Source: Candidatus Hodarchaeota archaeon
Lineage (GTDB): Archaea > Asgardarchaeota > Lokiarchaeia > Sigyniarchaeales > SOKP01
Direction: 5' to 3'
Assembly: GCA_048886685.1 (NCBI GenBank)
Contig: JBHLKM010000009.1
Location: 1 to 64,000, forward strand
DNA: 64,000 nt
The notes under the pieces were generated by a model. That model searched no databases, was not told where the DNA came from, and saw nothing but the letters and a program-made list of their open reading frames with translations. Positions 1 through 64,000 of the stretch are shown piece by piece. Every line of letters begins with the position of its first letter. Position 1 is the stretch's first letter. Made by a program: the position numbers and the translations under genes.

Positions 1-377
1 TCCTTATCATCAAAATCTGCTGCTAAAAGTTTATTAGTTATTTGTTGAATACTTAAAGAAACCATATCTAAGTTAGCATTGCTTTTTGTTACTGTGCATA
101 ATATGTATTTAGGACCTGCTTTTGACAAAATAATGATACCTTCAACGCCTTCTATGAGAATTCGTTTTAAATCTCCTCGAGCAAATTCTTTTACAGCACC
201 TTTAGAAATATTTACAATTGTAGCACTTATCGCAGCAACAAAATTATTATTTGTTTCTTTAGTAAGTTCAGAGTATAAGGGTAATCCTTCTTTAGTCAAA
301 AGCATCAATCCTTGGATATCAGGATTATCTCCAAATAAATTTCTATCTCTTCTTTTTTGAAAATCATCAAGCTCCAT
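1..377 (-). CDS. Roadblock/LC7 (MglB-like) domain protein, 3' end runs off window
   Basis: Not in ORF track. Manual translation from ATG at 377 (AGGTGA SD-like upstream): MELDDFQKRRDRNLFGDNPDIQGLMLLTKEGLPLYSEL...FVAAISATIVNISKGAVKEFARGDLKRILIEGVEGIIILSKAGPKYILCTVTKSNANLDMV..., the typical roadblock pattern; no stop before base 1. Confidence 0.9.
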   Translation of the reverse strand, partial: MELDDFQKRRDRNLFGDNPDIQGLMLLTKEGLPLYSELTKETNNNFVAAISATIVNISKGAVKEFARGDLKRILIEGVEGIIILSKAGPKYILCTVTKSNANLDMVSLSIQQITNKLLAADFDDK

Positions 378-822
378 AGAATTCACCTTAAATTAATTTT
401 CAAATTTCATTTTCTATAGTTTTAAAAGTCTTTTCTTTATTCAACACAAATATATCTAAAATTAAGTCTATAGGATATTGTATCAATTCACCTATATAAT
501 AATTTTATCTAGTTATTACTTAATTTTACCTATTTTATTTTTTTATATATAATAATTGTTAAAAGATTTCCCCTTGCCACTATCCCACTAATTAATAATA
601 TATTCATGCAAAATTTAGTATTAATTTTGAAGAAGTAAAGAAGTGATACATTTTTCTACTCGAATTTTTATTAGTAAATTATAGTTAAGTTCTATATTTT
701 TAAATTAGGACTGTTAATGTTGAGGTTGGTAAGGATATAATAATCAAATATTTTGTTATAAAGTAATTCAGATAGTAGTAATAGGGCTTAATTTAATAAG
801 AGTGAATAAAGGTTGTTTATAT

Positions 823-3800
823 ATGAGAACTTTAATTTTAAGTCATCGGAATTCATATTTACCTCCTTCTATATTTTTACAAATACCCGAAAAGATTCAA
901 AGAGATGATCTCAAACAGGTTCCTTTATTGATTGATATCTATGAAAAAGGTTTTTTCATACATACGTTTGGAACTTTTAAAACAGCAAATTTAATTTTTA
1001 ATGTTCCAAGCAAATATTCAAACAGCGGAATAGAGCGTCTTTTAATTTCATTAGTTGTTGATGGTAAATCGAACATCAAATCAACGCTAGCTGAGGAATT
1101 TTTAGAAGGGTTAGTAGAAGAGTTCAAAAAAATCGAAGATGTTTTCAAGGCTTTTTATGTAGATTCTATGTTTGATGAAGGAGATCATACTAAACTAGAG
1201 GAAATTAGAAGATTACTTAATGTTTTTTATATCTCTTTTCCTGAAGAAGAAGTCATATTTGAACAAAAGGAGGCAAGAGTATTGATTTTCGGGCTTTCCC
1301 AGGCAGGTAAAACAACAATCATTAAAACGAGGAGAAAATCAGTATCAAAGACAACTTTTCCAACTATAAATGTAGACATCTCTAAAATTATAGTTAATAA
1401 TGTATCTATGTTAACTTATGATATCCCTGGAAAATATAAAGCGAAAGAAATATGGAAGCCCTATCTAAGAAACCAAGATGGATTGATATTTGTTTTAGAT
1501 GTTACTGATACAATAAGGTTCTCATATGCTCGTGAAATATTTCATGAAATTGCGAGGAAACCAGAATTAAGTGAGTTGCCACTTCTAATTCTTTTTAATA
1601 AGACTGACAGAAAACAATCAGATATAAAAGCTCTAGAAGAAATCATGGGAGTACAGAATCTCGGGAAAAGACCAATAAAAACATTTTTGACAAGTGGGAT
1701 TTTGAATATAAACATTGACGAGGCGTTTAATTGGCTTTCACTTAAAATTGCTGAGAGAGCTGAACAATACACTCCTAGAACGGAGGTTGGAATAATTTTT
1801 TGTCGATGGGATGAGAATCTTGGTATTAAAATAGAAGCAGTATATCCTAAAGATGCTTTTGAAAATCCAGAATTGATATCTGTTAAAAGTTTTTCAATAT
1901 CACAGTTTATTTTTGGAGGTGATGAATTTAGACCAACCTCAGTAATTCTTCCATTTCCTCACCTAAATTCAAATGCCGCGATTTATTTTGATTCTGTTCC
2001 TAATGAGGACATTAGGGGAGGTGTATTACCTTTATCTTTAATAGTTTATTACAATGAAAAAATTCCTAAAAACATAATTAACCAATTTAGCACTTTTATT
2101 CTTAACCATTTTGAAGACATAAAAAAGAATTATTTAGATAAAAATCAGATAATAGATACTCTCGAATCTATTCATTCTACAATAAATAATCAAATTGATT
2201 TATACCAACCCTCGATTGAAGCACTCAAGATGGCCGAATTACGCTATGAAGCTTTATTTAAAGCTGCTCGAGATGCCATTTTGATAATTGATAGAAAATC
2301 AGGATTAATAATGGATGTGAACCAAGCAGCCGAAGAATTATTTCAACGACCGTTTGAAGATTTTATTGGTTTGCATTCCAGTCAAATATTAAGTGAGATC
2401 ATTGATATAGATTTTAATGAAGAGGTTTTTGAACAACTTAATTATCCTTTTCCTTTAAGATTAGAGGTTATTGATAATTCTGGTAATTTTATTCCCGTTG
2501 AAATTAGTGTCAGTGAAGTTCAGATAGGAGGTCAAATCTACATTCAATATATTCTTCGAGATATTCGTAAGAGAATAGAAGCAGAAATTAAATTAAAGTA
2601 TTCTGAAACAAAATACCGTTTCTTATTTAAAGAATCCCCCTTTTCTGTTCTTTTAATTGATCCTAAAGGTTCTTTAGTAGATTTTAATCCGGCTTTAGAG
2701 AAGACATTAGGGTATACGAGAGAGGAATTAATTGGAAGAAAATTTGTAGATCTTTCAATAATCCATCGAGATTATATCGTGGACGTTCTTAAAAGATTGA
2801 AAAAAGAAGAAAGAGGTAGGGATTTTCATCCATTAGAAATTCAACTCTATCAAAAAAATGGCAATCTTATTTGGGTAAATATGCAAACATCCTTAGTAGA
2901 TATTGGAGATGACACTTTTTATCAAATTATTTGTCAGAATATAACAGAAGATAAAAAAATTGAACAGGAATTAATGAAAATTTCAAGATTAAAAGCAATT
3001 ATTACAGGGATTGCATCGAGATTTGTTGGCATACAGGATTTTAGTCAGGCAATGATAGAATCACTTAGAGATATAGGCGAGTTTGTTAACGCAACACGAG
3101 TGTATCTTTACATTCTTAATGAAAATTTTAAATTTATAAAAAGAAATTATGAGTGGTATGGTAAGGTGATGTTTCCCCAAGAAAGTTTACCTGAAAATAT
3201 GCAAATGAGTAATTTTCCATGGTTTACTGAGAAATTACTAGAATCTGATTATTTATATGTTAAAAATGTAGACAGGCTTCCTACAGAAGCTGTAAATTTA
3301 AAATACTTTCTTGAAAATCAAGAAGTAAACAACTTTTTAACATTTTCCGTTAAAATAAACGGGATTTTAGAAGCAATACTTTGTTTTGATAATATTAATG
3401 ATAGTGATTATTGGATAGAAGAAAACTTGGACTTAATCAGCATTATTTCAGACCTTCTTAAAAATGTATTACTACGTAAATTAGCTGAAGAGTATTTACG
3501 CAGAAGTGAAGAAAGTATCCACCAAGAATTTGATAGAGAGTATTTTTACAAAGAACTATTCGTAAATGATATAAATTCTATAATAGAGAACATTCAATTA
3601 TCACTAAACGAATATGAAAAGGCTGATAATCAAATTATACTAAAAAGTAAGAGAGAGATATTGGATTCTATTAAAGATCAATGTATTAATAGTAAACTCT
3701 TAATAGATATAATACGAAAATTAACGATGATCAATCAAACAAAGCTTTTCATTGAACCTGTAAATTTAAATAGTGTAATCGATAATGTTAAAGAATTTAT

Positions 3801-4194
3801 TACAAATAGTTATTCCAATAAAGAAATTATTATAGATGTTGAGCATCCAACTGATAATTTATATGTAAAAGCTGATAAATTTCTAATAGATCTTTTTGTC
3901 AATATCCTTATCAGTTCAATTCGATATAATAAAAACTCAACAATTGAGATAAAAATTATTATCTTTAGAAGCCAGCAGGATAACATAAATTACATCAAAG
4001 TGAAATTTATAGATTATCAAAAAGAGATTTTAAATGTGGGCAAAGAAATGATATTCCAGAAAGAAAGAGAAAAGGATAGTAAGATTAAAGAGATAATATT
4101 AGGATTCCTTTTGGTAGAACGTATCTTAAATAATTACAATGGAAAAATATGGGTTGAAGGAGATTCTTTTGTTATATTATTACCCGAAGCATGA
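823..4194 (+). CDS. Multidomain signalling protein: longin/uDENN-like - Arf-family small GTPase - longin/uDENN-like - PAS - PAS - GAF - degenerate histidine kinase (HisKA/HATPase pseudokinase)
   Basis: G1 GLSQAGKTT, G2 TTFPTINVD, G3 DIPGK, Arf-like IWKPYLRNQDGLIFVLD, G4 NKTD; GIIFCRWDENLGIKIEAVYP; PAS motifs (RYEALF..DAILIID..DVNQAAEELF; KYRFLF..DFNPALEKTLGYTREELIG); GAF (ATRVYLY..YEW..FPWF); HK-like tail with FVND in place of xHD. ATG 823 preferred over GTG 802. Confidence 0.85.
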   Translation: MRTLILSHRNSYLPPSIFLQIPEKIQRDDLKQVPLLIDIYEKGFFIHTFGTFKTANLIFNVPSKYSNSGIERLLISLVVDGKSNIKSTLAEEFLEGLVEEFKKIEDVFKAFYVDSMFDEGDHTKLEEIRRLLNVFYISFPEEEVIFEQKEARVLIFGLSQAGKTTIIKTRRKSVSKTTFPTINVDISKIIVNNVSMLTYDIPGKYKAKEIWKPYLRNQDGLIFVLDVTDTIRFSYAREIFHEIARKPELSELPLLILFNKTDRKQSDIKALEEIMGVQNLGKRPIKTFLTSGILNINIDEAFNWLSLKIAERAEQYTPRTEVGIIFCRWDENLGIKIEAVYPKDAFENPELISVKSFSISQFIFGGDEFRPTSVILPFPHLNSNAAIYFDSVPNEDIRGGVLPLSLIVYYNEKIPKNIINQFSTFILNHFEDIKKNYLDKNQIIDTLESIHSTINNQIDLYQPSIEALKMAELRYEALFKAARDAILIIDRKSGLIMDVNQAAEELFQRPFEDFIGLHSSQILSEIIDIDFNEEVFEQLNYPFPLRLEVIDNSGNFIPVEISVSEVQIGGQIYIQYILRDIRKRIEAEIKLKYSETKYRFLFKESPFSVLLIDPKGSLVDFNPALEKTLGYTREELIGRKFVDLSIIHRDYIVDVLKRLKKEERGRDFHPLEIQLYQKNGNLIWVNMQTSLVDIGDDTFYQIICQNITEDKKIEQELMKISRLKAIITGIASRFVGIQDFSQAMIESLRDIGEFVNATRVYLYILNENFKFIKRNYEWYGKVMFPQESLPENMQMSNFPWFTEKLLESDYLYVKNVDRLPTEAVNLKYFLENQEVNNFLTFSVKINGILEAILCFDNINDSDYWIEENLDLISIISDLLKNVLLRKLAEEYLRRSEESIHQEFDREYFYKELFVNDINSIIENIQLSLNEYEKADNQIILKSKREILDSIKDQCINSKLLIDIIRKLTMINQTKLFIEPVNLNSVIDNVKEFITNSYSNKEIIIDVEHPTDNLYVKADKFLIDLFVNILISSIRYNKNSTIEIKIIIFRSQQDNINYIKVKFIDYQKEILNVGKEMIFQKEREKDSKIKEIILGFLLVERILNNYNGKIWVEGDSFVILLPEA

Positions 4195-4270
4195 GAAACT
4201 TTTCAAAATTCTCAATTTATTGGATCATTTATAGATTAAATAAAACAGATTACTAAGAGTGGTGATTGCG

Positions 4271-4753
4271 ATGGAAAATCCTAACGAAAACGAGGTATCT
4301 CAAAAACAAATGGGAATATCAAAAAAGAAAAAGAAAAATCCCGTAGGGCAATTTTTTCTAAGTGTAAAGAAAGAATTTAATGATGGTTTGAAACAAATTA
4401 AGACATCTTGGGAGAAAATTATAAAAAATATCAAAGAGAACGATCCGAAGAGAAAGCGATTTAAAAAACTCTATGGAAAATTAGAGGAGATAGAAACTCA
4501 GATATCTGAAATAAAGGATGATACCCAAGAAATTAAGCTGAAAATTGATGATGTTGCTGAAGTAATCGATAAACTTATGGAAGATATAGCTGACATTGAG
4601 GCACATATGAAAAAAAATCTGGGATCTGATTGGAAAATCCTAAAAAGCTCTTGGAAAATGTGTAAGAAGGGTGAGATTACTAAAAAGGAATTTATTAAGA
4701 TAGGACTATCGAAAATTGGGAAGAGATTTGCGAGTATCTTTATTAGTTTATGA
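4271..4753 (+). CDS. Hypothetical coiled-coil protein with basic amphipathic C-terminus
   Basis: Heptad run LEEIETQISEIKDDTQEIKLKIDDVAEVIDKL; GGTGA SD-like before ATG 4271; same strand just downstream of the GTPase fusion. Confidence 0.7.
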   Translation: MENPNENEVSQKQMGISKKKKKNPVGQFFLSVKKEFNDGLKQIKTSWEKIIKNIKENDPKRKRFKKLYGKLEEIETQISEIKDDTQEIKLKIDDVAEVIDKLMEDIADIEAHMKKNLGSDWKILKSSWKMCKKGEITKKEFIKIGLSKIGKRFASIFISL

Positions 4754-4862
4754 CTTTCCAAAAAGAATTAGTAATCATGGATAAATGAAAGTTTGTCTTA
4801 ATTGGCAGTGTGAATACATTACTCTCCTATGAAATCAAAAGCAAAAAATTGTACAAGGCTCT

Positions 4863-4880
4863 CTATAGAATTATCTATAG
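4863..4880. promoter_or_regulatory. Candidate operator CTATAG-N6-CTATAG (copy 1)
   Basis: CTATAGAATTATCTATAG, palindromic arms; 15/18 identical to the copy at 5897-5914. Confidence 0.3.
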
Positions 4881-5100
4881 AACCCTAAATATAATATCTT
4901 TTTTTGTAAATATAAATATTATCTTTGTGACTTTTGTGTTAAATTATTGCGCAACATTGAATGAATTGATAGCTATTTTTATGATTGGTTTTGGATAGCT
5001 TAATATAGAACACATAAATAATAGTATTTATAAAACAAATCATCGCTCAAATTGAGGATTTAAATCATAAATCAATAATAAAAAAGGTGTAAGACCCAAG

Positions 5101-5643
5101 ATGTCAAGAGTAGATATAAATGAGGAATTTACAACTCAATTAAGGGATGAGCAATTTCTTTATTTTGCGGAAAATTCGAGTTTAGGCATAGCGTTAATAC
5201 AGAGAGGGTATTTAAAGTATTTTAATAAGAAATTTGCTGAAATTTTTCGATATAGCGAAGATGAGATATTACAGTGGAAGAAACGAGAATTCTATAAAAT
5301 AGTACATTCAGAGGATTTACCAAAATTAGTAAAAAATTTTAAAGTTGAGGATGGAAATACAGTTTTAGTTAGATTTCGAGGGGTAACAAAAGACCAGAAA
5401 ATATTCGAGTTAGAGAACTACATATGTATGATAAAATATAACAATAAGACAGCTTATCTCTCGAGTTATGTTCCTCTAGAAGAAATTCAAGAAGAACCAG
5501 AAACTTATGAGCCTAAGACAATAAAAATACAAATAAAAAAGAGAATAGCTATCGACTATCATCCAGATATAGTTAGACTCTTACGGAATAATAATATAAA
5601 GTTTGATATTATTGAGCAAAGCTCTTTTCGAGAAGAAGATTAA
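5101..5643 (+). CDS. Stand-alone PAS domain protein
   Basis: FAENSSLGIALIQRGYLKYFNKKFAEIFRYSEDEI...IVHSEDL..FRGVTKD is a PAS signature. Confidence 0.8.
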   Translation: MSRVDINEEFTTQLRDEQFLYFAENSSLGIALIQRGYLKYFNKKFAEIFRYSEDEILQWKKREFYKIVHSEDLPKLVKNFKVEDGNTVLVRFRGVTKDQKIFELENYICMIKYNNKTAYLSSYVPLEEIQEEPETYEPKTIKIQIKKRIAIDYHPDIVRLLRNNNIKFDIIEQSSFREED

Positions 5644-5828
5644 TCCTTTTTTACCTTTTGGTCTTCTGATGCTTCTTCAAAATGAATATTGTACAATTTT
5701 TCAGGATCAATTACCTTATATTGAATCAGCTTTCTTGGGATGATAACCACATAATCTGGACCCATAGAAGCTAGTTTTTTATTCTCTAAGGTAAAAATCT
5801 TTTTCTCGTTTTTCATATGTAGTACCAT
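5640..5828 (-). CDS. Small AbrB/MazE/SpoVT-like DNA-binding protein
   Basis: KLASMGPDYVVIIPRKLIQYKVIDPEKLYNIHFE resembles the swapped-hairpin consensus; start may be ATG 5816. Confidence 0.55.
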   Translation of the reverse strand: MVLHMKNEKKIFTLENKKLASMGPDYVVIIPRKLIQYKVIDPEKLYNIHFEEASEDQKVKKD

Positions 5829-5896
5829 AAAAAATAGTTTTAAATGTTTTCTTTTATTTTTTATAGAAATTTAACCAAATAAGTTAGAGTGGACAC

Positions 5897-5914
5897 CTAT
5901 AGAATTTCTTATAG
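5897..5914. promoter_or_regulatory. Candidate operator CTATAG-N6-TTATAG (copy 2)
   Basis: CTATAGAATTTCTTATAG, ~70 bp upstream of the AbrB-like gene. Confidence 0.3.
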
Positions 5915-6076
5915 GGTTTTTAAATTATAACTTCCAGTAAATCTCTTATTAAATACTATAGAGATTGAATTTATATTTAAATATTTATTACTCATCCATA
6001 GATAACAGAAGTATCAAAAATCGGGAAAATATATGAAAAAATCCTCTTTATGGCTTAACTTCGTTTTAGCAACTTA

Positions 6077-7087
6077 TTACCGTTCTTTATTAGATGAAGT
6101 GATTTTGAATGCTCTTTGTAAATAATTTCTATAATTATTAGTTAACTTTTGTCTATAATATGGATTCTTTTCTGTGCTTTTTTTATAATTTTTGTGGGCT
6201 CTTTGCTTCCATTTTACAAAATTTTGCGTTTCAGAACCATTCCATATAGCTTTCTTGCCCGTGACTTTCTCAAATATATATTGTTCTGTGATTTTCTCTA
6301 TATCTTCTTTTGGTTTTAAAGGTTTTTTATCTTTAGGTTTTGTAGGTTTTTTCTCTTTAACATCCTTGTTCTTGAGAAGAGAGTGCAAATGGAGAGCAAA
6401 TAATTTTGTAGGTTTTCCTTTATAATGAGTGATCTTTCCGGTTTCTAAACGATATTTATTCTTTATTTTTGCTTTCCAATTATGAAATGCTTTTGTTTCA
6501 GTTTCATTCCAAATAGCGTTTTTATTAGTTAATTTCTCGAACACCATCAACTCTAAATCTTCTGTTTTGAAGTCTTCTACTTTCTTTGCTCTCTCTTTTG
6601 GGGGTTCTTTTTGTTGTGCTGATACAGGTTTTGCTTTTTTATTAAAAATTTCTAAGATCTCAGAGCAATTTATTTTCTTACCATTACCAATTGTAAAAAA
6701 GGGATCATTTATTGCATCTAGATTGACGGAAAAATCGAAAATTTGAGGATCATCCAAATACGGACCTAAATATTTCGCTAAAACAATAATAGTCTCATTA
6801 TTTTGAGAAATATTAATATGATTATTCGAAGTGGAGGTTGTTTGATATAAGGAGAATTGGTTAAAATCCTTTATTTTATCAATTTCTTTTATTTCTTCTT
6901 TAGTTTTAATAATTCGGTCATATTTTAGCTCTTTTTTTCCATTAATAAGAACATCAAGAGCTGTTAAATTGTATTTTGAATTTTTCTTTAGTGTATTTCT
7001 AACAATAAATTTCACGAATTTTTTTATTTGATTCCATTTTGAGTTTTTTGCGATACCAATAATTTCTCTTAAACTGACTTCAGACAT
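6077..7087 (-). CDS. Basic hypothetical protein with four short internal repeats (F/Y-x3-T-x-K-x3-W/Y-x4-T-x2-F/Y)
   Basis: FEKLTNKNAIWNETETKAFHNWK / YRLETGKITHYKGKPTKLF / FEKVTGKKAIWNGSETQNFVKWK / YKKSTEKNPYYRQKLTNNY. Confidence 0.75.
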   Translation of the reverse strand: MSEVSLREIIGIAKNSKWNQIKKFVKFIVRNTLKKNSKYNLTALDVLINGKKELKYDRIIKTKEEIKEIDKIKDFNQFSLYQTTSTSNNHINISQNNETIIVLAKYLGPYLDDPQIFDFSVNLDAINDPFFTIGNGKKINCSEILEIFNKKAKPVSAQQKEPPKERAKKVEDFKTEDLELMVFEKLTNKNAIWNETETKAFHNWKAKIKNKYRLETGKITHYKGKPTKLFALHLHSLLKNKDVKEKKPTKPKDKKPLKPKEDIEKITEQYIFEKVTGKKAIWNGSETQNFVKWKQRAHKNYKKSTEKNPYYRQKLTNNYRNYLQRAFKITSSNKER

Positions 7088-7238
7088 TCAAAACACTTCT
7101 TCTTAACAACTCTAAAATACCTCAACACTTCCAAAATATTAATAAAAAAAGTACTTAATATATTTTTATTTTTAAAATCCTAAAGTCTTGGATTATGAAA
7201 AAAAATAATAATAGAAAATATTTTGAACAAAATTTTTT

Positions 7239-8858
7239 TTAAGTTTCTCTTCCTTTTAGTTTAATCACCAAGAACACCACAAGTACAACAGCTGCAACTC
7301 CAACAACAAGCAGTGATACCAATATCCACGGGAATGGTGAATCTTTATCAGAGGTAGATAATTTAACATACATTATTTCATCATCGTTACCCCATAGACC
7401 ATCTGTTCCATCGTACCAGACCACATGAACTTGATTTTTTGAATCTGTAGCAATTGCAGGTTGTCCACTCCAATCGTCATTCCAATAGGCTCCTTTATAT
7501 CCATCAGAAATCACAATTGGATCTGACCAGCCAGATGAATCAGTCCATTTTGAATACATTATTTCATCATCTGTACCCCAAGTTCCATTAGTACTATCTT
7601 CCCAAACGACATGAATAATCGCTAGATTGTCCACTGAAATATCGACATTTTCGCTTTCACCAAGATTCCACCAGGTTCCACCATGACCATCGGAAACTAT
7701 CGTTATATTAGACCATTGATCTATAGATGCTGAATATTTCGCATACATTATCTCATCATCAACACCCCAACTTCCATTTGAAGAATCCCCCCAAACAGCG
7801 TGAGCATTTCCCGAATTATCTACTTCTATCTTAGGATCGTCACAACTCCCTGTGTTCCAACCCCATACATTGTTATAGCCATCCGAAATCACGGTGGCAT
7901 TTAACCATTTTCCAGATGAAGCATTATACATAGTCCACATTATTTCTTCATCGTTACCCCATGTACCATTTGTACGATCTTCCCATATTACATGAATATT
8001 TCCCGTAATATCTATATCAATATCAGGATCCGCGCTAAGACCATTATTCCAGCCAGATAATGAGTCAGAAATTATAGTAACATTAGACCATTTTCTTGTT
8101 GAGACTGAATAATTTACATACATTATCTCAGAATCATCTATATCTCCGGTCCAACTTCCTAACGTTCTATCTTGCCAAACTACATGAATATTACCCGAAG
8201 AGTCGATATCTATTGCAGGATCTTCGCTTGATCCATTATTCCAACCCCAAATATTATTCCAACCATCAGAGAGTACTGTAATATTGCTCCATTGACTTGA
8301 AGCGACTGAAAAATTGACATACATTATCTCGCTATCATCAAGAGAATCCTTCCATTTGCCATTTGAATAGTCTTGCCAGACTACATGAACATTCCCAGAA
8401 TTATCAGCAGCGATATTAGGGCTATAAGATTCATCGTCATTCCAGCCCCATACATTATTATAACCATCAGAGATTACTGTGATATTTGACCATTGGCTTG
8501 TTGCAGCCGAATATTTCGCGTAAAAAATTTCATAATCGTAGATTGCATTAGTCCAAATTCCAACGGTATCATCAGTCCAAACAACATGAATATTGCCATT
8601 TCCGTCGACAGCAATTTCAGGAATTTCAGACCAGCCATCATTCCATCCCCATATACCATTATAACCATCAGAAATTACCGTAACATTCGTCGTGTCTTGA
8701 CAACTCAATCCTAAATCGAAATTATTAACATTTATGACATAACCTTGAGAATTAAATCTATCCATTGGAATTAAAGGTAAAATAATACTTGAAATCAATA
8801 AAAGAAAAACCAAACTCAACCCTATATAGTTCAATGTATTTCTTTTCAATAAATTCAC
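7239..8858 (-). CDS. Membrane-anchored cell-surface protein with seven ~63-68 aa repeats (probable 7-bladed beta-propeller)
   Basis: N-terminal hydrophobic signal; 7 x TVISDG..WN..S..P.I.VD.SGN.HVVW.D...G.W..D.EIMY; C-terminal TM helix plus basic tail; many N-x-S/T sequons. Confidence 0.85.
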   Translation of the reverse strand: MNLLKRNTLNYIGLSLVFLLLISSIILPLIPMDRFNSQGYVINVNNFDLGLSCQDTTNVTVISDGYNGIWGWNDGWSEIPEIAVDGNGNIHVVWTDDTVGIWTNAIYDYEIFYAKYSAATSQWSNITVISDGYNNVWGWNDDESYSPNIAADNSGNVHVVWQDYSNGKWKDSLDDSEIMYVNFSVASSQWSNITVLSDGWNNIWGWNNGSSEDPAIDIDSSGNIHVVWQDRTLGSWTGDIDDSEIMYVNYSVSTRKWSNVTIISDSLSGWNNGLSADPDIDIDITGNIHVIWEDRTNGTWGNDEEIMWTMYNASSGKWLNATVISDGYNNVWGWNTGSCDDPKIEVDNSGNAHAVWGDSSNGSWGVDDEIMYAKYSASIDQWSNITIVSDGHGGTWWNLGESENVDISVDNLAIIHVVWEDSTNGTWGTDDEIMYSKWTDSSGWSDPIVISDGYKGAYWNDDWSGQPAIATDSKNQVHVVWYDGTDGLWGNDDEIMYVKLSTSDKDSPFPWILVSLLVVGVAAVVLVVFLVIKLKGRET

Positions 8859-9040
8859 TTTTTTAAATTAAATGTTATTAGATATAGAACTAATACTAAT
8901 TTTCATAATATAAGCTTTTACTTTGGACTAAGATTAAGATTCAGCCTCATTTACAAATATGTTAATTTTTACTTCATCCTTTTTAATTGTTTTTTCATTA
9001 AATATCTTTAATAAAAGGTAGAAATATGATTTGAAAGACA

Positions 9041-10306
9041 ATGACATCCCAGTTTGAGCAAAAATTAGAAAAATATGCTGAAGTTATATTAAAAATCGGT
9101 TTAAATCTCCAACCTAAACAACGCTTACTCATAGGAGGTCCTTCTTCTAGTTATGATGGTGTATCTATTGAAATGGCTCCATTAGTACGGATAATTGCTA
9201 AAAAAGCATATCAAATGGGAGCTCGATTGGTTGATGTGGTATGGGATGATGAGCAATTACGCTTGATTCGATTTCAGTATGGTCCTAAAAAGGCGCTTAA
9301 AGAATATCCAAAATGGAAAATAGATTCGAGACTCAATATTTCTCAAGCGGGAGATGCAAATCTTCACATTACCTACTCGAATCCAGATTTATTGAAAGAT
9401 GTGGATCTTGGGGTGATTGCAAAATTTCAACTCTATTTACATAAGCATCTTAAGCCTGTATTAAATCTTGTTGGTCAATATGCTTTAAACTGGACAATAA
9501 TTCCTTCATCAAATAGGGCTTGGGCAGATAAATTATTTCCTGAAATTCCTTCAGATGAACGAATCCAGAAATTATGGGATGTTATATTTAAAATTTGTCG
9601 CATAAATGAAAACAATCCTATTATTGCGTGGCAAAATCACAGTGAAAACCTCCACAAACGATGTGATTATTTAAATCAGAAACAGTACAGAGCACTGAAA
9701 TTGACTTCTCCAGAAACAGATCTAACAATCGGGTTGGTTAAGAACCATGTTTGGCATGGTGGGAGTGTAACATCACAAAACGGGATTGACTTTATACCAA
9801 ACTTACCTACTGAAGAAATTTTTACTCTCCCACATAAAGATCAGGTCGAGGGGAGAGTAAAAACTACGAGACCCGTTTATTATCAAGGAAAAGTTGTTGA
9901 TGAATGTGTTTTAAAATTTTCTGAAGGGCGTATAATTGAAGCAGAAGCTAAGGTTGGGAATAAAGTTTTGCTTACAACAATTGATATAGACGAAGGAGCT
10001 CGAAGATTAGGAGAGATTGCCTTAGTACCTAATAGTTCTCCCATATCACAGACAGGATTGCTCTTTTACAATATTTTAATCGATGAAAATGCTTCAAGTC
10101 ATATCGCAATAGGTCAGGGTTACAGAAATTCATTGAAAAATGGTGCTACATTGACAGATAAAGAGTTCTTGGCTGCTGGAGGAAACAATAGCCTTCTTCA
10201 TATAGATTTCATGGTTGGTTCGGGAGAAATGAATGTTGATGGAATATTAGATGATGAAACCACCGAACCAATAATGCGAAATGGAGAATGGGCTTTTGAG
10301 TTATGA
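9041..10306 (+). CDS. Aminopeptidase, M29 family (AmpS/PepS/AmpT-like)
   Basis: LEKYAEV start; PNLPTEEIFT, GEIALV, DENASSHIAIG, HIDFM metal ligands; GEWAF end. Confidence 0.93.
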   Translation: MTSQFEQKLEKYAEVILKIGLNLQPKQRLLIGGPSSSYDGVSIEMAPLVRIIAKKAYQMGARLVDVVWDDEQLRLIRFQYGPKKALKEYPKWKIDSRLNISQAGDANLHITYSNPDLLKDVDLGVIAKFQLYLHKHLKPVLNLVGQYALNWTIIPSSNRAWADKLFPEIPSDERIQKLWDVIFKICRINENNPIIAWQNHSENLHKRCDYLNQKQYRALKLTSPETDLTIGLVKNHVWHGGSVTSQNGIDFIPNLPTEEIFTLPHKDQVEGRVKTTRPVYYQGKVVDECVLKFSEGRIIEAEAKVGNKVLLTTIDIDEGARRLGEIALVPNSSPISQTGLLFYNILIDENASSHIAIGQGYRNSLKNGATLTDKEFLAAGGNNSLLHIDFMVGSGEMNVDGILDDETTEPIMRNGEWAFEL

Positions 10307-10320
10307 AACTTTTTAAGGAA

Positions 10321-10839
10321 TTAACCTCCATTCTTTACCATACGCCGCGTAAGTTCAAGAAAAGCTTTTTCAACATTTTCACCAGTTTTAGCTGAGGTTT
10401 CAATATATAAACAATTTTCATTTTTAGCATATTGTTCTACTGTATTCTTATCTATAATCTGACCAATTTCAGGTATTAAATCTGATTTATTTCCTACTAT
10501 TACTTTAGGTATTTCTTTTATCATAATACTACGCATTTCTGAAAGCCAAGTTTTCATGCCTGAAAATGTATGTTGTCTTGAAAGATCAAAGGTAATCAAT
10601 GCACCAGATGCACCCTCATAAAAACTACGGTGTAGAAATTTGAATCTTTCCTGACCTCCAATATCCCATATATGGAGTTTTACAAATTTTGATGGTTCAT
10701 ATTCCACCGTTTTAGTTAAAAAATCAACTCCAATAGTCAACTTATATTTTAAGGCAAATTCATTATTCACAAATCTATTTAATAAACTTGTTTTACCTAC
10801 CGCACTAGGTCCGACAATTATAACTTTATGGGATTCCAT
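10321..10839 (-). CDS. Rab-like small GTPase
   Basis: GPSAVGKTS, YKLTIGVDF, WDIGGQERF, NKSD, ETSAK; no C-terminal Cys. Confidence 0.93.
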   Translation of the reverse strand: MESHKVIIVGPSAVGKTSLLNRFVNNEFALKYKLTIGVDFLTKTVEYEPSKFVKLHIWDIGGQERFKFLHRSFYEGASGALITFDLSRQHTFSGMKTWLSEMRSIMIKEIPKVIVGNKSDLIPEIGQIIDKNTVEQYAKNENCLYIETSAKTGENVEKAFLELTRRMVKNGG

Positions 10840-10960
10840 TCCATTCTACTATTTATTTTATTCTTAAATCTATAATCCTCTAATATTATTATTAAATTTA
10901 ATCAAAAGTAAATTATTTATATCAAATAGTAATAGGACTTTTTTATCTTAGAGAAACAAT

Positions 10961-11797
10961 ATGAGAGAAAAGGATAAGAAAATTAAGAAAAAACACGATG
11001 TAAAAACCGGTTATTTTGAAGATGGGCTTCCCTACGCTCGAATTGGCAACAAATCAAATATATTAGTTAATATTGAAGGATTATCATTCAACCATGAGCC
11101 TCCTTCAGGTTATATGTTAAGGCGATTTGTAAAATCAGCTAGACCATTTATGGAAGATTATACTGTTCATCTTATAGGGCGAAAACAAAATGTTCCAGAA
11201 GATTATACTTTTACGGACATGGCAAATGATTATGCAAATATGATCCAAAGGGAATTCAAAAAACCTGTTTTTATAATGGGAGCATCCACAGGAGGTCAAA
11301 TCGCTCAATATTTAGCTGCCAATCATCCTGATACAGTTAAAAAACTGATTATTATCTCTGCGGCATATCGGGTAAGTGAAAAAGGAGTTGAAGTCGAGAG
11401 AAAAGCAGCAGAATGCTTTAAACAAGGAAAGTATGGAAAATCGCTAGCAACTTTGTTAGATTTGATCTTTTCCTCAAGGATTACCAGAAGTATACCCAAA
11501 ACTTTAACTTGGTTATTCGGAAAAAGGTTTATGGGGAGTATAAAATATCCAAATGATTTCTTGACAGAAGTTCGAGGAGATATAGGAATGAATTTCAAAG
11601 ATAGGTTAAAGGATATTAAGGCTCCAACTTTGGTATTGAGTGGAGAATTAGATATTTGTTATACTGCTGACGATGTTCGAATGACTGTTGAAGGAATTCC
11701 TAACGCTAAATTGATTCTCTATGAAGGACGTGGGCATAATCTCGCTGGCAAATGGAAAGTACTTCAAAAGGATATATTAGAATTCCTAAATATCTGA
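10961..11797 (+). CDS. Alpha/beta hydrolase
   Basis: GASTGG nucleophile elbow, PTLVLSGELD, GHN. Confidence 0.85.
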   Translation: MREKDKKIKKKHDVKTGYFEDGLPYARIGNKSNILVNIEGLSFNHEPPSGYMLRRFVKSARPFMEDYTVHLIGRKQNVPEDYTFTDMANDYANMIQREFKKPVFIMGASTGGQIAQYLAANHPDTVKKLIIISAAYRVSEKGVEVERKAAECFKQGKYGKSLATLLDLIFSSRITRSIPKTLTWLFGKRFMGSIKYPNDFLTEVRGDIGMNFKDRLKDIKAPTLVLSGELDICYTADDVRMTVEGIPNAKLILYEGRGHNLAGKWKVLQKDILEFLNI

Positions 11798-11808
11798 ATC
11801 GATATTAT

Positions 11809-12453
11809 TTATCCTTCCCTTTCTTTAATCGTATGTCCTGCGTCTTCCCATGTTTCTCTCATTACAGGATTTTTTTTAAGAAACGCATCAACCACTTCCT
11901 TTTTCACATGATTAAAAGGGCAAGAGAAATTTAAGCAAACACCACACCTTTTTAAAAACAAAAAACTAAAGAAAATAATAATTTCTATAATTGAAATTAT
12001 TAAAACAATAAATTGATTACCTAGTATTAAGAAAATTAGGGGATAACCTACAAGAATTATAAAGCCAATCATTAGCTGAATTTTTTCAGATAAATTCATG
12101 GGTTCAGGGTGATATTTCCAGATTTTTAAACTCCCGTAATTAGCAATGCAATGTAAGGTTTTCCCTTCTTCTGCATAGTAGGGACAATGACTACAGAGAA
12201 TTCGGATTTCCCAAAATTCAAAGAAAAAAACCCAAAAACCTAGCCAACCTAATAAAAACCAGCCAAAACCTGCTGTGATGACGCCGAAAAAAGCAGTAAT
12301 GACGAAAATAATGAAAAATCCAAAAAAATTAAATAAATATTTTCTACGGAAATGACATATTAGATTATCTTTTATGGAACAGTGATTACATTCTTCAATA
12401 TCTTTCCAAATACAAATATCGTGCGGATTTTTCATTTCTTTGAAATTAATCAA
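11809..12453 (-). CDS. Cys-rich four-TM membrane protein, unknown function
   Basis: Hydrophobic segments flanked by C..CNHC..C, CSHCPYY..C and CGVCLNFSCPFNH. Confidence 0.75.
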   Translation of the reverse strand: MINFKEMKNPHDICIWKDIEECNHCSIKDNLICHFRRKYLFNFFGFFIIFVITAFFGVITAGFGWFLLGWLGFWVFFFEFWEIRILCSHCPYYAEEGKTLHCIANYGSLKIWKYHPEPMNLSEKIQLMIGFIILVGYPLIFLILGNQFIVLIISIIEIIIFFSFLFLKRCGVCLNFSCPFNHVKKEVVDAFLKKNPVMRETWEDAGHTIKEREG

Positions 12454-12468
12454 ATAATATTATAGTTT

Positions 12469-12978
12469 CTAATTTGATAACTCTTGTATTAGACTACAAA
12501 TTTTTTGTGGATTTCTTGTAGAGAAAACGAATGGCCTGCCCTTTTGAAAGATCAATTTTACAGCTTCTCCGAAATCTGTGGTATATGCCCATGATCCATC
12601 TAAGCCTAATCGAATTCCTATTCCTCCATACCTCCTAAAATACGCCCTAGTTATCTCACATCTGGAAACTTCTTCCAATGGGATTCTCTTGTGGTTAAAA
12701 ATTCCATACACAACGTCAAGTTGATTTTTGGTTATGGTAATCCTAAGCCCTCTGAAGTTCCAGTATAAAAGCATTATAAATATACTTATACCGCTAAAAA
12801 TTATACCGATATATGTCAATTCTTTAGGCATAAAAGCAGCAATTGTTATCCCAATTGTAATAATTAATAAAAATAAGGATAGCATGATAATTTTTACAAT
12901 TTTCCCTGCCGGAACCCATTCCATATACACAGGTTCTTCATTTTTTTTGAGATTATTTTCACTCATTACCCTTCTCAC
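12469..12978 (-). CDS. Two-TM membrane protein with bacterial PH-like C-terminal domain
   Basis: Two TM helices then LRITIT..L.V.YG...KRIPLEEV...YGGIGIR...FSTRNP. Confidence 0.7.
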   Translation of the reverse strand: MRRVMSENNLKKNEEPVYMEWVPAGKIVKIIMLSLFLLIITIGITIAAFMPKELTYIGIIFSGISIFIMLLYWNFRGLRITITKNQLDVVYGIFNHKRIPLEEVSRCEITRAYFRRYGGIGIRLGLDGSWAYTTDFGEAVKLIFQKGRPFVFSTRNPQKICSLIQELSN

Positions 12979-13120
12979 TAATTTAATTTTACATCTCTTG
13001 TCATGTAAACTATAAATAATAAAGGATATAAATTCTTTTTACTAAGTATTTTCTATTGTTTAGAAAATATGAATTGTTAAAACCAAACATTCATTATCCC
13101 CCAAAAGTGATAGATTAATT

Positions 13121-13369
13121 ATGAACGAATTTAAAGATAGAGTGGCTGTAATCACTGGTGCAGCTAGTGGAATTGGTCGAGCAATTGCTGAAAATTTTGG
13201 CCAAGAAGGCATGAAAGTTGTTATATCTGACATTGAAGAAGAAGCTTTATCTCACACAGAAGCTAAACTTAAAGAGATGGGATTTGATGTTCTAGCTCTC
13301 ACTACTGATGTTTCGGAATTTGAAGATGTGAAGAACCTTGATTTATATAGTTATGCTAAATTCGTTTAG
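13121..13369 (+). pseudogene. Truncated short-chain dehydrogenase (N-terminal Rossmann fragment only)
   Basis: VAVITGAASGIGRAIA..VVISDI..TDVS, then loses similarity and stops at 82 aa; no NAG or YxxxK in the 100 bp before the next gene. Confidence 0.8.
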
Positions 13370-13470
13370 AAAAACAACTATGTCTCAATTAACAATAAAA
13401 ATTTATTCAAAATCTCTTTAAAAAAATTAAAATTAGAAACAAGATCTGCTATGATATATTTGCTTTATTT

Positions 13471-14007
13471 TCAGTCTTCCTTCTTTTGAGAAATATATTT
13501 AATAATACCTAATATTGGATTAAGTCGAGGTACTTTTTCTTTATATTTCTCATATTCTTCCCCAAATTTTTTGATAAGGTTTTTATCTTCAGAGTAAGTC
13601 CATTGATAGGTTAAAATTATAATAATAATGCTGAGAACTACACTTAATAACATCTGAGTCCATAAACTAATAGTAATGGTAAATAAAATTCCCCCTAAAT
13701 ATTGAGGATGGCGTATTATTGCATACGGACCTTTCGTTACCAGCTTGTTGGTATATACATACATTTTACCCTTTTCAACATTCCCTCTTTTTTTGAAAGT
13801 TCGAAAAGAAATCAATCCAAAATAGAGACTGAATACCCAAACTATCCATCCAATATGCGCTAGAAAGGTAATCCCTAACTCATTATAGAAGATAAACATC
13901 ATAATGATTTGAATAATAAATGCTGTTGTGAATATCGTGGTAAAAATAATAGATCCTAAACTGTATTTTTGATTATCCTTCGTGATTATTACCTCATTTT
14001 TTAACAT
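13471..14007 (-). CDS. Isoprenylcysteine carboxyl methyltransferase / PEMT-family membrane methyltransferase
   Basis: LVTKGPYAIIRHPQYLG and ED..L...FG.EY..Y..KVPR motifs. Confidence 0.85.
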   Translation of the reverse strand: MLKNEVIITKDNQKYSLGSIIFTTIFTTAFIIQIIMMFIFYNELGITFLAHIGWIVWVFSLYFGLISFRTFKKRGNVEKGKMYVYTNKLVTKGPYAIIRHPQYLGGILFTITISLWTQMLLSVVLSIIIIILTYQWTYSEDKNLIKKFGEEYEKYKEKVPRLNPILGIIKYISQKKED

Positions 14008-14097
14008 TTTTCGAATATCACCTAAAATTTTAAATATTTATTGTTACTTATATATAATTAAACTTAAATATTTAAACTTAATCATTTTAATTTAACT

Positions 14098-14736
14098 ATG
14101 CCGAAAAAAAGATTTACTTCACTAAAAACATTCATTTTAGGAGTAATGAATCAAATTCCTAAACCTATGAGTGGGTATGAGCTTATTACTATTGCAAATG
14201 AATGGCATTATGATCACTATATTAATGCTACAAATGCATCTTTTTATTATACATTAAAGCAATTAGAGGGGGAGGATTTTATTAAAGAAAGCGGTACTAA
14301 ACAAGAAGGAAATCGTCCTGAAAAGACAATATATAGATTAACGAACAAAGGAAGAAAAGAATTTCAAGAACAGATGAAATTTTTTTTAGCTGAGATTCAG
14401 GAAATTTACTATGACATTGATTCAACAATGCCTTTTATCACACTTTTTGGTTCAATCATTGGAAAAAAATTTATATTAGATTCCATAAATACGCAAATCG
14501 AGAAAATTAGAGCAATGTTCGACCATGCCGATGAGGGTGAGAAAATAGTAACTTCTCATTTTTCATACGAATTTAGTCCATTCAATATTTTACCTTTAAA
14601 GCATTGGAAACTCCATGCTGAAGCTGAATTAAAGTGGCTTGAAATTTTTAAAGAATTGGTTGAATCGATAGATGATTTCAAACAGATTTATCAAAAATTT
14701 ATAGAAAAATCCCTTGAAATAAGTCAAGAAGAATAG
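14098..14736 (+). CDS. PadR-family transcriptional regulator
   Basis: ILG...PMSGYEL...SFYYTLKQLE...NRPEKTIYRLTNKGR...AELKWL; divergent from the methyltransferase. Confidence 0.88.
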   Translation: MPKKRFTSLKTFILGVMNQIPKPMSGYELITIANEWHYDHYINATNASFYYTLKQLEGEDFIKESGTKQEGNRPEKTIYRLTNKGRKEFQEQMKFFLAEIQEIYYDIDSTMPFITLFGSIIGKKFILDSINTQIEKIRAMFDHADEGEKIVTSHFSYEFSPFNILPLKHWKLHAEAELKWLEIFKELVESIDDFKQIYQKFIEKSLEISQEE

Positions 14737-14852
14737 TCTTAAATTTCTATATCATTCCCTAGAAATATGTAAATATTATAATTAATAAAAAGAGTTTTAA
14801 ATGAAAATCGTCACTAATGGTTTAAATTTAATTATAAAATGGATATGATCTT

Positions 14853-15818
14853 ATGGCAGTACAAATTGGAAAAATGATATTATACGGGGTTCTCAGTGCG
14901 CTCTTTTACATAGTTGTACCCTTAGTTTTGTTTGAGATTCTTGAAGCGTATAATATTATGACCTTTGAAACCTCGTTTATAATTGCTATTATAATATTTG
15001 GAATTATAGGCGTTGTTATTTCAATGCTAAGACATCTATTTCCAAAAGACACCCCAGCAAATCGATGGGTAGCTTTTGGAGCCACTGTTTATTCCGGTAT
15101 TTACCTATTCTACATGTTTGGGGGATTTACGCCGGGGGTATCTTTAGGTACTTATAGAATTGATCTTCCTATGATTCAGGTTCTTTTAGGTCTTCAATTA
15201 ATCGCATGGTTATTTTTAACATCATCTGGGATTAGAGCCTTACAGTATTTTATCGAAGCTCTTGAACTTCGTAAGAAAAAACAATACACTGTAACAATGA
15301 GAAAACAATTTAAACTCAGTGTATTGTTTAAAGTTCTAGGAACAATTATGGGACTAGGTATAGCAGGATACTTTGGATCATTGATTTATAGTGGAACAAA
15401 TCTTGGTTTTGATATTCATGATACTATTTATCCTAATTATGATCATAAAGGAACTCCGAGTACCCTTGATGATGAATTCAATATTACGATGACATTTGAC
15501 GTGGACAATCAAGGAATATATGCAATTTATGATCTTACTATGGATTTTTATATTTATACTAAGGATACATCAAATCCAATAGCTCTCCCCGAATATACAA
15601 AAATCGGACAGACTTTAAATAATTATTATGGTACAATTCACTCCTTTAGTAGTCAACCAAATAACAATATTACAGTGGGCATGTTTCAGCCTTACTTTGC
15701 AGGATTAAATACTACCGATGCTACATTGGAATTTAAGATATCTTTTTCAACGTTATATGCAGGGATTTTTATAGATTTAAATATATCATTTGAAGTCCCA
15801 TGGAATGCACCACCTTAA
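14853..15818 (+). CDS. Hypothetical membrane protein (about 5 TM plus C-terminal soluble beta-rich domain)
   Basis: Hydrophobic N-terminal half; N-x-T-rich C-terminal domain. Confidence 0.7.
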   Translation: MAVQIGKMILYGVLSALFYIVVPLVLFEILEAYNIMTFETSFIIAIIIFGIIGVVISMLRHLFPKDTPANRWVAFGATVYSGIYLFYMFGGFTPGVSLGTYRIDLPMIQVLLGLQLIAWLFLTSSGIRALQYFIEALELRKKKQYTVTMRKQFKLSVLFKVLGTIMGLGIAGYFGSLIYSGTNLGFDIHDTIYPNYDHKGTPSTLDDEFNITMTFDVDNQGIYAIYDLTMDFYIYTKDTSNPIALPEYTKIGQTLNNYYGTIHSFSSQPNNNITVGMFQPYFAGLNTTDATLEFKISFSTLYAGIFIDLNISFEVPWNAPP

Positions 15819-15998
15819 AATAATGATTTAATAAATTTCCTTATCCTTTTTTTTTCCGATATTAAACCTTTTAAAACGTTAGTTTAACTAGCTTTACCAG
15901 TAACTCTAGCATATTTTCTCTTAAATTATTTAAAATTTCATTGAGGGGCTATTTTTTAATACAAGTGAAAACCTTGTATGTGTTAGTGATTAAAAAAA

Positions 15999-18440
15999 TT
16001 GAAAGTAAATCAGGAGCAAAAAGAGTTCCACATTTCAATAAAAGATGTTATTTTTGCCTCGTCAGAACGAAAATATTTTATATCAGTGGTTCCATTGCGC
16101 ATTCGAGCCTCAAAAGGAACTGAGGTTCATCAAATCTTCCAAAATGACCGAAAAAAAGCAGAAAAAAACTTCCAACAGGAGGTTTTGGTAAAAATACAAA
16201 CAAAAGTCCAAGGGTGGAATTTTATCATCTCGGGGCGTGCTGATATCGTCTATGAGAAAGAGGGAACCGTGATTATTGAAGAAATCAAGTCAATCTCTGA
16301 TCTTGAAGCAATTTCTCTTGAGTCTGAAACTGCCGAAGAGTATCGTAATCAGTTATTATTGTATGGACATTATTTTCTCCAATTGGGGAAACAAATTCAA
16401 TGTCGCCTTGTTCTAATTGATATATTTACTAATAAAACCAAAATTATCGATATTCCACCTCGGGATCTTTCGAATTATATTAAAAAACAATGTGAAACTA
16501 TTTTAAGTTCCTGGGAAAAGGAACAAATCTCGAAAGCAGAAAAAAGAAATCGTGCTGAAACATTAAAGTTTCCTTTTGAGAAATTTCGCCCTAATCAAGG
16601 AGAAATTATCCAAAAAACTACCCAATGTCTTCAAAAACGAGAACGGTTAATGCTTTTGGCTCCTTCGGGTTTAGGAAAGACTATTGGGACGCTCTATCCC
16701 GCGTTAAAATATGCATTAAAGAAAAATAAGCGAGTATTCGTAATTACATCAAAAACTACTCAACAGCATATCTATCGGGAGACTTTACGGATATTTGCAA
16801 AAAATAAAGCAAAATTTAATTCGATTATTCTCACCGCAAAAGAAAAGATGTGTGTAAATAGTGCTTTTATTTGCGAGAAATCAATGTGCCCCTTCCTTGA
16901 GAATTATGGGAAGGTATCATTGAGTGAGATTGTTTCTGAAATGCTCACTAAACAAGTCATTGATTCTCGCTATATTCGAAAAATGGCAAGAACTCATACT
17001 GTCTGCCCCTTTGAAATTTCTCTGGATTGTGCTCTCCTTTGTGATGTGATTATAGGTGATTATAATTATGTATTCCATCCATACATTAAATTGAAGAGGT
17101 TTTTTGATCAAGCCTATGATGATATCATATTGATTGTCGATGAAGCCCATAATTTACCTTTCCGAGCGATGACTTATTATTCCCCAGAAATAACTCTGCA
17201 ATCCCTCGAAGATGCTACTGATTACTTGCGATTACTACACATACCAAAATCTATTGAGAAGAAAGGTATTGCCATTTACCAACAAATTACCCAGTTTATT
17301 ATGGACTTAATTAACCAATTTCCCGATTTGGAAACAAAAAGACCAGTTCTAATGAAATTTGATAAGAAATTTTTTCGAAAAATGTTGAAAGGCTGTGATC
17401 AATTTATTTTGTCTTATATTCAGGCTTTCATTTTCCAAAGAGGGGTTCAACCAAGAGGGAAAGATAAAATTATAGAGTTTGCTTTGAATTTACGTCAGTT
17501 CTATTCAATCCTAAAAGAGAGTGACTCTCCTGAGTATAGTGAATTATTATATATAAAGGAGGGAAAAATTAAAATATTATGTAAATCAGCAGCACCGAAA
17601 CTAAAAAAGCAGATCGCAGGTTTTCATTCTGTCGTCATGCAATCTGCGACCTTATTTCCCTTGGAGTATTTCCGAAAAATGGTTGGATTTCCCTCCACAG
17701 CACATAAAATACAATATAATACTCCTTTTCCTCAACAAAATCGTCTTTATCTCCTTATGCCCTATCTTTCTACCAAATATGAAGACCGTCAGGAATCGTA
17801 TGATCAGATTGCCAGAACAATTTTTAATGCTGTAAATGTTAAAAAAGGTAATTATTTGGCTTTTTTTCCTTCATTTGCATACCTTAGAGCTGTTCAACGG
17901 GAGATTGAAACTCACTCGCTTTTAATTGAGCTCATAGTACAAGAACGTAAAATGAGTGAGAGCAAACGCAGAAATTATTTAAAAAAAATGAAAGATCCTA
18001 GTAAAAATTATCTTTTATTAGGTGTACACGGGGGAATCTTTAGTGAAGGTGTGGATTTTATCGGAGATATGGCCATTGGAGCTTTCATTATAGGTCCTGG
18101 ACTACCCGCATTTTCAATGGAACAAGAATTAATGCAAAAATATTATGAACTCAAATGGAAAAAAGGTTTCGAATATGCCTATCGGAATCCCGGGATGATG
18201 AAAGTGATTCAAGCTGCTGGACGGATTTTCAGAACATCTGCTGATCGTGGGTTTGTGATGTTAATTGGACACCGATTTAGCACATCCTATTATAATAGTG
18301 TTCTTCCAAGTGATTGGGTAATTGAACAACCACCTGATCTCATCAAGCGGATTCGAACATTTTGGGCAGCTCAAATTGATGATTTTACTAGGAAAAGTCA
18401 AAAGGCTGTAGATTTGTTCGATTTTGTTGAAAAACTCTAG
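15999..18440 (+). CDS. DinG/Rad3/XPD-family Fe-S helicase with N-terminal PD-(D/E)xK (Cas4-like) nuclease domain
   Basis: G.EVH..SGRAD..IEEIKS..QLLLY nuclease; FRPNQ, APSGLGKT, C..C..CP..CP Fe-S, DEAH, SATL, FSEGVD, QAAGRIFR. Confidence 0.9.
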   Translation: MKVNQEQKEFHISIKDVIFASSERKYFISVVPLRIRASKGTEVHQIFQNDRKKAEKNFQQEVLVKIQTKVQGWNFIISGRADIVYEKEGTVIIEEIKSISDLEAISLESETAEEYRNQLLLYGHYFLQLGKQIQCRLVLIDIFTNKTKIIDIPPRDLSNYIKKQCETILSSWEKEQISKAEKRNRAETLKFPFEKFRPNQGEIIQKTTQCLQKRERLMLLAPSGLGKTIGTLYPALKYALKKNKRVFVITSKTTQQHIYRETLRIFAKNKAKFNSIILTAKEKMCVNSAFICEKSMCPFLENYGKVSLSEIVSEMLTKQVIDSRYIRKMARTHTVCPFEISLDCALLCDVIIGDYNYVFHPYIKLKRFFDQAYDDIILIVDEAHNLPFRAMTYYSPEITLQSLEDATDYLRLLHIPKSIEKKGIAIYQQITQFIMDLINQFPDLETKRPVLMKFDKKFFRKMLKGCDQFILSYIQAFIFQRGVQPRGKDKIIEFALNLRQFYSILKESDSPEYSELLYIKEGKIKILCKSAAPKLKKQIAGFHSVVMQSATLFPLEYFRKMVGFPSTAHKIQYNTPFPQQNRLYLLMPYLSTKYEDRQESYDQIARTIFNAVNVKKGNYLAFFPSFAYLRAVQREIETHSLLIELIVQERKMSESKRRNYLKKMKDPSKNYLLLGVHGGIFSEGVDFIGDMAIGAFIIGPGLPAFSMEQELMQKYYELKWKKGFEYAYRNPGMMKVIQAAGRIFRTSADRGFVMLIGHRFSTSYYNSVLPSDWVIEQPPDLIKRIRTFWAAQIDDFTRKSQKAVDLFDFVEKL

Positions 18441-18486
18441 TCATAGGATCTTAAAAATAATAAATTTTTGAACATTATCAAGATTC

Positions 18487-19410
18487 ATGTTAAGTCAGGA
18501 AAAATTACTAAAAGACGGAAAGCTTCATATCTTTCTTTTAGGATCTGGGGGACCAATTAACAATGAAAAAAGAGTTACTTCAAGTATTGCAATTATTGCT
18601 AACGAAGAATTTATCCTTTTCGATGTTGGACCAGGTACGTACCGGAATGCGGATATAATGAGGCTTCCAGTCACTCAATTAAGCGCGATATTTCTTACTC
18701 ATTTTCATTCAGATCATATCGGAGATTTAGGAGAAGCGAATATGATGTCGTGGGCAAATGGAAGATCAAAACCTCTGGTAGTATACGGACCGAAGGGAGT
18801 TGATAAGGTGGTTAATGGATTTAAAATGGCCTATGAATTTGATACAGGATATAGGATTGCTCATCATGGAGATGAAATTGTACCTCCTGAAGCAGGAATA
18901 CCTATAAGTAAGACTATTACAATTCAGGCACCCGATTATCGAGAACTATGTTATAATAGAAATGGGGTAAAAATTTATGCATTTGAGGTTAACCATTCTC
19001 CTGTAAGTCCAGCAGTTGGATATCGAATTGAATATAAAGGTTTGATTGTTGTAATAACAGGCGACACGATAAAAACAGAAAATCTTGTTAAACACAGTAA
19101 TAATGCAGACATTTTATTCAGCGAAGCAATTTCTTTTGATTTATTAAATAATCTGATTGCAGCAGTTAAAAAAATTAATCCAAGAACAGCTAAAATTTTA
19201 ACAGACGTCCAAACTTATCATATGGATCCTGTTTCAGCCGCAAAATTAGCCGAGGAAGCACATGTAAAGAAGCTTGTGTTTGTTCACATTACACCTCCCC
19301 TCCCAAATAAAAATGTCGAAAATATCTATTTAAACGGGGTAGTTGACGAATTTAGTGGAGATATAGTTTTGGGTGAAGACCGCATGAAATTTAGCCTTGA
19401 ACCAAAATGA
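18487..19410 (+). CDS. Metallo-beta-lactamase fold hydrolase (RNase Z/arylsulfatase-like)
   Basis: LLGSGGP, THFHSDH, VNHSP, TGDT, YH, VH. Confidence 0.85.
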   Translation: MLSQEKLLKDGKLHIFLLGSGGPINNEKRVTSSIAIIANEEFILFDVGPGTYRNADIMRLPVTQLSAIFLTHFHSDHIGDLGEANMMSWANGRSKPLVVYGPKGVDKVVNGFKMAYEFDTGYRIAHHGDEIVPPEAGIPISKTITIQAPDYRELCYNRNGVKIYAFEVNHSPVSPAVGYRIEYKGLIVVITGDTIKTENLVKHSNNADILFSEAISFDLLNNLIAAVKKINPRTAKILTDVQTYHMDPVSAAKLAEEAHVKKLVFVHITPPLPNKNVENIYLNGVVDEFSGDIVLGEDRMKFSLEPK

Positions 19411-19626
19411 TTAAATAAATTTATACTGAGAGAAAAATTATTTATTTGAATTTACTCTTCATAAAATCAATTACTTGTACTTTAGACACGATTATACACT
19501 CAATTCTTCTCTGTAGAATTATTATTAATTGGAGTTAATAAATACGATCCATTCATCTATTCCAAGAAAATAATCTTTATCACTAATAAATCTCAACTGA
19601 AATGGGATTAAATCCAAATTATGTAA

Positions 19627-21042
19627 TTATTTTTTAAACTTTAAAATCCCTATAGTATCTATTTCTACTTGTTCCACCATGAATGGGCTTAATTTTCGGA
19701 TTGCAAATACGAAAACTGGAATCAAGCATAAAGTAATATAAATTGAAACAATAAATGGAGCGGTATCAGTCAAAGTATCCCAAAGGAGACCCCCTATTAG
19801 TGGACCGATAACTCTACCCAACCTATCAACCCACATATGTAGACCAAATAACTTTCCTCTATGTTTTATTGACACTCGGCTCATAATTGCTTGGATAAAG
19901 TACCCATTTGATTCTAATGAGATATATAGCAATATTAGAATAATTGCAAAATCAATAGACGTGAAGGCACCGATTAATAACCAAATCATCAAAGCCTTGA
20001 ATATGTTTATACTTATTACACTTATGGTTGGTGAAATACGATCAAGTAATTTACCCAATTTTGGTGCCACTAACTGTGAAAGGACTTGTGCTGGAAAATA
20101 GACAATCATTACAATAATTGGTATAATATTCTCGGAAAAATCCGGTAAGAGGTTATTAATTAAATATGCCGATATAAACATTGAATATATTGTTCCAGCC
20201 ATAGAAGTTATGAGTATCACCAGAATCAACGCAAAGAAACCTGCAAAAAATGATTTGTCTAATTTCTTACTAAGTTTTTTAGGTTTTTCAATAATTTCAA
20301 TAGTAGTTATAGTTTCTTCACCGTTAATTACTCCATTACTCATAATACTCTCTAATTCTATATTCGAATCCTCTAAGGACTCACAGTATTTTTCATAGGT
20401 TAAATCTTCGTCTACTCTCACATGGAACCTAATCCCAGCGATCAAATTAAGTATCGCAAATATTAATATTGGACTATACATTAAGGGAATATTATTAGGC
20501 ATAAATATATTCACTAGCCCAAAAATAGGGATACTAATAAACGCTCCTACTAAAAAACCATAACCAATCATCTTACCCCTACCTGTAGCTAATGCCTGAG
20601 TCCTATTCTCCTTACAAGACTTTTCTGAAATTAAGGAAAAAAAGGGGGGCCAAAAGAATCCTACAATTAATCCTTGACAAAATGTACCTATTCCAAATAG
20701 AGTTAAATCTTTAATAACAAGTGAAGTCCAATATAAGGAATATGCTAGTGTTCGACCCAAAGAACCGATTAAAATAAGTCTTTTCTTGGAAGTATGATCA
20801 GTTAGATATGCAATTAAAGGCATTGAAATCAACCGAGCAAAAGGTTGCATTGCCATTATAACTCCAAAAACAATTCCAGTGCCTCCAAAATAAAAGAGAA
20901 CAACATAAGATCTTATAAACATGAAGAAAATAAAACCCAATCCATTCCAAAACGTTATCCGAATCATAGAATTAAAGTCTGGGGTTGTTCTTATTAATTC
21001 AGGTGATTTCTGACCTTTAGAATCGGAATTAGAGGGAAACAA
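19627..21042 (-). CDS. MFS transporter
   Basis: Two hydrophobic halves; YLTDHTSKKR and GKLLDRI motif-A-like; GRVIGPLIGG. Confidence 0.85.
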   Translation of the reverse strand: MFPSNSDSKGQKSPELIRTTPDFNSMIRITFWNGLGFIFFMFIRSYVVLFYFGGTGIVFGVIMAMQPFARLISMPLIAYLTDHTSKKRLILIGSLGRTLAYSLYWTSLVIKDLTLFGIGTFCQGLIVGFFWPPFFSLISEKSCKENRTQALATGRGKMIGYGFLVGAFISIPIFGLVNIFMPNNIPLMYSPILIFAILNLIAGIRFHVRVDEDLTYEKYCESLEDSNIELESIMSNGVINGEETITTIEIIEKPKKLSKKLDKSFFAGFFALILVILITSMAGTIYSMFISAYLINNLLPDFSENIIPIIVMIVYFPAQVLSQLVAPKLGKLLDRISPTISVISINIFKALMIWLLIGAFTSIDFAIILILLYISLESNGYFIQAIMSRVSIKHRGKLFGLHMWVDRLGRVIGPLIGGLLWDTLTDTAPFIVSIYITLCLIPVFVFAIRKLSPFMVEQVEIDTIGILKFKK

Positions 21043-21204
21043 AGATATTACACATTTGTAAGTATTAAAATTCTACAATAATCTGATAGATACAATAGAG
21101 AAACACCTCATTTAAAGTTCAATTTTCAACAATTTGTAATAATTAATTTTTGTAGAAGAATTAAAAAAATCTAAATTACCATTTTTTTTTCTGTTAATCC
21201 TTAG

Positions 21205-21813
21205 TTAATTATTCAGAAATACCATCAGACTAAGAATAAAGTAGTAAAGTTCATATGGAGTGACCATTACTCTTTCAATTATCCCCCTATACTTACCTGC
21301 GGCAAATATGCTCGAGATAATTACGCCTATTAATGATACAATAGCTGAAATAAGTGAAAATATAGCAAAGCCACTCCACTTGGGTACGGATTGCAATCGA
21401 ATCCAAACTAATACCATCCCAGCAATAGTTAATAATCCCATTACTGCTACAAGAATGATATGCATTTTCCCTCGAAGAGTAGTGAATTCGCCTCCTTCAT
21501 CAAGAGGAAAGAATAGTGCTACCATTATTCCCACGATGGAACTAATCAGAAGAACAATTGGTCCAACAATGGAACCTCCCCCCTCATTGATACCTTCATG
21601 TAATCCAATGAAAAATACAAACAATAGAACACTTTCTGTAATCACAAATGATTGTGCTAAGCGTCTGTTAGGTGCTCCCACAGCAAACAGTGAACTTATA
21701 TCATCTCGAATATGATTATAATCCGAATCTAAGCTTCCACAAATAATCCACATTGAAGTATATATGATGGGACTAAGCATCCCGCAAATTGCTAAAATCT
21801 GTAATATACTCAT
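21205..21813 (-). CDS. DUF998-like membrane protein
   Basis: YNHIRDDISSLFAVGAP..FPLD..H..GIIER pattern. Confidence 0.75.
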   Translation of the reverse strand: MSILQILAICGMLSPIIYTSMWIICGSLDSDYNHIRDDISSLFAVGAPNRRLAQSFVITESVLLFVFFIGLHEGINEGGGSIVGPIVLLISSIVGIMVALFFPLDEGGEFTTLRGKMHIILVAVMGLLTIAGMVLVWIRLQSVPKWSGFAIFSLISAIVSLIGVIISSIFAAGKYRGIIERVMVTPYELYYFILSLMVFLNN

Positions 21814-22073
21814 TATTATCTGGATTTGTGCTTAAAATTAAAACTTTATTATAATAAATAATTACAAGGTATTCTCTAAAATATTGTTCATAAGATAATT
21901 ATTGAGTTTCCCTTGCCAACCCATAAAACAATCTATCAATGTTGATAGGCTCAATTTTCTCTTTCCATCTTGTCTCATTTTGTTCAATTCACTTTTTATA
22001 CTTTACTATAAAAAGTTTAGTTAAAAGCGAGATTTTGATATTTTTGTCAACATAATTCATTTATTATCAAGTA

Positions 22074-23462
22074 CTATTTTAAAAAATCGTAGATTTGTTC
22101 GGCAATTATTTTTCCATGTGCTACAGCATCAACCACGCTTTTTGAACCAACCACACAATCTCCCCCTGCCAGTACTTTAGGAACACTCGTGAAGAATTTA
22201 TCATTCACAATAAAGGTATTTTGTTTTGTGAGTTTGAATTTGCTTCTATCAAATCCGGTTAAATCAGTTTCTTGACCTATTGCTTCTATGATATAGTCTG
22301 CCTCGACCTTAATTTCCATATCTTCGATTGGGATCGGAGTTGGTCGACCACTTTCATCAATATCTCCAAGTTCAATTCTTTGGCAAACAGCACCTAGAAC
22401 TTCATCTTCTGTGCAATGAAACTCTTTAGGAATTATTAAAAATTCAATAGGAATCCCTTCATTTTCTGTATCTTCAATTTCAGTTTTCCCTGCAGGCATA
22501 TGTTCCCTCTCTCTTCGATACAATATAGAAACATTTGCTCCAAGTCGTTTTGCAACTCGTGCAGCATCGGTTGCAGTGCTCCCACCCCCTATTATGATTA
22601 CTTTTTTATTAACTAAATCAGGCATTTCTTCTTTCAAATTAAACCTTCTCAAAAACTCAAGAGCTTGTAGGACAATTTTTGATTCTTCTCCTGGAAGTTT
22701 CAACCATTTAGCCTTCTGAGTACCGATCCCAATGACTATAGCATGAAAACCGGATTCAAATAGCTGTTTAATGCCAAATTTTTTATCAATTCTTTTGTTA
22801 GTAATAATTTCAATGTCGCACTTCTTTAGATGTTCTACTTCCGTGTTCAAAACTGACCTAGGAAGACGAAATTCGGGGATTTCTGTTGCCATCATACCCC
22901 CAATTACATTTAAAGCTTCATAAATAGTCACATTAATTCCATATTTCCTCAAGAAAAAAGCAACGGTGAGCCCAAGAGGTCCAGAACCAATTATAGCAAC
23001 TTTTTTCCCAATATCAGGATAACATTGAAAAAATTCTTCCAGTGGACCATAATTATCAACTAAAAAACGTTTTATCATTGGGATCTGAATCGAATCCCCT
23101 TTCTTTCCAGCAGTACAATGAAGCATACAATAACCGGGACAAACTCTTTCAACGCTTCTTGGAAAAGGATAGTGTTCATAAATTATTTTGAGAGCCTCTT
23201 CAATCTTACCCTCTAAAACATTTTTGATAATCTCTCTTGAATTACAATGCGTAGGGCAATATTTCATACAAGGTGGTGGTTTTACTTCAGGATCGCTCTT
23301 TTTGAAACATTGATAGCATCGCTCACATTCTTTAATAACCTCTTCAAGCTCTAAATAGCCAAGATTAACTTCTTTAAAATTATTGATTCGTTCCTCTTTC
23401 GGTAAATAATGTCGTTCTATAGCTACTTTACTTCTTACAATTTTCTGTTTTTCTTCTGTCAA
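22074..23462 (-). CDS. GltD/SudA/NfnB-like FAD/NAD(P) Fe-S oxidoreductase
   Basis: ERINNFKEV, RCYQC..PC...CP, RVCP..C...C, GSGPLG, IPEFRLP, GGGSTA.DAAR, AGGD..G. Confidence 0.9.
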   Translation of the reverse strand: MTEEKQKIVRSKVAIERHYLPKEERINNFKEVNLGYLELEEVIKECERCYQCFKKSDPEVKPPPCMKYCPTHCNSREIIKNVLEGKIEEALKIIYEHYPFPRSVERVCPGYCMLHCTAGKKGDSIQIPMIKRFLVDNYGPLEEFFQCYPDIGKKVAIIGSGPLGLTVAFFLRKYGINVTIYEALNVIGGMMATEIPEFRLPRSVLNTEVEHLKKCDIEIITNKRIDKKFGIKQLFESGFHAIVIGIGTQKAKWLKLPGEESKIVLQALEFLRRFNLKEEMPDLVNKKVIIIGGGSTATDAARVAKRLGANVSILYRREREHMPAGKTEIEDTENEGIPIEFLIIPKEFHCTEDEVLGAVCQRIELGDIDESGRPTPIPIEDMEIKVEADYIIEAIGQETDLTGFDRSKFKLTKQNTFIVNDKFFTSVPKVLAGGDCVVGSKSVVDAVAHGKIIAEQIYDFLK

Positions 23463-23604
23463 TGTTTTTATAATTTTTCAAAATTTGGATTGGGAATAAT
23501 TAAGTAGACTCTATTGACTATTACGATGAATTTTGAGTCTAATATTCATGGATATTTCAAGGTTTATAAAAATTTAGGTTTTAAAATAAAAAAAATGATA
23601 GAAT

Positions 23605-25035
23605 TCAATAGGGACAACTCAAATCACTCCCTAACCAATCTCCCGTTAATCCGTATGCAGTTAGACGACATCCTCCACAGATTTTCTGCATGTGACAATT
23701 TGAACATTTGCCTTTGACTTTGTTTCGTTTTCTTATTCTATTCAACTCCGGATTATGAACCCAAATTTGTTCTAAACCCTTCTCTATAATGTTTCCTAAT
23801 TTGATATTACCCGCAGGAGCACATGGAATTACATTTCCATCACAGTCCAATCCACAATAAAATAAACCAGTAGCGCACCCACTAAAAATACTTTTAAGTC
23901 GATGAATGAAATTTGCTGTATTTCCATTAAATAAATCTTGATATTTAACCTCATGTCCTGTTAATATCTCACAAAGAGGATATACCTGACCATTGCTTAA
24001 ATCATAACAAGTTCTACTGAAATAAGGCATTCCCCTACCAAGAACTTCTAAAGGAAAGTTGGATTCAACATTTTCAATAAATTTTTCAGCCATAAATCTC
24101 ATAACTTTACGCTTATTTTCTTTACTGGCATCATGCTCCATGTAATATTGTCCTCTACCGACTGGTAATATACGGGAAACATAATATCGTGAAATTCCAA
24201 GCTCTTTTACAAAATCATATATTTGAGGGATTTCTTCGTAATTGAAATCAGTTAAGGTCGTATTGATAATTAGCTCATCAAATTTTCCAAATTCAACAGC
24301 ATTATTTATTCCATTAATGGCCATGTCATATGCTCTCGGCACATTTCGCAATGAATCATGTTTATCAGCAGAACAACTATCTAAACTAATAGACACACTT
24401 CTTACTCCCGTATCATAAATCATCTGACATTTCTCTTTAGTTAATAAGGTAGCATTTGTTGATATGGAAGGATATATACCACTTTCTTGAGTGTAATACA
24501 TTACTTCGAATAAATCCTCACGTGTTAATGGTTCGCCACCACAAAAATTCACTGTCACAACATCATTAGCTGCTAGAATATCAATTACGTATTTAGCTTC
24601 TTCAGTAGTAAGCTCATTTTTAGATTTCTGATTGTAGATTGAATCTGAAAAACAATGAGAACACTTTAAATTACATTTCTTCGTGTAATTCCATACAACG
24701 CTTAATGGCGCCCCAGTAACAAATGGAAATCTCAAGCCAAATATTGCCAGACCTTTAAAGACATTTTTTAATACTTTGCGAAAAGTAATATCGTTTGCGA
24801 ATTTAATTAAAGTCTGGGAATCAGTTTTATTAAAAGAAAGCCATCTAAGCATAACAAACTTAAAAATTTTAGCTTGATTACGACAATTGAAGCAAATTCC
24901 ATCTTTTTCCTTAAAAATTTGATCTAAAATTAAATCAAATCGATTAGATCCACACTTAGTACAATTTTTAGTGAAATTTCTACCAAGACTCTGAAGTAAT
25001 TGTTTCAGCAATGGAAAAATAAATGGATTTACCAT
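23605..25035 (-). CDS. Radical SAM/SPASM protein with N-terminal CxxC..CxxC extension
   Basis: CNLKCSHC, GGEP, GCATG..G.V.PC, CSNC....CGGCR..C. Confidence 0.9.
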   Translation of the reverse strand: MVNPFIFPLLKQLLQSLGRNFTKNCTKCGSNRFDLILDQIFKEKDGICFNCRNQAKIFKFVMLRWLSFNKTDSQTLIKFANDITFRKVLKNVFKGLAIFGLRFPFVTGAPLSVVWNYTKKCNLKCSHCFSDSIYNQKSKNELTTEEAKYVIDILAANDVVTVNFCGGEPLTREDLFEVMYYTQESGIYPSISTNATLLTKEKCQMIYDTGVRSVSISLDSCSADKHDSLRNVPRAYDMAINGINNAVEFGKFDELIINTTLTDFNYEEIPQIYDFVKELGISRYYVSRILPVGRGQYYMEHDASKENKRKVMRFMAEKFIENVESNFPLEVLGRGMPYFSRTCYDLSNGQVYPLCEILTGHEVKYQDLFNGNTANFIHRLKSIFSGCATGLFYCGLDCDGNVIPCAPAGNIKLGNIIEKGLEQIWVHNPELNRIRKRNKVKGKCSNCHMQKICGGCRLTAYGLTGDWLGSDLSCPY

Positions 25036-25200
25036 ATTAGTAATACTCTTATTGTATAATTATAATTATTAGGGGATTTCAATAATAAACATTACGCTAC
25101 TCCCTTAATAATTTGAAAGAATTAATTTTATGATATATATAAATTTGTTATACCTTTGACCTAAAAATCTAAAAAGGTCTATGAATTAAGAATATAATCA

Positions 25201-26130
25201 ATGACAAATAAAAGCAAAATAAGCCAAATTTTTCGCAAATCGTTGGAGGCTAAGGGATATAAGGGGCAAATAGTTAATGCAAAGCGTATTCCAGATCTAC
25301 GATATGATATTCGAAAACGTTATGAGCAGAAACTTATTTATCCTCCACTGTATGAGGATTATAAAGCATATTTTGAATTTGAACCGGATGTTGAATTCGA
25401 CCATGTAAATTCTCTCTTTATTATTGCTATCCCAGTCCCTCAACATGAAGCTACTTTTCACTGGAAAAATGAAGAAATTTCATTGATTATTCCCCCTACA
25501 TATTTATTTGGGCTTGATATAGTTAACCAAATGAAAGACCTCCTAAGTGATATACTGGCTCCTGAGGGATATAACGTAGAATATGCGAAGTTACCCCAAA
25601 AAACCCTAGCCGTGCGTTGTGGTTTAGCAGAATATGGTAGGAATAATATTACCTATGTTCCCAGAATGGGAAGTTTCCATCGATTAGCGGCATATTATTC
25701 AGACTTCCCCTTTAAGGAAGATCATTGGCAAGAACTTAAAATGATGGATTTATGTAAGGAATGTTCAGCATGTGTTCGTAAATGTCCAACTGGAGCAATC
25801 CCAACGGATCGTTTTCTTTTACGTGCAGGTCGATGTTTAACCTATCATAATGAACAGCCTGGAGAAATTCCCTTTCCAGATTGGATCGAACCTTCATGGC
25901 ATAATTGTTTAGTTGGGTGCCTTCATTGCCAGAAAGTATGTCCTGCTAATAAAAAAGTGAAAGATTGGACAGAACCAGGACCCAATTTTACTGAAGAAGA
26001 GACTAAATTACTCCTAAGCAAACAAGAACCTGAACTAATACCAACCGAATTGAAGAAAAAATTAGAGGAATTTGATTTTCTTAACTATCTAGAGGTTTTT
26101 CCTCGCAATGTTAGTGTATTTTTAGAGTAA
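25201..26130 (+). CDS. QueG/reductive-dehalogenase-like 4Fe-4S dicluster protein
   Basis: LP.K..AVRCGLAEYGRNNI..GS, CKECSACVRKCP, C, GCLHCQKVCP.N. Confidence 0.85.
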   Translation: MTNKSKISQIFRKSLEAKGYKGQIVNAKRIPDLRYDIRKRYEQKLIYPPLYEDYKAYFEFEPDVEFDHVNSLFIIAIPVPQHEATFHWKNEEISLIIPPTYLFGLDIVNQMKDLLSDILAPEGYNVEYAKLPQKTLAVRCGLAEYGRNNITYVPRMGSFHRLAAYYSDFPFKEDHWQELKMMDLCKECSACVRKCPTGAIPTDRFLLRAGRCLTYHNEQPGEIPFPDWIEPSWHNCLVGCLHCQKVCPANKKVKDWTEPGPNFTEEETKLLLSKQEPELIPTELKKKLEEFDFLNYLEVFPRNVSVFLE

Positions 26131-26187
26131 AAATATCTTTAAATCTGTTTATAAAATATAATTATAACTTTTTATTAGTTTATTTTA

Positions 26188-26625
26188 GTGATTTTTTATA
26201 TGACAGAGCTAAAAACTAGACCTAATGATAAAAGTGTTATGGAATTTTTAAACAAAGTTGAAAATACGAGAAGACGAGAGGATTCTTTTGAGATCTTAAA
26301 ACTTATGAGTGAAGTTACAGAGGAAGAACCAAAAATGTGGGGAGATAGCATCATAGGATTTGGGAGTTATCATTATAAATATGCGAGTGGACGAGAAGCA
26401 GATTGGTTACAAATTGGATTTTCACCAAGAAAACAATCTCTTACCATTTATATCATGGACGGTTTTGAAAAATATAAGGAATTATTGGATAAATTGGGAA
26501 AACATAAAACAGGAAAGTCATGCTTATACATAAATAAACTAGAAGATGTTAGTATTCCTGTGTTAAAAGAGATTATGATTGGGTCTGTGAAACATATAAG
26601 AAAAACTACACATAATTCAGATTAA
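26188..26625 (+). CDS. DUF1801 (YdhG-like) protein
   Basis: PKMWGDSIIGFGSYHYKYASGRE..GFSPRK..LGKHKTGKSCLYI; likely start ATG 26200. Confidence 0.88.
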   Translation: MIFYMTELKTRPNDKSVMEFLNKVENTRRREDSFEILKLMSEVTEEEPKMWGDSIIGFGSYHYKYASGREADWLQIGFSPRKQSLTIYIMDGFEKYKELLDKLGKHKTGKSCLYINKLEDVSIPVLKEIMIGSVKHIRKTTHNSD

Positions 26626-26690
26626 TCTCCGGAAGACAAAGTAAGAATATTTCTCAAGATCCTTATACTCATAATGATTAATACTTTATT

Positions 26691-27476
26691 TCATAATTCC
26701 TCTTTCTGACACATTGGGCAAAAAAACCCATGTCTTCCAGAGATTTCAAAACGCTCTATTTTATTATTACATTTTGGACATTTTTCATCTTTCTTACGAT
26801 GAGGAATTAGAAAACTTTTGGGGTATGTACTTAAATCTCCTTCTTGTTCAATTCCATATCTTAAAATTTCCTTGGTATTAGCAAATAACTCCTCTAATTT
26901 TCTTTCATTTATCTCATCAATTTTAGTTCGTGGATTTAATTTGGTTCTAAACAAAATTTCATCAGAATAAATATTACCAATACCGGCAATAAAACTTTGA
27001 TTTAACAAAGCATTTTTTAAAATAGCGCTTCTCCTTTTTATAGCCCCTGAAAATTCTTCAAAACTCATTTTATAAGCATCTGGTCCGAGTTTTTTCAATT
27101 GAATGAAATCCTCAATAGAATCAGTCATAGATATTCTCCCAAACATTCTCATAGAGATATAGGCTAAATTAAAACCATTTTTGAAATGGAATATAACTTT
27201 ACTGAATTTAGGTTCACTATCTTGTTTATTATAATATTCTAAATCTCCAGTCATCCCAAAATGGAAAACAAGATATTTTGGATCGAGGAAAACAAAGAGA
27301 TATTTACCATGGCGAATTGAATATTCAAATTGTTTATTTAATAACGATTCCCTTAGAACTGAATAATCTATATTTAAAACTCTTGTATCAATTACTTTAA
27401 TTTCACTGATTTCTTGTTTTAAAGAAGTTTTATCTAAATAATGTTTGAAAGTTTCTACTTCTGGAAGCTCTGGCAT
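26691..27476 (-). CDS. mutM: Fpg/Nei family DNA glycosylase/AP lyase
   Basis: N-terminal PELPEVE, GKYL, HFGMTG, H2TH AGIGNIYSDE, Zn finger CPKC..GR...CPMCQ. Confidence 0.88.
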   Translation of the reverse strand: MPELPEVETFKHYLDKTSLKQEISEIKVIDTRVLNIDYSVLRESLLNKQFEYSIRHGKYLFVFLDPKYLVFHFGMTGDLEYYNKQDSEPKFSKVIFHFKNGFNLAYISMRMFGRISMTDSIEDFIQLKKLGPDAYKMSFEEFSGAIKRRSAILKNALLNQSFIAGIGNIYSDEILFRTKLNPRTKIDEINERKLEELFANTKEILRYGIEQEGDLSTYPKSFLIPHRKKDEKCPKCNNKIERFEISGRHGFFCPMCQKEEL

Positions 27477-27526
27477 AATTATAAAAGTGATAAAGTAATT
27501 ATTTTTTGACTTTTTTACAAATTAGG

Positions 27527-27778
27527 TTAATTTAAATCATCATTCTTTACCCTTTTCTTTGAAAGTCTTAAGGCAACAATTAATAAAAAAATTCCTATAA
27601 TAAGAAAACTCATAGAATTAAATACTTCAGCAGCTTCAGCTTTCCAAAAAATATCCGAGTCTACTAAATCTTGTTGGAATCCTTGAATAAAGTGGAAATT
27701 AATTTCACTTATAAAAGATAACATTATTAATAGAATTCCTGTTACAAAAATCACCTTTTCAGCTGAATTCAATCTCAT
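27527..27778 (-). CDS. Small two-TM membrane protein
   Basis: Two hydrophobic helices; in a same-strand run with short gaps. Confidence 0.65.
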   Translation of the reverse strand: MRLNSAEKVIFVTGILLIMLSFISEINFHFIQGFQQDLVDSDIFWKAEAAEVFNSMSFLIIGIFLLIVALRLSKKRVKNDDLN

Positions 27779-27816
27779 ATTTTTCCTTATTCCTTTTAGT
27801 CATTTTCAAAAATAAT

Positions 27817-28419
27817 TTAGTTTTTCTTTCCATAAATCCAATACTGGTATTCTCCTCCCCTTTTTAAAATTCCTTCAAATAATATAGAGAATCCTGCCTT
27901 TTTTACCAATCCTACGGTATCTTTTGGCTTAAAATTGCTCCAAAACATAGGAACTCCAAAAAAATAACTGATTCCTTCAGACTCGGAGATCCCGGTATTT
28001 ATAAGTAAAATTCCCCCTGGCTTTAAAATCTCATAAAAATTTTTGAATATTGAAAAATGCTTCTTCTTTGAAACATGGAATAAAGCATAGACGCTTACTA
28101 TTCCCTCGAAACTATCTTTTTCAAATTTTAATTCATTCATATCCATTTTAATGAAGTTAGCTTTTGGTACATTTTTCCTAGCAAGATTTAACATTTTTTC
28201 AGATATATCTATTCCAGTTACATTAAATCCCCTTTTTACTAAAAATTCAGCAGTAGGGATACCTGCTCCACAACCAACATCAAGCACATGCGCATTTTTG
28301 AGAAGATAATTGCTATACTTTTCTAATTCAGTATTAAATTTACCTAAATCTCTGTGAGCATAATAATCTTCAGCAATTTGATTATATCCTTGTTCAACTA
28401 CTTTAGTGAATTCATTCAT
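27817..28419 (-). CDS. Class I SAM-dependent methyltransferase
   Basis: VLDVGCGAG, GIDIS, LKPGG. Confidence 0.9.
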   Translation of the reverse strand: MNEFTKVVEQGYNQIAEDYYAHRDLGKFNTELEKYSNYLLKNAHVLDVGCGAGIPTAEFLVKRGFNVTGIDISEKMLNLARKNVPKANFIKMDMNELKFEKDSFEGIVSVYALFHVSKKKHFSIFKNFYEILKPGGILLINTGISESEGISYFFGVPMFWSNFKPKDTVGLVKKAGFSILFEGILKRGGEYQYWIYGKKN

Positions 28420-28537
28420 TATATGTAAAAATTAAAATTAATGCTTATGTATATAATCCTAATAAATTATGATTTGGATTGAATTGACTCCTTATAGAAT
28501 TTAATGTTATAGTATAAAATCCTTATATTTTCTAGAT

Positions 28538-28996
28538 TTAGACATCTTTAATAAAACCAAAATTTTCAGTTTTATTATATTTCTTATTCTTTGAGTTAAA
28601 GTGTACAATAATTGGAGATTCAGAAAGAAATGGAAAACTTTTGAATAAACTCTTATCTCCATACTTAATTGTTTGTAAAACTAATGGTAAATGATGACGG
28701 AATATCTTGTCTCTCATACCTGCCCATCCGAATACAAATCCACCACTTACATGTAAATATAAATGCAATTCATATTGATCATTTATCTGTTTCCATTCAG
28801 CTAATACTTCATCTCGCATAAATCGAGTATATAAACCTGAAATTTGTTTATAATCGTAATCAGCTCCGACTGTGAGGAATAGATTGCCCGTAGAATCAGA
28901 ATGAGTTAATGTATATTTACGCGGCATAATGCTTTTTGAGGACTTGATTGAATCTTGATACTCAACGTGTAATTTTTCGGAAGCAAAAACAGACAT
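28538..28996 (-). CDS. Stay-green (SGR) family protein, Mg-dechelatase homologue
   Basis: PRKYTLTHSDSTGNLFLTVG, RDEVLAEW, LH.Y.HVSG, R..IF...LP.VL..I.YGD, VHF.S are SGR family hallmarks. Confidence 0.9.
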   Translation of the reverse strand: MSVFASEKLHVEYQDSIKSSKSIMPRKYTLTHSDSTGNLFLTVGADYDYKQISGLYTRFMRDEVLAEWKQINDQYELHLYLHVSGGFVFGWAGMRDKIFRHHLPLVLQTIKYGDKSLFKSFPFLSESPIIVHFNSKNKKYNKTENFGFIKDV

Positions 28997-29132
28997 TATT
29001 ATATTAATATTAAATGAAAAAAAGCTTTAAGAATACACTTTATAGATTATTAATATAAATTATTTAAGATGGTAAGAAATTAAAAATATCAAGATTGAGA
29101 ACACAAAAATCAATTTTTAATTCTGAACAATA

Positions 29133-29951
29133 ATGAATCTCAAGGGAAAAACTCTTTTTATAACAGGTGCTAGTAGAGGTATAGGAAAGGCTATAGCGCT
29201 TAGAGCCGCAAGAGATGGTGCTAATATTGCAGTAGTAGCAAAAACTAAAGAACCACACCCTAAATTACCAGGGACTGTATATAGTTCTGTAGATGAAATT
29301 AAAACTCAAGGTGGAGATGCTATTGCATGCATAGCAGATATACGATTTGAAGATCAAGCACAAGGTGCAATTAATGCAACAATTAAGAAATTTGGTGTAA
29401 TCGATATCCTCGTTAATAATGCTAGTGCGATTGATCTTTCTCCAACGCTGGAAGTTCCAATGAAAAGATTTGATCTTATGTTTTCAGTTAATGCAAGAGG
29501 GACTTTTTTATGTTCTAAATTATGTATACCTTATTTAAAAATAGCAGAAAATCCCCACATTTTGAATTTATCTCCCCCGTTGAATATGGATCCAAAATGG
29601 TTTAAGAATAATTTAGCCTATACTATGGCTAAATATGGTATGAGTATGTGTGTATTAGGAATGGCAGAGGAATTCAGAAAAGATGGAATAGCCGTAAATG
29701 CATTATGGCCACGTACATCGATTGCTACGGCTGCAGTTCGAAATTTATTAGGAGGTAAAACAGCAGTGAATCATTCTAGAAAACCAGAAATTGTTGCTGA
29801 CGCCGCCTATTTCATTCTGACTAAACCAAGTAGAGAGTGTACAGGAAACTTTTTTATTGATGAGGCTGTTCTTATTGACAATGGAGTAACCGATTTAGAA
29901 AAATATGCAGTCAATCCTGCTAAAGATCTTTACCTAGACTTCTTCCTTTGA
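29133..29951 (+). CDS. HSDL2-like short-chain dehydrogenase/reductase
   Basis: ITGASRGIG, AKT.EPHPKLPGT, NNASAI, LNLSPPLN, YTMAK, NALWP. Confidence 0.9.
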   Translation: MNLKGKTLFITGASRGIGKAIALRAARDGANIAVVAKTKEPHPKLPGTVYSSVDEIKTQGGDAIACIADIRFEDQAQGAINATIKKFGVIDILVNNASAIDLSPTLEVPMKRFDLMFSVNARGTFLCSKLCIPYLKIAENPHILNLSPPLNMDPKWFKNNLAYTMAKYGMSMCVLGMAEEFRKDGIAVNALWPRTSIATAAVRNLLGGKTAVNHSRKPEIVADAAYFILTKPSRECTGNFFIDEAVLIDNGVTDLEKYAVNPAKDLYLDFFL

Positions 29952-29978
29952 AAATAACTATATGAAAAAAAAATATAA

Positions 29979-31028
29979 TTAATTTAAGTAAGTAGAAATA
30001 GTTTTTATGCGTTTTTCTGCGGTTTTAACGATGTCATCGATAATATCTGGTACTCGTTCTATGCTATTGATAATTCCTATACTTTGTCCTAAAAGAACAG
30101 CACCATCCTCGATATTTCCTCTATAAGCAAGTTCATATTTTCTTGATTGATCAACCATCTCATCTGGAGTGGTTGCAGCTTCTTGAGCCATTTTTTCTTC
30201 TTTGCTCGCAACAAGACCACGCGATAAAGAATATTTATTTTTCCAGAGTCTTATTGGTCCAAATCCACCTGTAACCAAAACAGTATCTTGTGCTCTAGCA
30301 GGAGGTATTACGCTCTTTATTGCGTCATGAAATTCGCTTTCTTTTGATCCTATAAAACGTGACCCCATAACAATAGCTCCAGCACCCATAGCTAAAGCAG
30401 CTGCGAGCGCTTGACCTGTGGCATATCCCCCACATGCTGCGATGGGTATATCTGGGTATTTTTGGGTAACTTGCTGCAGTAAAACTAAAGAAGTAACTTT
30501 TTCATAAGATTGGTGACCTCCCCCTTCATTTCCTGTTATTACCATACCATCTACATTTGAAGTAACACATTTATCAGCAAGCCACAGCGCAGGAGCTACA
30601 TGGAAATGTTTGATATTTGAGACTTCTCTTAGTTTTTGAAAAGATTTTGATGATGGGAGTAATTTTGAAGATCCCGCACTTGTCACCGCATAAATACATT
30701 GTTCCTTAATTTTTGGGTTTTCCATAATGAATTTTGGAATATCTTTGGCTAAAGCTGAAGCAGAAGGAGCTATTCTTGAAGCCAAGATGTTAAATCCAAA
30801 CGGTTTATCTGTGTGCTCAACTACATATTTCATATTATCTTTCATTATATTAACTGGATTTCTCCCTGCTTCATACTCACTAATTAAACCGGTATTGCTT
30901 AATACACCAAGACCACCTGCCTCAGAAACTGCGACTGTTAACTCAGTTGTATAAAATGGACCCATTGGCGCAGATATTATGGGATGTTTTATCCCAAACA
31001 TTTCAGTAATATTTGTTTTAATAACCAT
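29979..31028 (-). CDS. Nitronate monooxygenase / FabK-like FMN enoyl-thioester reductase
   Basis: T.MFGIKHPII.APM, AVSEAGGLG, EGGGH, GG, MGSRF, GQSIG.I. Confidence 0.85.
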   Translation of the reverse strand: MVIKTNITEMFGIKHPIISAPMGPFYTTELTVAVSEAGGLGVLSNTGLISEYEAGRNPVNIMKDNMKYVVEHTDKPFGFNILASRIAPSASALAKDIPKFIMENPKIKEQCIYAVTSAGSSKLLPSSKSFQKLREVSNIKHFHVAPALWLADKCVTSNVDGMVITGNEGGGHQSYEKVTSLVLLQQVTQKYPDIPIAACGGYATGQALAAALAMGAGAIVMGSRFIGSKESEFHDAIKSVIPPARAQDTVLVTGGFGPIRLWKNKYSLSRGLVASKEEKMAQEAATTPDEMVDQSRKYELAYRGNIEDGAVLLGQSIGIINSIERVPDIIDDIVKTAEKRIKTISTYLN

Positions 31029-31170
31029 ACAATATCACTTTGGATTTTCATTAATTTTTTTTTATATTATTATCTTCCGTGTAAAATTAAAAAAACTTTT
31101 GAATTATTCGCTTCGTTCAAATAAAATGAATTTCAAATCTTTTTTATACTGAAATGGTTTATTTTCTTTT

Positions 31171-32328
31171 ATGAGTTTAATAAACTTTTTCATTGCAATC
31201 CATTTAAAACTTAAGCAATACAGATTACAGTTTCTATTTTTCTTCTTTTGTTGGTTTGCAGGTTTTTTATTTTTCTTTTTTACAGAACCCGGTGATAATT
31301 TAGGAGAGATATTTCTATATTCCCTAACGGTACGTTCTCCTAGTGGTGCTGGTGATTTAGCTAACTTTTATGCCTTAATATGGCCTATTTTACTAGAAGT
31401 GATTTTTTTCGGATTCATCATGGGTGAATTGCTGCAAAAGTACAATCCTCTTATTACCAGTAGAATTCTCGCTCGACACCAAAGAAATCATGCAGTTGTA
31501 ATAGGTTATCAACATCTTTCAGAAAGAATTGTAGAATACTGCATCGAGAATAAAGAAGCCTTTAGTCTTATAGAAGATCATTATGAATTAGTGGAAGATT
31601 TAATAACTGTTGGAAAACCAGTAGTTGTGGGTGATCCATCTGAAACAACTAACCTAGAATTTGCGAATGTAAAAAGAGCGAAAGAAGTTTTTATTACTGT
31701 TGATGATGTTAGAATTGCTATAATTTGTGCTGAGAAAATACGTAAAATGAATAGAGAATGTCACATTTATGTCCGTGCATTTGAAGATCATGTACAAGAG
31801 TATCTCAGACAACCTCCATTAAACGCATTTTCATTTTCTACATCAAAATGGGCAATGGATGGAATCCAAGAATGGACAAGAGGGAAAACTGGTAATGTAA
31901 TTGTAATAGGGCGTGATAGTTTAACCCATCGAATTGCTTACACCCTTTCCCTACAGCCAGATCGCGAAATTTTTCTTTTTGACGATGAACACGATGGCAT
32001 TGAATTTGTAGTTAATGAAAGATTACATATTATCAATGAATTAGCTTATTTTTTGAGTGATCTCCGTGCTCATGTAAATTTGGATGAAATTACCCAAGCA
32101 TTTATTTGCTGGAAACGAGAATCTGAATTCGATGAATCGCTTTATATAGCATCTAAGCTAAATTCTCGCCATCCTCATATTGAGATATTTGTACGAATCT
32201 TTGACGAAGAACTTATTGATTTGGTAGAAAAATATAATGCAAAAACCTTTTCTACATCTAGCAATGCGTTTAAAATGCTTCAAAAAGAAGTTGCACCAGA
32301 TTCGGCAATAGCTCCAAGAAGACATTAA
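31171..32328 (+). CDS. Two-TM protein with tandem RCK/TrkA-N domains (potassium-channel-like, non-canonical filter)
   Basis: Two TM helices, then NHAVVIGY..L..RIV..GDP..L..ANV..A, second GNVIVIG; no TxGYG. Confidence 0.75.
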   Translation: MSLINFFIAIHLKLKQYRLQFLFFFFCWFAGFLFFFFTEPGDNLGEIFLYSLTVRSPSGAGDLANFYALIWPILLEVIFFGFIMGELLQKYNPLITSRILARHQRNHAVVIGYQHLSERIVEYCIENKEAFSLIEDHYELVEDLITVGKPVVVGDPSETTNLEFANVKRAKEVFITVDDVRIAIICAEKIRKMNRECHIYVRAFEDHVQEYLRQPPLNAFSFSTSKWAMDGIQEWTRGKTGNVIVIGRDSLTHRIAYTLSLQPDREIFLFDDEHDGIEFVVNERLHIINELAYFLSDLRAHVNLDEITQAFICWKRESEFDESLYIASKLNSRHPHIEIFVRIFDEELIDLVEKYNAKTFSTSSNAFKMLQKEVAPDSAIAPRRH

Positions 32329-32411
32329 AGTTAAATTTCGATAAATCTTTATTAATCAAAGGTGAATTGAGAAAATGTCAGATGAGATTATAAAGATTGT
32401 ACATAATATTT

Positions 32412-32945
32412 CTAATTACTTGACCATTCATATCTACACTTAGTACAGCTTTTCTTTTTTGCGTAGATTTTTTGAGGGGAATAGCTAATTACTCTGGATT
32501 TATCATTAATTTCTTTTATTGCAAAACCCATTGCACCACATCGGGGGCATACTCTCTTATTTATACGAGTATCTTCACCAATAGCTGAATTAGGTGTTCT
32601 ATACTGATCAGCTGCTGGTGGTGTGTATGATTCTTGACTTGGGTATGATGCTGGGTGTTCTTGTTGAGGTGGGGGAGGTGGAGGCGTGTAAGATTCTTGA
32701 TCTGGGTACGATGGTGAACTTTTTTGCCGAGGTGGGAGTGGAGGTGGAGTTATTTCTCCTGGTAATTCTTGAATTTTCGCTTTGAGGTATCTATTTTCTG
32801 TAGTTAATCGAATTATTGTATTTTCTTTTTCCGTCACAAGTGCTTGGTAATAGTGAATTTCGGAAAATAATGCAGTAATTTGTTCTTCCAGTTTATTTAT
32901 CATTTCTTCAAACTCAGGTGGAAATTCAACTATGTTATTATTCAT
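32412..32945 (-). CDS. Coiled-coil, proline-rich linker, C-terminal Zn-ribbon protein
   Basis: N-terminal heptads; TPPPLPP/TPPPPPP; CPRCG..CTKCRYEW. Confidence 0.75.
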   Translation of the reverse strand: MNNNIVEFPPEFEEMINKLEEQITALFSEIHYYQALVTEKENTIIRLTTENRYLKAKIQELPGEITPPPLPPRQKSSPSYPDQESYTPPPPPPQQEHPASYPSQESYTPPAADQYRTPNSAIGEDTRINKRVCPRCGAMGFAIKEINDKSRVISYSPQKIYAKKKSCTKCRYEWSSN

Positions 32946-33261
32946 ATAATATGTTCACACCTCACTCTTAACAATATTGTCATTAGTTAGTATTTTCACT
33001 ATTGTACTTAGTTTGATTGAGAATATAAATGTTATTGGTAAGAAATTCGAAAATTAGATTTTCTGAAACTTAAGCAATCGCATTTAAATAATCATCTAAC
33101 AAAACTTCAATGTTTTTTAAGTTATTTATAATATAAAAAAATTCTTATGTTTCTACTTTTATGTTCAAAATTTATATTTTTCCTTGCCTAAAAATCTTTT
33201 TTAAATTTATTTAATTTAATGAACCAAAGCTTATTATAATGCAATAAAAAACTAAAATATT

Positions 33262-34536
33262 ATGAAAACACTGAAGATACAATTCAAATCTGATGAACAA
33301 AGATCTGCTGTAAATAAATTCTCCCTCACTACTGCAGTATTTTTTGCGGGGATCGCGGGTTATGCCTATTTTGCATTCTTGCCAGCATTTTTAGAATCAA
33401 AAGGTTACTCGGCAGGTGGAATAATATTTATTATGACATGGATGGGTGTAGGGATGGCGTTCTTTTCCTGGTTTTTTGGGAGAATAAGTGATAGAACTGG
33501 TCGTAGAAAATTTTTTTTAATTTTTGCCTTATTTTCTCAAATTGTTATATTTATGTTGTTGAATCTGAATACTCATATTATTTTTTATTGTATTCTAAAT
33601 TTTTTTAGGGGTTCTCTATTAGGGATGAGAATGCCTGTAGAAAATGCTTTATTTGCTGACATTGTGGAAAAATCGAATAAAAAAAATGGTATAGATGCCA
33701 ATTTAGGAACAATTGAAATTAGTGGAACTCAATTATCACTTCTTAACGCAACTAAAAGCAGTGGTTGGGCTATTGGCGTTTTAGGTTCAAGTTTCATTAT
33801 TTCTGTTTTTGGTGAAGGATCTTTAGTCCTTTTCTTGATATATGCAACAACGATAGCGCTTATATTTGCAATACCCGTGCAAGATATAAAAAAAGAAGAA
33901 CTTACAATAAATGAAAGTGAGACTGAAATTATTAAAGAAGAATTATTAATCCAAGATCCGAGACAAGGAAAATTGAAAAATTCAAGAAAAAGAGCAAAAG
34001 TTAAATTCCATCTCTTTATTAGTGTCTTTTTTCGCCAATTTGGTGTGATACCCTTTCTCCAGATAATATATATTATACTAACTGATGCAGGTATTTCTAT
34101 AGGTCTAACTGGTGTTGTTATCGCTCTTAATCCTATTTTGCAAGTACTAGCTATGGTGATTATGGGAAGATTAGTTGATAATCCAAAAATTTCAGAAAAA
34201 TTAATGCTTGCCGCGGGGTTTAGTTTATCAGCATTAACATTATTTTGTTATGCAGGAGGTTCAGCTACAGGTAATATTACCTTTTTTATATTGGGTCAGT
34301 TATGTCTTGGTTTTGGGTGGGGTTGTATTTATACAGGAGCAGTGAAATACATTGTAAACCGAGCACCTCTTGACAGAGCATTCTATATGGGTATTTGGAT
34401 TACTGATCTTCAGGTTGCCAAAATAAGCTCCTATCTAGTATTCGCATTTTTATGGTTTATTTTTTCTCCTACATTGGTTTTACCGTATGCGGCTTTAATC
34501 CCACTTATTGGAGTAGTACTCACTTTTTGGTTATAA
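33262..34536 (+). CDS. MFS transporter
   Basis: FGRISDRTGRRK and MGRLVD motif A; about 12 TM. Confidence 0.88.
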   Translation: MKTLKIQFKSDEQRSAVNKFSLTTAVFFAGIAGYAYFAFLPAFLESKGYSAGGIIFIMTWMGVGMAFFSWFFGRISDRTGRRKFFLIFALFSQIVIFMLLNLNTHIIFYCILNFFRGSLLGMRMPVENALFADIVEKSNKKNGIDANLGTIEISGTQLSLLNATKSSGWAIGVLGSSFIISVFGEGSLVLFLIYATTIALIFAIPVQDIKKEELTINESETEIIKEELLIQDPRQGKLKNSRKRAKVKFHLFISVFFRQFGVIPFLQIIYIILTDAGISIGLTGVVIALNPILQVLAMVIMGRLVDNPKISEKLMLAAGFSLSALTLFCYAGGSATGNITFFILGQLCLGFGWGCIYTGAVKYIVNRAPLDRAFYMGIWITDLQVAKISSYLVFAFLWFIFSPTLVLPYAALIPLIGVVLTFWL

Positions 34537-34554
34537 TAGGATTCAAAACATTTT

Positions 34555-35340
34555 TTATTCTAAATCACTTTTATACATACCTTCTAATTGAACTCCAAGT
34601 GAATTGAGCACTAAAGCTAATAAATTATAATAACCAACAATGAAGAGAATTTCAATGAGTTGATTAATCTTATATCGTTCTGACAGGATATTCCAAGTTG
34701 AGTCTGAAATGAAATTATCAGTGTAAAGTTCATCGACTGCACGGACTAATGTCGCATCAAATGGATCCCAGCCTTCAGCATCTGGTCCTTCTTTTATTCG
34801 GTCAATTAATTGATCAGAAAAAAGACCTGCTCGTTTAGCACCAGTTATATGATGTTGCCATTCGTATTCTGATTTACAAAGCCAAGCAGTACGGGAAATA
34901 ATTAGTTCTTTTTCTCGTGGAGGTATTTCCGAACGAACAAAGACTTGATTTGCAAATAGCCCCCATCTAAGAAAGAGATCCTTATGTCTCATCAAAGTAG
35001 CTCTAAGGTTAAAAATTGTTCCCTTTTGCCTAATATATTCCTTAACTGAAGTTTCGTGATCCTTAATATCAATCGAATTTACATCTAAACCTTTCTCTTT
35101 AAGTTTAAGATGAGAAGATATAGGGTTGAGATAATAACTAATAGAACCTTTCATTTCTTTTACAATAGAAAGAACTGGTTTATTCCAGTCAAGTTCTTCA
35201 TCACATTTTTCATCAAAATTCAATTGATTGATTGCTTTTCTGGAGGATATTAGCTCTTGAACATATTCAACTTCATTTAAAGGAGGAACTCGGGGTTCAT
35301 TAAATTGCATTAGCTTTCTTTTATTAATTTTTCTTTTCAC
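34555..35340 (-). CDS. Carboxymuconolactone decarboxylase/AhpD-like family protein (paralogue 2)
   Basis: PRVPPL..REKELII.RTAWLC.SEYEW.HH..RAVDEL..VG.Y..LNSLGVQ. Confidence 0.82.
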   Translation of the reverse strand: MKRKINKRKLMQFNEPRVPPLNEVEYVQELISSRKAINQLNFDEKCDEELDWNKPVLSIVKEMKGSISYYLNPISSHLKLKEKGLDVNSIDIKDHETSVKEYIRQKGTIFNLRATLMRHKDLFLRWGLFANQVFVRSEIPPREKELIISRTAWLCKSEYEWQHHITGAKRAGLFSDQLIDRIKEGPDAEGWDPFDATLVRAVDELYTDNFISDSTWNILSERYKINQLIEILFIVGYYNLLALVLNSLGVQLEGMYKSDLE

Positions 35341-35443
35341 TTCCTCTTCTTTGTTATTTATTGATCTTATCGCTACAAATATAGATTTTTTTTATTTTGA
35401 AATAATTATACTATAATTTTATAAATTATTTATTCTTCGGCTT

Positions 35444-36259
35444 TCAATCAATGATCCTTTTTACGCAATCTTCAGTTTGAACTCCAAAAGAATTGAGAAA
35501 CATGGCTAACATGTTATAAGCCCCAACAACAAAAGTTAAATCCATGATTTGATTTGAATCATAGCGCTCAGTTAAAGTTTTCCAAGTTTTTTCTGATATA
35601 AACGTGTTTCTGTAGAGTTCATCAGCGGCACGTACTAGAGTTGCATCAAAAGGATTCCATCCTTGAATTTCTGATCCTCTTTTTATTCGGTCAAAATCAT
35701 CATAGGAAAGTCCTACTCGTTTCCCCACGATAACATGATGATCCCATTCATATTTAGCGCCACAGAGCCAAGCAATTCGTAAAATTAATATTTCTTTATC
35801 TCTTGGGGGAAGTAATGAATCATATGTAACATGACTTGCCAATAATAACCATTTCAATCGTAATTTTCTATACTTTATCATTGTAGCTCTAATATTAAAG
35901 ATAGTTCCTTCTTGCCTAATATACGATTTAATAGAATCTTTAAAATCTTCCAAGTTAAATGAATCCATATCTAAACCTTTTTCTTCTAGTTTTAGAAAAG
36001 AAGATAAGTCTTTAAAAGTCGTTTCATTATAACCCTTTAGCCATTGTATAAGAAAATCCATTTCGTTCTCCCATTCTGATTCGATATCTTTTCTTTTAGC
36101 ATATTCAAGTCGATTTAATGCATTATGAAAAAGATATAACTCTTTAATAAAATCAGTTTCGTCTAAGGGAGGGATTCGAGGTTTGTCAAGACGTGGCTCA
36201 ATTTCGTCAACTTTTTTAATTATTTGCTCTTTGTCCTTTTTGCTCATTAATCTTTTCAC
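35444..36259 (-). CDS. Carboxymuconolactone decarboxylase/AhpD-like family protein (paralogue 1)
   Basis: PRIPPL..RDKEILILRIAWLC.AKYEW.HH..RAADEL..LNSFGVQ. Confidence 0.82.
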   Translation of the reverse strand: MKRLMSKKDKEQIIKKVDEIEPRLDKPRIPPLDETDFIKELYLFHNALNRLEYAKRKDIESEWENEMDFLIQWLKGYNETTFKDLSSFLKLEEKGLDMDSFNLEDFKDSIKSYIRQEGTIFNIRATMIKYRKLRLKWLLLASHVTYDSLLPPRDKEILILRIAWLCGAKYEWDHHVIVGKRVGLSYDDFDRIKRGSEIQGWNPFDATLVRAADELYRNTFISEKTWKTLTERYDSNQIMDLTFVVGAYNMLAMFLNSFGVQTEDCVKRIID

Positions 36260-36450
36260 CTATAAATAATAGAATATATCGATCTTTGTAATATAAATAC
36301 TTTTTTGAAAACCAATTTATGTATCGAACATACAGCAGCTATTCTCCAATTCAATATTAAATCGTGAAATTAAAATTGTTAATACAATTTTTATTGTTAA
36401 TTTACAATTTCATTTTAAAATAAAATAAACTAAAAAAAAGTGAAAATAAA

Positions 36451-37728
36451 TTGGAACTCAAAGAAGTTTGGTTAATTGATTATGCACGCACTGCATTCTC
36501 CCGTTCAAGGCCAAGACAACCAGAGAGAGATGTTTTTGGGGAGATTAGGGGAGATGAATTGTTAGCAAGGTTGTTAAAAAAATTTTTTGATGAAAAATTA
36601 GCCGATAAAGGCATAGAGAAAAAAGATATGGAAGAGGTCTCAATAGGAGTTGCTGCAGGTGTTTTAGAGAATTGGACATACGGTGGGAGACTCCCTATCT
36701 TTTTAGCTGGGTTCCCTGTTAACGTACCAGCATTTTTTATTGATAGACAATGTGGATCTGCAGGTTCAGGAATGCATATTGGTATAATGGAACTTATGAC
36801 TGGAAATGCTAAATGTGTATTAGCAACTGGTTTTGAACATATGACTCGTGTTAGGGGAAGAGGAACTGAACCAAATTTAAAATTGTTGGAAAAAGGTAGC
36901 GAATTTTATCGTCCTGATCTGGAAATGCAAACATCTTTCAACATGCTTCAGACAGCTCAGAAATTATATGAAGAAGAAGTACCAACATTTACAAAAGAAG
37001 ACTTAGATAAGTTTGGTGTGAGAAGTCATAATTTAACTGTTAAAAGCCATGAGGAAGGTTGGTTTAAAGGTGAAATCTTTCCCATAGAAGGACATGTAGA
37101 TGGAGATAATAACACTCCCCTAATTGTGGATAGAGATATGAATGCAAGGCCCTCAAGTATGGAAGGACATGCAAAATTACCGAGGTTATCTCAACCATTT
37201 TACTTGGAAAAGAACGGTGGAAAAGAAGGATATGAAAAACGCGAAGGAACTGATCAAGGAGTTATCACTGTAGGAAATTCTTCACCCTTAAATGCAGGAG
37301 CTACAGCAGCAGTCTCAATGACGGCTGAAGAAGCAAAAAAGAGAGGACTTAAGCCTATGGCAAGAATTTTATCTATTGGTTGGGCAGGCGTTCATCCATC
37401 AACTATGGGACGAGGTCCTGTTCCTGCAACTAAGAAAGCATTAGAATATGCAGGTCTTACTGCTGATGATATCGATTATTGGGAAATCAATGAAGCATTT
37501 TGTATAGTAGCCTTAAATTGTATGGATAAATTAGGTATTCCATGGGAGAAAGTGAATGTTATGGGAGGCTCTACTGCAATCGGCCATCCATTAGGTTGTA
37601 CTATGATTAGACTTACAGGAACTTTAGCAAGGATTTTAAAAGATAAAAAGGCTAAGTATGGTATAGCTAACGCTTGCGTAGGCGGTGGACAAGGCGTTGC
37701 GACTCTCATAGAAAATCTTGATGCCTAA
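36451..37728 (+). CDS. Thiolase (acetyl-CoA C-acyltransferase), catalytic residues intact
   Basis: RQCGS, NEAF, GHP, CVGGG. Confidence 0.93.
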   Translation: MELKEVWLIDYARTAFSRSRPRQPERDVFGEIRGDELLARLLKKFFDEKLADKGIEKKDMEEVSIGVAAGVLENWTYGGRLPIFLAGFPVNVPAFFIDRQCGSAGSGMHIGIMELMTGNAKCVLATGFEHMTRVRGRGTEPNLKLLEKGSEFYRPDLEMQTSFNMLQTAQKLYEEEVPTFTKEDLDKFGVRSHNLTVKSHEEGWFKGEIFPIEGHVDGDNNTPLIVDRDMNARPSSMEGHAKLPRLSQPFYLEKNGGKEGYEKREGTDQGVITVGNSSPLNAGATAAVSMTAEEAKKRGLKPMARILSIGWAGVHPSTMGRGPVPATKKALEYAGLTADDIDYWEINEAFCIVALNCMDKLGIPWEKVNVMGGSTAIGHPLGCTMIRLTGTLARILKDKKAKYGIANACVGGGQGVATLIENLDA

Positions 37729-37911
37729 TCCTATTTTTTTATTTTTAAGCGTAAGGATTTAACAAATTTTTTTATTTTTTTACAAAATTTTTAATGAACC
37801 TATTTTTACTATCAATGCGGGGATTTAGATCATTATAATATGAAAGATTTAAAGTTAAAGTTAAATTTCATACTGTAAAAATATTTTATAAAAAGTTTAA
37901 GTGATATAACT

Positions 37912-38853
37912 ATGGGAATGCTAGATGGAAAAGTTGCCATAATTACAGGTGCTGGTCGTGGGGTCGGTCGAGAGGAAGCATTAATTATGGCAAAAGAAGG
38001 ATGCAATTTAGTAATTAATGATATTGGCGGGGGAGCTAGTCATCTCGATAAAGATATTAAAATTGCAGACGCTGTTGTAGAAGAGGTCAAGGCTCTTGGA
38101 GTTAAAGCAATAGCAAATTACGACTCTGTAGTTGATTATAATAAAATGAAAGCTATGATAGATAACACTATATCTGAATTTGGTAAATTAGATATCGTCG
38201 TAAATAATGCAGGTATTTTACGTGATAGAATGATCTTTAACATGTCAGAAGAAGAATTTGACCTTGTTATTGGAGTTCATATGAAGGGTACATTTAATTT
38301 AACTAGACATGCTGGTGCTTATTTTAGAGAGCAAGGAAAAGCAGATGAAACTTTAGGCAATTTTGGTAGAATTATTAATACAGCTTCAGATTCTGGTTTA
38401 TATGGAAATGTGGGGCAATCAAATTATGGCGCCGCTAAATCTGGAATAGCTACTTTTACAGTAATTGTATCTAGAGAACTTGCTAAATACGCAACGGTTA
38501 ATTGTGTTGTACCAAGTGCTCGTACCCGTATGACTACTGATTTAACACCAAGAATGGCTGGATTTATGGAAAGGAAAACGAAAGATGGTTTTGATGTCTT
38601 TCATCCGATGCATTTTGCACCATTAGTTGCTTATTTAGCTTCAGATGCCGCTAAAGATATTAATGGAGAAGTATTTAGAGCTATTGGTGATAAAGTATGG
38701 GTGTATCGTGGATGGCGTGCTGTAAAGAAAATATCAAATGATTGGCAAACATTTACCCCACAACAATTAGCTGAGCGATTTTCTGAATTAATGAAGGATT
38801 TGCCTGATAAAAGGGAAGGTGCAGCAAGTCCACAGGAATTAGGAATGATGTAA
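37912..38853 (+). CDS. SDR resembling the (3R)-hydroxyacyl-CoA dehydrogenase domain of MFE-2
   Basis: TGAGRGVG, VINDIGG, NNAGILRD, SGLYGNVGQSNYGAAK. Confidence 0.88.
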   Translation: MGMLDGKVAIITGAGRGVGREEALIMAKEGCNLVINDIGGGASHLDKDIKIADAVVEEVKALGVKAIANYDSVVDYNKMKAMIDNTISEFGKLDIVVNNAGILRDRMIFNMSEEEFDLVIGVHMKGTFNLTRHAGAYFREQGKADETLGNFGRIINTASDSGLYGNVGQSNYGAAKSGIATFTVIVSRELAKYATVNCVVPSARTRMTTDLTPRMAGFMERKTKDGFDVFHPMHFAPLVAYLASDAAKDINGEVFRAIGDKVWVYRGWRAVKKISNDWQTFTPQQLAERFSELMKDLPDKREGAASPQELGMM

Positions 38854-38912
38854 TTTAATTAAAATATTTTCTAATTTTTTTTTATTTTTATTGTATTTTT
38901 AAGTATAAAATA

Positions 38913-39806
38913 GTGAGTAAATTGGTTTTTATCTATAAAGAAGGAAAATTTAATGATAATAGTTATTTAATTGATGGTTATTTATTTGGGGGGCCAAGAA
39001 GTCTTGCTCTCTATGTAATTGAAAATAGTGGATCTCGGATGCTTATTGATACGTCGACTCCAGAAATGGCAGAAAGAGTTGTAAAAATGTTAAAACAATT
39101 TAAAATTTATCCTATTCATAAGATTTTACTTTCACATTCACACTGGGATCACACCGCAGGGGTCAACCAGCTAAAATCACTAATGAAGGATGTTGATATT
39201 GAAGTATTGGCATCTGAAAATGCAATTGAGAACTTAAAAAATCCAACAGTTATGAATGCTCCTTTTGAAACCACATTTGAGCCTATAGATGATGTTATTC
39301 CATTAAAAGAAGGAGATTTAATCCATCTTAACGGTCTAAAGTTAGAGGTTTTTAATTTCTTTGGGCATACAATGGATTCTATAGCAGTTCTTGATGAAAA
39401 AAATAGAAATATTTTTACGGGAGATGCCATAATTGATAAATCAGGTTATACATACCTTCAGCCAACTTTTATGCCACCAGAATTTAATGAAGCTGAATTG
39501 CTAAAAACATTTCAAAAACTTAGAGATCTAAAAAAAAAGCTAAACTCTATTACTTTAGCTCATTTTGGGGTATGGACAGATGAGGATTTTGAAACTATTC
39601 TTAATGAGATGGAAGATTTTCACTTCAAAACAAAAAAGGCAATAATTCAATGGTATAATGAGAATCTCTCAAGCAGAGAAATTACCCTCAAATATTTTGA
39701 GACTTTTATTCCCAAATCTAAAGTAGTTGAATATGGATTATTAGACAATTTAGAAATGAACATCAAATGGCTAATAGAAGGTTTAAAAGGGAGTGGCTTT
39801 ATTTAG
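38913..39806 (+). CDS. MBL-fold metallo-hydrolase
   Basis: HSHWDH, GHT, FTGD, AHFG. Confidence 0.85.
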   Translation: MSKLVFIYKEGKFNDNSYLIDGYLFGGPRSLALYVIENSGSRMLIDTSTPEMAERVVKMLKQFKIYPIHKILLSHSHWDHTAGVNQLKSLMKDVDIEVLASENAIENLKNPTVMNAPFETTFEPIDDVIPLKEGDLIHLNGLKLEVFNFFGHTMDSIAVLDEKNRNIFTGDAIIDKSGYTYLQPTFMPPEFNEAELLKTFQKLRDLKKKLNSITLAHFGVWTDEDFETILNEMEDFHFKTKKAIIQWYNENLSSREITLKYFETFIPKSKVVEYGLLDNLEMNIKWLIEGLKGSGFI

Positions 39807-39917
39807 GTTTGGCAATCTGATATAATTGATAGTAAAAATAAAGTATTTGAAATGATTAATATACGACTAGAAATAAAAATAAATTGGATTTAAAAAATAT
39901 AAGAAAGGTAAAAAAAA

Positions 39918-40754
39918 ATGTCGTCTGGATTAGATTTAAATTGCGTTGGTATAAAGAATCCGGAAATGACTTTTAAATATACTTGGAGAGATGCCGTACT
40001 TTATGCCGTAGGAGTTGGTGCCCAAGCGGAAGAACTTCCCTTTGTTTATGAGAATACTCCTGGTGGAATTAAAGTTCTTCCTAGTTTTGCGACCATTGCG
40101 AGAGGGATTGCCTTTCCACGCAACTTAGGAAATATATTTTTCCCTAGGTTCATACATGGAGAGGAGTTAATTCATTTACACCAGCCTTTTCCGTCTCAAG
40201 GAGAAGTGATATGTTTTAGTGAAGTTACAGATATTTTTGATAAAGGTAGGGCAGCAGTTATTCATGTAAAATTCACTGGACTAACAAAAGATCGAGAACC
40301 ATTATTTGACGTCAAATCAGCATTCTTTTACTTGGGTGGTGGTGGATTTGGAGGAGATCGTGGCCCTAAAAGTGAATCTTTAACTCCTCCCGAAGGGAAA
40401 GAACCAGATTTTAGCATAACATACAAAACTGCTGAGAATCAAGCAATAATATATAGACTCAATGGTGATTTAAACCCTTTACACATCGATCCTGAATTAG
40501 CAAGACAAGGTGGTCAAGATAGACCAATATTACATGGGTTATGTACTTATGGTCATGCAACAAGAGCAATACTTTATGGTGCATGCGACGGTGATGTCTC
40601 TCGTTTCAAGGAATTCAAAGCAAGATTTACAAACGTTGTTTATCCTGGAGAAACACTTATTACTGAAGGGTGGAAAGACAACGGGCGCTATATAATTCAA
40701 GTTCGAAAGGGCGATACCGTAGTACTTAGCAATGCTTATGCAATTGTTGAATAG
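39918..40754 (+). CDS. MaoC double-hotdog (R)-specific enoyl-CoA hydratase 2 (paralogue 1)
   Basis: LYAVGVG, VLPSF, HGEE, YRLNGDLNPLHID, PILHGLCT. Confidence 0.92.
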   Translation: MSSGLDLNCVGIKNPEMTFKYTWRDAVLYAVGVGAQAEELPFVYENTPGGIKVLPSFATIARGIAFPRNLGNIFFPRFIHGEELIHLHQPFPSQGEVICFSEVTDIFDKGRAAVIHVKFTGLTKDREPLFDVKSAFFYLGGGGFGGDRGPKSESLTPPEGKEPDFSITYKTAENQAIIYRLNGDLNPLHIDPELARQGGQDRPILHGLCTYGHATRAILYGACDGDVSRFKEFKARFTNVVYPGETLITEGWKDNGRYIIQVRKGDTVVLSNAYAIVE

Positions 40755-40933
40755 GTTTCAAAAATAATTACACAATTTCTTTTATTTTTTTCTTTTATGA
40801 TCTGAGAAAAAGGATTAAAGGTTTTTCTAAAAATCACTTCTCATTGAATAAATAAACAACAATGAAGTTGAATTAAAATAATTAATAAATTATTAGAAAT
40901 AAAAGTTAATTAAAAATTATAATTTAATGAAAA

Positions 40934-41791
40934 GTGGTAAAAATGACTAGTTTAAATTTAGAGGTTATCGGAAAAGAAACGGAAGAATTGACCTTTAAAT
41001 ACACTTGGAGAGATGTAGTCCTCTATAATTTGGGAATTGGTGCTCAGCCTGATGAATTACCATTTGTCTATGAACGAACGTCTGGTGGAGTAAAAGTTTT
41101 CCCAAGCTATGCTTGCATAGTTGCCGGGAGGGGATTTGCCGGATTAAAATTGAGTAATAAAGGAATTGATGGTGCCCGGTTTATCCATGGAGAACAAATG
41201 ATCAAATTATATAAGCCCTTTCCAACAGAGGGAGAAATAATAGTCAAAGGAGTATGCGAGAATATATATGATAAAACAAAAGCTGCAGTTATACATTCTA
41301 AAATATCTGGTAGAATGCCTGATGGTACACAAATCTTTGACACGAAATATGTTCATTTTTATATTGGTGAAGGTGGTTGGGGGGGAGATCGTGGCCCAAA
41401 AGCAGAACCACTAGATCCTCCTGAAGGTAAAGAACCAAATTTCAGTATATCATATAAAACTAATATAAATCAAGCTGCCTTGTATAGATTAAATGGTGAT
41501 CTCAACCCTTTGCATTTAGATCCAGAATTTGCTAAGAGAAGTGGTAGATTTGACAAACCAATCCTTCATGGCTTATGTACTTATGGTTATGCAACTCGAG
41601 CGATAGTTTATGGTCTTTGCGATGGAGATGTTTCTCGTTTCAAAGAATTTAAAGCAAGATTTACCAGCGAAGTATATCCTGGTGAGACATTAACGACTTC
41701 GGGTTGGAAAGATAATGGACGTTATATAATTCAAGTGAAAACTGAAAGAGGAGCAACTGTACTTGGTAATGCCTATGCTATCGTAGAATAA
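40934..41791 (+). CDS. MaoC double-hotdog (R)-specific enoyl-CoA hydratase 2 (paralogue 2)
   Basis: HGEQ, YRLNGDLNPLHLD, PILHGLCT; highly similar to the upstream gene. Confidence 0.92.
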   Translation: MVKMTSLNLEVIGKETEELTFKYTWRDVVLYNLGIGAQPDELPFVYERTSGGVKVFPSYACIVAGRGFAGLKLSNKGIDGARFIHGEQMIKLYKPFPTEGEIIVKGVCENIYDKTKAAVIHSKISGRMPDGTQIFDTKYVHFYIGEGGWGGDRGPKAEPLDPPEGKEPNFSISYKTNINQAALYRLNGDLNPLHLDPEFAKRSGRFDKPILHGLCTYGYATRAIVYGLCDGDVSRFKEFKARFTSEVYPGETLTTSGWKDNGRYIIQVKTERGATVLGNAYAIVE

Positions 41792-41981
41792 TTTATGCAT
41801 TTTTATCTTTTTTATTTTTATGGGCAATTTATTTAACCGAGAGTGTGATATAGCAAGACTGTCGCAAAGTCTTTTAAGCAAGAAAGATTTCTTATTTCTC
41901 ATTAAAAAATTATCCAATAAAAATTAGTGAAAAGTTCCAACTTCACTTTTAAGATTCACATATATTAATATATGTACACGT

Positions 41982-42335
41982 TTGTTTTCATACTCATTTT
42001 CCGATGAATTGAAGATTGATGATGACGTTTTCGGGAGTTTTCTGTCTGCCTTTACTACATTTAGCAATAAAATTTTCTCTGAAGGGCTTGATCGAGCCAA
42101 ATTTGGGCATTACACAGTGCTATTGGACAAAGCAGACACATTCTCAATCTGCTATTTATTCAAAGACCAAACTTATATCGCCAAAAAAAAATTGTCAGAC
42201 TTTACAGAAAGCCTTCAAAGCAATGCTTTCATAATGAAAACATTAAATAAATATTATCAGATAAATCAAGTTATAGAAATAAAGGATTTTTCATTTTTGG
42301 AAAGTTTTATCAATCAAGTTTTTACGGATAATTAA
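41982..42335 (+). pseudogene. Longin-like domain fragment, probably a 5'-truncated remnant
   Basis: FSYSF....DDDVFGSFLSAFTTFS..IF..GLDRAKFG.YTVL....F.ICYLF is longin-like but lacks the first beta-strand; TTG start; the upstream in-frame sequence is not similar. Confidence 0.55.
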
Positions 42336-42425
42336 GTTTATCTTATGACAAATTCAATATTAAATAAGGAATTTTAAAATTATTTTAAGATAAAATAAAA
42401 AAGAATGAAAAATAGGTTTAGGTCA

Positions 42426-43553
42426 TTAATTTTTGCGAGGGGGGAGCATTCTTACCATTCTCGGACCTTCGATAAGAGAAATTGCATTTTCAGGACAATG
42501 ATAGGCACATACACCGCATCCAGCACAGTATTCCTCAATCCTTTCTGCTTTATCGTTATCATTCAACTCAATAGCTTTATTAAAGCATAAATCTACACAG
42601 TTACCGCATCCTATACATAGGTCTTGATCGATTTCGGCTAAATAATTTGTTTCATTGACTACAGGAAAAATTAAGCAATCTCGCGCAGTCATGCAACAAC
42701 AGCTACAGCAATTACAGATTGCAACTTCCTCGGCTGCGGAATTACCATATTTATGATAGGCTTTATGAACTAAGCCTGCATCTTCACATTTTTTAAGGAT
42801 TTCCAATGCTTCCTCTTTTGATACCATTTTGGAGAAGCCATGATTAGAAGTATGTCTTGCTGATTTCCCTAAAGTCATACAACTTGGTGTAATTTCGATC
42901 ATCTTACAGGGGTTACCCAGAAATTCTTGATGATTACGACAATAACAATTTCCTACAGCAATATCATCATACTTTTCAATTAGCTCCCTGATTTTTTGAG
43001 TTGGTAATATTTTTTCTTCTGGAACTTCTAATTCTTCATTTATAATAACATTAATCTCTTCACCAGTTTCTAAATCTTCTAAAATCGGGACTGTACGATC
43101 CATTGCTGGCATACGACTTAATGCCGCACTAAATCCATCATATTGAGATTGGACAATTTCGGCATGTTCCTCATTCAATTTGCCAAATAACTGTGCGATT
43201 CTGTAATTTTCCTCAGTTTTTTCAAGATCGTTCATAAAAATATATTCAAATTGTCTGTGAAGAGGGAATAATTGATATACCATTACACCACTGCGATTAG
43301 GTTGGTTAATTATTACACCCTTTTTTGCTAAAACATCCGCTTTCTTCAAAATCTCTTCTTCAGATAACCCGCTACTCTCCTTTAATTGTTCCATTGTTTG
43401 GGAGATTTGATTTTCAAAAGCCATAATAAAATCCAGATTTTCATCTTTAATAGTGTATTTTAAAATTTCATGTACAGTTTCTGAAAATGGGAATTGAAAG
43501 CCTCCTGCTTTAAACAATATTTTAAGAGCTTTTTGATATTCAGCTTCACTCAT
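42426..43553 (-). CDS. 4Fe-4S dicluster protein with Cys-rich central domain
   Basis: CYCR..C..C, ICNCCSCCC, CIGCGNCVDLC, CAGCGVCAYHCP. Confidence 0.88.
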   Translation of the reverse strand: MSEAEYQKALKILFKAGGFQFPFSETVHEILKYTIKDENLDFIMAFENQISQTMEQLKESSGLSEEEILKKADVLAKKGVIINQPNRSGVMVYQLFPLHRQFEYIFMNDLEKTEENYRIAQLFGKLNEEHAEIVQSQYDGFSAALSRMPAMDRTVPILEDLETGEEINVIINEELEVPEEKILPTQKIRELIEKYDDIAVGNCYCRNHQEFLGNPCKMIEITPSCMTLGKSARHTSNHGFSKMVSKEEALEILKKCEDAGLVHKAYHKYGNSAAEEVAICNCCSCCCMTARDCLIFPVVNETNYLAEIDQDLCIGCGNCVDLCFNKAIELNDNDKAERIEEYCAGCGVCAYHCPENAISLIEGPRMVRMLPPRKN

Positions 43554-43788
43554 TTTTTACCATCGAATAATACTTTTTTTGTAGGTTATTATTTTTTTTA
43601 ATACTTTATTAAAACTGGTATGATAATAAAATTTTATTTTTTATCTTGATAACCATCTTGCGGTTTCTTTAAACTTCAAATAAATGGTAAAAGAATTAAA
43701 TAGTACAATAATCAAATTTAATTAATACGAATTAAATACTAACAAGTTTTCAATTATTATTAGTTTAGATTTGAAGGTGATATTGTTT

Positions 43789-44571
43789 ATGAGTCCAGAA
43801 TATAAGACAATTATCTATGAGAAAAAAGGTAAGGTGGCGTTAATTACACTTAATCGTCCTGAGAGAATGAATGCTATCAATGTACAAATGAATGCAGATT
43901 TGAAAGATTCATTGAAAATAGCTAAGGAAGATTCCGAGGTAAGAGTAATAGTTATAACAGGATCAGGAAAAGCGTTTTGTGCAGGCGCAGACGTTCAGGA
44001 GTTTGCTAGCGGGAAATTTAGGGAAAAAATCGCTGGAGGGAGTGTAACTATCCATCCATATGATTTTTTTAGATTATATAAGCCTATTATTGCGGCAGTG
44101 AATGGTGTAGCAGTCGGATTTGGTACTAATTTAACGTTAAGTTGCGATGTTATTTATGCTTCAGAGAAGGCGAGTTTTGGAGAATTCTTTATTCGAATGG
44201 GATTAATTCCAGATATGAATGGCAGTTTTCTACTCCCTAAGTTTATTGGAGTTCATAAAGCGAAGGAACTTATATTTAGTGGCAAACGCATATTTGCTGA
44301 GGAAGCTTATAAGATTGGATTAGTTAACGCAGTATTTCCCCACGAAGAACTATTACCTAAGACAATGGAATTTGCTAATCATCTAGCGGAACAAGCACCA
44401 CTTGCATTAGCTCTCTCGAAAGAAGCAATACATAGAGGTTATGATAAGATTTTTGATGAAATGTTAAAAGTTGAAGGGGAATTTAATGCCAGATGTTATG
44501 CCTCCGAAGACCATAAGGAAGCGGCTACTGCTTTTGTTGAAAAACGCAAGCCTGTTTTTAAGGGACGATAA
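43789..44571 (+). CDS. Crotonase superfamily, PaaG-like isomerase type
   Basis: LNRPERMNA, FCAGAD, GVAVGFG; both hydratase Glu absent; GLIPD Asp present; AGGTGA SD before ATG 43789. Confidence 0.88.
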   Translation: MSPEYKTIIYEKKGKVALITLNRPERMNAINVQMNADLKDSLKIAKEDSEVRVIVITGSGKAFCAGADVQEFASGKFREKIAGGSVTIHPYDFFRLYKPIIAAVNGVAVGFGTNLTLSCDVIYASEKASFGEFFIRMGLIPDMNGSFLLPKFIGVHKAKELIFSGKRIFAEEAYKIGLVNAVFPHEELLPKTMEFANHLAEQAPLALALSKEAIHRGYDKIFDEMLKVEGEFNARCYASEDHKEAATAFVEKRKPVFKGR

Positions 44572-44572
44572 A

Positions 44573-44593
44573 TTTTTTTTCTTTTTTTTTTTT
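44573..44593 (+). terminator. Oligo-T archaeal-type terminator
   Basis: T8-C-T12 tract immediately after the stop codon. Confidence 0.55.
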
Positions 44594-44696
44594 CCATTTT
44601 ATTTAAGTAAGACAAAAAGATATGAAAATATTTATTTAATCAATAAATTTCAACATTATATTCGTAAAATTTTAAACTAAAAAGAGAAAAAGAAGT

Positions 44697-46028
44697 ATGA
44701 AAGAAACAAGGGAAGTATATTTAGTAGACCATCTAAGGACACCATTTTCCCTATCAAATCCTCTGGAACCCGATAATGATGTTTTTAGTAAGAAGTGGGG
44801 AACTGAACTTGCAGCTCATGTCTTGACAGAAATGTTTGATAACCGAATACCCAATAAAGGTAGTACACTCAAGCGTGAGAATGTTAGCGAGGTTTTGGTT
44901 GGTAGTGCTTTATTGCAACATGAGCATGGGACATATGGGGGAAGAATACCTGGCTGGATGGCAAAATTTCCCTTCCATGTGCCTGCAACGGTATTCGACA
45001 AGCAAGACGGTTCCGGTATGACAACTTTGCATGTTGGATTTGGAAATATTTCAATGGGTTATTCCGATATGGTAGTAAATGTGGGTTTTGATCAATTTAC
45101 TCGTGTACCATTACATAGTTACGGTGGAAAAGTAGAAGTATTTGGATGGCCTCCAGATAAACTTATGCTTGATCCAGAGAGTAAATGGTATAACGACGAT
45201 TTATATGACTGGAAAACGAGCCGGTTATTATTCCAAACGGCTCAAAAACTTGCGGAGGAAGAAGCAGATCTTTTCACTAAAGATGAAATGGATAAATTTA
45301 GTTTTCGAAGTCACAATTTAGCAGAAAAAGCTCAGGAAGAAGGATATTTCAAGGAAGAGATAATGGCTATTCAAGGTCATAAAGTTGGAGAAGCTGAAAA
45401 TGAAATTGAGATCACAGAAGATCTATCAATTAGGAAAGGCATTACTTTAGAAGATATTGCTAATATGCCCCCCATAAGCACTCCAGGATGGGCAGGTGGC
45501 TATAAAAATCCCATATTTTCCAAGGAAGCATATGTTACAAAATTTGGAACAGAAAAAGGGATTATAACAGTAGGAAATAGTTCCCCATTATGCGATGGGG
45601 CTTCACTTTGTTTATTAGCTTCTAAAAAAGCACTTGAAGATTACAACTTGAACCCTATGGTTAAAGTTATCTCAATTGGTTTTGCAGGAGTAGATCCAAC
45701 AGTACGAGGACGAGGTGTAGTACCAGCATCCCAAATGGCTTTAGAGCATGCAAATTTAAAAGTTGATGATATTGATTATTGGGAAATCAATGAGAGCTTC
45801 AGTATCGTAGCACTTCACGCTGCGAATAAACTAGGAATCGATTGGGAAAATAAAATGAATATTCATGGAGGAGCAATAGCGATAGGGAATCCAGCATCCG
45901 CCACAGGATTGAGAATTACAACAACCTTAGCCAGAATTCTTAAAGAAAAAAAAGCAAAATATGGCCTTGCTGCCATGTCATGTGGTGGGGGTCAAGGAGC
46001 TGCAGTAGTAATCGAGAATTTAGATTAA
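44697..46028 (+). CDS. Thiolase-fold protein lacking all catalytic residues (pseudo-thiolase)
   Basis: KQDGS (Cys to Asp104), GNP (His to Asn398), SCGGG (Cys to Ser428), NESF; full-length uninterrupted ORF. Confidence 0.9.
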   Translation: MKETREVYLVDHLRTPFSLSNPLEPDNDVFSKKWGTELAAHVLTEMFDNRIPNKGSTLKRENVSEVLVGSALLQHEHGTYGGRIPGWMAKFPFHVPATVFDKQDGSGMTTLHVGFGNISMGYSDMVVNVGFDQFTRVPLHSYGGKVEVFGWPPDKLMLDPESKWYNDDLYDWKTSRLLFQTAQKLAEEEADLFTKDEMDKFSFRSHNLAEKAQEEGYFKEEIMAIQGHKVGEAENEIEITEDLSIRKGITLEDIANMPPISTPGWAGGYKNPIFSKEAYVTKFGTEKGIITVGNSSPLCDGASLCLLASKKALEDYNLNPMVKVISIGFAGVDPTVRGRGVVPASQMALEHANLKVDDIDYWEINESFSIVALHAANKLGIDWENKMNIHGGAIAIGNPASATGLRITTTLARILKEKKAKYGLAAMSCGGGQGAAVVIENLD

Positions 46029-46070
46029 AAAAAATATGATGTAAAAATAATAAAAAGAGGTTAAAAAAAA

Positions 46071-47375
46071 ATGAAAATAAGAGATGTATATATAACAGAT
46101 TATATAAGAACTCCATTTTCAAGATCTCGGCCAAGAGAACCGCCAAGGGATGTTTTTGGAAATTTGCGTCCTGATGAATTGACTGCGTTAACTTTAATCG
46201 AAATGTTTGACAATCGATTAAAAGATAAAGTTACACCTGAAGATGTCGATGAGTTTTATATAGGAGCTACTCATTTCAATTATGAATACGTTACACTTGG
46301 AGGAAGATATCCTATATTTTTAGCGAAATTTCCGACCAAGGTATCCTCTGTTGCATTAGATAGACAATGTGGTTCAGGAATGACCTGCGCTTCCTTAGGA
46401 TATAATAATATTGCAATGGGATACTCTGATGTTGTAATAGCTTCCGGGAAAAATAATGCTACTATGTCAAGATCAAAACGTCCAACCATGAGAGAGTTAT
46501 CCCCAGCGATGAAGAAAGGTCATGAATTTTTTATTGATGATGTTGTTGATTTCCGTTGTTCGGGTTCAATGTTACAAACCGCCCAAAAACTCCATGAAAT
46601 GGACGCTGACATATTCAATAAAGAAGATAACGATAGGTTTTCAGTTCGTAGTCATCAATTAGCTTCAAAAGGTCAGGAGGATGGCTTTTTCAAAGGGGAA
46701 ATTGTCCCTATTATGGCACATGCAGAAGGTGATGAAGATACTCCATTGTTAATTGAACATGATACATCAGTACGAAAAAATGCTACATACGAAGGAACAC
46801 GAGATTTAAGGGGATTAACTACACCTGGTTGGGCTGGTGGATACTATAGACCACTCATGACCAAAGAAGAATATGTTAAAGCGTTCGACACAGAACAAGG
46901 TTTAGTAACTGCAGGGAATTCATGCCCTATAAACGCGGGGGCCGCAACGTTATTGCTAATGTCAGAAGATGCTATGATAAACCATGAACTAGACCCATTA
47001 GCACGTATTGTTTCAAATGGTTTCGGAGCAGTAGATCCTACTGTTATGGGGAGAGGTCCAGTTCCAGCGTCGCAGATGGCACTAAAACATGCAGGGTTAA
47101 CAGTTGATGATATTGATTATTTTGAAATCAATGAGGCATTTGCTATTGTAGGTCTAAACTGGGTCCATGAGATGGGTTTAGATGATCGAATGGATGATAT
47201 AAATATATATGGTGGAGGAATCTCAATAGGACACCCAATAGCGGCAACAGGTCCAAGAATAGTTGGGACCTTAGCAAGAATCCTTAAAAAGAAAAACGCG
47301 AAATATGGTCTCGCTACAATGTGTTGTGGCGGGGGTCAGGGAACTGCAATGATTATTGAAAATCCAGACGCGTGA
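46071..47375 (+). CDS. Thiolase, catalytic residues intact
   Basis: RQCGS, NEAF, GHP, CCGGG. Confidence 0.92.
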   Translation: MKIRDVYITDYIRTPFSRSRPREPPRDVFGNLRPDELTALTLIEMFDNRLKDKVTPEDVDEFYIGATHFNYEYVTLGGRYPIFLAKFPTKVSSVALDRQCGSGMTCASLGYNNIAMGYSDVVIASGKNNATMSRSKRPTMRELSPAMKKGHEFFIDDVVDFRCSGSMLQTAQKLHEMDADIFNKEDNDRFSVRSHQLASKGQEDGFFKGEIVPIMAHAEGDEDTPLLIEHDTSVRKNATYEGTRDLRGLTTPGWAGGYYRPLMTKEEYVKAFDTEQGLVTAGNSCPINAGAATLLLMSEDAMINHELDPLARIVSNGFGAVDPTVMGRGPVPASQMALKHAGLTVDDIDYFEINEAFAIVGLNWVHEMGLDDRMDDINIYGGGISIGHPIAATGPRIVGTLARILKKKNAKYGLATMCCGGGQGTAMIIENPDA

Positions 47376-47382
47376 AATCTTA

Positions 47383-47399
47383 TTTTTTTTATTTTTTTT
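47383..47399 (+). terminator. Oligo-T terminator between convergent genes
   Basis: T8-A-T8 after the thiolase stop. Confidence 0.5.
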
Positions 47400-47445
47400 A
47401 TATTGTTGAACAATAGCTTTTTATTAAAAAAAAGAGTATTTATAT

Positions 47446-48030
47446 CTATAATCTTCTTTTCGGTCTAGGAGGAATATAATATACCTTAGGTTTTGTTCCC
47501 TCCTCAGTTTTAAGTTGAAACGTTCCCTTTTCAGATATTATTTTTGATATCCTACTATTAGAATCATTCAAATCCCCGAAGTGAATTGCTTGTCCTTCAC
47601 AACAAATCACACAAAATGGTTCAAGCCCTTGATCGACTCTTTGAAAACAAAAATTACACTTTCCTGCAATATTAGTATCATCATAGAATACAATGACATT
47701 GTAGGGGCAAGCGGTTAAACATGATTGACAGCCGGTACAAAATTCTGGATCTAATATAACAATCCCATCGTCTCTTTTATAGAGAGCTTCCTCGGTACAA
47801 GAATCAACACAAGGAGGATTCTCACAATGATTACATAGCTTAGGAAGAAAATCCATTGTTAAATTTGGAAAATTTCCTCCTGGAGTATCTTTCACAGCAC
47901 CGCCCTGAGTTTCAACTTTTATCCAGTAATCAGTGGTATTATTTTCAATTTTACACGCTATAGTACACGCTTCACATCCAATGCATCTCTCTTGGTCAAT
48001 AACCATTCCTAATCGTTTGCTATTATTCAT
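47446..48030 (-). CDS. DmsB/NrfC-type 4x[4Fe-4S] subunit
   Basis: CIGCEACTIAC, CNHCENPPC..C, CTGCQSCLTACP, KCNFC..P.C...C; 4-bp overlap with the upstream gene. Confidence 0.92.
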   Translation of the reverse strand: MNNSKRLGMVIDQERCIGCEACTIACKIENNTTDYWIKVETQGGAVKDTPGGNFPNLTMDFLPKLCNHCENPPCVDSCTEEALYKRDDGIVILDPEFCTGCQSCLTACPYNVIVFYDDTNIAGKCNFCFQRVDQGLEPFCVICCEGQAIHFGDLNDSNSRISKIISEKGTFQLKTEEGTKPKVYYIPPRPKRRL

Positions 48031-50291
48031 TTCCTACCACTCTCAATTTTTATAATTTCAACAGCAACATCATTCATATGCATATTTGGTTCATAGACCT
48101 TGTCTTGAACAGGATTAATGATGTCGTGGGTTAGATGATTTAAACTTCCCTCTTTAAACTGTCCTATCCACCAACCTTCCGTAATATCGACTACACCTGG
48201 TTTAACTCCTTCAGATACTCTAGCTTTAAGTGTTGTTCGAGCTCTATCATTATAAACTGTAACTATATCATCCGTTTTTATATTTCGCTTCTCAGCATCA
48301 ATCGGATGAATATCTACCAATGGCTCAGGATTTAACTCAAGCAAAGATTTTACATTTGCAAACATAGAATGTGTGCGAAATCGACTATGACCATTTATAA
48401 GCGTTAAAGGAAATTTTTTGTCCCCCGGCGTAATCGGTGCTTCAATTGGTGGCAAATAGACAGGAAGAGCTTCTCCATCTTCATATAGTTGTTCCGCGTA
48501 CAATTCAATTTTTCCTGAAGGAGTGCGAAATGTAAGAGGGAAACTTGCTCCTTCTGGAAGTGTTGGTAATTTCATAGCTTGCGTTTTCAAGGTTTCCTGA
48601 GTGAATCCATCAAAAGTACGGGTTGCCATGATAAGATCTATTAATCCTTCTTCGCCACCCTTGAAATACTCACCAAATCCAAGACGTTCAGCAAGTTCAG
48701 AAACTATATTCACATCTGATTTAGATTCATATAAAGGTTCAATTACTTTTTGTTGAAGTTGTACATTAGGATAGGGATGTGCTAAAAAATCAGAAAATTC
48801 TAGGAAACTACAAACTGGAAGAAGTAAATCAGCAAATCGAGCAGAGGGTGTCATGAATAATTCTGTTTGTACAATAAAATCTAAATTCGGGTAAAACTTT
48901 TCAATGATTTTATTCGAATTTGCGCATTGATTTAAGAAGTTAATGAAAGCAAACCAGAGTGCCTTTATTGGATATGGCTTTCCAGAAATCACAGCGGCAT
49001 AAAGGTTAAGAATACCCATTCTATGAAAACTTGGTTTATCAGGGATGGCTTTAAGGAATGGATTCCAATTCAGAATTGCAGGTATATAACCCGAACTAAC
49101 TTTCGTGGTCACATTTCCAGTAATGGCAGCAACAGAGATAACTCCTCTTAAAGAGATATCTCCATGGTAAGTTCGTGTAAAACCCATATGAGTTAAAAAT
49201 ATCACTTTTTTTGAATTAGCAATTCTTTTTGCCAACTTAACAATAAGGTCTTTGTCAACACCTGTAATTTCTGCGGTTCTTTCGGGAGTATATTCAACTG
49301 CTAAATCCATTAAAAGTTGAAGTACAGGTTTGCATTCGATACCATTTATACTATAAGTTCCAATTAGACTTGCCTCTTTAGAATTAGATCGAGATAATGT
49401 CTTATGGGAATTAGAAGGCCCATGCCAAATTATATAAGCCTCTGGTTTTTTAGCTTCAACATCTTTTCCACGCAGCATTTTTCCGGTATCATTTCTCACT
49501 AAATATGGTCCATTTGTATGCTCTAAAATGAATTCCTTATTATGTAAATCATTCTGGAATATAACATTCATAATTCCAAGAGCTAACGCACTATCAGTTC
49601 CAGGAAATAGCCCTATATATTCGTCTGCTTTTGATGCAGTAACCGTAAAACGTGGGTCAACAACTATAACTTGAGTTCCAACCTCTTTCGCATCCATAAC
49701 TTTTCTCATATTATGTAAGGGCATGGATTCAGCTGGATTTGTAGCCCATATCATTAACAATTCGGGATATTTTCTCTGCCAAAACTCTCCATGTAAATGC
49801 ATATAAGGAAATTGGTGTCCTAAAATAATTCTACTCCCACATGGTAGGCCTGCATCTCCATATCCCCATGCACTCACACGTGTACTCTGAGTTAAACTAG
49901 CCAATCTTAAATATGCACCAAATTTGGTACTTCCTGCCCCAGGACCCCCTAAAACCCATCCAATCGATTTCCATCCATATTTTTCAGAAATTTCTTTAAA
50001 TTTATTGACGATAATTTCATATGCCTCATCCCAAGATATTCGTTCAAATTTTGCTTCACCCTGCTTACCAACTCGTTTCATTGGATATTTAATACGATCT
50101 GGGTGATAAGTTATATCCAAACTTGTTAAACCTCGTAAACAAATCCTCCGATCCATTTCATCAGGAAAATCAGCAGGCTCCAATTTAACAATACGATCTC
50201 CTTTTAAATGAGCAATTATTCCACAACAATCTATTCCACAATGAGCTGGACATGCTGTTCTTATAAGTTTAACCTCCTCGCTTGCTACCAT
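48027..50291 (-). CDS. Molybdopterin (bis-PGD, DMSO reductase family) oxidoreductase catalytic subunit, no Tat signal
   Basis: CPAHCGIDCC..ICLRG Fe-S, HPDRIKYPMKR..ISWDEA, WATNPAES, VDPR, ADLLLP, TPSGKIE, RTHS. Confidence 0.92.
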   Translation of the reverse strand: MVASEEVKLIRTACPAHCGIDCCGIIAHLKGDRIVKLEPADFPDEMDRRICLRGLTSLDITYHPDRIKYPMKRVGKQGEAKFERISWDEAYEIIVNKFKEISEKYGWKSIGWVLGGPGAGSTKFGAYLRLASLTQSTRVSAWGYGDAGLPCGSRIILGHQFPYMHLHGEFWQRKYPELLMIWATNPAESMPLHNMRKVMDAKEVGTQVIVVDPRFTVTASKADEYIGLFPGTDSALALGIMNVIFQNDLHNKEFILEHTNGPYLVRNDTGKMLRGKDVEAKKPEAYIIWHGPSNSHKTLSRSNSKEASLIGTYSINGIECKPVLQLLMDLAVEYTPERTAEITGVDKDLIVKLAKRIANSKKVIFLTHMGFTRTYHGDISLRGVISVAAITGNVTTKVSSGYIPAILNWNPFLKAIPDKPSFHRMGILNLYAAVISGKPYPIKALWFAFINFLNQCANSNKIIEKFYPNLDFIVQTELFMTPSARFADLLLPVCSFLEFSDFLAHPYPNVQLQQKVIEPLYESKSDVNIVSELAERLGFGEYFKGGEEGLIDLIMATRTFDGFTQETLKTQAMKLPTLPEGASFPLTFRTPSGKIELYAEQLYEDGEALPVYLPPIEAPITPGDKKFPLTLINGHSRFRTHSMFANVKSLLELNPEPLVDIHPIDAEKRNIKTDDIVTVYNDRARTTLKARVSEGVKPGVVDITEGWWIGQFKEGSLNHLTHDIINPVQDKVYEPNMHMNDVAVEIIKIESGRK

Positions 50292-50437
50292 TATAAATCA
50301 TTTCTACTCAATATTTTCAATAGATGTTTTTAAATATGAATAAAGATAATGAAAAAATTGTATTAATTATTATTAGAAAACTTTAATAAAATTACTGTCG
50401 AAATATATAAACTATATAACAAAAAGGTAGAAAAAAC

Positions 50438-52369
50438 ATGGTCGTAGAGGAAGTAAAATATTTGTTTCAACCAATAACGATTGGAGATGTGGAAATAAGT
50501 AATAGAATAATGATGGCTCCTATGAACACAAGGTTCGGCTACGACGGATATGTGACCGACCAATTAGTCGATTACTATGTAGAAAGGGCTAAAGGAGGTG
50601 TTGGTTTTATTTGTGTAGAGATGGGTATCATAGATTACCCTATAGGAAGTACAGCAGGTAAAGGTATGATAGCAACTGATGATGATAAATATAGTCCAGG
50701 TTTGAAAAAATTAGCGGATGCTATTCATAAAAACGGATCTGTTCCGATGATAGAATTATCACATGGAGGGAGATATTGTCATTCAGGTCTTACTGGTTTG
50801 CAGCCTGTAGCGCCATCTCCCATTCCTGGTTATCGAGGGAGAGGTGAAATGCCAAGAGAATTAACGACAGAGGAAGTTGAAGAATTGGTTGAAAAATTCG
50901 GTGATTCGGCAGTAAGAAGTGCCGAAGCAGGATATAAGGGAGTATTGCTAATGGGATCAACTGGATATTTAATAAGTCAATTTGGATCACCTCTTACTAA
51001 CAAGCGTACTGACAGATTTGGTGGGAACACTCCCGCAGAACGGGCGACGTTTATTGTTGAAATTATTAAAAATATCAGAAAAAAACTTGGTCCCAAATTC
51101 CCTGTAATTTATAAAATTAGTGCTGAAGAATACATAGATGGGGGTACTGTTCTTGAGGATTCTCAAATTATGGCAAAACGGGCGGAATCAGCAGGAGTTT
51201 CTGTGATACACACATGGGCAGGATGGCACGAATCACCAAAACCAATGTTACCTATGTCAGTTCCTAGGGGAGCATTTGTGTATTTAGCAGAAGCGATGAA
51301 AAAAATAATAGATGTTCCTGTTATGACAGGAGGAAGAATCAATGACCCTCGATTTGCTAGTGATATTATAAGAGACGGAAGAGCAGATTTGGTGCACTTT
51401 GGAAGGTCATTTTTAGCTGATCCATATTTCCCAAGAAAAGCTATGAAAGGCGAATTTGAAGATATCAATATGTGTATAGCTTGTTGTCGTTGTTTTGATG
51501 CGATGGCTAGTCCAGGAACTGTTGTATGTTCTGTAAACGCAGAATTGGGCAAGGAAGGTAAAAAATTAGAGAAAGTAGAAAAATCTAAAAAGATCCTAAT
51601 TATTGGTGGCGGTCCAGCTGGGATGGAAGCCGCGAGGGTAGCAACACTAAGAGGTCACAGAGCGACTATATGGGAGAAAAAGGATCAGCTAGGAGGCAAT
51701 TTAATAACGGCTTCCTTAGCCCCTCATAAGGAGGAGACCAATTGTTTAACACATTATTTAACAAATCAGATGAAAAAATTAAAAGTTAATATTCAGCTTA
51801 ATAATGAAGCAACGGTGGATTCTATTTTGAAGGAAAATGCTGATGAGGTTATTGTGGCTACTGGTGCGAAAGCAATAACTCCAGATATACCCGGTATAAA
51901 CGCAAAAAATGTTGTATTGGCACTTGATGTGTTAAAGGGAAAGTCAAGCACAGGTGATAATGTGGCAATAATAGGAGGCGGAATGATTGGTTGCGAGACA
52001 GCTGAGTTCCTAAAGTCTAGAGGAAAGGATGTTTCAATTATTGAAATGTTGCCAAAAATTGCACGAGATATTGGTCCAGCAACGAAATGGTCAGTCACCA
52101 TGAGAATAGCCAGATGGGGCATTAAACAGTACACCTCTTCAAAAGTCATTAGAGTCATAGAAGAAGGTGTTGAGATTGAAAGAGAAGGAAAATCCGAAGT
52201 GATCAAAGCAGACACAATCGTCATTGCGGCTGGTATGGAACCTAATAATAGTTTAAGTAATAAGTTGAAAGAGAGCCTCCCAGATATACATATAATAGGA
52301 GATTGCTCACATGCTAGAAGAATGTTAGAAGCTATTCATGAGGGATATGCTGTAGGTCAAAAGCTTTAA
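50438..52369 (+). CDS. NADH:flavin oxidoreductase, 2,4-dienoyl-CoA reductase (FadH)-like
   Basis: OYE barrel with MGSTGYLISQF, NKRTD.FGG, GWHE, CIACCRC..C Fe-S, GGGPAG, GGGMIG. Confidence 0.87.
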   Translation: MVVEEVKYLFQPITIGDVEISNRIMMAPMNTRFGYDGYVTDQLVDYYVERAKGGVGFICVEMGIIDYPIGSTAGKGMIATDDDKYSPGLKKLADAIHKNGSVPMIELSHGGRYCHSGLTGLQPVAPSPIPGYRGRGEMPRELTTEEVEELVEKFGDSAVRSAEAGYKGVLLMGSTGYLISQFGSPLTNKRTDRFGGNTPAERATFIVEIIKNIRKKLGPKFPVIYKISAEEYIDGGTVLEDSQIMAKRAESAGVSVIHTWAGWHESPKPMLPMSVPRGAFVYLAEAMKKIIDVPVMTGGRINDPRFASDIIRDGRADLVHFGRSFLADPYFPRKAMKGEFEDINMCIACCRCFDAMASPGTVVCSVNAELGKEGKKLEKVEKSKKILIIGGGPAGMEAARVATLRGHRATIWEKKDQLGGNLITASLAPHKEETNCLTHYLTNQMKKLKVNIQLNNEATVDSILKENADEVIVATGAKAITPDIPGINAKNVVLALDVLKGKSSTGDNVAIIGGGMIGCETAEFLKSRGKDVSIIEMLPKIARDIGPATKWSVTMRIARWGIKQYTSSKVIRVIEEGVEIEREGKSEVIKADTIVIAAGMEPNNSLSNKLKESLPDIHIIGDCSHARRMLEAIHEGYAVGQKL

Positions 52370-52513
52370 CATATTTTAATAATATTTATAATAACTCTTT
52401 ATTTTCATCTTGTTTCTTTAATTAACATTAAATATCTTATTTATTTCAAGTTCGCTCAAATTTTCTAAAATAAAAAGTATTTAAATTTATTAAATAATTT
52501 TAAAAGATAATTA

Positions 52514-53104
52514 TTGAATAGAACAAAAAAATATTGGGTTTATTATATGGAGACTGAGAAGGAAACTGATATTGATAGAAAAGGTCACGTTAAAATAGAT
52601 TGGGGACGACAAGGAGGTGTTATACTAGGTTATATAGTGATACTTTTAGGTTACTATGGGCTTATCGCTAATTTAACGATGTTTGATCAATATGGCAATT
52701 GGCTTTCATATGAGGATCTACCACGCTATTCTATCTATGAGACGATTGGCAGTGAACTCATTTTCTTTCCTGGAAGGGACATGTTTTTCTGGACATATAT
52801 TACATATATAGATACTTTCTTCTTACCTGCATTGTTATTATTTTTTATATGCTTTCTTTTGACCTATAAAGAAGATATTCCTCATTATGGAATAAAAGCT
52901 TCACTCTGGTTAGTACCCTTACTCATTGCGGAGGGATTCATCTTTTATGCACTTATGTTCGGAATTACTAGCGAACCTATTATTTTAAAATTTGCACGCA
53001 TAGAAGGGTATTTAGATATTCTAATCTTATTTGGATTAGCTATTTCTGGGGCGTTGAGTGGTATGAAAGTAAAACAATTCATTGTAGCGAGAAAAACTGT
53101 ATGA
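52514..53104 (+). CDS. Hypothetical four-TM membrane protein
   Basis: Four hydrophobic segments; likely start ATG 52547. Confidence 0.7.
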   Translation: MNRTKKYWVYYMETEKETDIDRKGHVKIDWGRQGGVILGYIVILLGYYGLIANLTMFDQYGNWLSYEDLPRYSIYETIGSELIFFPGRDMFFWTYITYIDTFFLPALLLFFICFLLTYKEDIPHYGIKASLWLVPLLIAEGFIFYALMFGITSEPIILKFARIEGYLDILILFGLAISGALSGMKVKQFIVARKTV

Positions 53105-53291
53105 ATTTTTCTTTTTCTAATTTTAAAAACATTATATTAGGAAGTTGCCCTATTTAACAAGGAAGGAGTCAATAAAACATAAATTTAAATTGATTATCTA
53201 AGTTATTTATATAACTAAGCAGGTATTAGAATTGTTTTATTGAATTTATCTGTGTTTCAATTAATTTTTATAATGTGAGTAAGCATTAATA

Positions 53292-56144
53292 ATGGAAGTT
53301 TTTTTAAAAAGAGCAGAAAGGGCATATAAAGAAAAGCTAGGGGAAACTAAAGCAGTTTCCATTTTGGGCAATATAAAAAAAGCAGTTAATGAAATCCCAG
53401 CTAAATTTAGACGTGTAATTGGCTCAGAAATCCCGAGATTTTTGTTTAATTACTCTCAAGAAATTGAATACGTTTCACCTGGAATTACTGAAAGTGTGCT
53501 AAATCACATTTTTATTTTCGCAGAAACTTTAAAAGATTTAATTAACAAAGATAGAAACCAGGTGAATCAACTTTTAAATAAGAGAAGCAATAACAAAGTA
53601 CGAAATCTTTCTGAATTGTTAAACTCACTCGTTGAGAAAGCTAAAAATGGAGGAACTATCGAAAAAAATTGTAATTTTGATGTTGTTCTTGCTTACGTGT
53701 TTGGAGAAAAAAGTGAAATTACTCAACTGAATGATATAGAATTATTTGTAAAACGTGCAGAGAAAAACCTTGCATTAAAAATTGGGGAAGAAAAGGCGCA
53801 ATCTTATTCAGAAAATATTATAAAAACATTCTCTGAAATTGATGAGAATCTAAAGGATTATATAAGTTCTGAAGTGCCTAAATACCTATTTAAATTTTCA
53901 CAAAATGTTGAGAACCTTACAGTTGAAACATTGGAGGTTATCTTGAATCATGTAATTTTGTTTAATCGGGCACTTTCTAATCTGAATGGAAAATCCAAAG
54001 AACAAATCAATCAGGAAATAATAAAACGGAGTAAGAACAAATTATTTACTTTATTAGATCTATTTATTGCATTTCTAGATGCAGTTAAGAATGGAAATTC
54101 AATTGAAACTTGTGAAAGCTTAGAAGATATTTTGATTCATGTGCTAGGGGAAGAAGAAAAACGAATTCAATTTACTGATGTTGAAGCTTTTTTAAAACGA
54201 GCGGAAAAGAAATATGCTTTAATAATTGGTCAAGATATGATTCAGATGTTAATGGAAGAATTACTAGACGCAATTGATCAAATTCCAGAACAACATAGGG
54301 AATACCTCGGATCTGATCTAGCAAAATTTCTGTTCAAATTCTCAGAAACAGCGTCATATCATGAACCTGAAAAAGTCGAGTTATTATTTAATGGAGCTAC
54401 AATGTTTGCAAATTCATTAAATGAATTAAACGATTTAAATAAAGCAGAAATTAATCAATTTATCATTAACAGGTCTAATCACAAAGTAAGAAGTTTATTT
54501 TCTTTATTTGAAGCATTTCTAGAGAAGATAAAAATACGCATGCCATTATCAATTGAACCCAATTTTGATGAAATACTTATCCACACTCTCGGTAGATATG
54601 ATGGACCTAAAATGATTGAAAAAGGGGGTTTGATTCATGATTTATTGGCAGAATATCATGAGGAAATTCCCTTAGCAAAAGAGCATTTTAGGTGGGCTAA
54701 TGCTATAACAGAAATTGTTCCTCGTTTTCTTGATATCCTTTCAGATCCAGAGGGAGATCGCATCTTAGATTTTCTTTGGGAAAATAGGTTCCCTATGGAT
54801 CAAATAAAGGAACAATATCAAGAAAAATTAGTAGAGATTCCAAGAGAAAAAGAAAAAACATTTATGTTCCGTTTATTGACAATGTTGACTAATCAAATTT
54901 TAATTGATCCGGAAAAAGATAAAAAATTGACAGCAGCTATAGCGTTTAGGGTTCTTGGAACTATCTTTATTGAGATGTTTGGAGGTAGGAATGCACAAAT
55001 CAGAGGTATTAGACTTAATCAACTATTGAAAGATCGTAAGGTTGCGAATGTTGAGAAAAAGCAAAACATTGATGATCACATTAACCGTATTCTTGAAGAA
55101 GATCTAAAAGCGATTCAACAAAGAACTATGACTATTAATACAATCGGTCCAGTTTTGAGTAAAAAAGGTTATTTCATTAAAACATATGACATTATTACAA
55201 AAGATTTTCCTGAAATAATAGTCAAAATAATTTCATATCGAGAGGAAGAACGCTTAAAAGACATCGGCACTGAGTATAAGAAATCAGGTATTACAGGGGA
55301 TCTTATTCCGCTCGTAAACTTTTTTCTTCAAAACCTTGATTTGGCAAGTAGATTTTATAAAAAATATTTCGAAGAGATGTATCAAATTGCTTATGATGCC
55401 CAGCAGAACATGCTAACTATTAGAAAATTCTTTAAATTATTGGTAGATCTAAGAGAAAATATTGATACTATAGAATTTTATGGTAATCAAGTTGCTAATA
55501 CAGAACATTCGATATACATCTTGTTGCTAAAATATTTATACACTCCCTTACCAGAAGTATTTGAAACTACAAGAACTATTCTTGATGAGCAAGAATACCA
55601 AAAGAAAATCATGAAACTTGACAAATATCTAAGCAACCAGAACCTAGAACAACTTCAGGTTGAAATCAGAAATACTGAAAATAAAATTCAAGAATATAAA
55701 GAGTATGAGGATTTTGATGCTTCTCAAAAAATCTCGAATTTAACAAAATTTCTTAATAGAGATAAAAATGAAATAAAGTTTTACGAGATTATGTTTCATC
55801 TTAGAGATGAATCAGAAAAAATCCATAAAATTTTAGAATCAAGAGTAGCATTTTCTAAGACACTTTTAAAGTATTCAAATTCTTTGAAAAAAGTACATTC
55901 TAGTCTTCCAGCTGCATTATCTGAAAATTTAGAAAATTTAAATGAATTTAACCAAGAAATTGATAAAATTCTTAATCAAATAAAAGAGAAAAGTTCTTCT
56001 GGTATTCTCTCACCTTTTGAATTTAAAGAAAAAAATGATGCTGCTGAAACATTGAAAAAAGAATTACAGAATTTATGTTCGAATGATGAGTTCACTAATC
56101 ATATCAAGGATCTAACAGCAATGTCAGAAGTAACGATTACTTAA
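53292..56144 (+). CDS. Large helical protein with three tandem 148-aa repeats and C-terminal coiled coil
   Basis: EVFLKRAE at aa 2, ELFVKRAE at aa 150, EAFLKRAE at aa 298; each also has SE.P.FLF.FS, KRS.NK and L..V.G. Confidence 0.85.
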   Translation: MEVFLKRAERAYKEKLGETKAVSILGNIKKAVNEIPAKFRRVIGSEIPRFLFNYSQEIEYVSPGITESVLNHIFIFAETLKDLINKDRNQVNQLLNKRSNNKVRNLSELLNSLVEKAKNGGTIEKNCNFDVVLAYVFGEKSEITQLNDIELFVKRAEKNLALKIGEEKAQSYSENIIKTFSEIDENLKDYISSEVPKYLFKFSQNVENLTVETLEVILNHVILFNRALSNLNGKSKEQINQEIIKRSKNKLFTLLDLFIAFLDAVKNGNSIETCESLEDILIHVLGEEEKRIQFTDVEAFLKRAEKKYALIIGQDMIQMLMEELLDAIDQIPEQHREYLGSDLAKFLFKFSETASYHEPEKVELLFNGATMFANSLNELNDLNKAEINQFIINRSNHKVRSLFSLFEAFLEKIKIRMPLSIEPNFDEILIHTLGRYDGPKMIEKGGLIHDLLAEYHEEIPLAKEHFRWANAITEIVPRFLDILSDPEGDRILDFLWENRFPMDQIKEQYQEKLVEIPREKEKTFMFRLLTMLTNQILIDPEKDKKLTAAIAFRVLGTIFIEMFGGRNAQIRGIRLNQLLKDRKVANVEKKQNIDDHINRILEEDLKAIQQRTMTINTIGPVLSKKGYFIKTYDIITKDFPEIIVKIISYREEERLKDIGTEYKKSGITGDLIPLVNFFLQNLDLASRFYKKYFEEMYQIAYDAQQNMLTIRKFFKLLVDLRENIDTIEFYGNQVANTEHSIYILLLKYLYTPLPEVFETTRTILDEQEYQKKIMKLDKYLSNQNLEQLQVEIRNTENKIQEYKEYEDFDASQKISNLTKFLNRDKNEIKFYEIMFHLRDESEKIHKILESRVAFSKTLLKYSNSLKKVHSSLPAALSENLENLNEFNQEIDKILNQIKEKSSSGILSPFEFKEKNDAAETLKKELQNLCSNDEFTNHIKDLTAMSEVTIT

Positions 56145-56180
56145 AAGAAAGAAATAATTTTACCTTGCTTTTCTTTAATT

Positions 56181-57401
56181 TTAAAAATTTTTAATACGAT
56201 TAGTACGTAATTGCTTTAGAAGTTGAGGAACAACTTCAAAAATATCACCTACTATCCCAAAATCAGCAATTTTAAAAATTGATGCCTCAGGATCGGTATT
56301 TATTGCAATAATTACATCACTTGTTTGCATGCCTATTAAATGTTGTATAGCGCCGCTAATTCCAAGCGCAACATATAATTTTGGACTTACTGTTTTCCCC
56401 GATTGACCAACTTGTATAGGATGAGAAGTCCAACCGAGTTCTACTAATGCGCGAGAACTTGACATTATTCCTTTTATTTCTCGTGCCAATTCTCTAACTA
56501 GTTTAAGATTTTCTTTATTACCAATTCCCCTTCCAGCAGAAACTAGAATTTCCGCTTCTTCAATGCTTATTGTATCAATTTCGAAAATTTTTTCTTCAAT
56601 AATCTTTGTTCTAATGGTTTGTTTTTCAATTTTAACTTCAAATTTATAAAACTCCCCTTTTCTAGAACTATCTTTAATTGGTATTGGAAAATTATTAGGT
56701 CGTACGGTTGCCATTTGAGGTCGTGTAAATGGAGATATAATTGAAGCCATAATATTTCCTCCAAATGCAGGACGGATTTGAACTAACTGTTTTTTTTCAT
56801 TTATTTCAAATCCTGTACAATCTGCTGTTAACCCAAGCCCTAATCGTGCTGCAATTCGAGGTGCTAAATCGCGTCCATTAATTGTAGCACCATAGAGAAA
56901 AATAGATGGTTTCTGATTAATAATTAAAGTTGTAATAGTGGTTGCATAACCATCTGTTGTATAATTTTCAAGTAGATTATGCTCACATAAATATACATTA
57001 TCCGCTCCACAATGGTATAATTCATCAATTGGTGGGATTTTTCCCGGAGATCCGAGAATAACTACAGATATTGTTTCATTAAGTATTTTATTTAATTCTT
57101 GAGCCTTTCCTAAGAGTTCAAATACCACATTTTTTATTTTTAGATTCTCTTCGTTACCTCGTTTCTCCAATTCACCCCAAATCATAATTCCTTCATATTC
57201 CTCTAATTCTTCTCTGGAAAGCGTTTTACGTTTGATAATGAGAGCATCATATTTGCAGACATTTACACAGGTTCCACAAAGAGTACAATTATCTAAGACT
57301 TTAGCTTTTTTTTCATCTGAATCAACAATTATTGCACCATACGGGCATACATTTTCGCAAACTTTACAGCCAATGCAATTATCGTCATTAATCTTTAACA
57401 T
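56181..57401 (-). CDS. etfA: Electron transfer flavoprotein alpha with N-terminal 2x[4Fe-4S] ferredoxin domain
   Basis: CIGCKVCENVCP, CTLCGTCVNVC; GLTADCT, RPAFGGN, QVGQSG, GISGAIQH. Confidence 0.94.
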   Translation of the reverse strand: MLKINDDNCIGCKVCENVCPYGAIIVDSDEKKAKVLDNCTLCGTCVNVCKYDALIIKRKTLSREELEEYEGIMIWGELEKRGNEENLKIKNVVFELLGKAQELNKILNETISVVILGSPGKIPPIDELYHCGADNVYLCEHNLLENYTTDGYATTITTLIINQKPSIFLYGATINGRDLAPRIAARLGLGLTADCTGFEINEKKQLVQIRPAFGGNIMASIISPFTRPQMATVRPNNFPIPIKDSSRKGEFYKFEVKIEKQTIRTKIIEEKIFEIDTISIEEAEILVSAGRGIGNKENLKLVRELAREIKGIMSSSRALVELGWTSHPIQVGQSGKTVSPKLYVALGISGAIQHLIGMQTSDVIIAINTDPEASIFKIADFGIVGDIFEVVPQLLKQLRTNRIKNF

Positions 57402-57407
57402 ATTAAA

Positions 57408-58223
57408 TTAATCAATCTCAAATTGTAATAATTTTTTTTTTCTTAGAAATGCTAACATTGCCTCAGCAGCTTTTGCTGGATCACTACCATCAATAATCTT
57501 TCCCTTTTCTTTTGGAGGTGGAGCAAAAATACTAATTACTTGTGTATAAGATCCATCTAACCCTAATTTTGCCCCTTCAACATTCAAATCTTCTGCAGTA
57601 ATAGTCTTTAGAGGCTTATTTCTTGCTTCAATTATATCTTTCATAGAGGGAAGCCTTCGAATATTAGACGGACCTTTACTGATTGAAATTAAAGCAGGCA
57701 AAGGGGATTCAATGATTTGAAAACCATTTTCAGTTTCTTTTTTAACTTTAATCTTTTTTTTTTTAATTTCCACTTCAATTCCATAAAAAATTTGAGGAAT
57801 TCCCAAATTTTCAGCTAATTCTGCAGGAACTTGTGCTGTATCTCCATCTATAGCTTGCTTTCCGCTTAATATCAAATCGAAATTAGGTACAGTTTTTAGT
57901 ATTCCTTCCTTTAAAGTTAAAGATGTTGCCCACACATCTGAACCTGCGAACTTTTTATCTGATAATAAGAAAGCTTTATCAGCACCCAATTCCAAGCATC
58001 GTAATAATGCCATTCTTGCTTGGGGAGGTCCCATTGAGATTACAATTATTTCAATATCCAAATCAGGATTATTCTCCCTTATTTTTACAGCCATATCTAA
58101 AGCATACTCACAAAATGGATTAAGAATTGATTCAACACCCTCTCTAATTAAAGTTCCATTTTCAGGATTTATCGCAACTTTATCTACTTCAGGTACTTGT
58201 TTAATTGTAACAACGATTTTCAT
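57408..58223 (-). CDS. etfB: Electron transfer flavoprotein beta
   Basis: IKQVP, SMGPPQA, FAGSDVWATS, GKQAIDGDTAQVP. Confidence 0.94.
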   Translation of the reverse strand: MKIVVTIKQVPEVDKVAINPENGTLIREGVESILNPFCEYALDMAVKIRENNPDLDIEIIVISMGPPQARMALLRCLELGADKAFLLSDKKFAGSDVWATSLTLKEGILKTVPNFDLILSGKQAIDGDTAQVPAELAENLGIPQIFYGIEVEIKKKKIKVKKETENGFQIIESPLPALISISKGPSNIRRLPSMKDIIEARNKPLKTITAEDLNVEGAKLGLDGSYTQVISIFAPPPKEKGKIIDGSDPAKAAEAMLAFLRKKKLLQFEID

Positions 58224-58226
58224 CTC

Positions 58227-59870
58227 TTATTCCTCCATAATTTCAAAAATGTTTCCACAATTAAACATTAATAAAGGATCGAGAGCTTTTTTAATGGATC
58301 GCATATCTTCAATAGCTTTCTCATTATACATAATTTTTAAAATATCCCTTTTTATTTTTCCAATTCCATGTTCAGCAGAAACTGATCCACCGTAATCTAC
58401 TGCCTTTCTTGCAAATTTCTCATAAATCTCTAAGCCTAGTTCTAATTCTTCTATATTTTTTGGTAGGATATTAACATGAACGTGATTATCACCTATATGT
58501 CCAAAAATCACATAATCTAATGTAGCTTCTCGCAAAATAGAGTGATAGTATTTCATCATCTCAGCGAATTTTTCTTCTGGAACACTTATATCCGTTCCTA
58601 ATTTGTGTAAATCCGGAAATTTTCTTTTACGATCCGCAATAATTGAATTTATAGTTTCAGGTAATATATGTCTAAAATGTTTGAATCTTGCAGATTCTCT
58701 GTTATCATAACCTGACCAACTTGCTTCTAAGGTTGTATTGCATTGTTTGGCTATTTTTTCAATTTTTCCAAAACAAGCAACTATATTATCTTCAGAATAA
58801 GGGAGATCAAAAAATATTGCTGATCTTGCTTTAGAAGGGATTTTTGGCATATTTATTATTGAAGGCGTTTTATCCTGAACATCTCTGAGAAGATCGATAG
58901 CTTCACCTGAAAAAAATTCTATGAATTCGGGATTAATCATTGGATTATTACAGATTTTTTTTACAAAACTAAGAGCATCATTTTCCCGATTAAAGAATAA
59001 AACATTAGAAATTAAAGGGTGTTTTTCTTTAATCCATACTTCAACCTCTGTAATAACACCAAAAATTCCTTCACTTCCAATAAATAAATCAATAAGATCC
59101 ATATTAGGTTTGGCATAAATCCCAGCTGCATTCTTCACACTAGTATTAAATTCATAATTCGGGATTTTAAATATTATTTCAGTTCCGTCTGTTCGTTTTA
59201 TTATGAATTTGCCATCATTTGCTGCAAAGTATTTACCCCTCGGAATTTCTAGAACTTCACCATTTACTATAACTCGAATTCTTTTAATCCATTTCCTTGT
59301 TGCACCATATTTAAACGTTCTGGCCCCCGAAGCATTCGTTGCTACTGTACCACCTATTGAAGCAGACATTTCAGTCGGATCCATAGGATAATAATAAGAT
59401 TTTTTATCTTCTTTAAATCTTGAAATAACGTTTGGAGTAAATTCTTTCACTTTATCAATTTCTTTCTTCGATATTTTATCATTAAGAACTTTTAATGTAA
59501 TACCCGGTTCGAGTCTAACGTAATATCTTCCTCTACTTTCGTCAAATCCGAATCCTAAGATTTTGTTCATTTTCTCGATTGAAATGATTGAACCAGATAT
59601 TGGAACACAAGAACCTACGATTCCCGTCCTAGCACCACTAATACATGCTTTTATATTTTTTTCTTTTAAAAAATTAATAATTGAGATTATCTCCGCTTCT
59701 GATTTTGGAAAAAATAACCATTCAGCAGTCCCTTCCAATTTGCTTTCATCAACAAGATAACTGGGATATTCAGATAAGATGACTTGAATCCCTTTAATTT
59801 TTCGAATTATATCAAAAGGAGCTTGCTCAATCCTAATAGAATTAATAGTATTAGAAGATATAATATTCAT
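58227..59870 (-). CDS. FAD-linked 2-hydroxyacid dehydrogenase (LctD/GlcD family)
   Basis: GARTG..G, DP..ASIGG.VATNASG..KYG, GSEG.FG, GHIGDNHVH, AEHGIG. Confidence 0.88.
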   Translation of the reverse strand: MNIISSNTINSIRIEQAPFDIIRKIKGIQVILSEYPSYLVDESKLEGTAEWLFFPKSEAEIISIINFLKEKNIKACISGARTGIVGSCVPISGSIISIEKMNKILGFGFDESRGRYYVRLEPGITLKVLNDKISKKEIDKVKEFTPNVISRFKEDKKSYYYPMDPTEMSASIGGTVATNASGARTFKYGATRKWIKRIRVIVNGEVLEIPRGKYFAANDGKFIIKRTDGTEIIFKIPNYEFNTSVKNAAGIYAKPNMDLIDLFIGSEGIFGVITEVEVWIKEKHPLISNVLFFNRENDALSFVKKICNNPMINPEFIEFFSGEAIDLLRDVQDKTPSIINMPKIPSKARSAIFFDLPYSEDNIVACFGKIEKIAKQCNTTLEASWSGYDNRESARFKHFRHILPETINSIIADRKRKFPDLHKLGTDISVPEEKFAEMMKYYHSILREATLDYVIFGHIGDNHVHVNILPKNIEELELGLEIYEKFARKAVDYGGSVSAEHGIGKIKRDILKIMYNEKAIEDMRSIKKALDPLLMFNCGNIFEIMEE

Positions 59871-59974
59871 CCTTATATTATCTTATTTATTCTGATTAAA
59901 GAAAAAGTCTTCTTTAAAATAAAATCATTTTACCAAGCGGTTATAAAAATGGATAACAAAATGGATTTGAACTG

Positions 59975-61654
59975 TCATTTTAGATTCTTTTTGCTAACAC
60001 ATTGTTTTATAAAATCTAAATATAATGGAGATGGATTATACGGACGAGATTTAAACTCAGGGTGAAATTGTGTCCCTACCATCCAATGATCCTTTCTATC
60101 TAATTCAATACTATTAATAATAGTACCAGTTTCATCTCTACTAGATACTAACAAACCATTTTCTTTTGCTTCAGCTGTAATGAATCTTTCTTGAATGTGA
60201 AATCTATGTCGATACCGTTCATATATTTCCTCTTGTTTATATGCCTCAAAAAGTCGCGTACCCTTTTCAACAATAATTTTTTGAGCACCTAATCTCATGG
60301 TACCCCCCTTATCAGTAACCTCTTTCTGAGTTTCTAAAATATCAACAACAGGATAGGGTGTGTCAGGGTTGATTTCTGTTGAATTAGCATTGTTTAAGCC
60401 GAGATACTTTCTACAAAATGCTACAAAAAATAATTGAGCTCCAAAACAAATCCCTAGAAATGGAACTTTATTTTCCATGGCATATTCTGCTGATTGTATC
60501 ATTCCTTCTACTGCCCTTACACCAAATCCAGGTGTGAGCAAAATGCCATCACAATCTTTAAGTTGATCACTAATATCTACGTTTTCTTCAATGTTAATCA
60601 TTTTTAGTTCAGTTCTGTATCCTAGATGAGCAGCAGCATCTTCTAAAGCCACATTAATCGAAATATAGGAGTCCGAAATGTTAAAATATTTACCCGGCAT
60701 AGCGATCTTTACTGTATTTTTGGTACTTTTAAATAATTCTACCATTTTTAGCCACTCAGAATAGTTTGTTACCTCACTATAGGCAACTAATTTTGCTTTC
60801 AAATCAATAAGTTCGCAAATGAGATCTCCTAATCCCTGCTCTTCAAATAATATTGGTAATTCATAAACGATTTCTAAATCTGGATTTGAGATTACAGCTT
60901 TTTCGGGAACATTAGAATACAATGATATCTTTCTTTTAATATCATTATCTAAAGGTTTCTCACTTCTTCCAATAATTATATCGGGTTGTAGCCCTAAACT
61001 TTGAAGCATTTTGACAGAGTGTTGGGTTGGTTTAGATTTTTGTTGGCCTACAGCTTTAGAATAAGGAATAAGAGTAACATGTACAAATGCTGTACGTTTT
61101 GGATATTCTAATTTTAATTGTCGAAATGCTTCTAAAAATATGCTTGATTCTAAATCTCCAACAGTTCCTCCACATTCAATTAGTAAAACATCTAAATCTT
61201 CTTTATCTGCAATTTCCATTAATCTTTCTTTGATTATATCTGTCACATGCGGTATTATTTGGACTGTTTTTCCTAAAAATCTCCCTTTCCTCTCACTTAG
61301 GATTGTTGAAAGGTAAATTTGCCCCGAAGTAATATTATGTGATGGATGCATCTCAATACCTAAAATCCTGGAATACGTGCCAAAATCTTGATCAATTTCA
61401 GAGATTCTATATGATCTCTCATCAGAACCAGAAACTGGCCTAAAATCCCAGACCTCTTCAGTAATAAAACACTCTCCGTGCTCTATTGGATTTAATGTTC
61501 CAGGATCTACATTCAAATAAGGGTCAATCTTAACAACTGATACTTTAAATCCACGAAATTGAAGTACTTTGCCAATACTTGCTGTTGCAACTCCCTTCCC
61601 TATTCCTGACATTACTCCTCCTGTTATAAATACGAATTTACTTTTACTATTCAT
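59975..61654 (-). CDS. pyrG: CTP synthase
   Basis: KFVFITGGVMSGIGKG, KIDPYLNVDPGT, TVQIIPH, GGTVGD.E, GICFG, GGTMRLG, QFHPEF. Confidence 0.95.
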   Translation of the reverse strand: MNSKSKFVFITGGVMSGIGKGVATASIGKVLQFRGFKVSVVKIDPYLNVDPGTLNPIEHGECFITEEVWDFRPVSGSDERSYRISEIDQDFGTYSRILGIEMHPSHNITSGQIYLSTILSERKGRFLGKTVQIIPHVTDIIKERLMEIADKEDLDVLLIECGGTVGDLESSIFLEAFRQLKLEYPKRTAFVHVTLIPYSKAVGQQKSKPTQHSVKMLQSLGLQPDIIIGRSEKPLDNDIKRKISLYSNVPEKAVISNPDLEIVYELPILFEEQGLGDLICELIDLKAKLVAYSEVTNYSEWLKMVELFKSTKNTVKIAMPGKYFNISDSYISINVALEDAAAHLGYRTELKMINIEENVDISDQLKDCDGILLTPGFGVRAVEGMIQSAEYAMENKVPFLGICFGAQLFFVAFCRKYLGLNNANSTEINPDTPYPVVDILETQKEVTDKGGTMRLGAQKIIVEKGTRLFEAYKQEEIYERYRHRFHIQERFITAEAKENGLLVSSRDETGTIINSIELDRKDHWMVGTQFHPEFKSRPYNPSPLYLDFIKQCVSKKNLK

Positions 61655-61805
61655 AATTTCGACTTTTTTAGCATTTATAATTCAACTTTTCAAAACAAAA
61701 TAATTAAAATAAACCAATTATTAAAAGAATTTCTACTACTTACATTTTAAAATAGAATTATTAATATCAAAATAGGTAAAAAGAATTTTACCAATAAAAA
61801 TCGAA

Positions 61806-62627
61806 TTACTTACCTTTAAAGAGAGGTTCTTTTTTAGTTATTAATGATTTTGTTGCTGCTCTGAAATCACTCGTTTCTAATGATTTCCTAAGTGCTTCAT
61901 TTTCTAAATCTAGTGTTTTTGATAGAATATCCTTAAAATAATCATGCATTACTCTTTTCATTCGTTTGAGCGCTAGTGAAGGAGCTTTAGGAGGCATTAA
62001 ACGTAAAGCTTGTTCCCTTACAAAAGGCATTAAATTGTCAGGAGCTAATACTTTATTAACCAATCCAAGTTTTTCTGCTTCAATAGCCGTAATTTTATCA
62101 CCAAAATATATAATTTCTTTGGCTTTTTGAAAGCCGACTAAAAAAGGAAGGATAAAAGTTGAGCTAAATTCGGGGATTACTGCGCGCTTTACAAAATAGA
62201 ATCCTAACCATGCATCTTCAGATATATAAATCAAATCAGCACCAACCAGAGGTAACGTAATTCCTATACCTACAGCTAAACCGTTAATAGCAGCAATAAC
62301 AGGCTTATGAAAATTCCAAAGTTTCATACATAATTTTTTCTGAGCTATGTCCATTAAGTCGATTTCTTTCATAATTTCTGGAGGAATAGATGTAACATAT
62401 TTCATATTAAAATAACCTCCCGAAGAAAATGCATTAGCTTCTTCACAACCAGTAATTATTAATATTTTTGCATTCTCATCTTTTTCCATATCATCAATAA
62501 CAGTACAAATCTCTAAGAAGGTTACTTGTGATAAAGCATTTCTCCTCTCTGGAATATTAAATGTAAGAGTACAAATTCCATTTTCTTCCTTCTCATATAT
62601 TACTTCATTTAAATCCTCTATTTTTAT
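61806..62627 (-). CDS. Crotonase superfamily, Delta3-Delta2 enoyl-CoA isomerase-like; extended 46 codons upstream of the called ATG to a probable ATA start
   Basis: In-frame upstream of 62489: (I)KIEDLNEVIYEKEENGICTLTFNIPERRNAL...; AFSSGG, GLAVGIG, VIPE. Confidence 0.85.
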   Translation of the reverse strand: MKIEDLNEVIYEKEENGICTLTFNIPERRNALSQVTFLEICTVIDDMEKDENAKILIITGCEEANAFSSGGYFNMKYVTSIPPEIMKEIDLMDIAQKKLCMKLWNFHKPVIAAINGLAVGIGITLPLVGADLIYISEDAWLGFYFVKRAVIPEFSSTFILPFLVGFQKAKEIIYFGDKITAIEAEKLGLVNKVLAPDNLMPFVREQALRLMPPKAPSLALKRMKRVMHDYFKDILSKTLDLENEALRKSLETSDFRAATKSLITKKEPLFKGK

Positions 62628-62661
62628 TTCAATCTCCTCTTAGAAATATTGTTTAAATTTA

Positions 62662-63942
62662 TTATAGAAGTTTGAATAGTTGTCTAAGAGCCAGAGACAT
62701 AATATATTTCTGAATTTGAGATGTTCCTCCTCCTACTCGGTGAATTCTTGAAATTCCAAGTAAATCGCTCATGAGAGTATTGTCACATAAACCAGCACCC
62801 CCCATTAGATCAGCACAGCCAAAGCAAATCCTTTCAGTTAGTTTAGCACTTTGAGATTTTAATTGAGATGCAGTTGCAACAAGGGCTAAATTAAAATTTT
62901 GAGGAAGAGTACCGAATTTTTCTATTTTCTCATCAATTATTTGATATATATGCAATGCTGCTAACGTAAGACTCATAGTTTTTGCCCACATATCTGCTAA
63001 GGGAAAACCAACTCCTTGATATTTTAGGATTTCTTTATCAAATTGCTTTCTCATATTTGCATATATTGTCGCATGTGAAATTGCATTCCATGCTTCTGAT
63101 AAGTTAAGCATGACGATACCCAGCCTTTCTAAATTTAATCCTTCAAAAAGATGTTCCCTTCCTCGTCCAGGCTTGCCCAACACATATTCTGGGGGGACAC
63201 GTAAATTAGTAAACGTTTCTTTCCCAATGAAGATTCTTGGCGTCCAAGGGATATTTAATCTTTCAACTTTCCACCCTTCCCATGAAGTATCAACTAAAAA
63301 TTGCCCCATTGTATTTCCATTATTTGCCTCCGCAACAGCATAAACTATCGCTAAATCTGCCTTAGCTCCATTAGTTTGGTAGATTTTTTCTCCATTTAGA
63401 GTATAGCTGCCATCCTCATTTTCTTTGCATGTAGTTAGCATATGCACAGCATCAGAACCTCTTTCTGGTTCAGTTATACAGATACAGCCAATTTTTTCTC
63501 CTGTAACCAATTCTTTAAGTGCATTTAAACGTTCCTCCACATCTTCATGATGAAACATTAAAGGATTCACACACAAAACATTAGCCCCGATACCCATAGT
63601 TAATTGAGGGTCAAAAAAGTCGGTAGCTAAACATCTCATAAACTCTACTGTCATTCCATATGGTTCATAATTTAAGTCGAATTCTTTAAAACTGTTTACT
63701 CGAGTCAATAAACCTTCTTTACCAATCTCAGGAAACCAATCATAAAAATCTTCATTATGGGTGATATTATTGTTACTTTCAAATTTCAGGAAAAATCTTT
63801 GAGCCTGTTTTAAGAAATTAAAGTTAACTGGTTTTAAAATGTTCATTAGGTTATTATTTAGAAAGTTATAACGATTTTTTAAACTCAATTTTTCTAAAAT
63901 TTCATCATTTATACACTGAACTTCTCCTTTCTTATTTATCAT
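62662..63942 (-). CDS. Acyl-CoA dehydrogenase
   Basis: CITEPERGSD, LNGEKIY.TN, LNLERL, R.QF...I..YQ, MGGAG, GGT. Confidence 0.9.
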   Translation of the reverse strand: MINKKGEVQCINDEILEKLSLKNRYNFLNNNLMNILKPVNFNFLKQAQRFFLKFESNNNITHNEDFYDWFPEIGKEGLLTRVNSFKEFDLNYEPYGMTVEFMRCLATDFFDPQLTMGIGANVLCVNPLMFHHEDVEERLNALKELVTGEKIGCICITEPERGSDAVHMLTTCKENEDGSYTLNGEKIYQTNGAKADLAIVYAVAEANNGNTMGQFLVDTSWEGWKVERLNIPWTPRIFIGKETFTNLRVPPEYVLGKPGRGREHLFEGLNLERLGIVMLNLSEAWNAISHATIYANMRKQFDKEILKYQGVGFPLADMWAKTMSLTLAALHIYQIIDEKIEKFGTLPQNFNLALVATASQLKSQSAKLTERICFGCADLMGGAGLCDNTLMSDLLGISRIHRVGGGTSQIQKYIMSLALRQLFKLL

Positions 63943-64000
63943 ATATACAACTCATTATTTTAGTTATTGAATTATAATTAGTATTAATCAAAATTCTTAA

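Follow-up and report, generated by a model that had tools for sequence, protein, structure and literature searches.

The window, a stretch of 64,000 nucleotides from an archaeal contig, begins with two divergent genes separated by an AT-rich spacer (Table 1). The plus-strand open reading frame at 802-4194 encodes 1,130 amino acids when read from a GTG codon and 1,123 when read from an ATG. The ATG at 823 was taken as the start, because it is the start used by the homologues. The initial annotation had described this single frame correctly, although its length of 1,120 residues was slightly off. Pfam returned, in order along the frame, Arf (E 3e-35), two PAS domains (PAS_9, 6e-28), GAF and HATPase_c; the matches to GAF (0.035) and HATPase_c (2.7e-4, below the cut-off) are weak. 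This is the order proposed earlier (Arf-like G domain, PAS, PAS, GAF and kinase-like tail). The G domain, first placed at about 1270-1750 with the next domain from about 1785, was found at 1261-1770, and the second flanking domain runs from GIIFCRWD near 1790. The protein is soluble, with a hydropathy of at most 1.35 in every 19-residue window.

Table 1. Features at the start of the window.
Feature	Position	Strand	Description and evidence
Roadblock/LC7 gene, divergent	3..386	-	Pfam E 4e-16; start of contig, no stop before contig end
AT-rich intergenic spacer	387..822		GC content, promoter scan
Whole fusion gene	823..4194	+	1,123 aa: longin - Arf-like GTPase - longin - PAS - PAS - GAF - pseudo-histidine kinase
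Longin 1, NPRL2/FLCN-like	823..1248 (aa 1-142)	+	Predicted model pLDDT 95, VIA, Foldseek
Arf-like G domain	1261..1770 (aa 147-316)	+	Pfam Arf 3e-35; ARF1 1e-22; VIA; dN/dS 0.067
Longin 2	1777..2220 (aa 319-466)	+	VIA, hhalign; W329-D330, G334, R398-G399-G400
PAS1	2221..2592	+	Pfam; subfamily found directly behind longins; dN/dS 0.065
PAS2	2593..2982	+	Pfam PAS_9, TIGR00229
GAF	3025..3492	+	Pfam GAF 0.035; 1.5e-14 to GAF of kinase C1:87901
Pseudo-histidine kinase	3505..4191	+	Alignment with 15 kinases of the genome; dN/dS 0.11

The source genome was binned from a metagenome, with 8% contamination, and several catalytic residues of the protein are gone, as might be seen in an assembly chimera or a decaying pseudogene. 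However, contigs assembled from public runs span every domain junction, the same frame of 1,123 codons occurs free of indels in 13 other genomes, and the same length and domain order occur in more than 100 clusters of relatives and at 36 genome loci. The dN/dS values of 0.07-0.17 in every domain indicate purifying selection throughout, and constraint is strongest in the G domain and PAS1. We conclude that the open reading frame is real and is not a chimera. The junction chimera for which the initial annotation had allowed is refuted, the orthologues that it proposed to look for are numerous, and the probability of a chimeric or decaying gene is negligible. The homologous records come from Promethearchaeota/Lokiarchaeia, in line with the Asgard origin assumed at first.

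Neither domain flanking the G domain was identified by Pfam or by sequence searches of solved structures, which gave only weak matches to Folliculin, Afi1 and NPRL2. By VIA, longin 1 matched a Loki longin (8yqg_B, Z 13.3), NPRL2 (8fw5_B, 13.0) and 6nzd_H of a folliculin complex (12.8), and its top five Foldseek matches were GATOR1 entries (E 2e-5 to 9e-5). Longin 2 matched 8yqg_B with a Z of 16.1 (rmsd 2.3, 134 residues). Matches in the ESM Atlas scored 0.80-0.83 and are leads only. A first hhalign comparison of longin 1 with longin 2 was not significant; with broader alignments, the probability was 96% and the E value 4.5e-9, with the motifs in register. Longin 2 is of the same class as the longins of the receiver-longin and longin-GTPase proteins of this genome, and its last helix runs on into PAS1. 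We conclude that the G domain has on each side a longin of the NPRL2/FLCN/SMCR8 class and that the two longins are homologous. The longin part of the longin/uDENN flanks predicted earlier was thus borne out, whereas no DENN domain is present.

Longins of this kind switch off Arf and Rag GTPases in eukaryotes. A GP motif and a loop Arg mark GAP longins and are present in Asgard longins too (PMC12290439), and GAP activity on ARF1 requires SMCR8 R147 and C9orf72 W33-D34 (PMC8213707). Across the family, longin 1 carries G14-P15 and R67-G68 in at least 90% of 130 sequences; the copy in the window has P-P at 14-15 and N-S at 67-68. The GP motif, which precedes strand 2, is absent from both longins of this protein (P-P on longin 1, G-I on longin 2). 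On longin 1 it is found in 26/26 members of the short class, and on longin 2 the Pro is mostly lost across the family. In longin 2, W329 is invariant, D330 is near-invariant, and R398 is present in 117/119 sequences; R67 of longin 1 is kept in 75/119 and lost in the window. Going by the topology of the model, R67 and R398 may occupy the positions of NPRL2 R78 and SMCR8 R147 in the beta4-beta5 loop. The alignment to NPRL2 covers the GP strand and is weak (E 0.3). In the AlphaFold model of residues 1-466 the individual domains were good, with a pTM of 0.47, at which the model does not fix the domain arrangement. A complex prediction of longin 1, longin 2, the G domain and GTP reached a score of 0.08, where the mark is 0.32, and speaks neither for nor against their assembly.

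The G domain is closer to Arf/Arl/Sar1 (VIA Z 20-23; 20.5 to HodArfR1) than to Rag (16-17). Its motifs are GLSQAGKT (G1), Thr181 (G2), DIPGK (G3), NKTD (G4) and TSG (G5), and the catalytic Gln of switch II is replaced by Lys204. Lys occupies this position in 49/60 close relatives, and Gln in 26/26 members of the short class. An N-terminal amphipathic helix is absent, the G domain being preceded by the longin and a short acidic linker. Many AArfs likewise do not have this helix. Since there is no membrane helix, the protein is not a trafficking Arf. In a tree restricted to the GTPases of this genome, the G domain lies outside the Rab-like group, and its paralogue is the sole supported sister.

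The catalytic residues have decayed stepwise across the family. Among 132 longin-G-longin proteins, R67 is kept in 71/71 with the Gln and lost in 44/56 without Gln or His. This co-loss comes from three independent pairs, with none in the opposite direction (sign test, p 0.25). The C18 paralogue (C18:69872-72703) and the basal members retain GP, Arg67 and Gln. Because all three are lost in the clade of the window, its G domain is probably a slow, GTP-held switch, judging from these residues. The GP and RG marks are also kept in 35/36 longin-kinases without a G domain and in 14/14 longin-G proteins with a decayed G3; therefore, they may be structural or serve other GTPases. The order of domain gain was not fixed by a tree of longin 1.

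The median scores of PAS1 were 87 bits to PAS domains behind longins of the longin 2 type, 64 bits to those behind the longin 1 type and about 6 bits to others. The GAF domain is missing from the shorter (~950 aa) paralogue class. In the kinase tail, Asn915 stands at the phospho-His, Ser at the N-box Asn, DYQKE in place of G1 DxGxG and EIILG in place of G2 GxGxG. As the initial annotation had suggested, the tail is a pseudokinase. Its dimer core and GHKL-type fold are retained (E 2e-34 against intact kinases from this genome). Three of the four kinase motifs are kept by none of the 79 members of the GAF class. All four are intact in 0/107 members with the GTPase, 5/12 longin-kinases without it and 7/8 plain kinases; basal members still have the His, N box and G1.

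The divergent Roadblock/LC7 gene, annotated earlier across an AT-rich spacer of ~445 bp, is a real gene. The spacer measures 415 bp between the GTG starts and ~447 bp between the ATG starts, and its GC content is 20%, compared with 29% in the open reading frame. A promoter scan of the spacer with bacterial-type models found nothing above chance. The Roadblock protein matches the copy at C1:284583 of the same genome at 54%, and among 35 genomes of the genus no match closer than 55% was found. Judged by these matches, it is a genome-specific duplicate. The initial annotation proposed that it acts in trans on the fusion; in the logic of MglA/MglB or the conservons, it would be a dedicated GAP or GEF. 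Roadblocks are regulators of small GTPases both in MglA/B and in the G-protein systems of actinobacteria (PMC13343842), the gene is the divergent neighbor in the source genome, and the loss of Gln could create a need for a partner. However, no roadblock gene lies within 1.5 kb at 18 orthologous loci, and within 6 kb one was found at 1/36 loci, two genes off, where ~2 are expected by chance, given 39 roadblock proteins encoded in 4.4 Mb. Different genes lie upstream in the three nearest relatives (87-89%), and no orthologue above 55% exists in the 35 genomes, yet the Gln-to-Lys clade is wide. On this genomic evidence the proposal did not hold, a dedicated partner in trans is very improbable, and the Roadblock gene is a chance neighbor of the fusion gene with no specific part. 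Since Asgard GTPases and roadblocks generally lie outside shared operons, the absent synteny leaves room for some roadblock partner.

The source genome also encodes cassettes of a kinase, a receiver-longin and a small GTPase, so kinase-longin-GTPase wiring exists there as separate genes. Stand-alone GTPases of this genome include C1:106258, C4:164757 and C18:68816. An origin of the fusion by collapse of such a cassette is unsupported, because the tree does not place the G domain as sister to the GTPases of the cassettes. A separate gene of 164 amino acids at 4259-4753, within the initially annotated region, adjoins the fusion gene in 1/36 loci; its V-SNARE match is a coiled-coil similarity below the cut-off.

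Asgard NPRL2-like longins fused to two-component domains have been published (Liu et al., bioRxiv 10.1101/2020.10.19.343400, Fig. 5c). The protein of the window belongs to this class as described there, since it joins an NPRL2-like longin 1 to PAS, GAF and a kinase fold in an Asgard genome; both the longin and the special PAS1 recur in its longin-PAS(n)-kinase relatives. In contrast to the fusions in that description, it has an Arf-like G domain and another longin in addition, and its kinase is dead. The text of that report, figure aside, mentions no GTPase in such fusions. Longin-GTPase fusions are also published for Asgard archaea (Tran 2024). The earlier claim of a new system was therefore overstated, as longin/two-component and longin/Arf-Rag-like GTPase fusions are both on record. 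The element that may be new is the full combination; a literature search found no paper on the longin-GTPase-longin-sensor architecture. The longin/roadblock-GTPase fusions and ArfR/AArf proteins (PMC10933270; 10.1101/2024.02.28.582541; PMC11914678) share the Arf-like G domain with an N-terminal longin, and longin-G relatives with just these two domains are common, making up 39 of the top 144 representatives. Reported GTPase fusions carry a longin, a roadblock or both, whereas here the G domain lies between two longins, the sensor chassis is added and there is no amphipathic helix.

The C9orf72-SMCR8(-WDR41), FLCN-FNIP2 and GATOR1 NPRL2-NPRL3 complexes (PMC8213707, PMC12290439) likewise combine two homologous longins with an Arf-like GTPase, and the family resembles them in having GP and a loop Arg on one longin and Trp-Asp on the other. 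Unlike them, it is one chain instead of three, has no WD40 anchor and adds prokaryotic sensors; the G domain and PAS follow the longins in place of a DENN or NPRL C-terminal domain, and the copy in the window has lost GP, Arg67 and Gln. By analogy, the fusion is a candidate for working like these complexes, with a putative GAP activity, and is not a member of them. Conservons and Myxococcus MglA/MglB/RomR similarly couple a kinase-like sensor to a small GTPase and a roadblock/longin-fold regulator. However, those systems consist of conserved operons or of complexes in which the GTPase is of MglA type and the GAP is a roadblock, and conservon CvnA8 is an active kinase (PMC13343842), whereas the present protein is a single fusion with longins, a dead kinase and no conserved roadblock.

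We favor, at a little under even probability, a soluble one-component signaling protein in which the sensors act on a longin-clamped G domain whose output stands in place of phosphotransfer. The dead kinase core would serve as a dimer scaffold. PAS-PAS-GAF would bind small ligands, and the signal would pass through the helix joining PAS1 and longin 2. The longins would pair and cup the G domain of their own chain or of the partner chain in the dimer, much as ARF1 is cupped by SMCR8 and C9orf72, with the Arg finger from longin 1 and the Trp-Asp holding face from longin 2. The sensors would set which nucleotide state the G domain is in or how far it is exposed. A sensor-gated built-in GAP may operate in the C18 paralogue and the basal members; in the clade of the window, GTP is probably hydrolyzed slowly or not at all, and the G domain may be a GTP-held binding surface hidden or shown by the clamp. 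The longin folds nearest NPRL2/FLCN, the parallel of G14-P15, R67 and W329-D330 to the SMCR8/C9orf72 marks, the retention of R67 wherever Gln is kept and the decay of the kinase with the G-longin module are consistent with this mechanism. Against it, R398 is retained although Gln is gone, which the model leaves unexplained, the longin 1 marks are absent from the copy in the window, and the co-loss of Gln and Arg comes from only three pairs.

The flow may instead be reversed. The longins, G domain, PAS and GAF would then be inputs for GTP level and partner binding, and the pseudokinase would be the output. It would attach to an intact kinase, or to a receiver in its phosphorylated state, and modulate it, as DivL does in Caulobacter. 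In kinases, whatever precedes the dimer core is normally an input, and some longin-PAS-kinases still have intact motifs. Selection has conserved the surface of the dead kinase (dN/dS 0.11), eight kinases of this subfamily are encoded in the genome, and basal members keep three motifs. However, no kinase or receiver gene adjoins the fusion gene at 36 loci, constraint peaks in the G domain and PAS1, and kinase decay follows the presence of the G-longin module. We regard this reading as rather unlikely. Alternatively, longin 2, through R398, would be a sensor-gated GAP for separate small GTPases, and the built-in G domain a GTP-held lock or docking unit and not a substrate. This would account for R398 where the protein's own Gln and R67 are gone, and longin 2 joins PAS1 directly and resembles the receiver-longin outputs of cassettes with a small GTPase. 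Five loci have a Rab-type GTPase upstream, and in three genomes another GTPase lies upstream of the paralogue. These neighbors are inconstant, however, longin 2 has mostly lost the Pro of GP, and in the tree the G domain does not pair with the GTPases of the cassettes; we consider such an external target unlikely.

The C-terminal domains of Rag GTPases are dimerization modules. The longins might serve only in this way, with the G domains forming a nucleotide-dependent dimer without an Arg finger. Asgard longin/roadblock-GTPase fusions have been modeled as Rag-like dimers (PMC10933270), the Loki longin 8yqg is a homodimer according to its entry title, and the longin marks persist without a G domain. 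Pure dimerization leaves unexplained the restriction of R67 loss to proteins without Gln and the C9orf72-like Trp-Asp, and the G domain is nearer to Arf than to Rag. We regard this reading as distinctly improbable.

The regulators of Asgard Arf-like GTPases 'remain to be established' (PMC11914678), and the GAP activity of Asgard GP/Arg longins and their target GTPase are a stated open question (PMC12290439). Because longins and GTPases rarely share operons in Asgard archaea (PMC10933270), they are hard to pair. Here, regulator and candidate substrate are fused, so that a single soluble fragment of 470 amino acids bears on the GAP question. It is conceivable, though doubtful, that these proteins are a ligand-gated equivalent, in a single chain, of the C9orf72-SMCR8-ARF1 GAP complex. 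GAP and substrate would then share one polypeptide, and the family would be the first native regulator that can be identified for an Asgard Arf-like GTPase. The series from active members (GP, Arg, Gln and a near-intact kinase) to GTP-held, kinase-dead ones would then record a shift from phosphotransfer to GTPase output. Among the genomes searched, the family is confined to one Lokiarchaeia family (20/53 genomes; 0/196 in other families). It is thus an assembly specific to one lineage rather than a direct ancestor of the eukaryotic complexes, and it offers a model for longin chemistry. The two paralogues of the source genome form a natural pair, predicted from their residues to be active and inactive.

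The 4.4-Mb bin (31% GC) has the window at the start of contig C9. Pfam matches to the sensor protein were Arf, two PAS, GAF (weak) and HATPase_c (weak), the domain order of the initial annotation. No transmembrane segment was found in this protein.

Genes in the first 11 kb of the window
Feature	Position	Strand	Remarks
Roadblock/LC7 ORF	3-386	-	runs off contig end
Longin-G-longin sensor ORF	frame 802-4194; ATG 823 used by homologues	+	1,123 aa
Lysine-rich coiled-coil protein	4259-4753	+	164 aa; matches all below cut-off (V-SNARE 5e-5); counterpart adjoins the longin-G-longin gene in one relative (locus L031)
Single-PAS protein	5101-5643	+	180 aa; counterpart downstream of the longin-G-longin gene in close relatives (L031, L033)
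Basic protein	6077-7087	-	336 aa; no Pfam match; ~50-aa unit with AIWN in two copies
Rab-like small GTPase	10321-10839	-	172 aa, intact; Pfam Ras 2e-49; 6 kb downstream

The query aa 1-470 retrieved 130 proteins, the majority 1,100-1,130 aa long and sharing this set of Pfam domains; their names were mostly Promethearchaeota. The family gene was located at 36 genome loci, among which the full longin-G-longin-PAS-PAS-GAF-kinase order recurs; the architecture is conserved, a point that the initial annotation had suggested checking. A codon-level comparison of 13 loci detected no indel and no stop. Across all domains dN/dS was 0.065-0.17 (five closest relatives), with the minimum in PAS1 and the G domain. 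Contigs of public sequencing runs bridge each domain junction: those of run X1, possibly the source sample of the bin, span 575-1448, 1890-2274, 2944-3259 and 3230-3607, and one of run X5, from a different study, spans 1544-1905. Thus, a chimera at the junctions, the risk raised earlier, or another assembly artefact is ruled out by the recurring order, the indel-free codons and the bridged junctions.

A longin-2 profile picked up the family in 20 of the 53 genomes from the window's taxonomic family, and in 0 of the 196 genomes searched elsewhere in the phylum. Its distribution is patchy and lineage-specific. Copies 75-88% identical were found under Thorarchaeota, Hodarchaeota or Odinarchaeota labels (loci L040, L045 and several NCBI names), whereas a GTDB-wide search placed it in just a single family of Lokiarchaeia; these copies are probably from mislabelled or mixed bins.

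The domains flanking the G domain had been proposed as longin/uDENN. In structure models, both have the strand-strand-helix-three strands-helices order. Longin 1, modelled alone (pLDDT 95), matched a Loki longin (8yqg_B, Z 13.3), NPRL2 (8fw5_B, Z 13.0) and a folliculin-complex chain (6nzd_H, Z 12.8), followed at Z ~10 by C9orf72/SMCR8, AP and TRAPP longins; GATOR1 ranked first in Foldseek. Longin 2 matched 8yqg_B (Z 16.1). The two domains are homologous, aligning with motifs in register (hhalign, 96%, E 4.5e-9). The protein has no DENN domain; the proposal holds for longin and not for DENN.

A GP motif and an Arg finger are common to eukaryotic longin GAPs and occur in some Asgard longins, which have been proposed as possible GAPs (PMC12290439). 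In the ARF1 complex, R147 is supplied by SMCR8, and ARF1 is held via C9orf72 W33-D34 (PMC8213707). Among 130 diverse longin-1 sequences, each of G14, P15, R67 and G68 is shared by 90% or more; in longin 2, W329 is invariant and D330 near-invariant, alongside G334 and R398. The models place R67 and R398 in the strand 4-strand 5 loop, the putative finger loop. Compared with the C9orf72-SMCR8-ARF1 complex, the family unites SMCR8-like longin marks, an Arf-like candidate substrate and C9orf72-like longin marks in one chain.

In the tree, GP was lost first, next the Gly after R67, and then switch-II Gln was replaced by Lys. This Lys clade has 52 members, inside which R67 was lost repeatedly; in a second lineage Gln became Tyr and R67 was lost. 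The window carries a derived copy. Among 132 longin-G-longin proteins, R67 is kept in all 71 with Gln and all 5 with His, and lost in 44 of the 56 others. This co-loss, which comprises only three independent pairs (p 0.25), would fit longin 1 serving the G domain of its own chain. Against this, R67 persists in 35/36 longin-kinases without a G domain, and likewise in longin-G proteins whose G3 has decayed. With P-P, N67 and K204 alongside intact G1, G2, G4 and G5, the protein of the window should, from established GTPase chemistry, bind GTP and hydrolyze it poorly.

When the tail is aligned to 15 of the genome's kinases, Asn stands in place of the His, Ser in place of the N-box Asn and DYQKE in place of DxGxG, and the G2 glycines are absent. 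By its motifs, the kinase is dead. All four motifs are intact in 0/107 GTPase-bearing members, 5/12 longin-kinases without GTPase and 7/8 plain kinases of the same subfamily, mutually related groups that give a trend rather than a test; three of the motifs survive in a few basal members that carry a GTPase. The trend suggests that phosphotransfer became dispensable with the G-longin module in place. His900, 15 residues before the position of the missing phospho-His, hardly varies within the family and is Arg or similar in plain kinases.

The initial annotation had the divergent Roadblock act in trans and proposed a search for conserved synteny; this link failed. No roadblock gene lies within 1.5 kb at 18 orthologous loci. 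Within up to 6 kb of flank, one was found at 1 of 36 loci (a set overlapping partly with the genomes of the 18), 2.3 kb off and behind two other genes, against about two expected by chance (our estimate, at 39 roadblock proteins per 4.4 Mb over a total flank of roughly 260 kb). Upstream genes differ in the closest relatives (87-89%), and the most frequent neighbour family reaches at most 6 of 36 loci. The window's Roadblock shares 54% identity with a genus-wide copy, also present in the genome at C1:284583, and has no closer match in 35 genomes; it is a local, diverged duplicate. Its place beside the gene is incidental.

From the observed domain identity, conservation and residue losses, we infer every functional step of the model that we consider most likely, at slightly under even confidence. 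In a soluble dimer, PAS-PAS-GAF would act via a helix into longin 2, and the longin pair under sensor control would clamp the G domain. Intact members would have a sensor-gated built-in GAP; in the window's clade, a GTP-held surface would be shown or hidden. An output through the pseudokinase is unlikely, and longin 2 is marginally less likely still to be a GAP for other GTPases. It is improbable that the longins only dimerise in a Rag-like manner. Action of the Roadblock in trans is the most improbable of these given its absence from the orthologous loci; some roadblock could bind the longin-G-longin protein, with nothing favouring that of the window.

Many NPRL2-like longin/two-component fusions are described by Liu et al. 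(10.1101/2020.10.19.343400), where Asgard growth control is proposed to join eukaryote-type regulators with two-component systems. Longin-GTPase and roadblock-GTPase fusions are also published for Asgard archaea (PMC10933270). No description of the full architecture was found in the literature covered, which was incomplete and did not extend to Fig. 5c of Liu et al. The window contributes a direct test, which the Roadblock link fails, and the series of residue losses. Among the relatives are longin-G, longin-PAS(n)-kinase, longin-longin-PAS-kinase and longin-G-longin proteins with other tails, and the PAS1 subfamily occurs directly behind longins. The window's protein is best regarded as belonging to the longin-PAS-kinase class of Liu et al., with a G domain and a second longin in addition; the order of domain gains could not be fixed from these analyses.

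The same genome also encodes longin-G and receiver-longin proteins, two of the latter in cassettes with a histidine kinase and a stand-alone small GTPase (C1:102685-106803, L074; C4:158412-165308, L073). Both carry WD..GP and RG marks, and the C4 cassette has two longin-GTPase genes. Further receiver-longin genes lie at C13:70841 and C14:38149, the latter with marks lost. A 944-aa paralogue without GAF (C18:69872) keeps GP, Arg67, Gln and His, with decayed N box and G boxes; in three genomes it is immediately preceded by a gene for a 314-aa GTPase (C18:68816-72703, L020, L062), but not at L061, L063 or L064. In six proteins with the longin-G-longin core (P0116, P0117, P0119-P0121, P0130), a ~170-aa tail with two CxxC pairs (zinc-finger-like) replaces the sensors. 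Core-only forms have 470-500 aa (L021, P0191, P0199, P0205), and P0146 and P0162 are longin-longin-PAS(-kinase) with the G domain missing or unrecognisable. A Rab-type GTPase gene lies within ~3.5 kb upstream at five loci, which may be one related clade (L043, L051-L054), and L054 has another just downstream.
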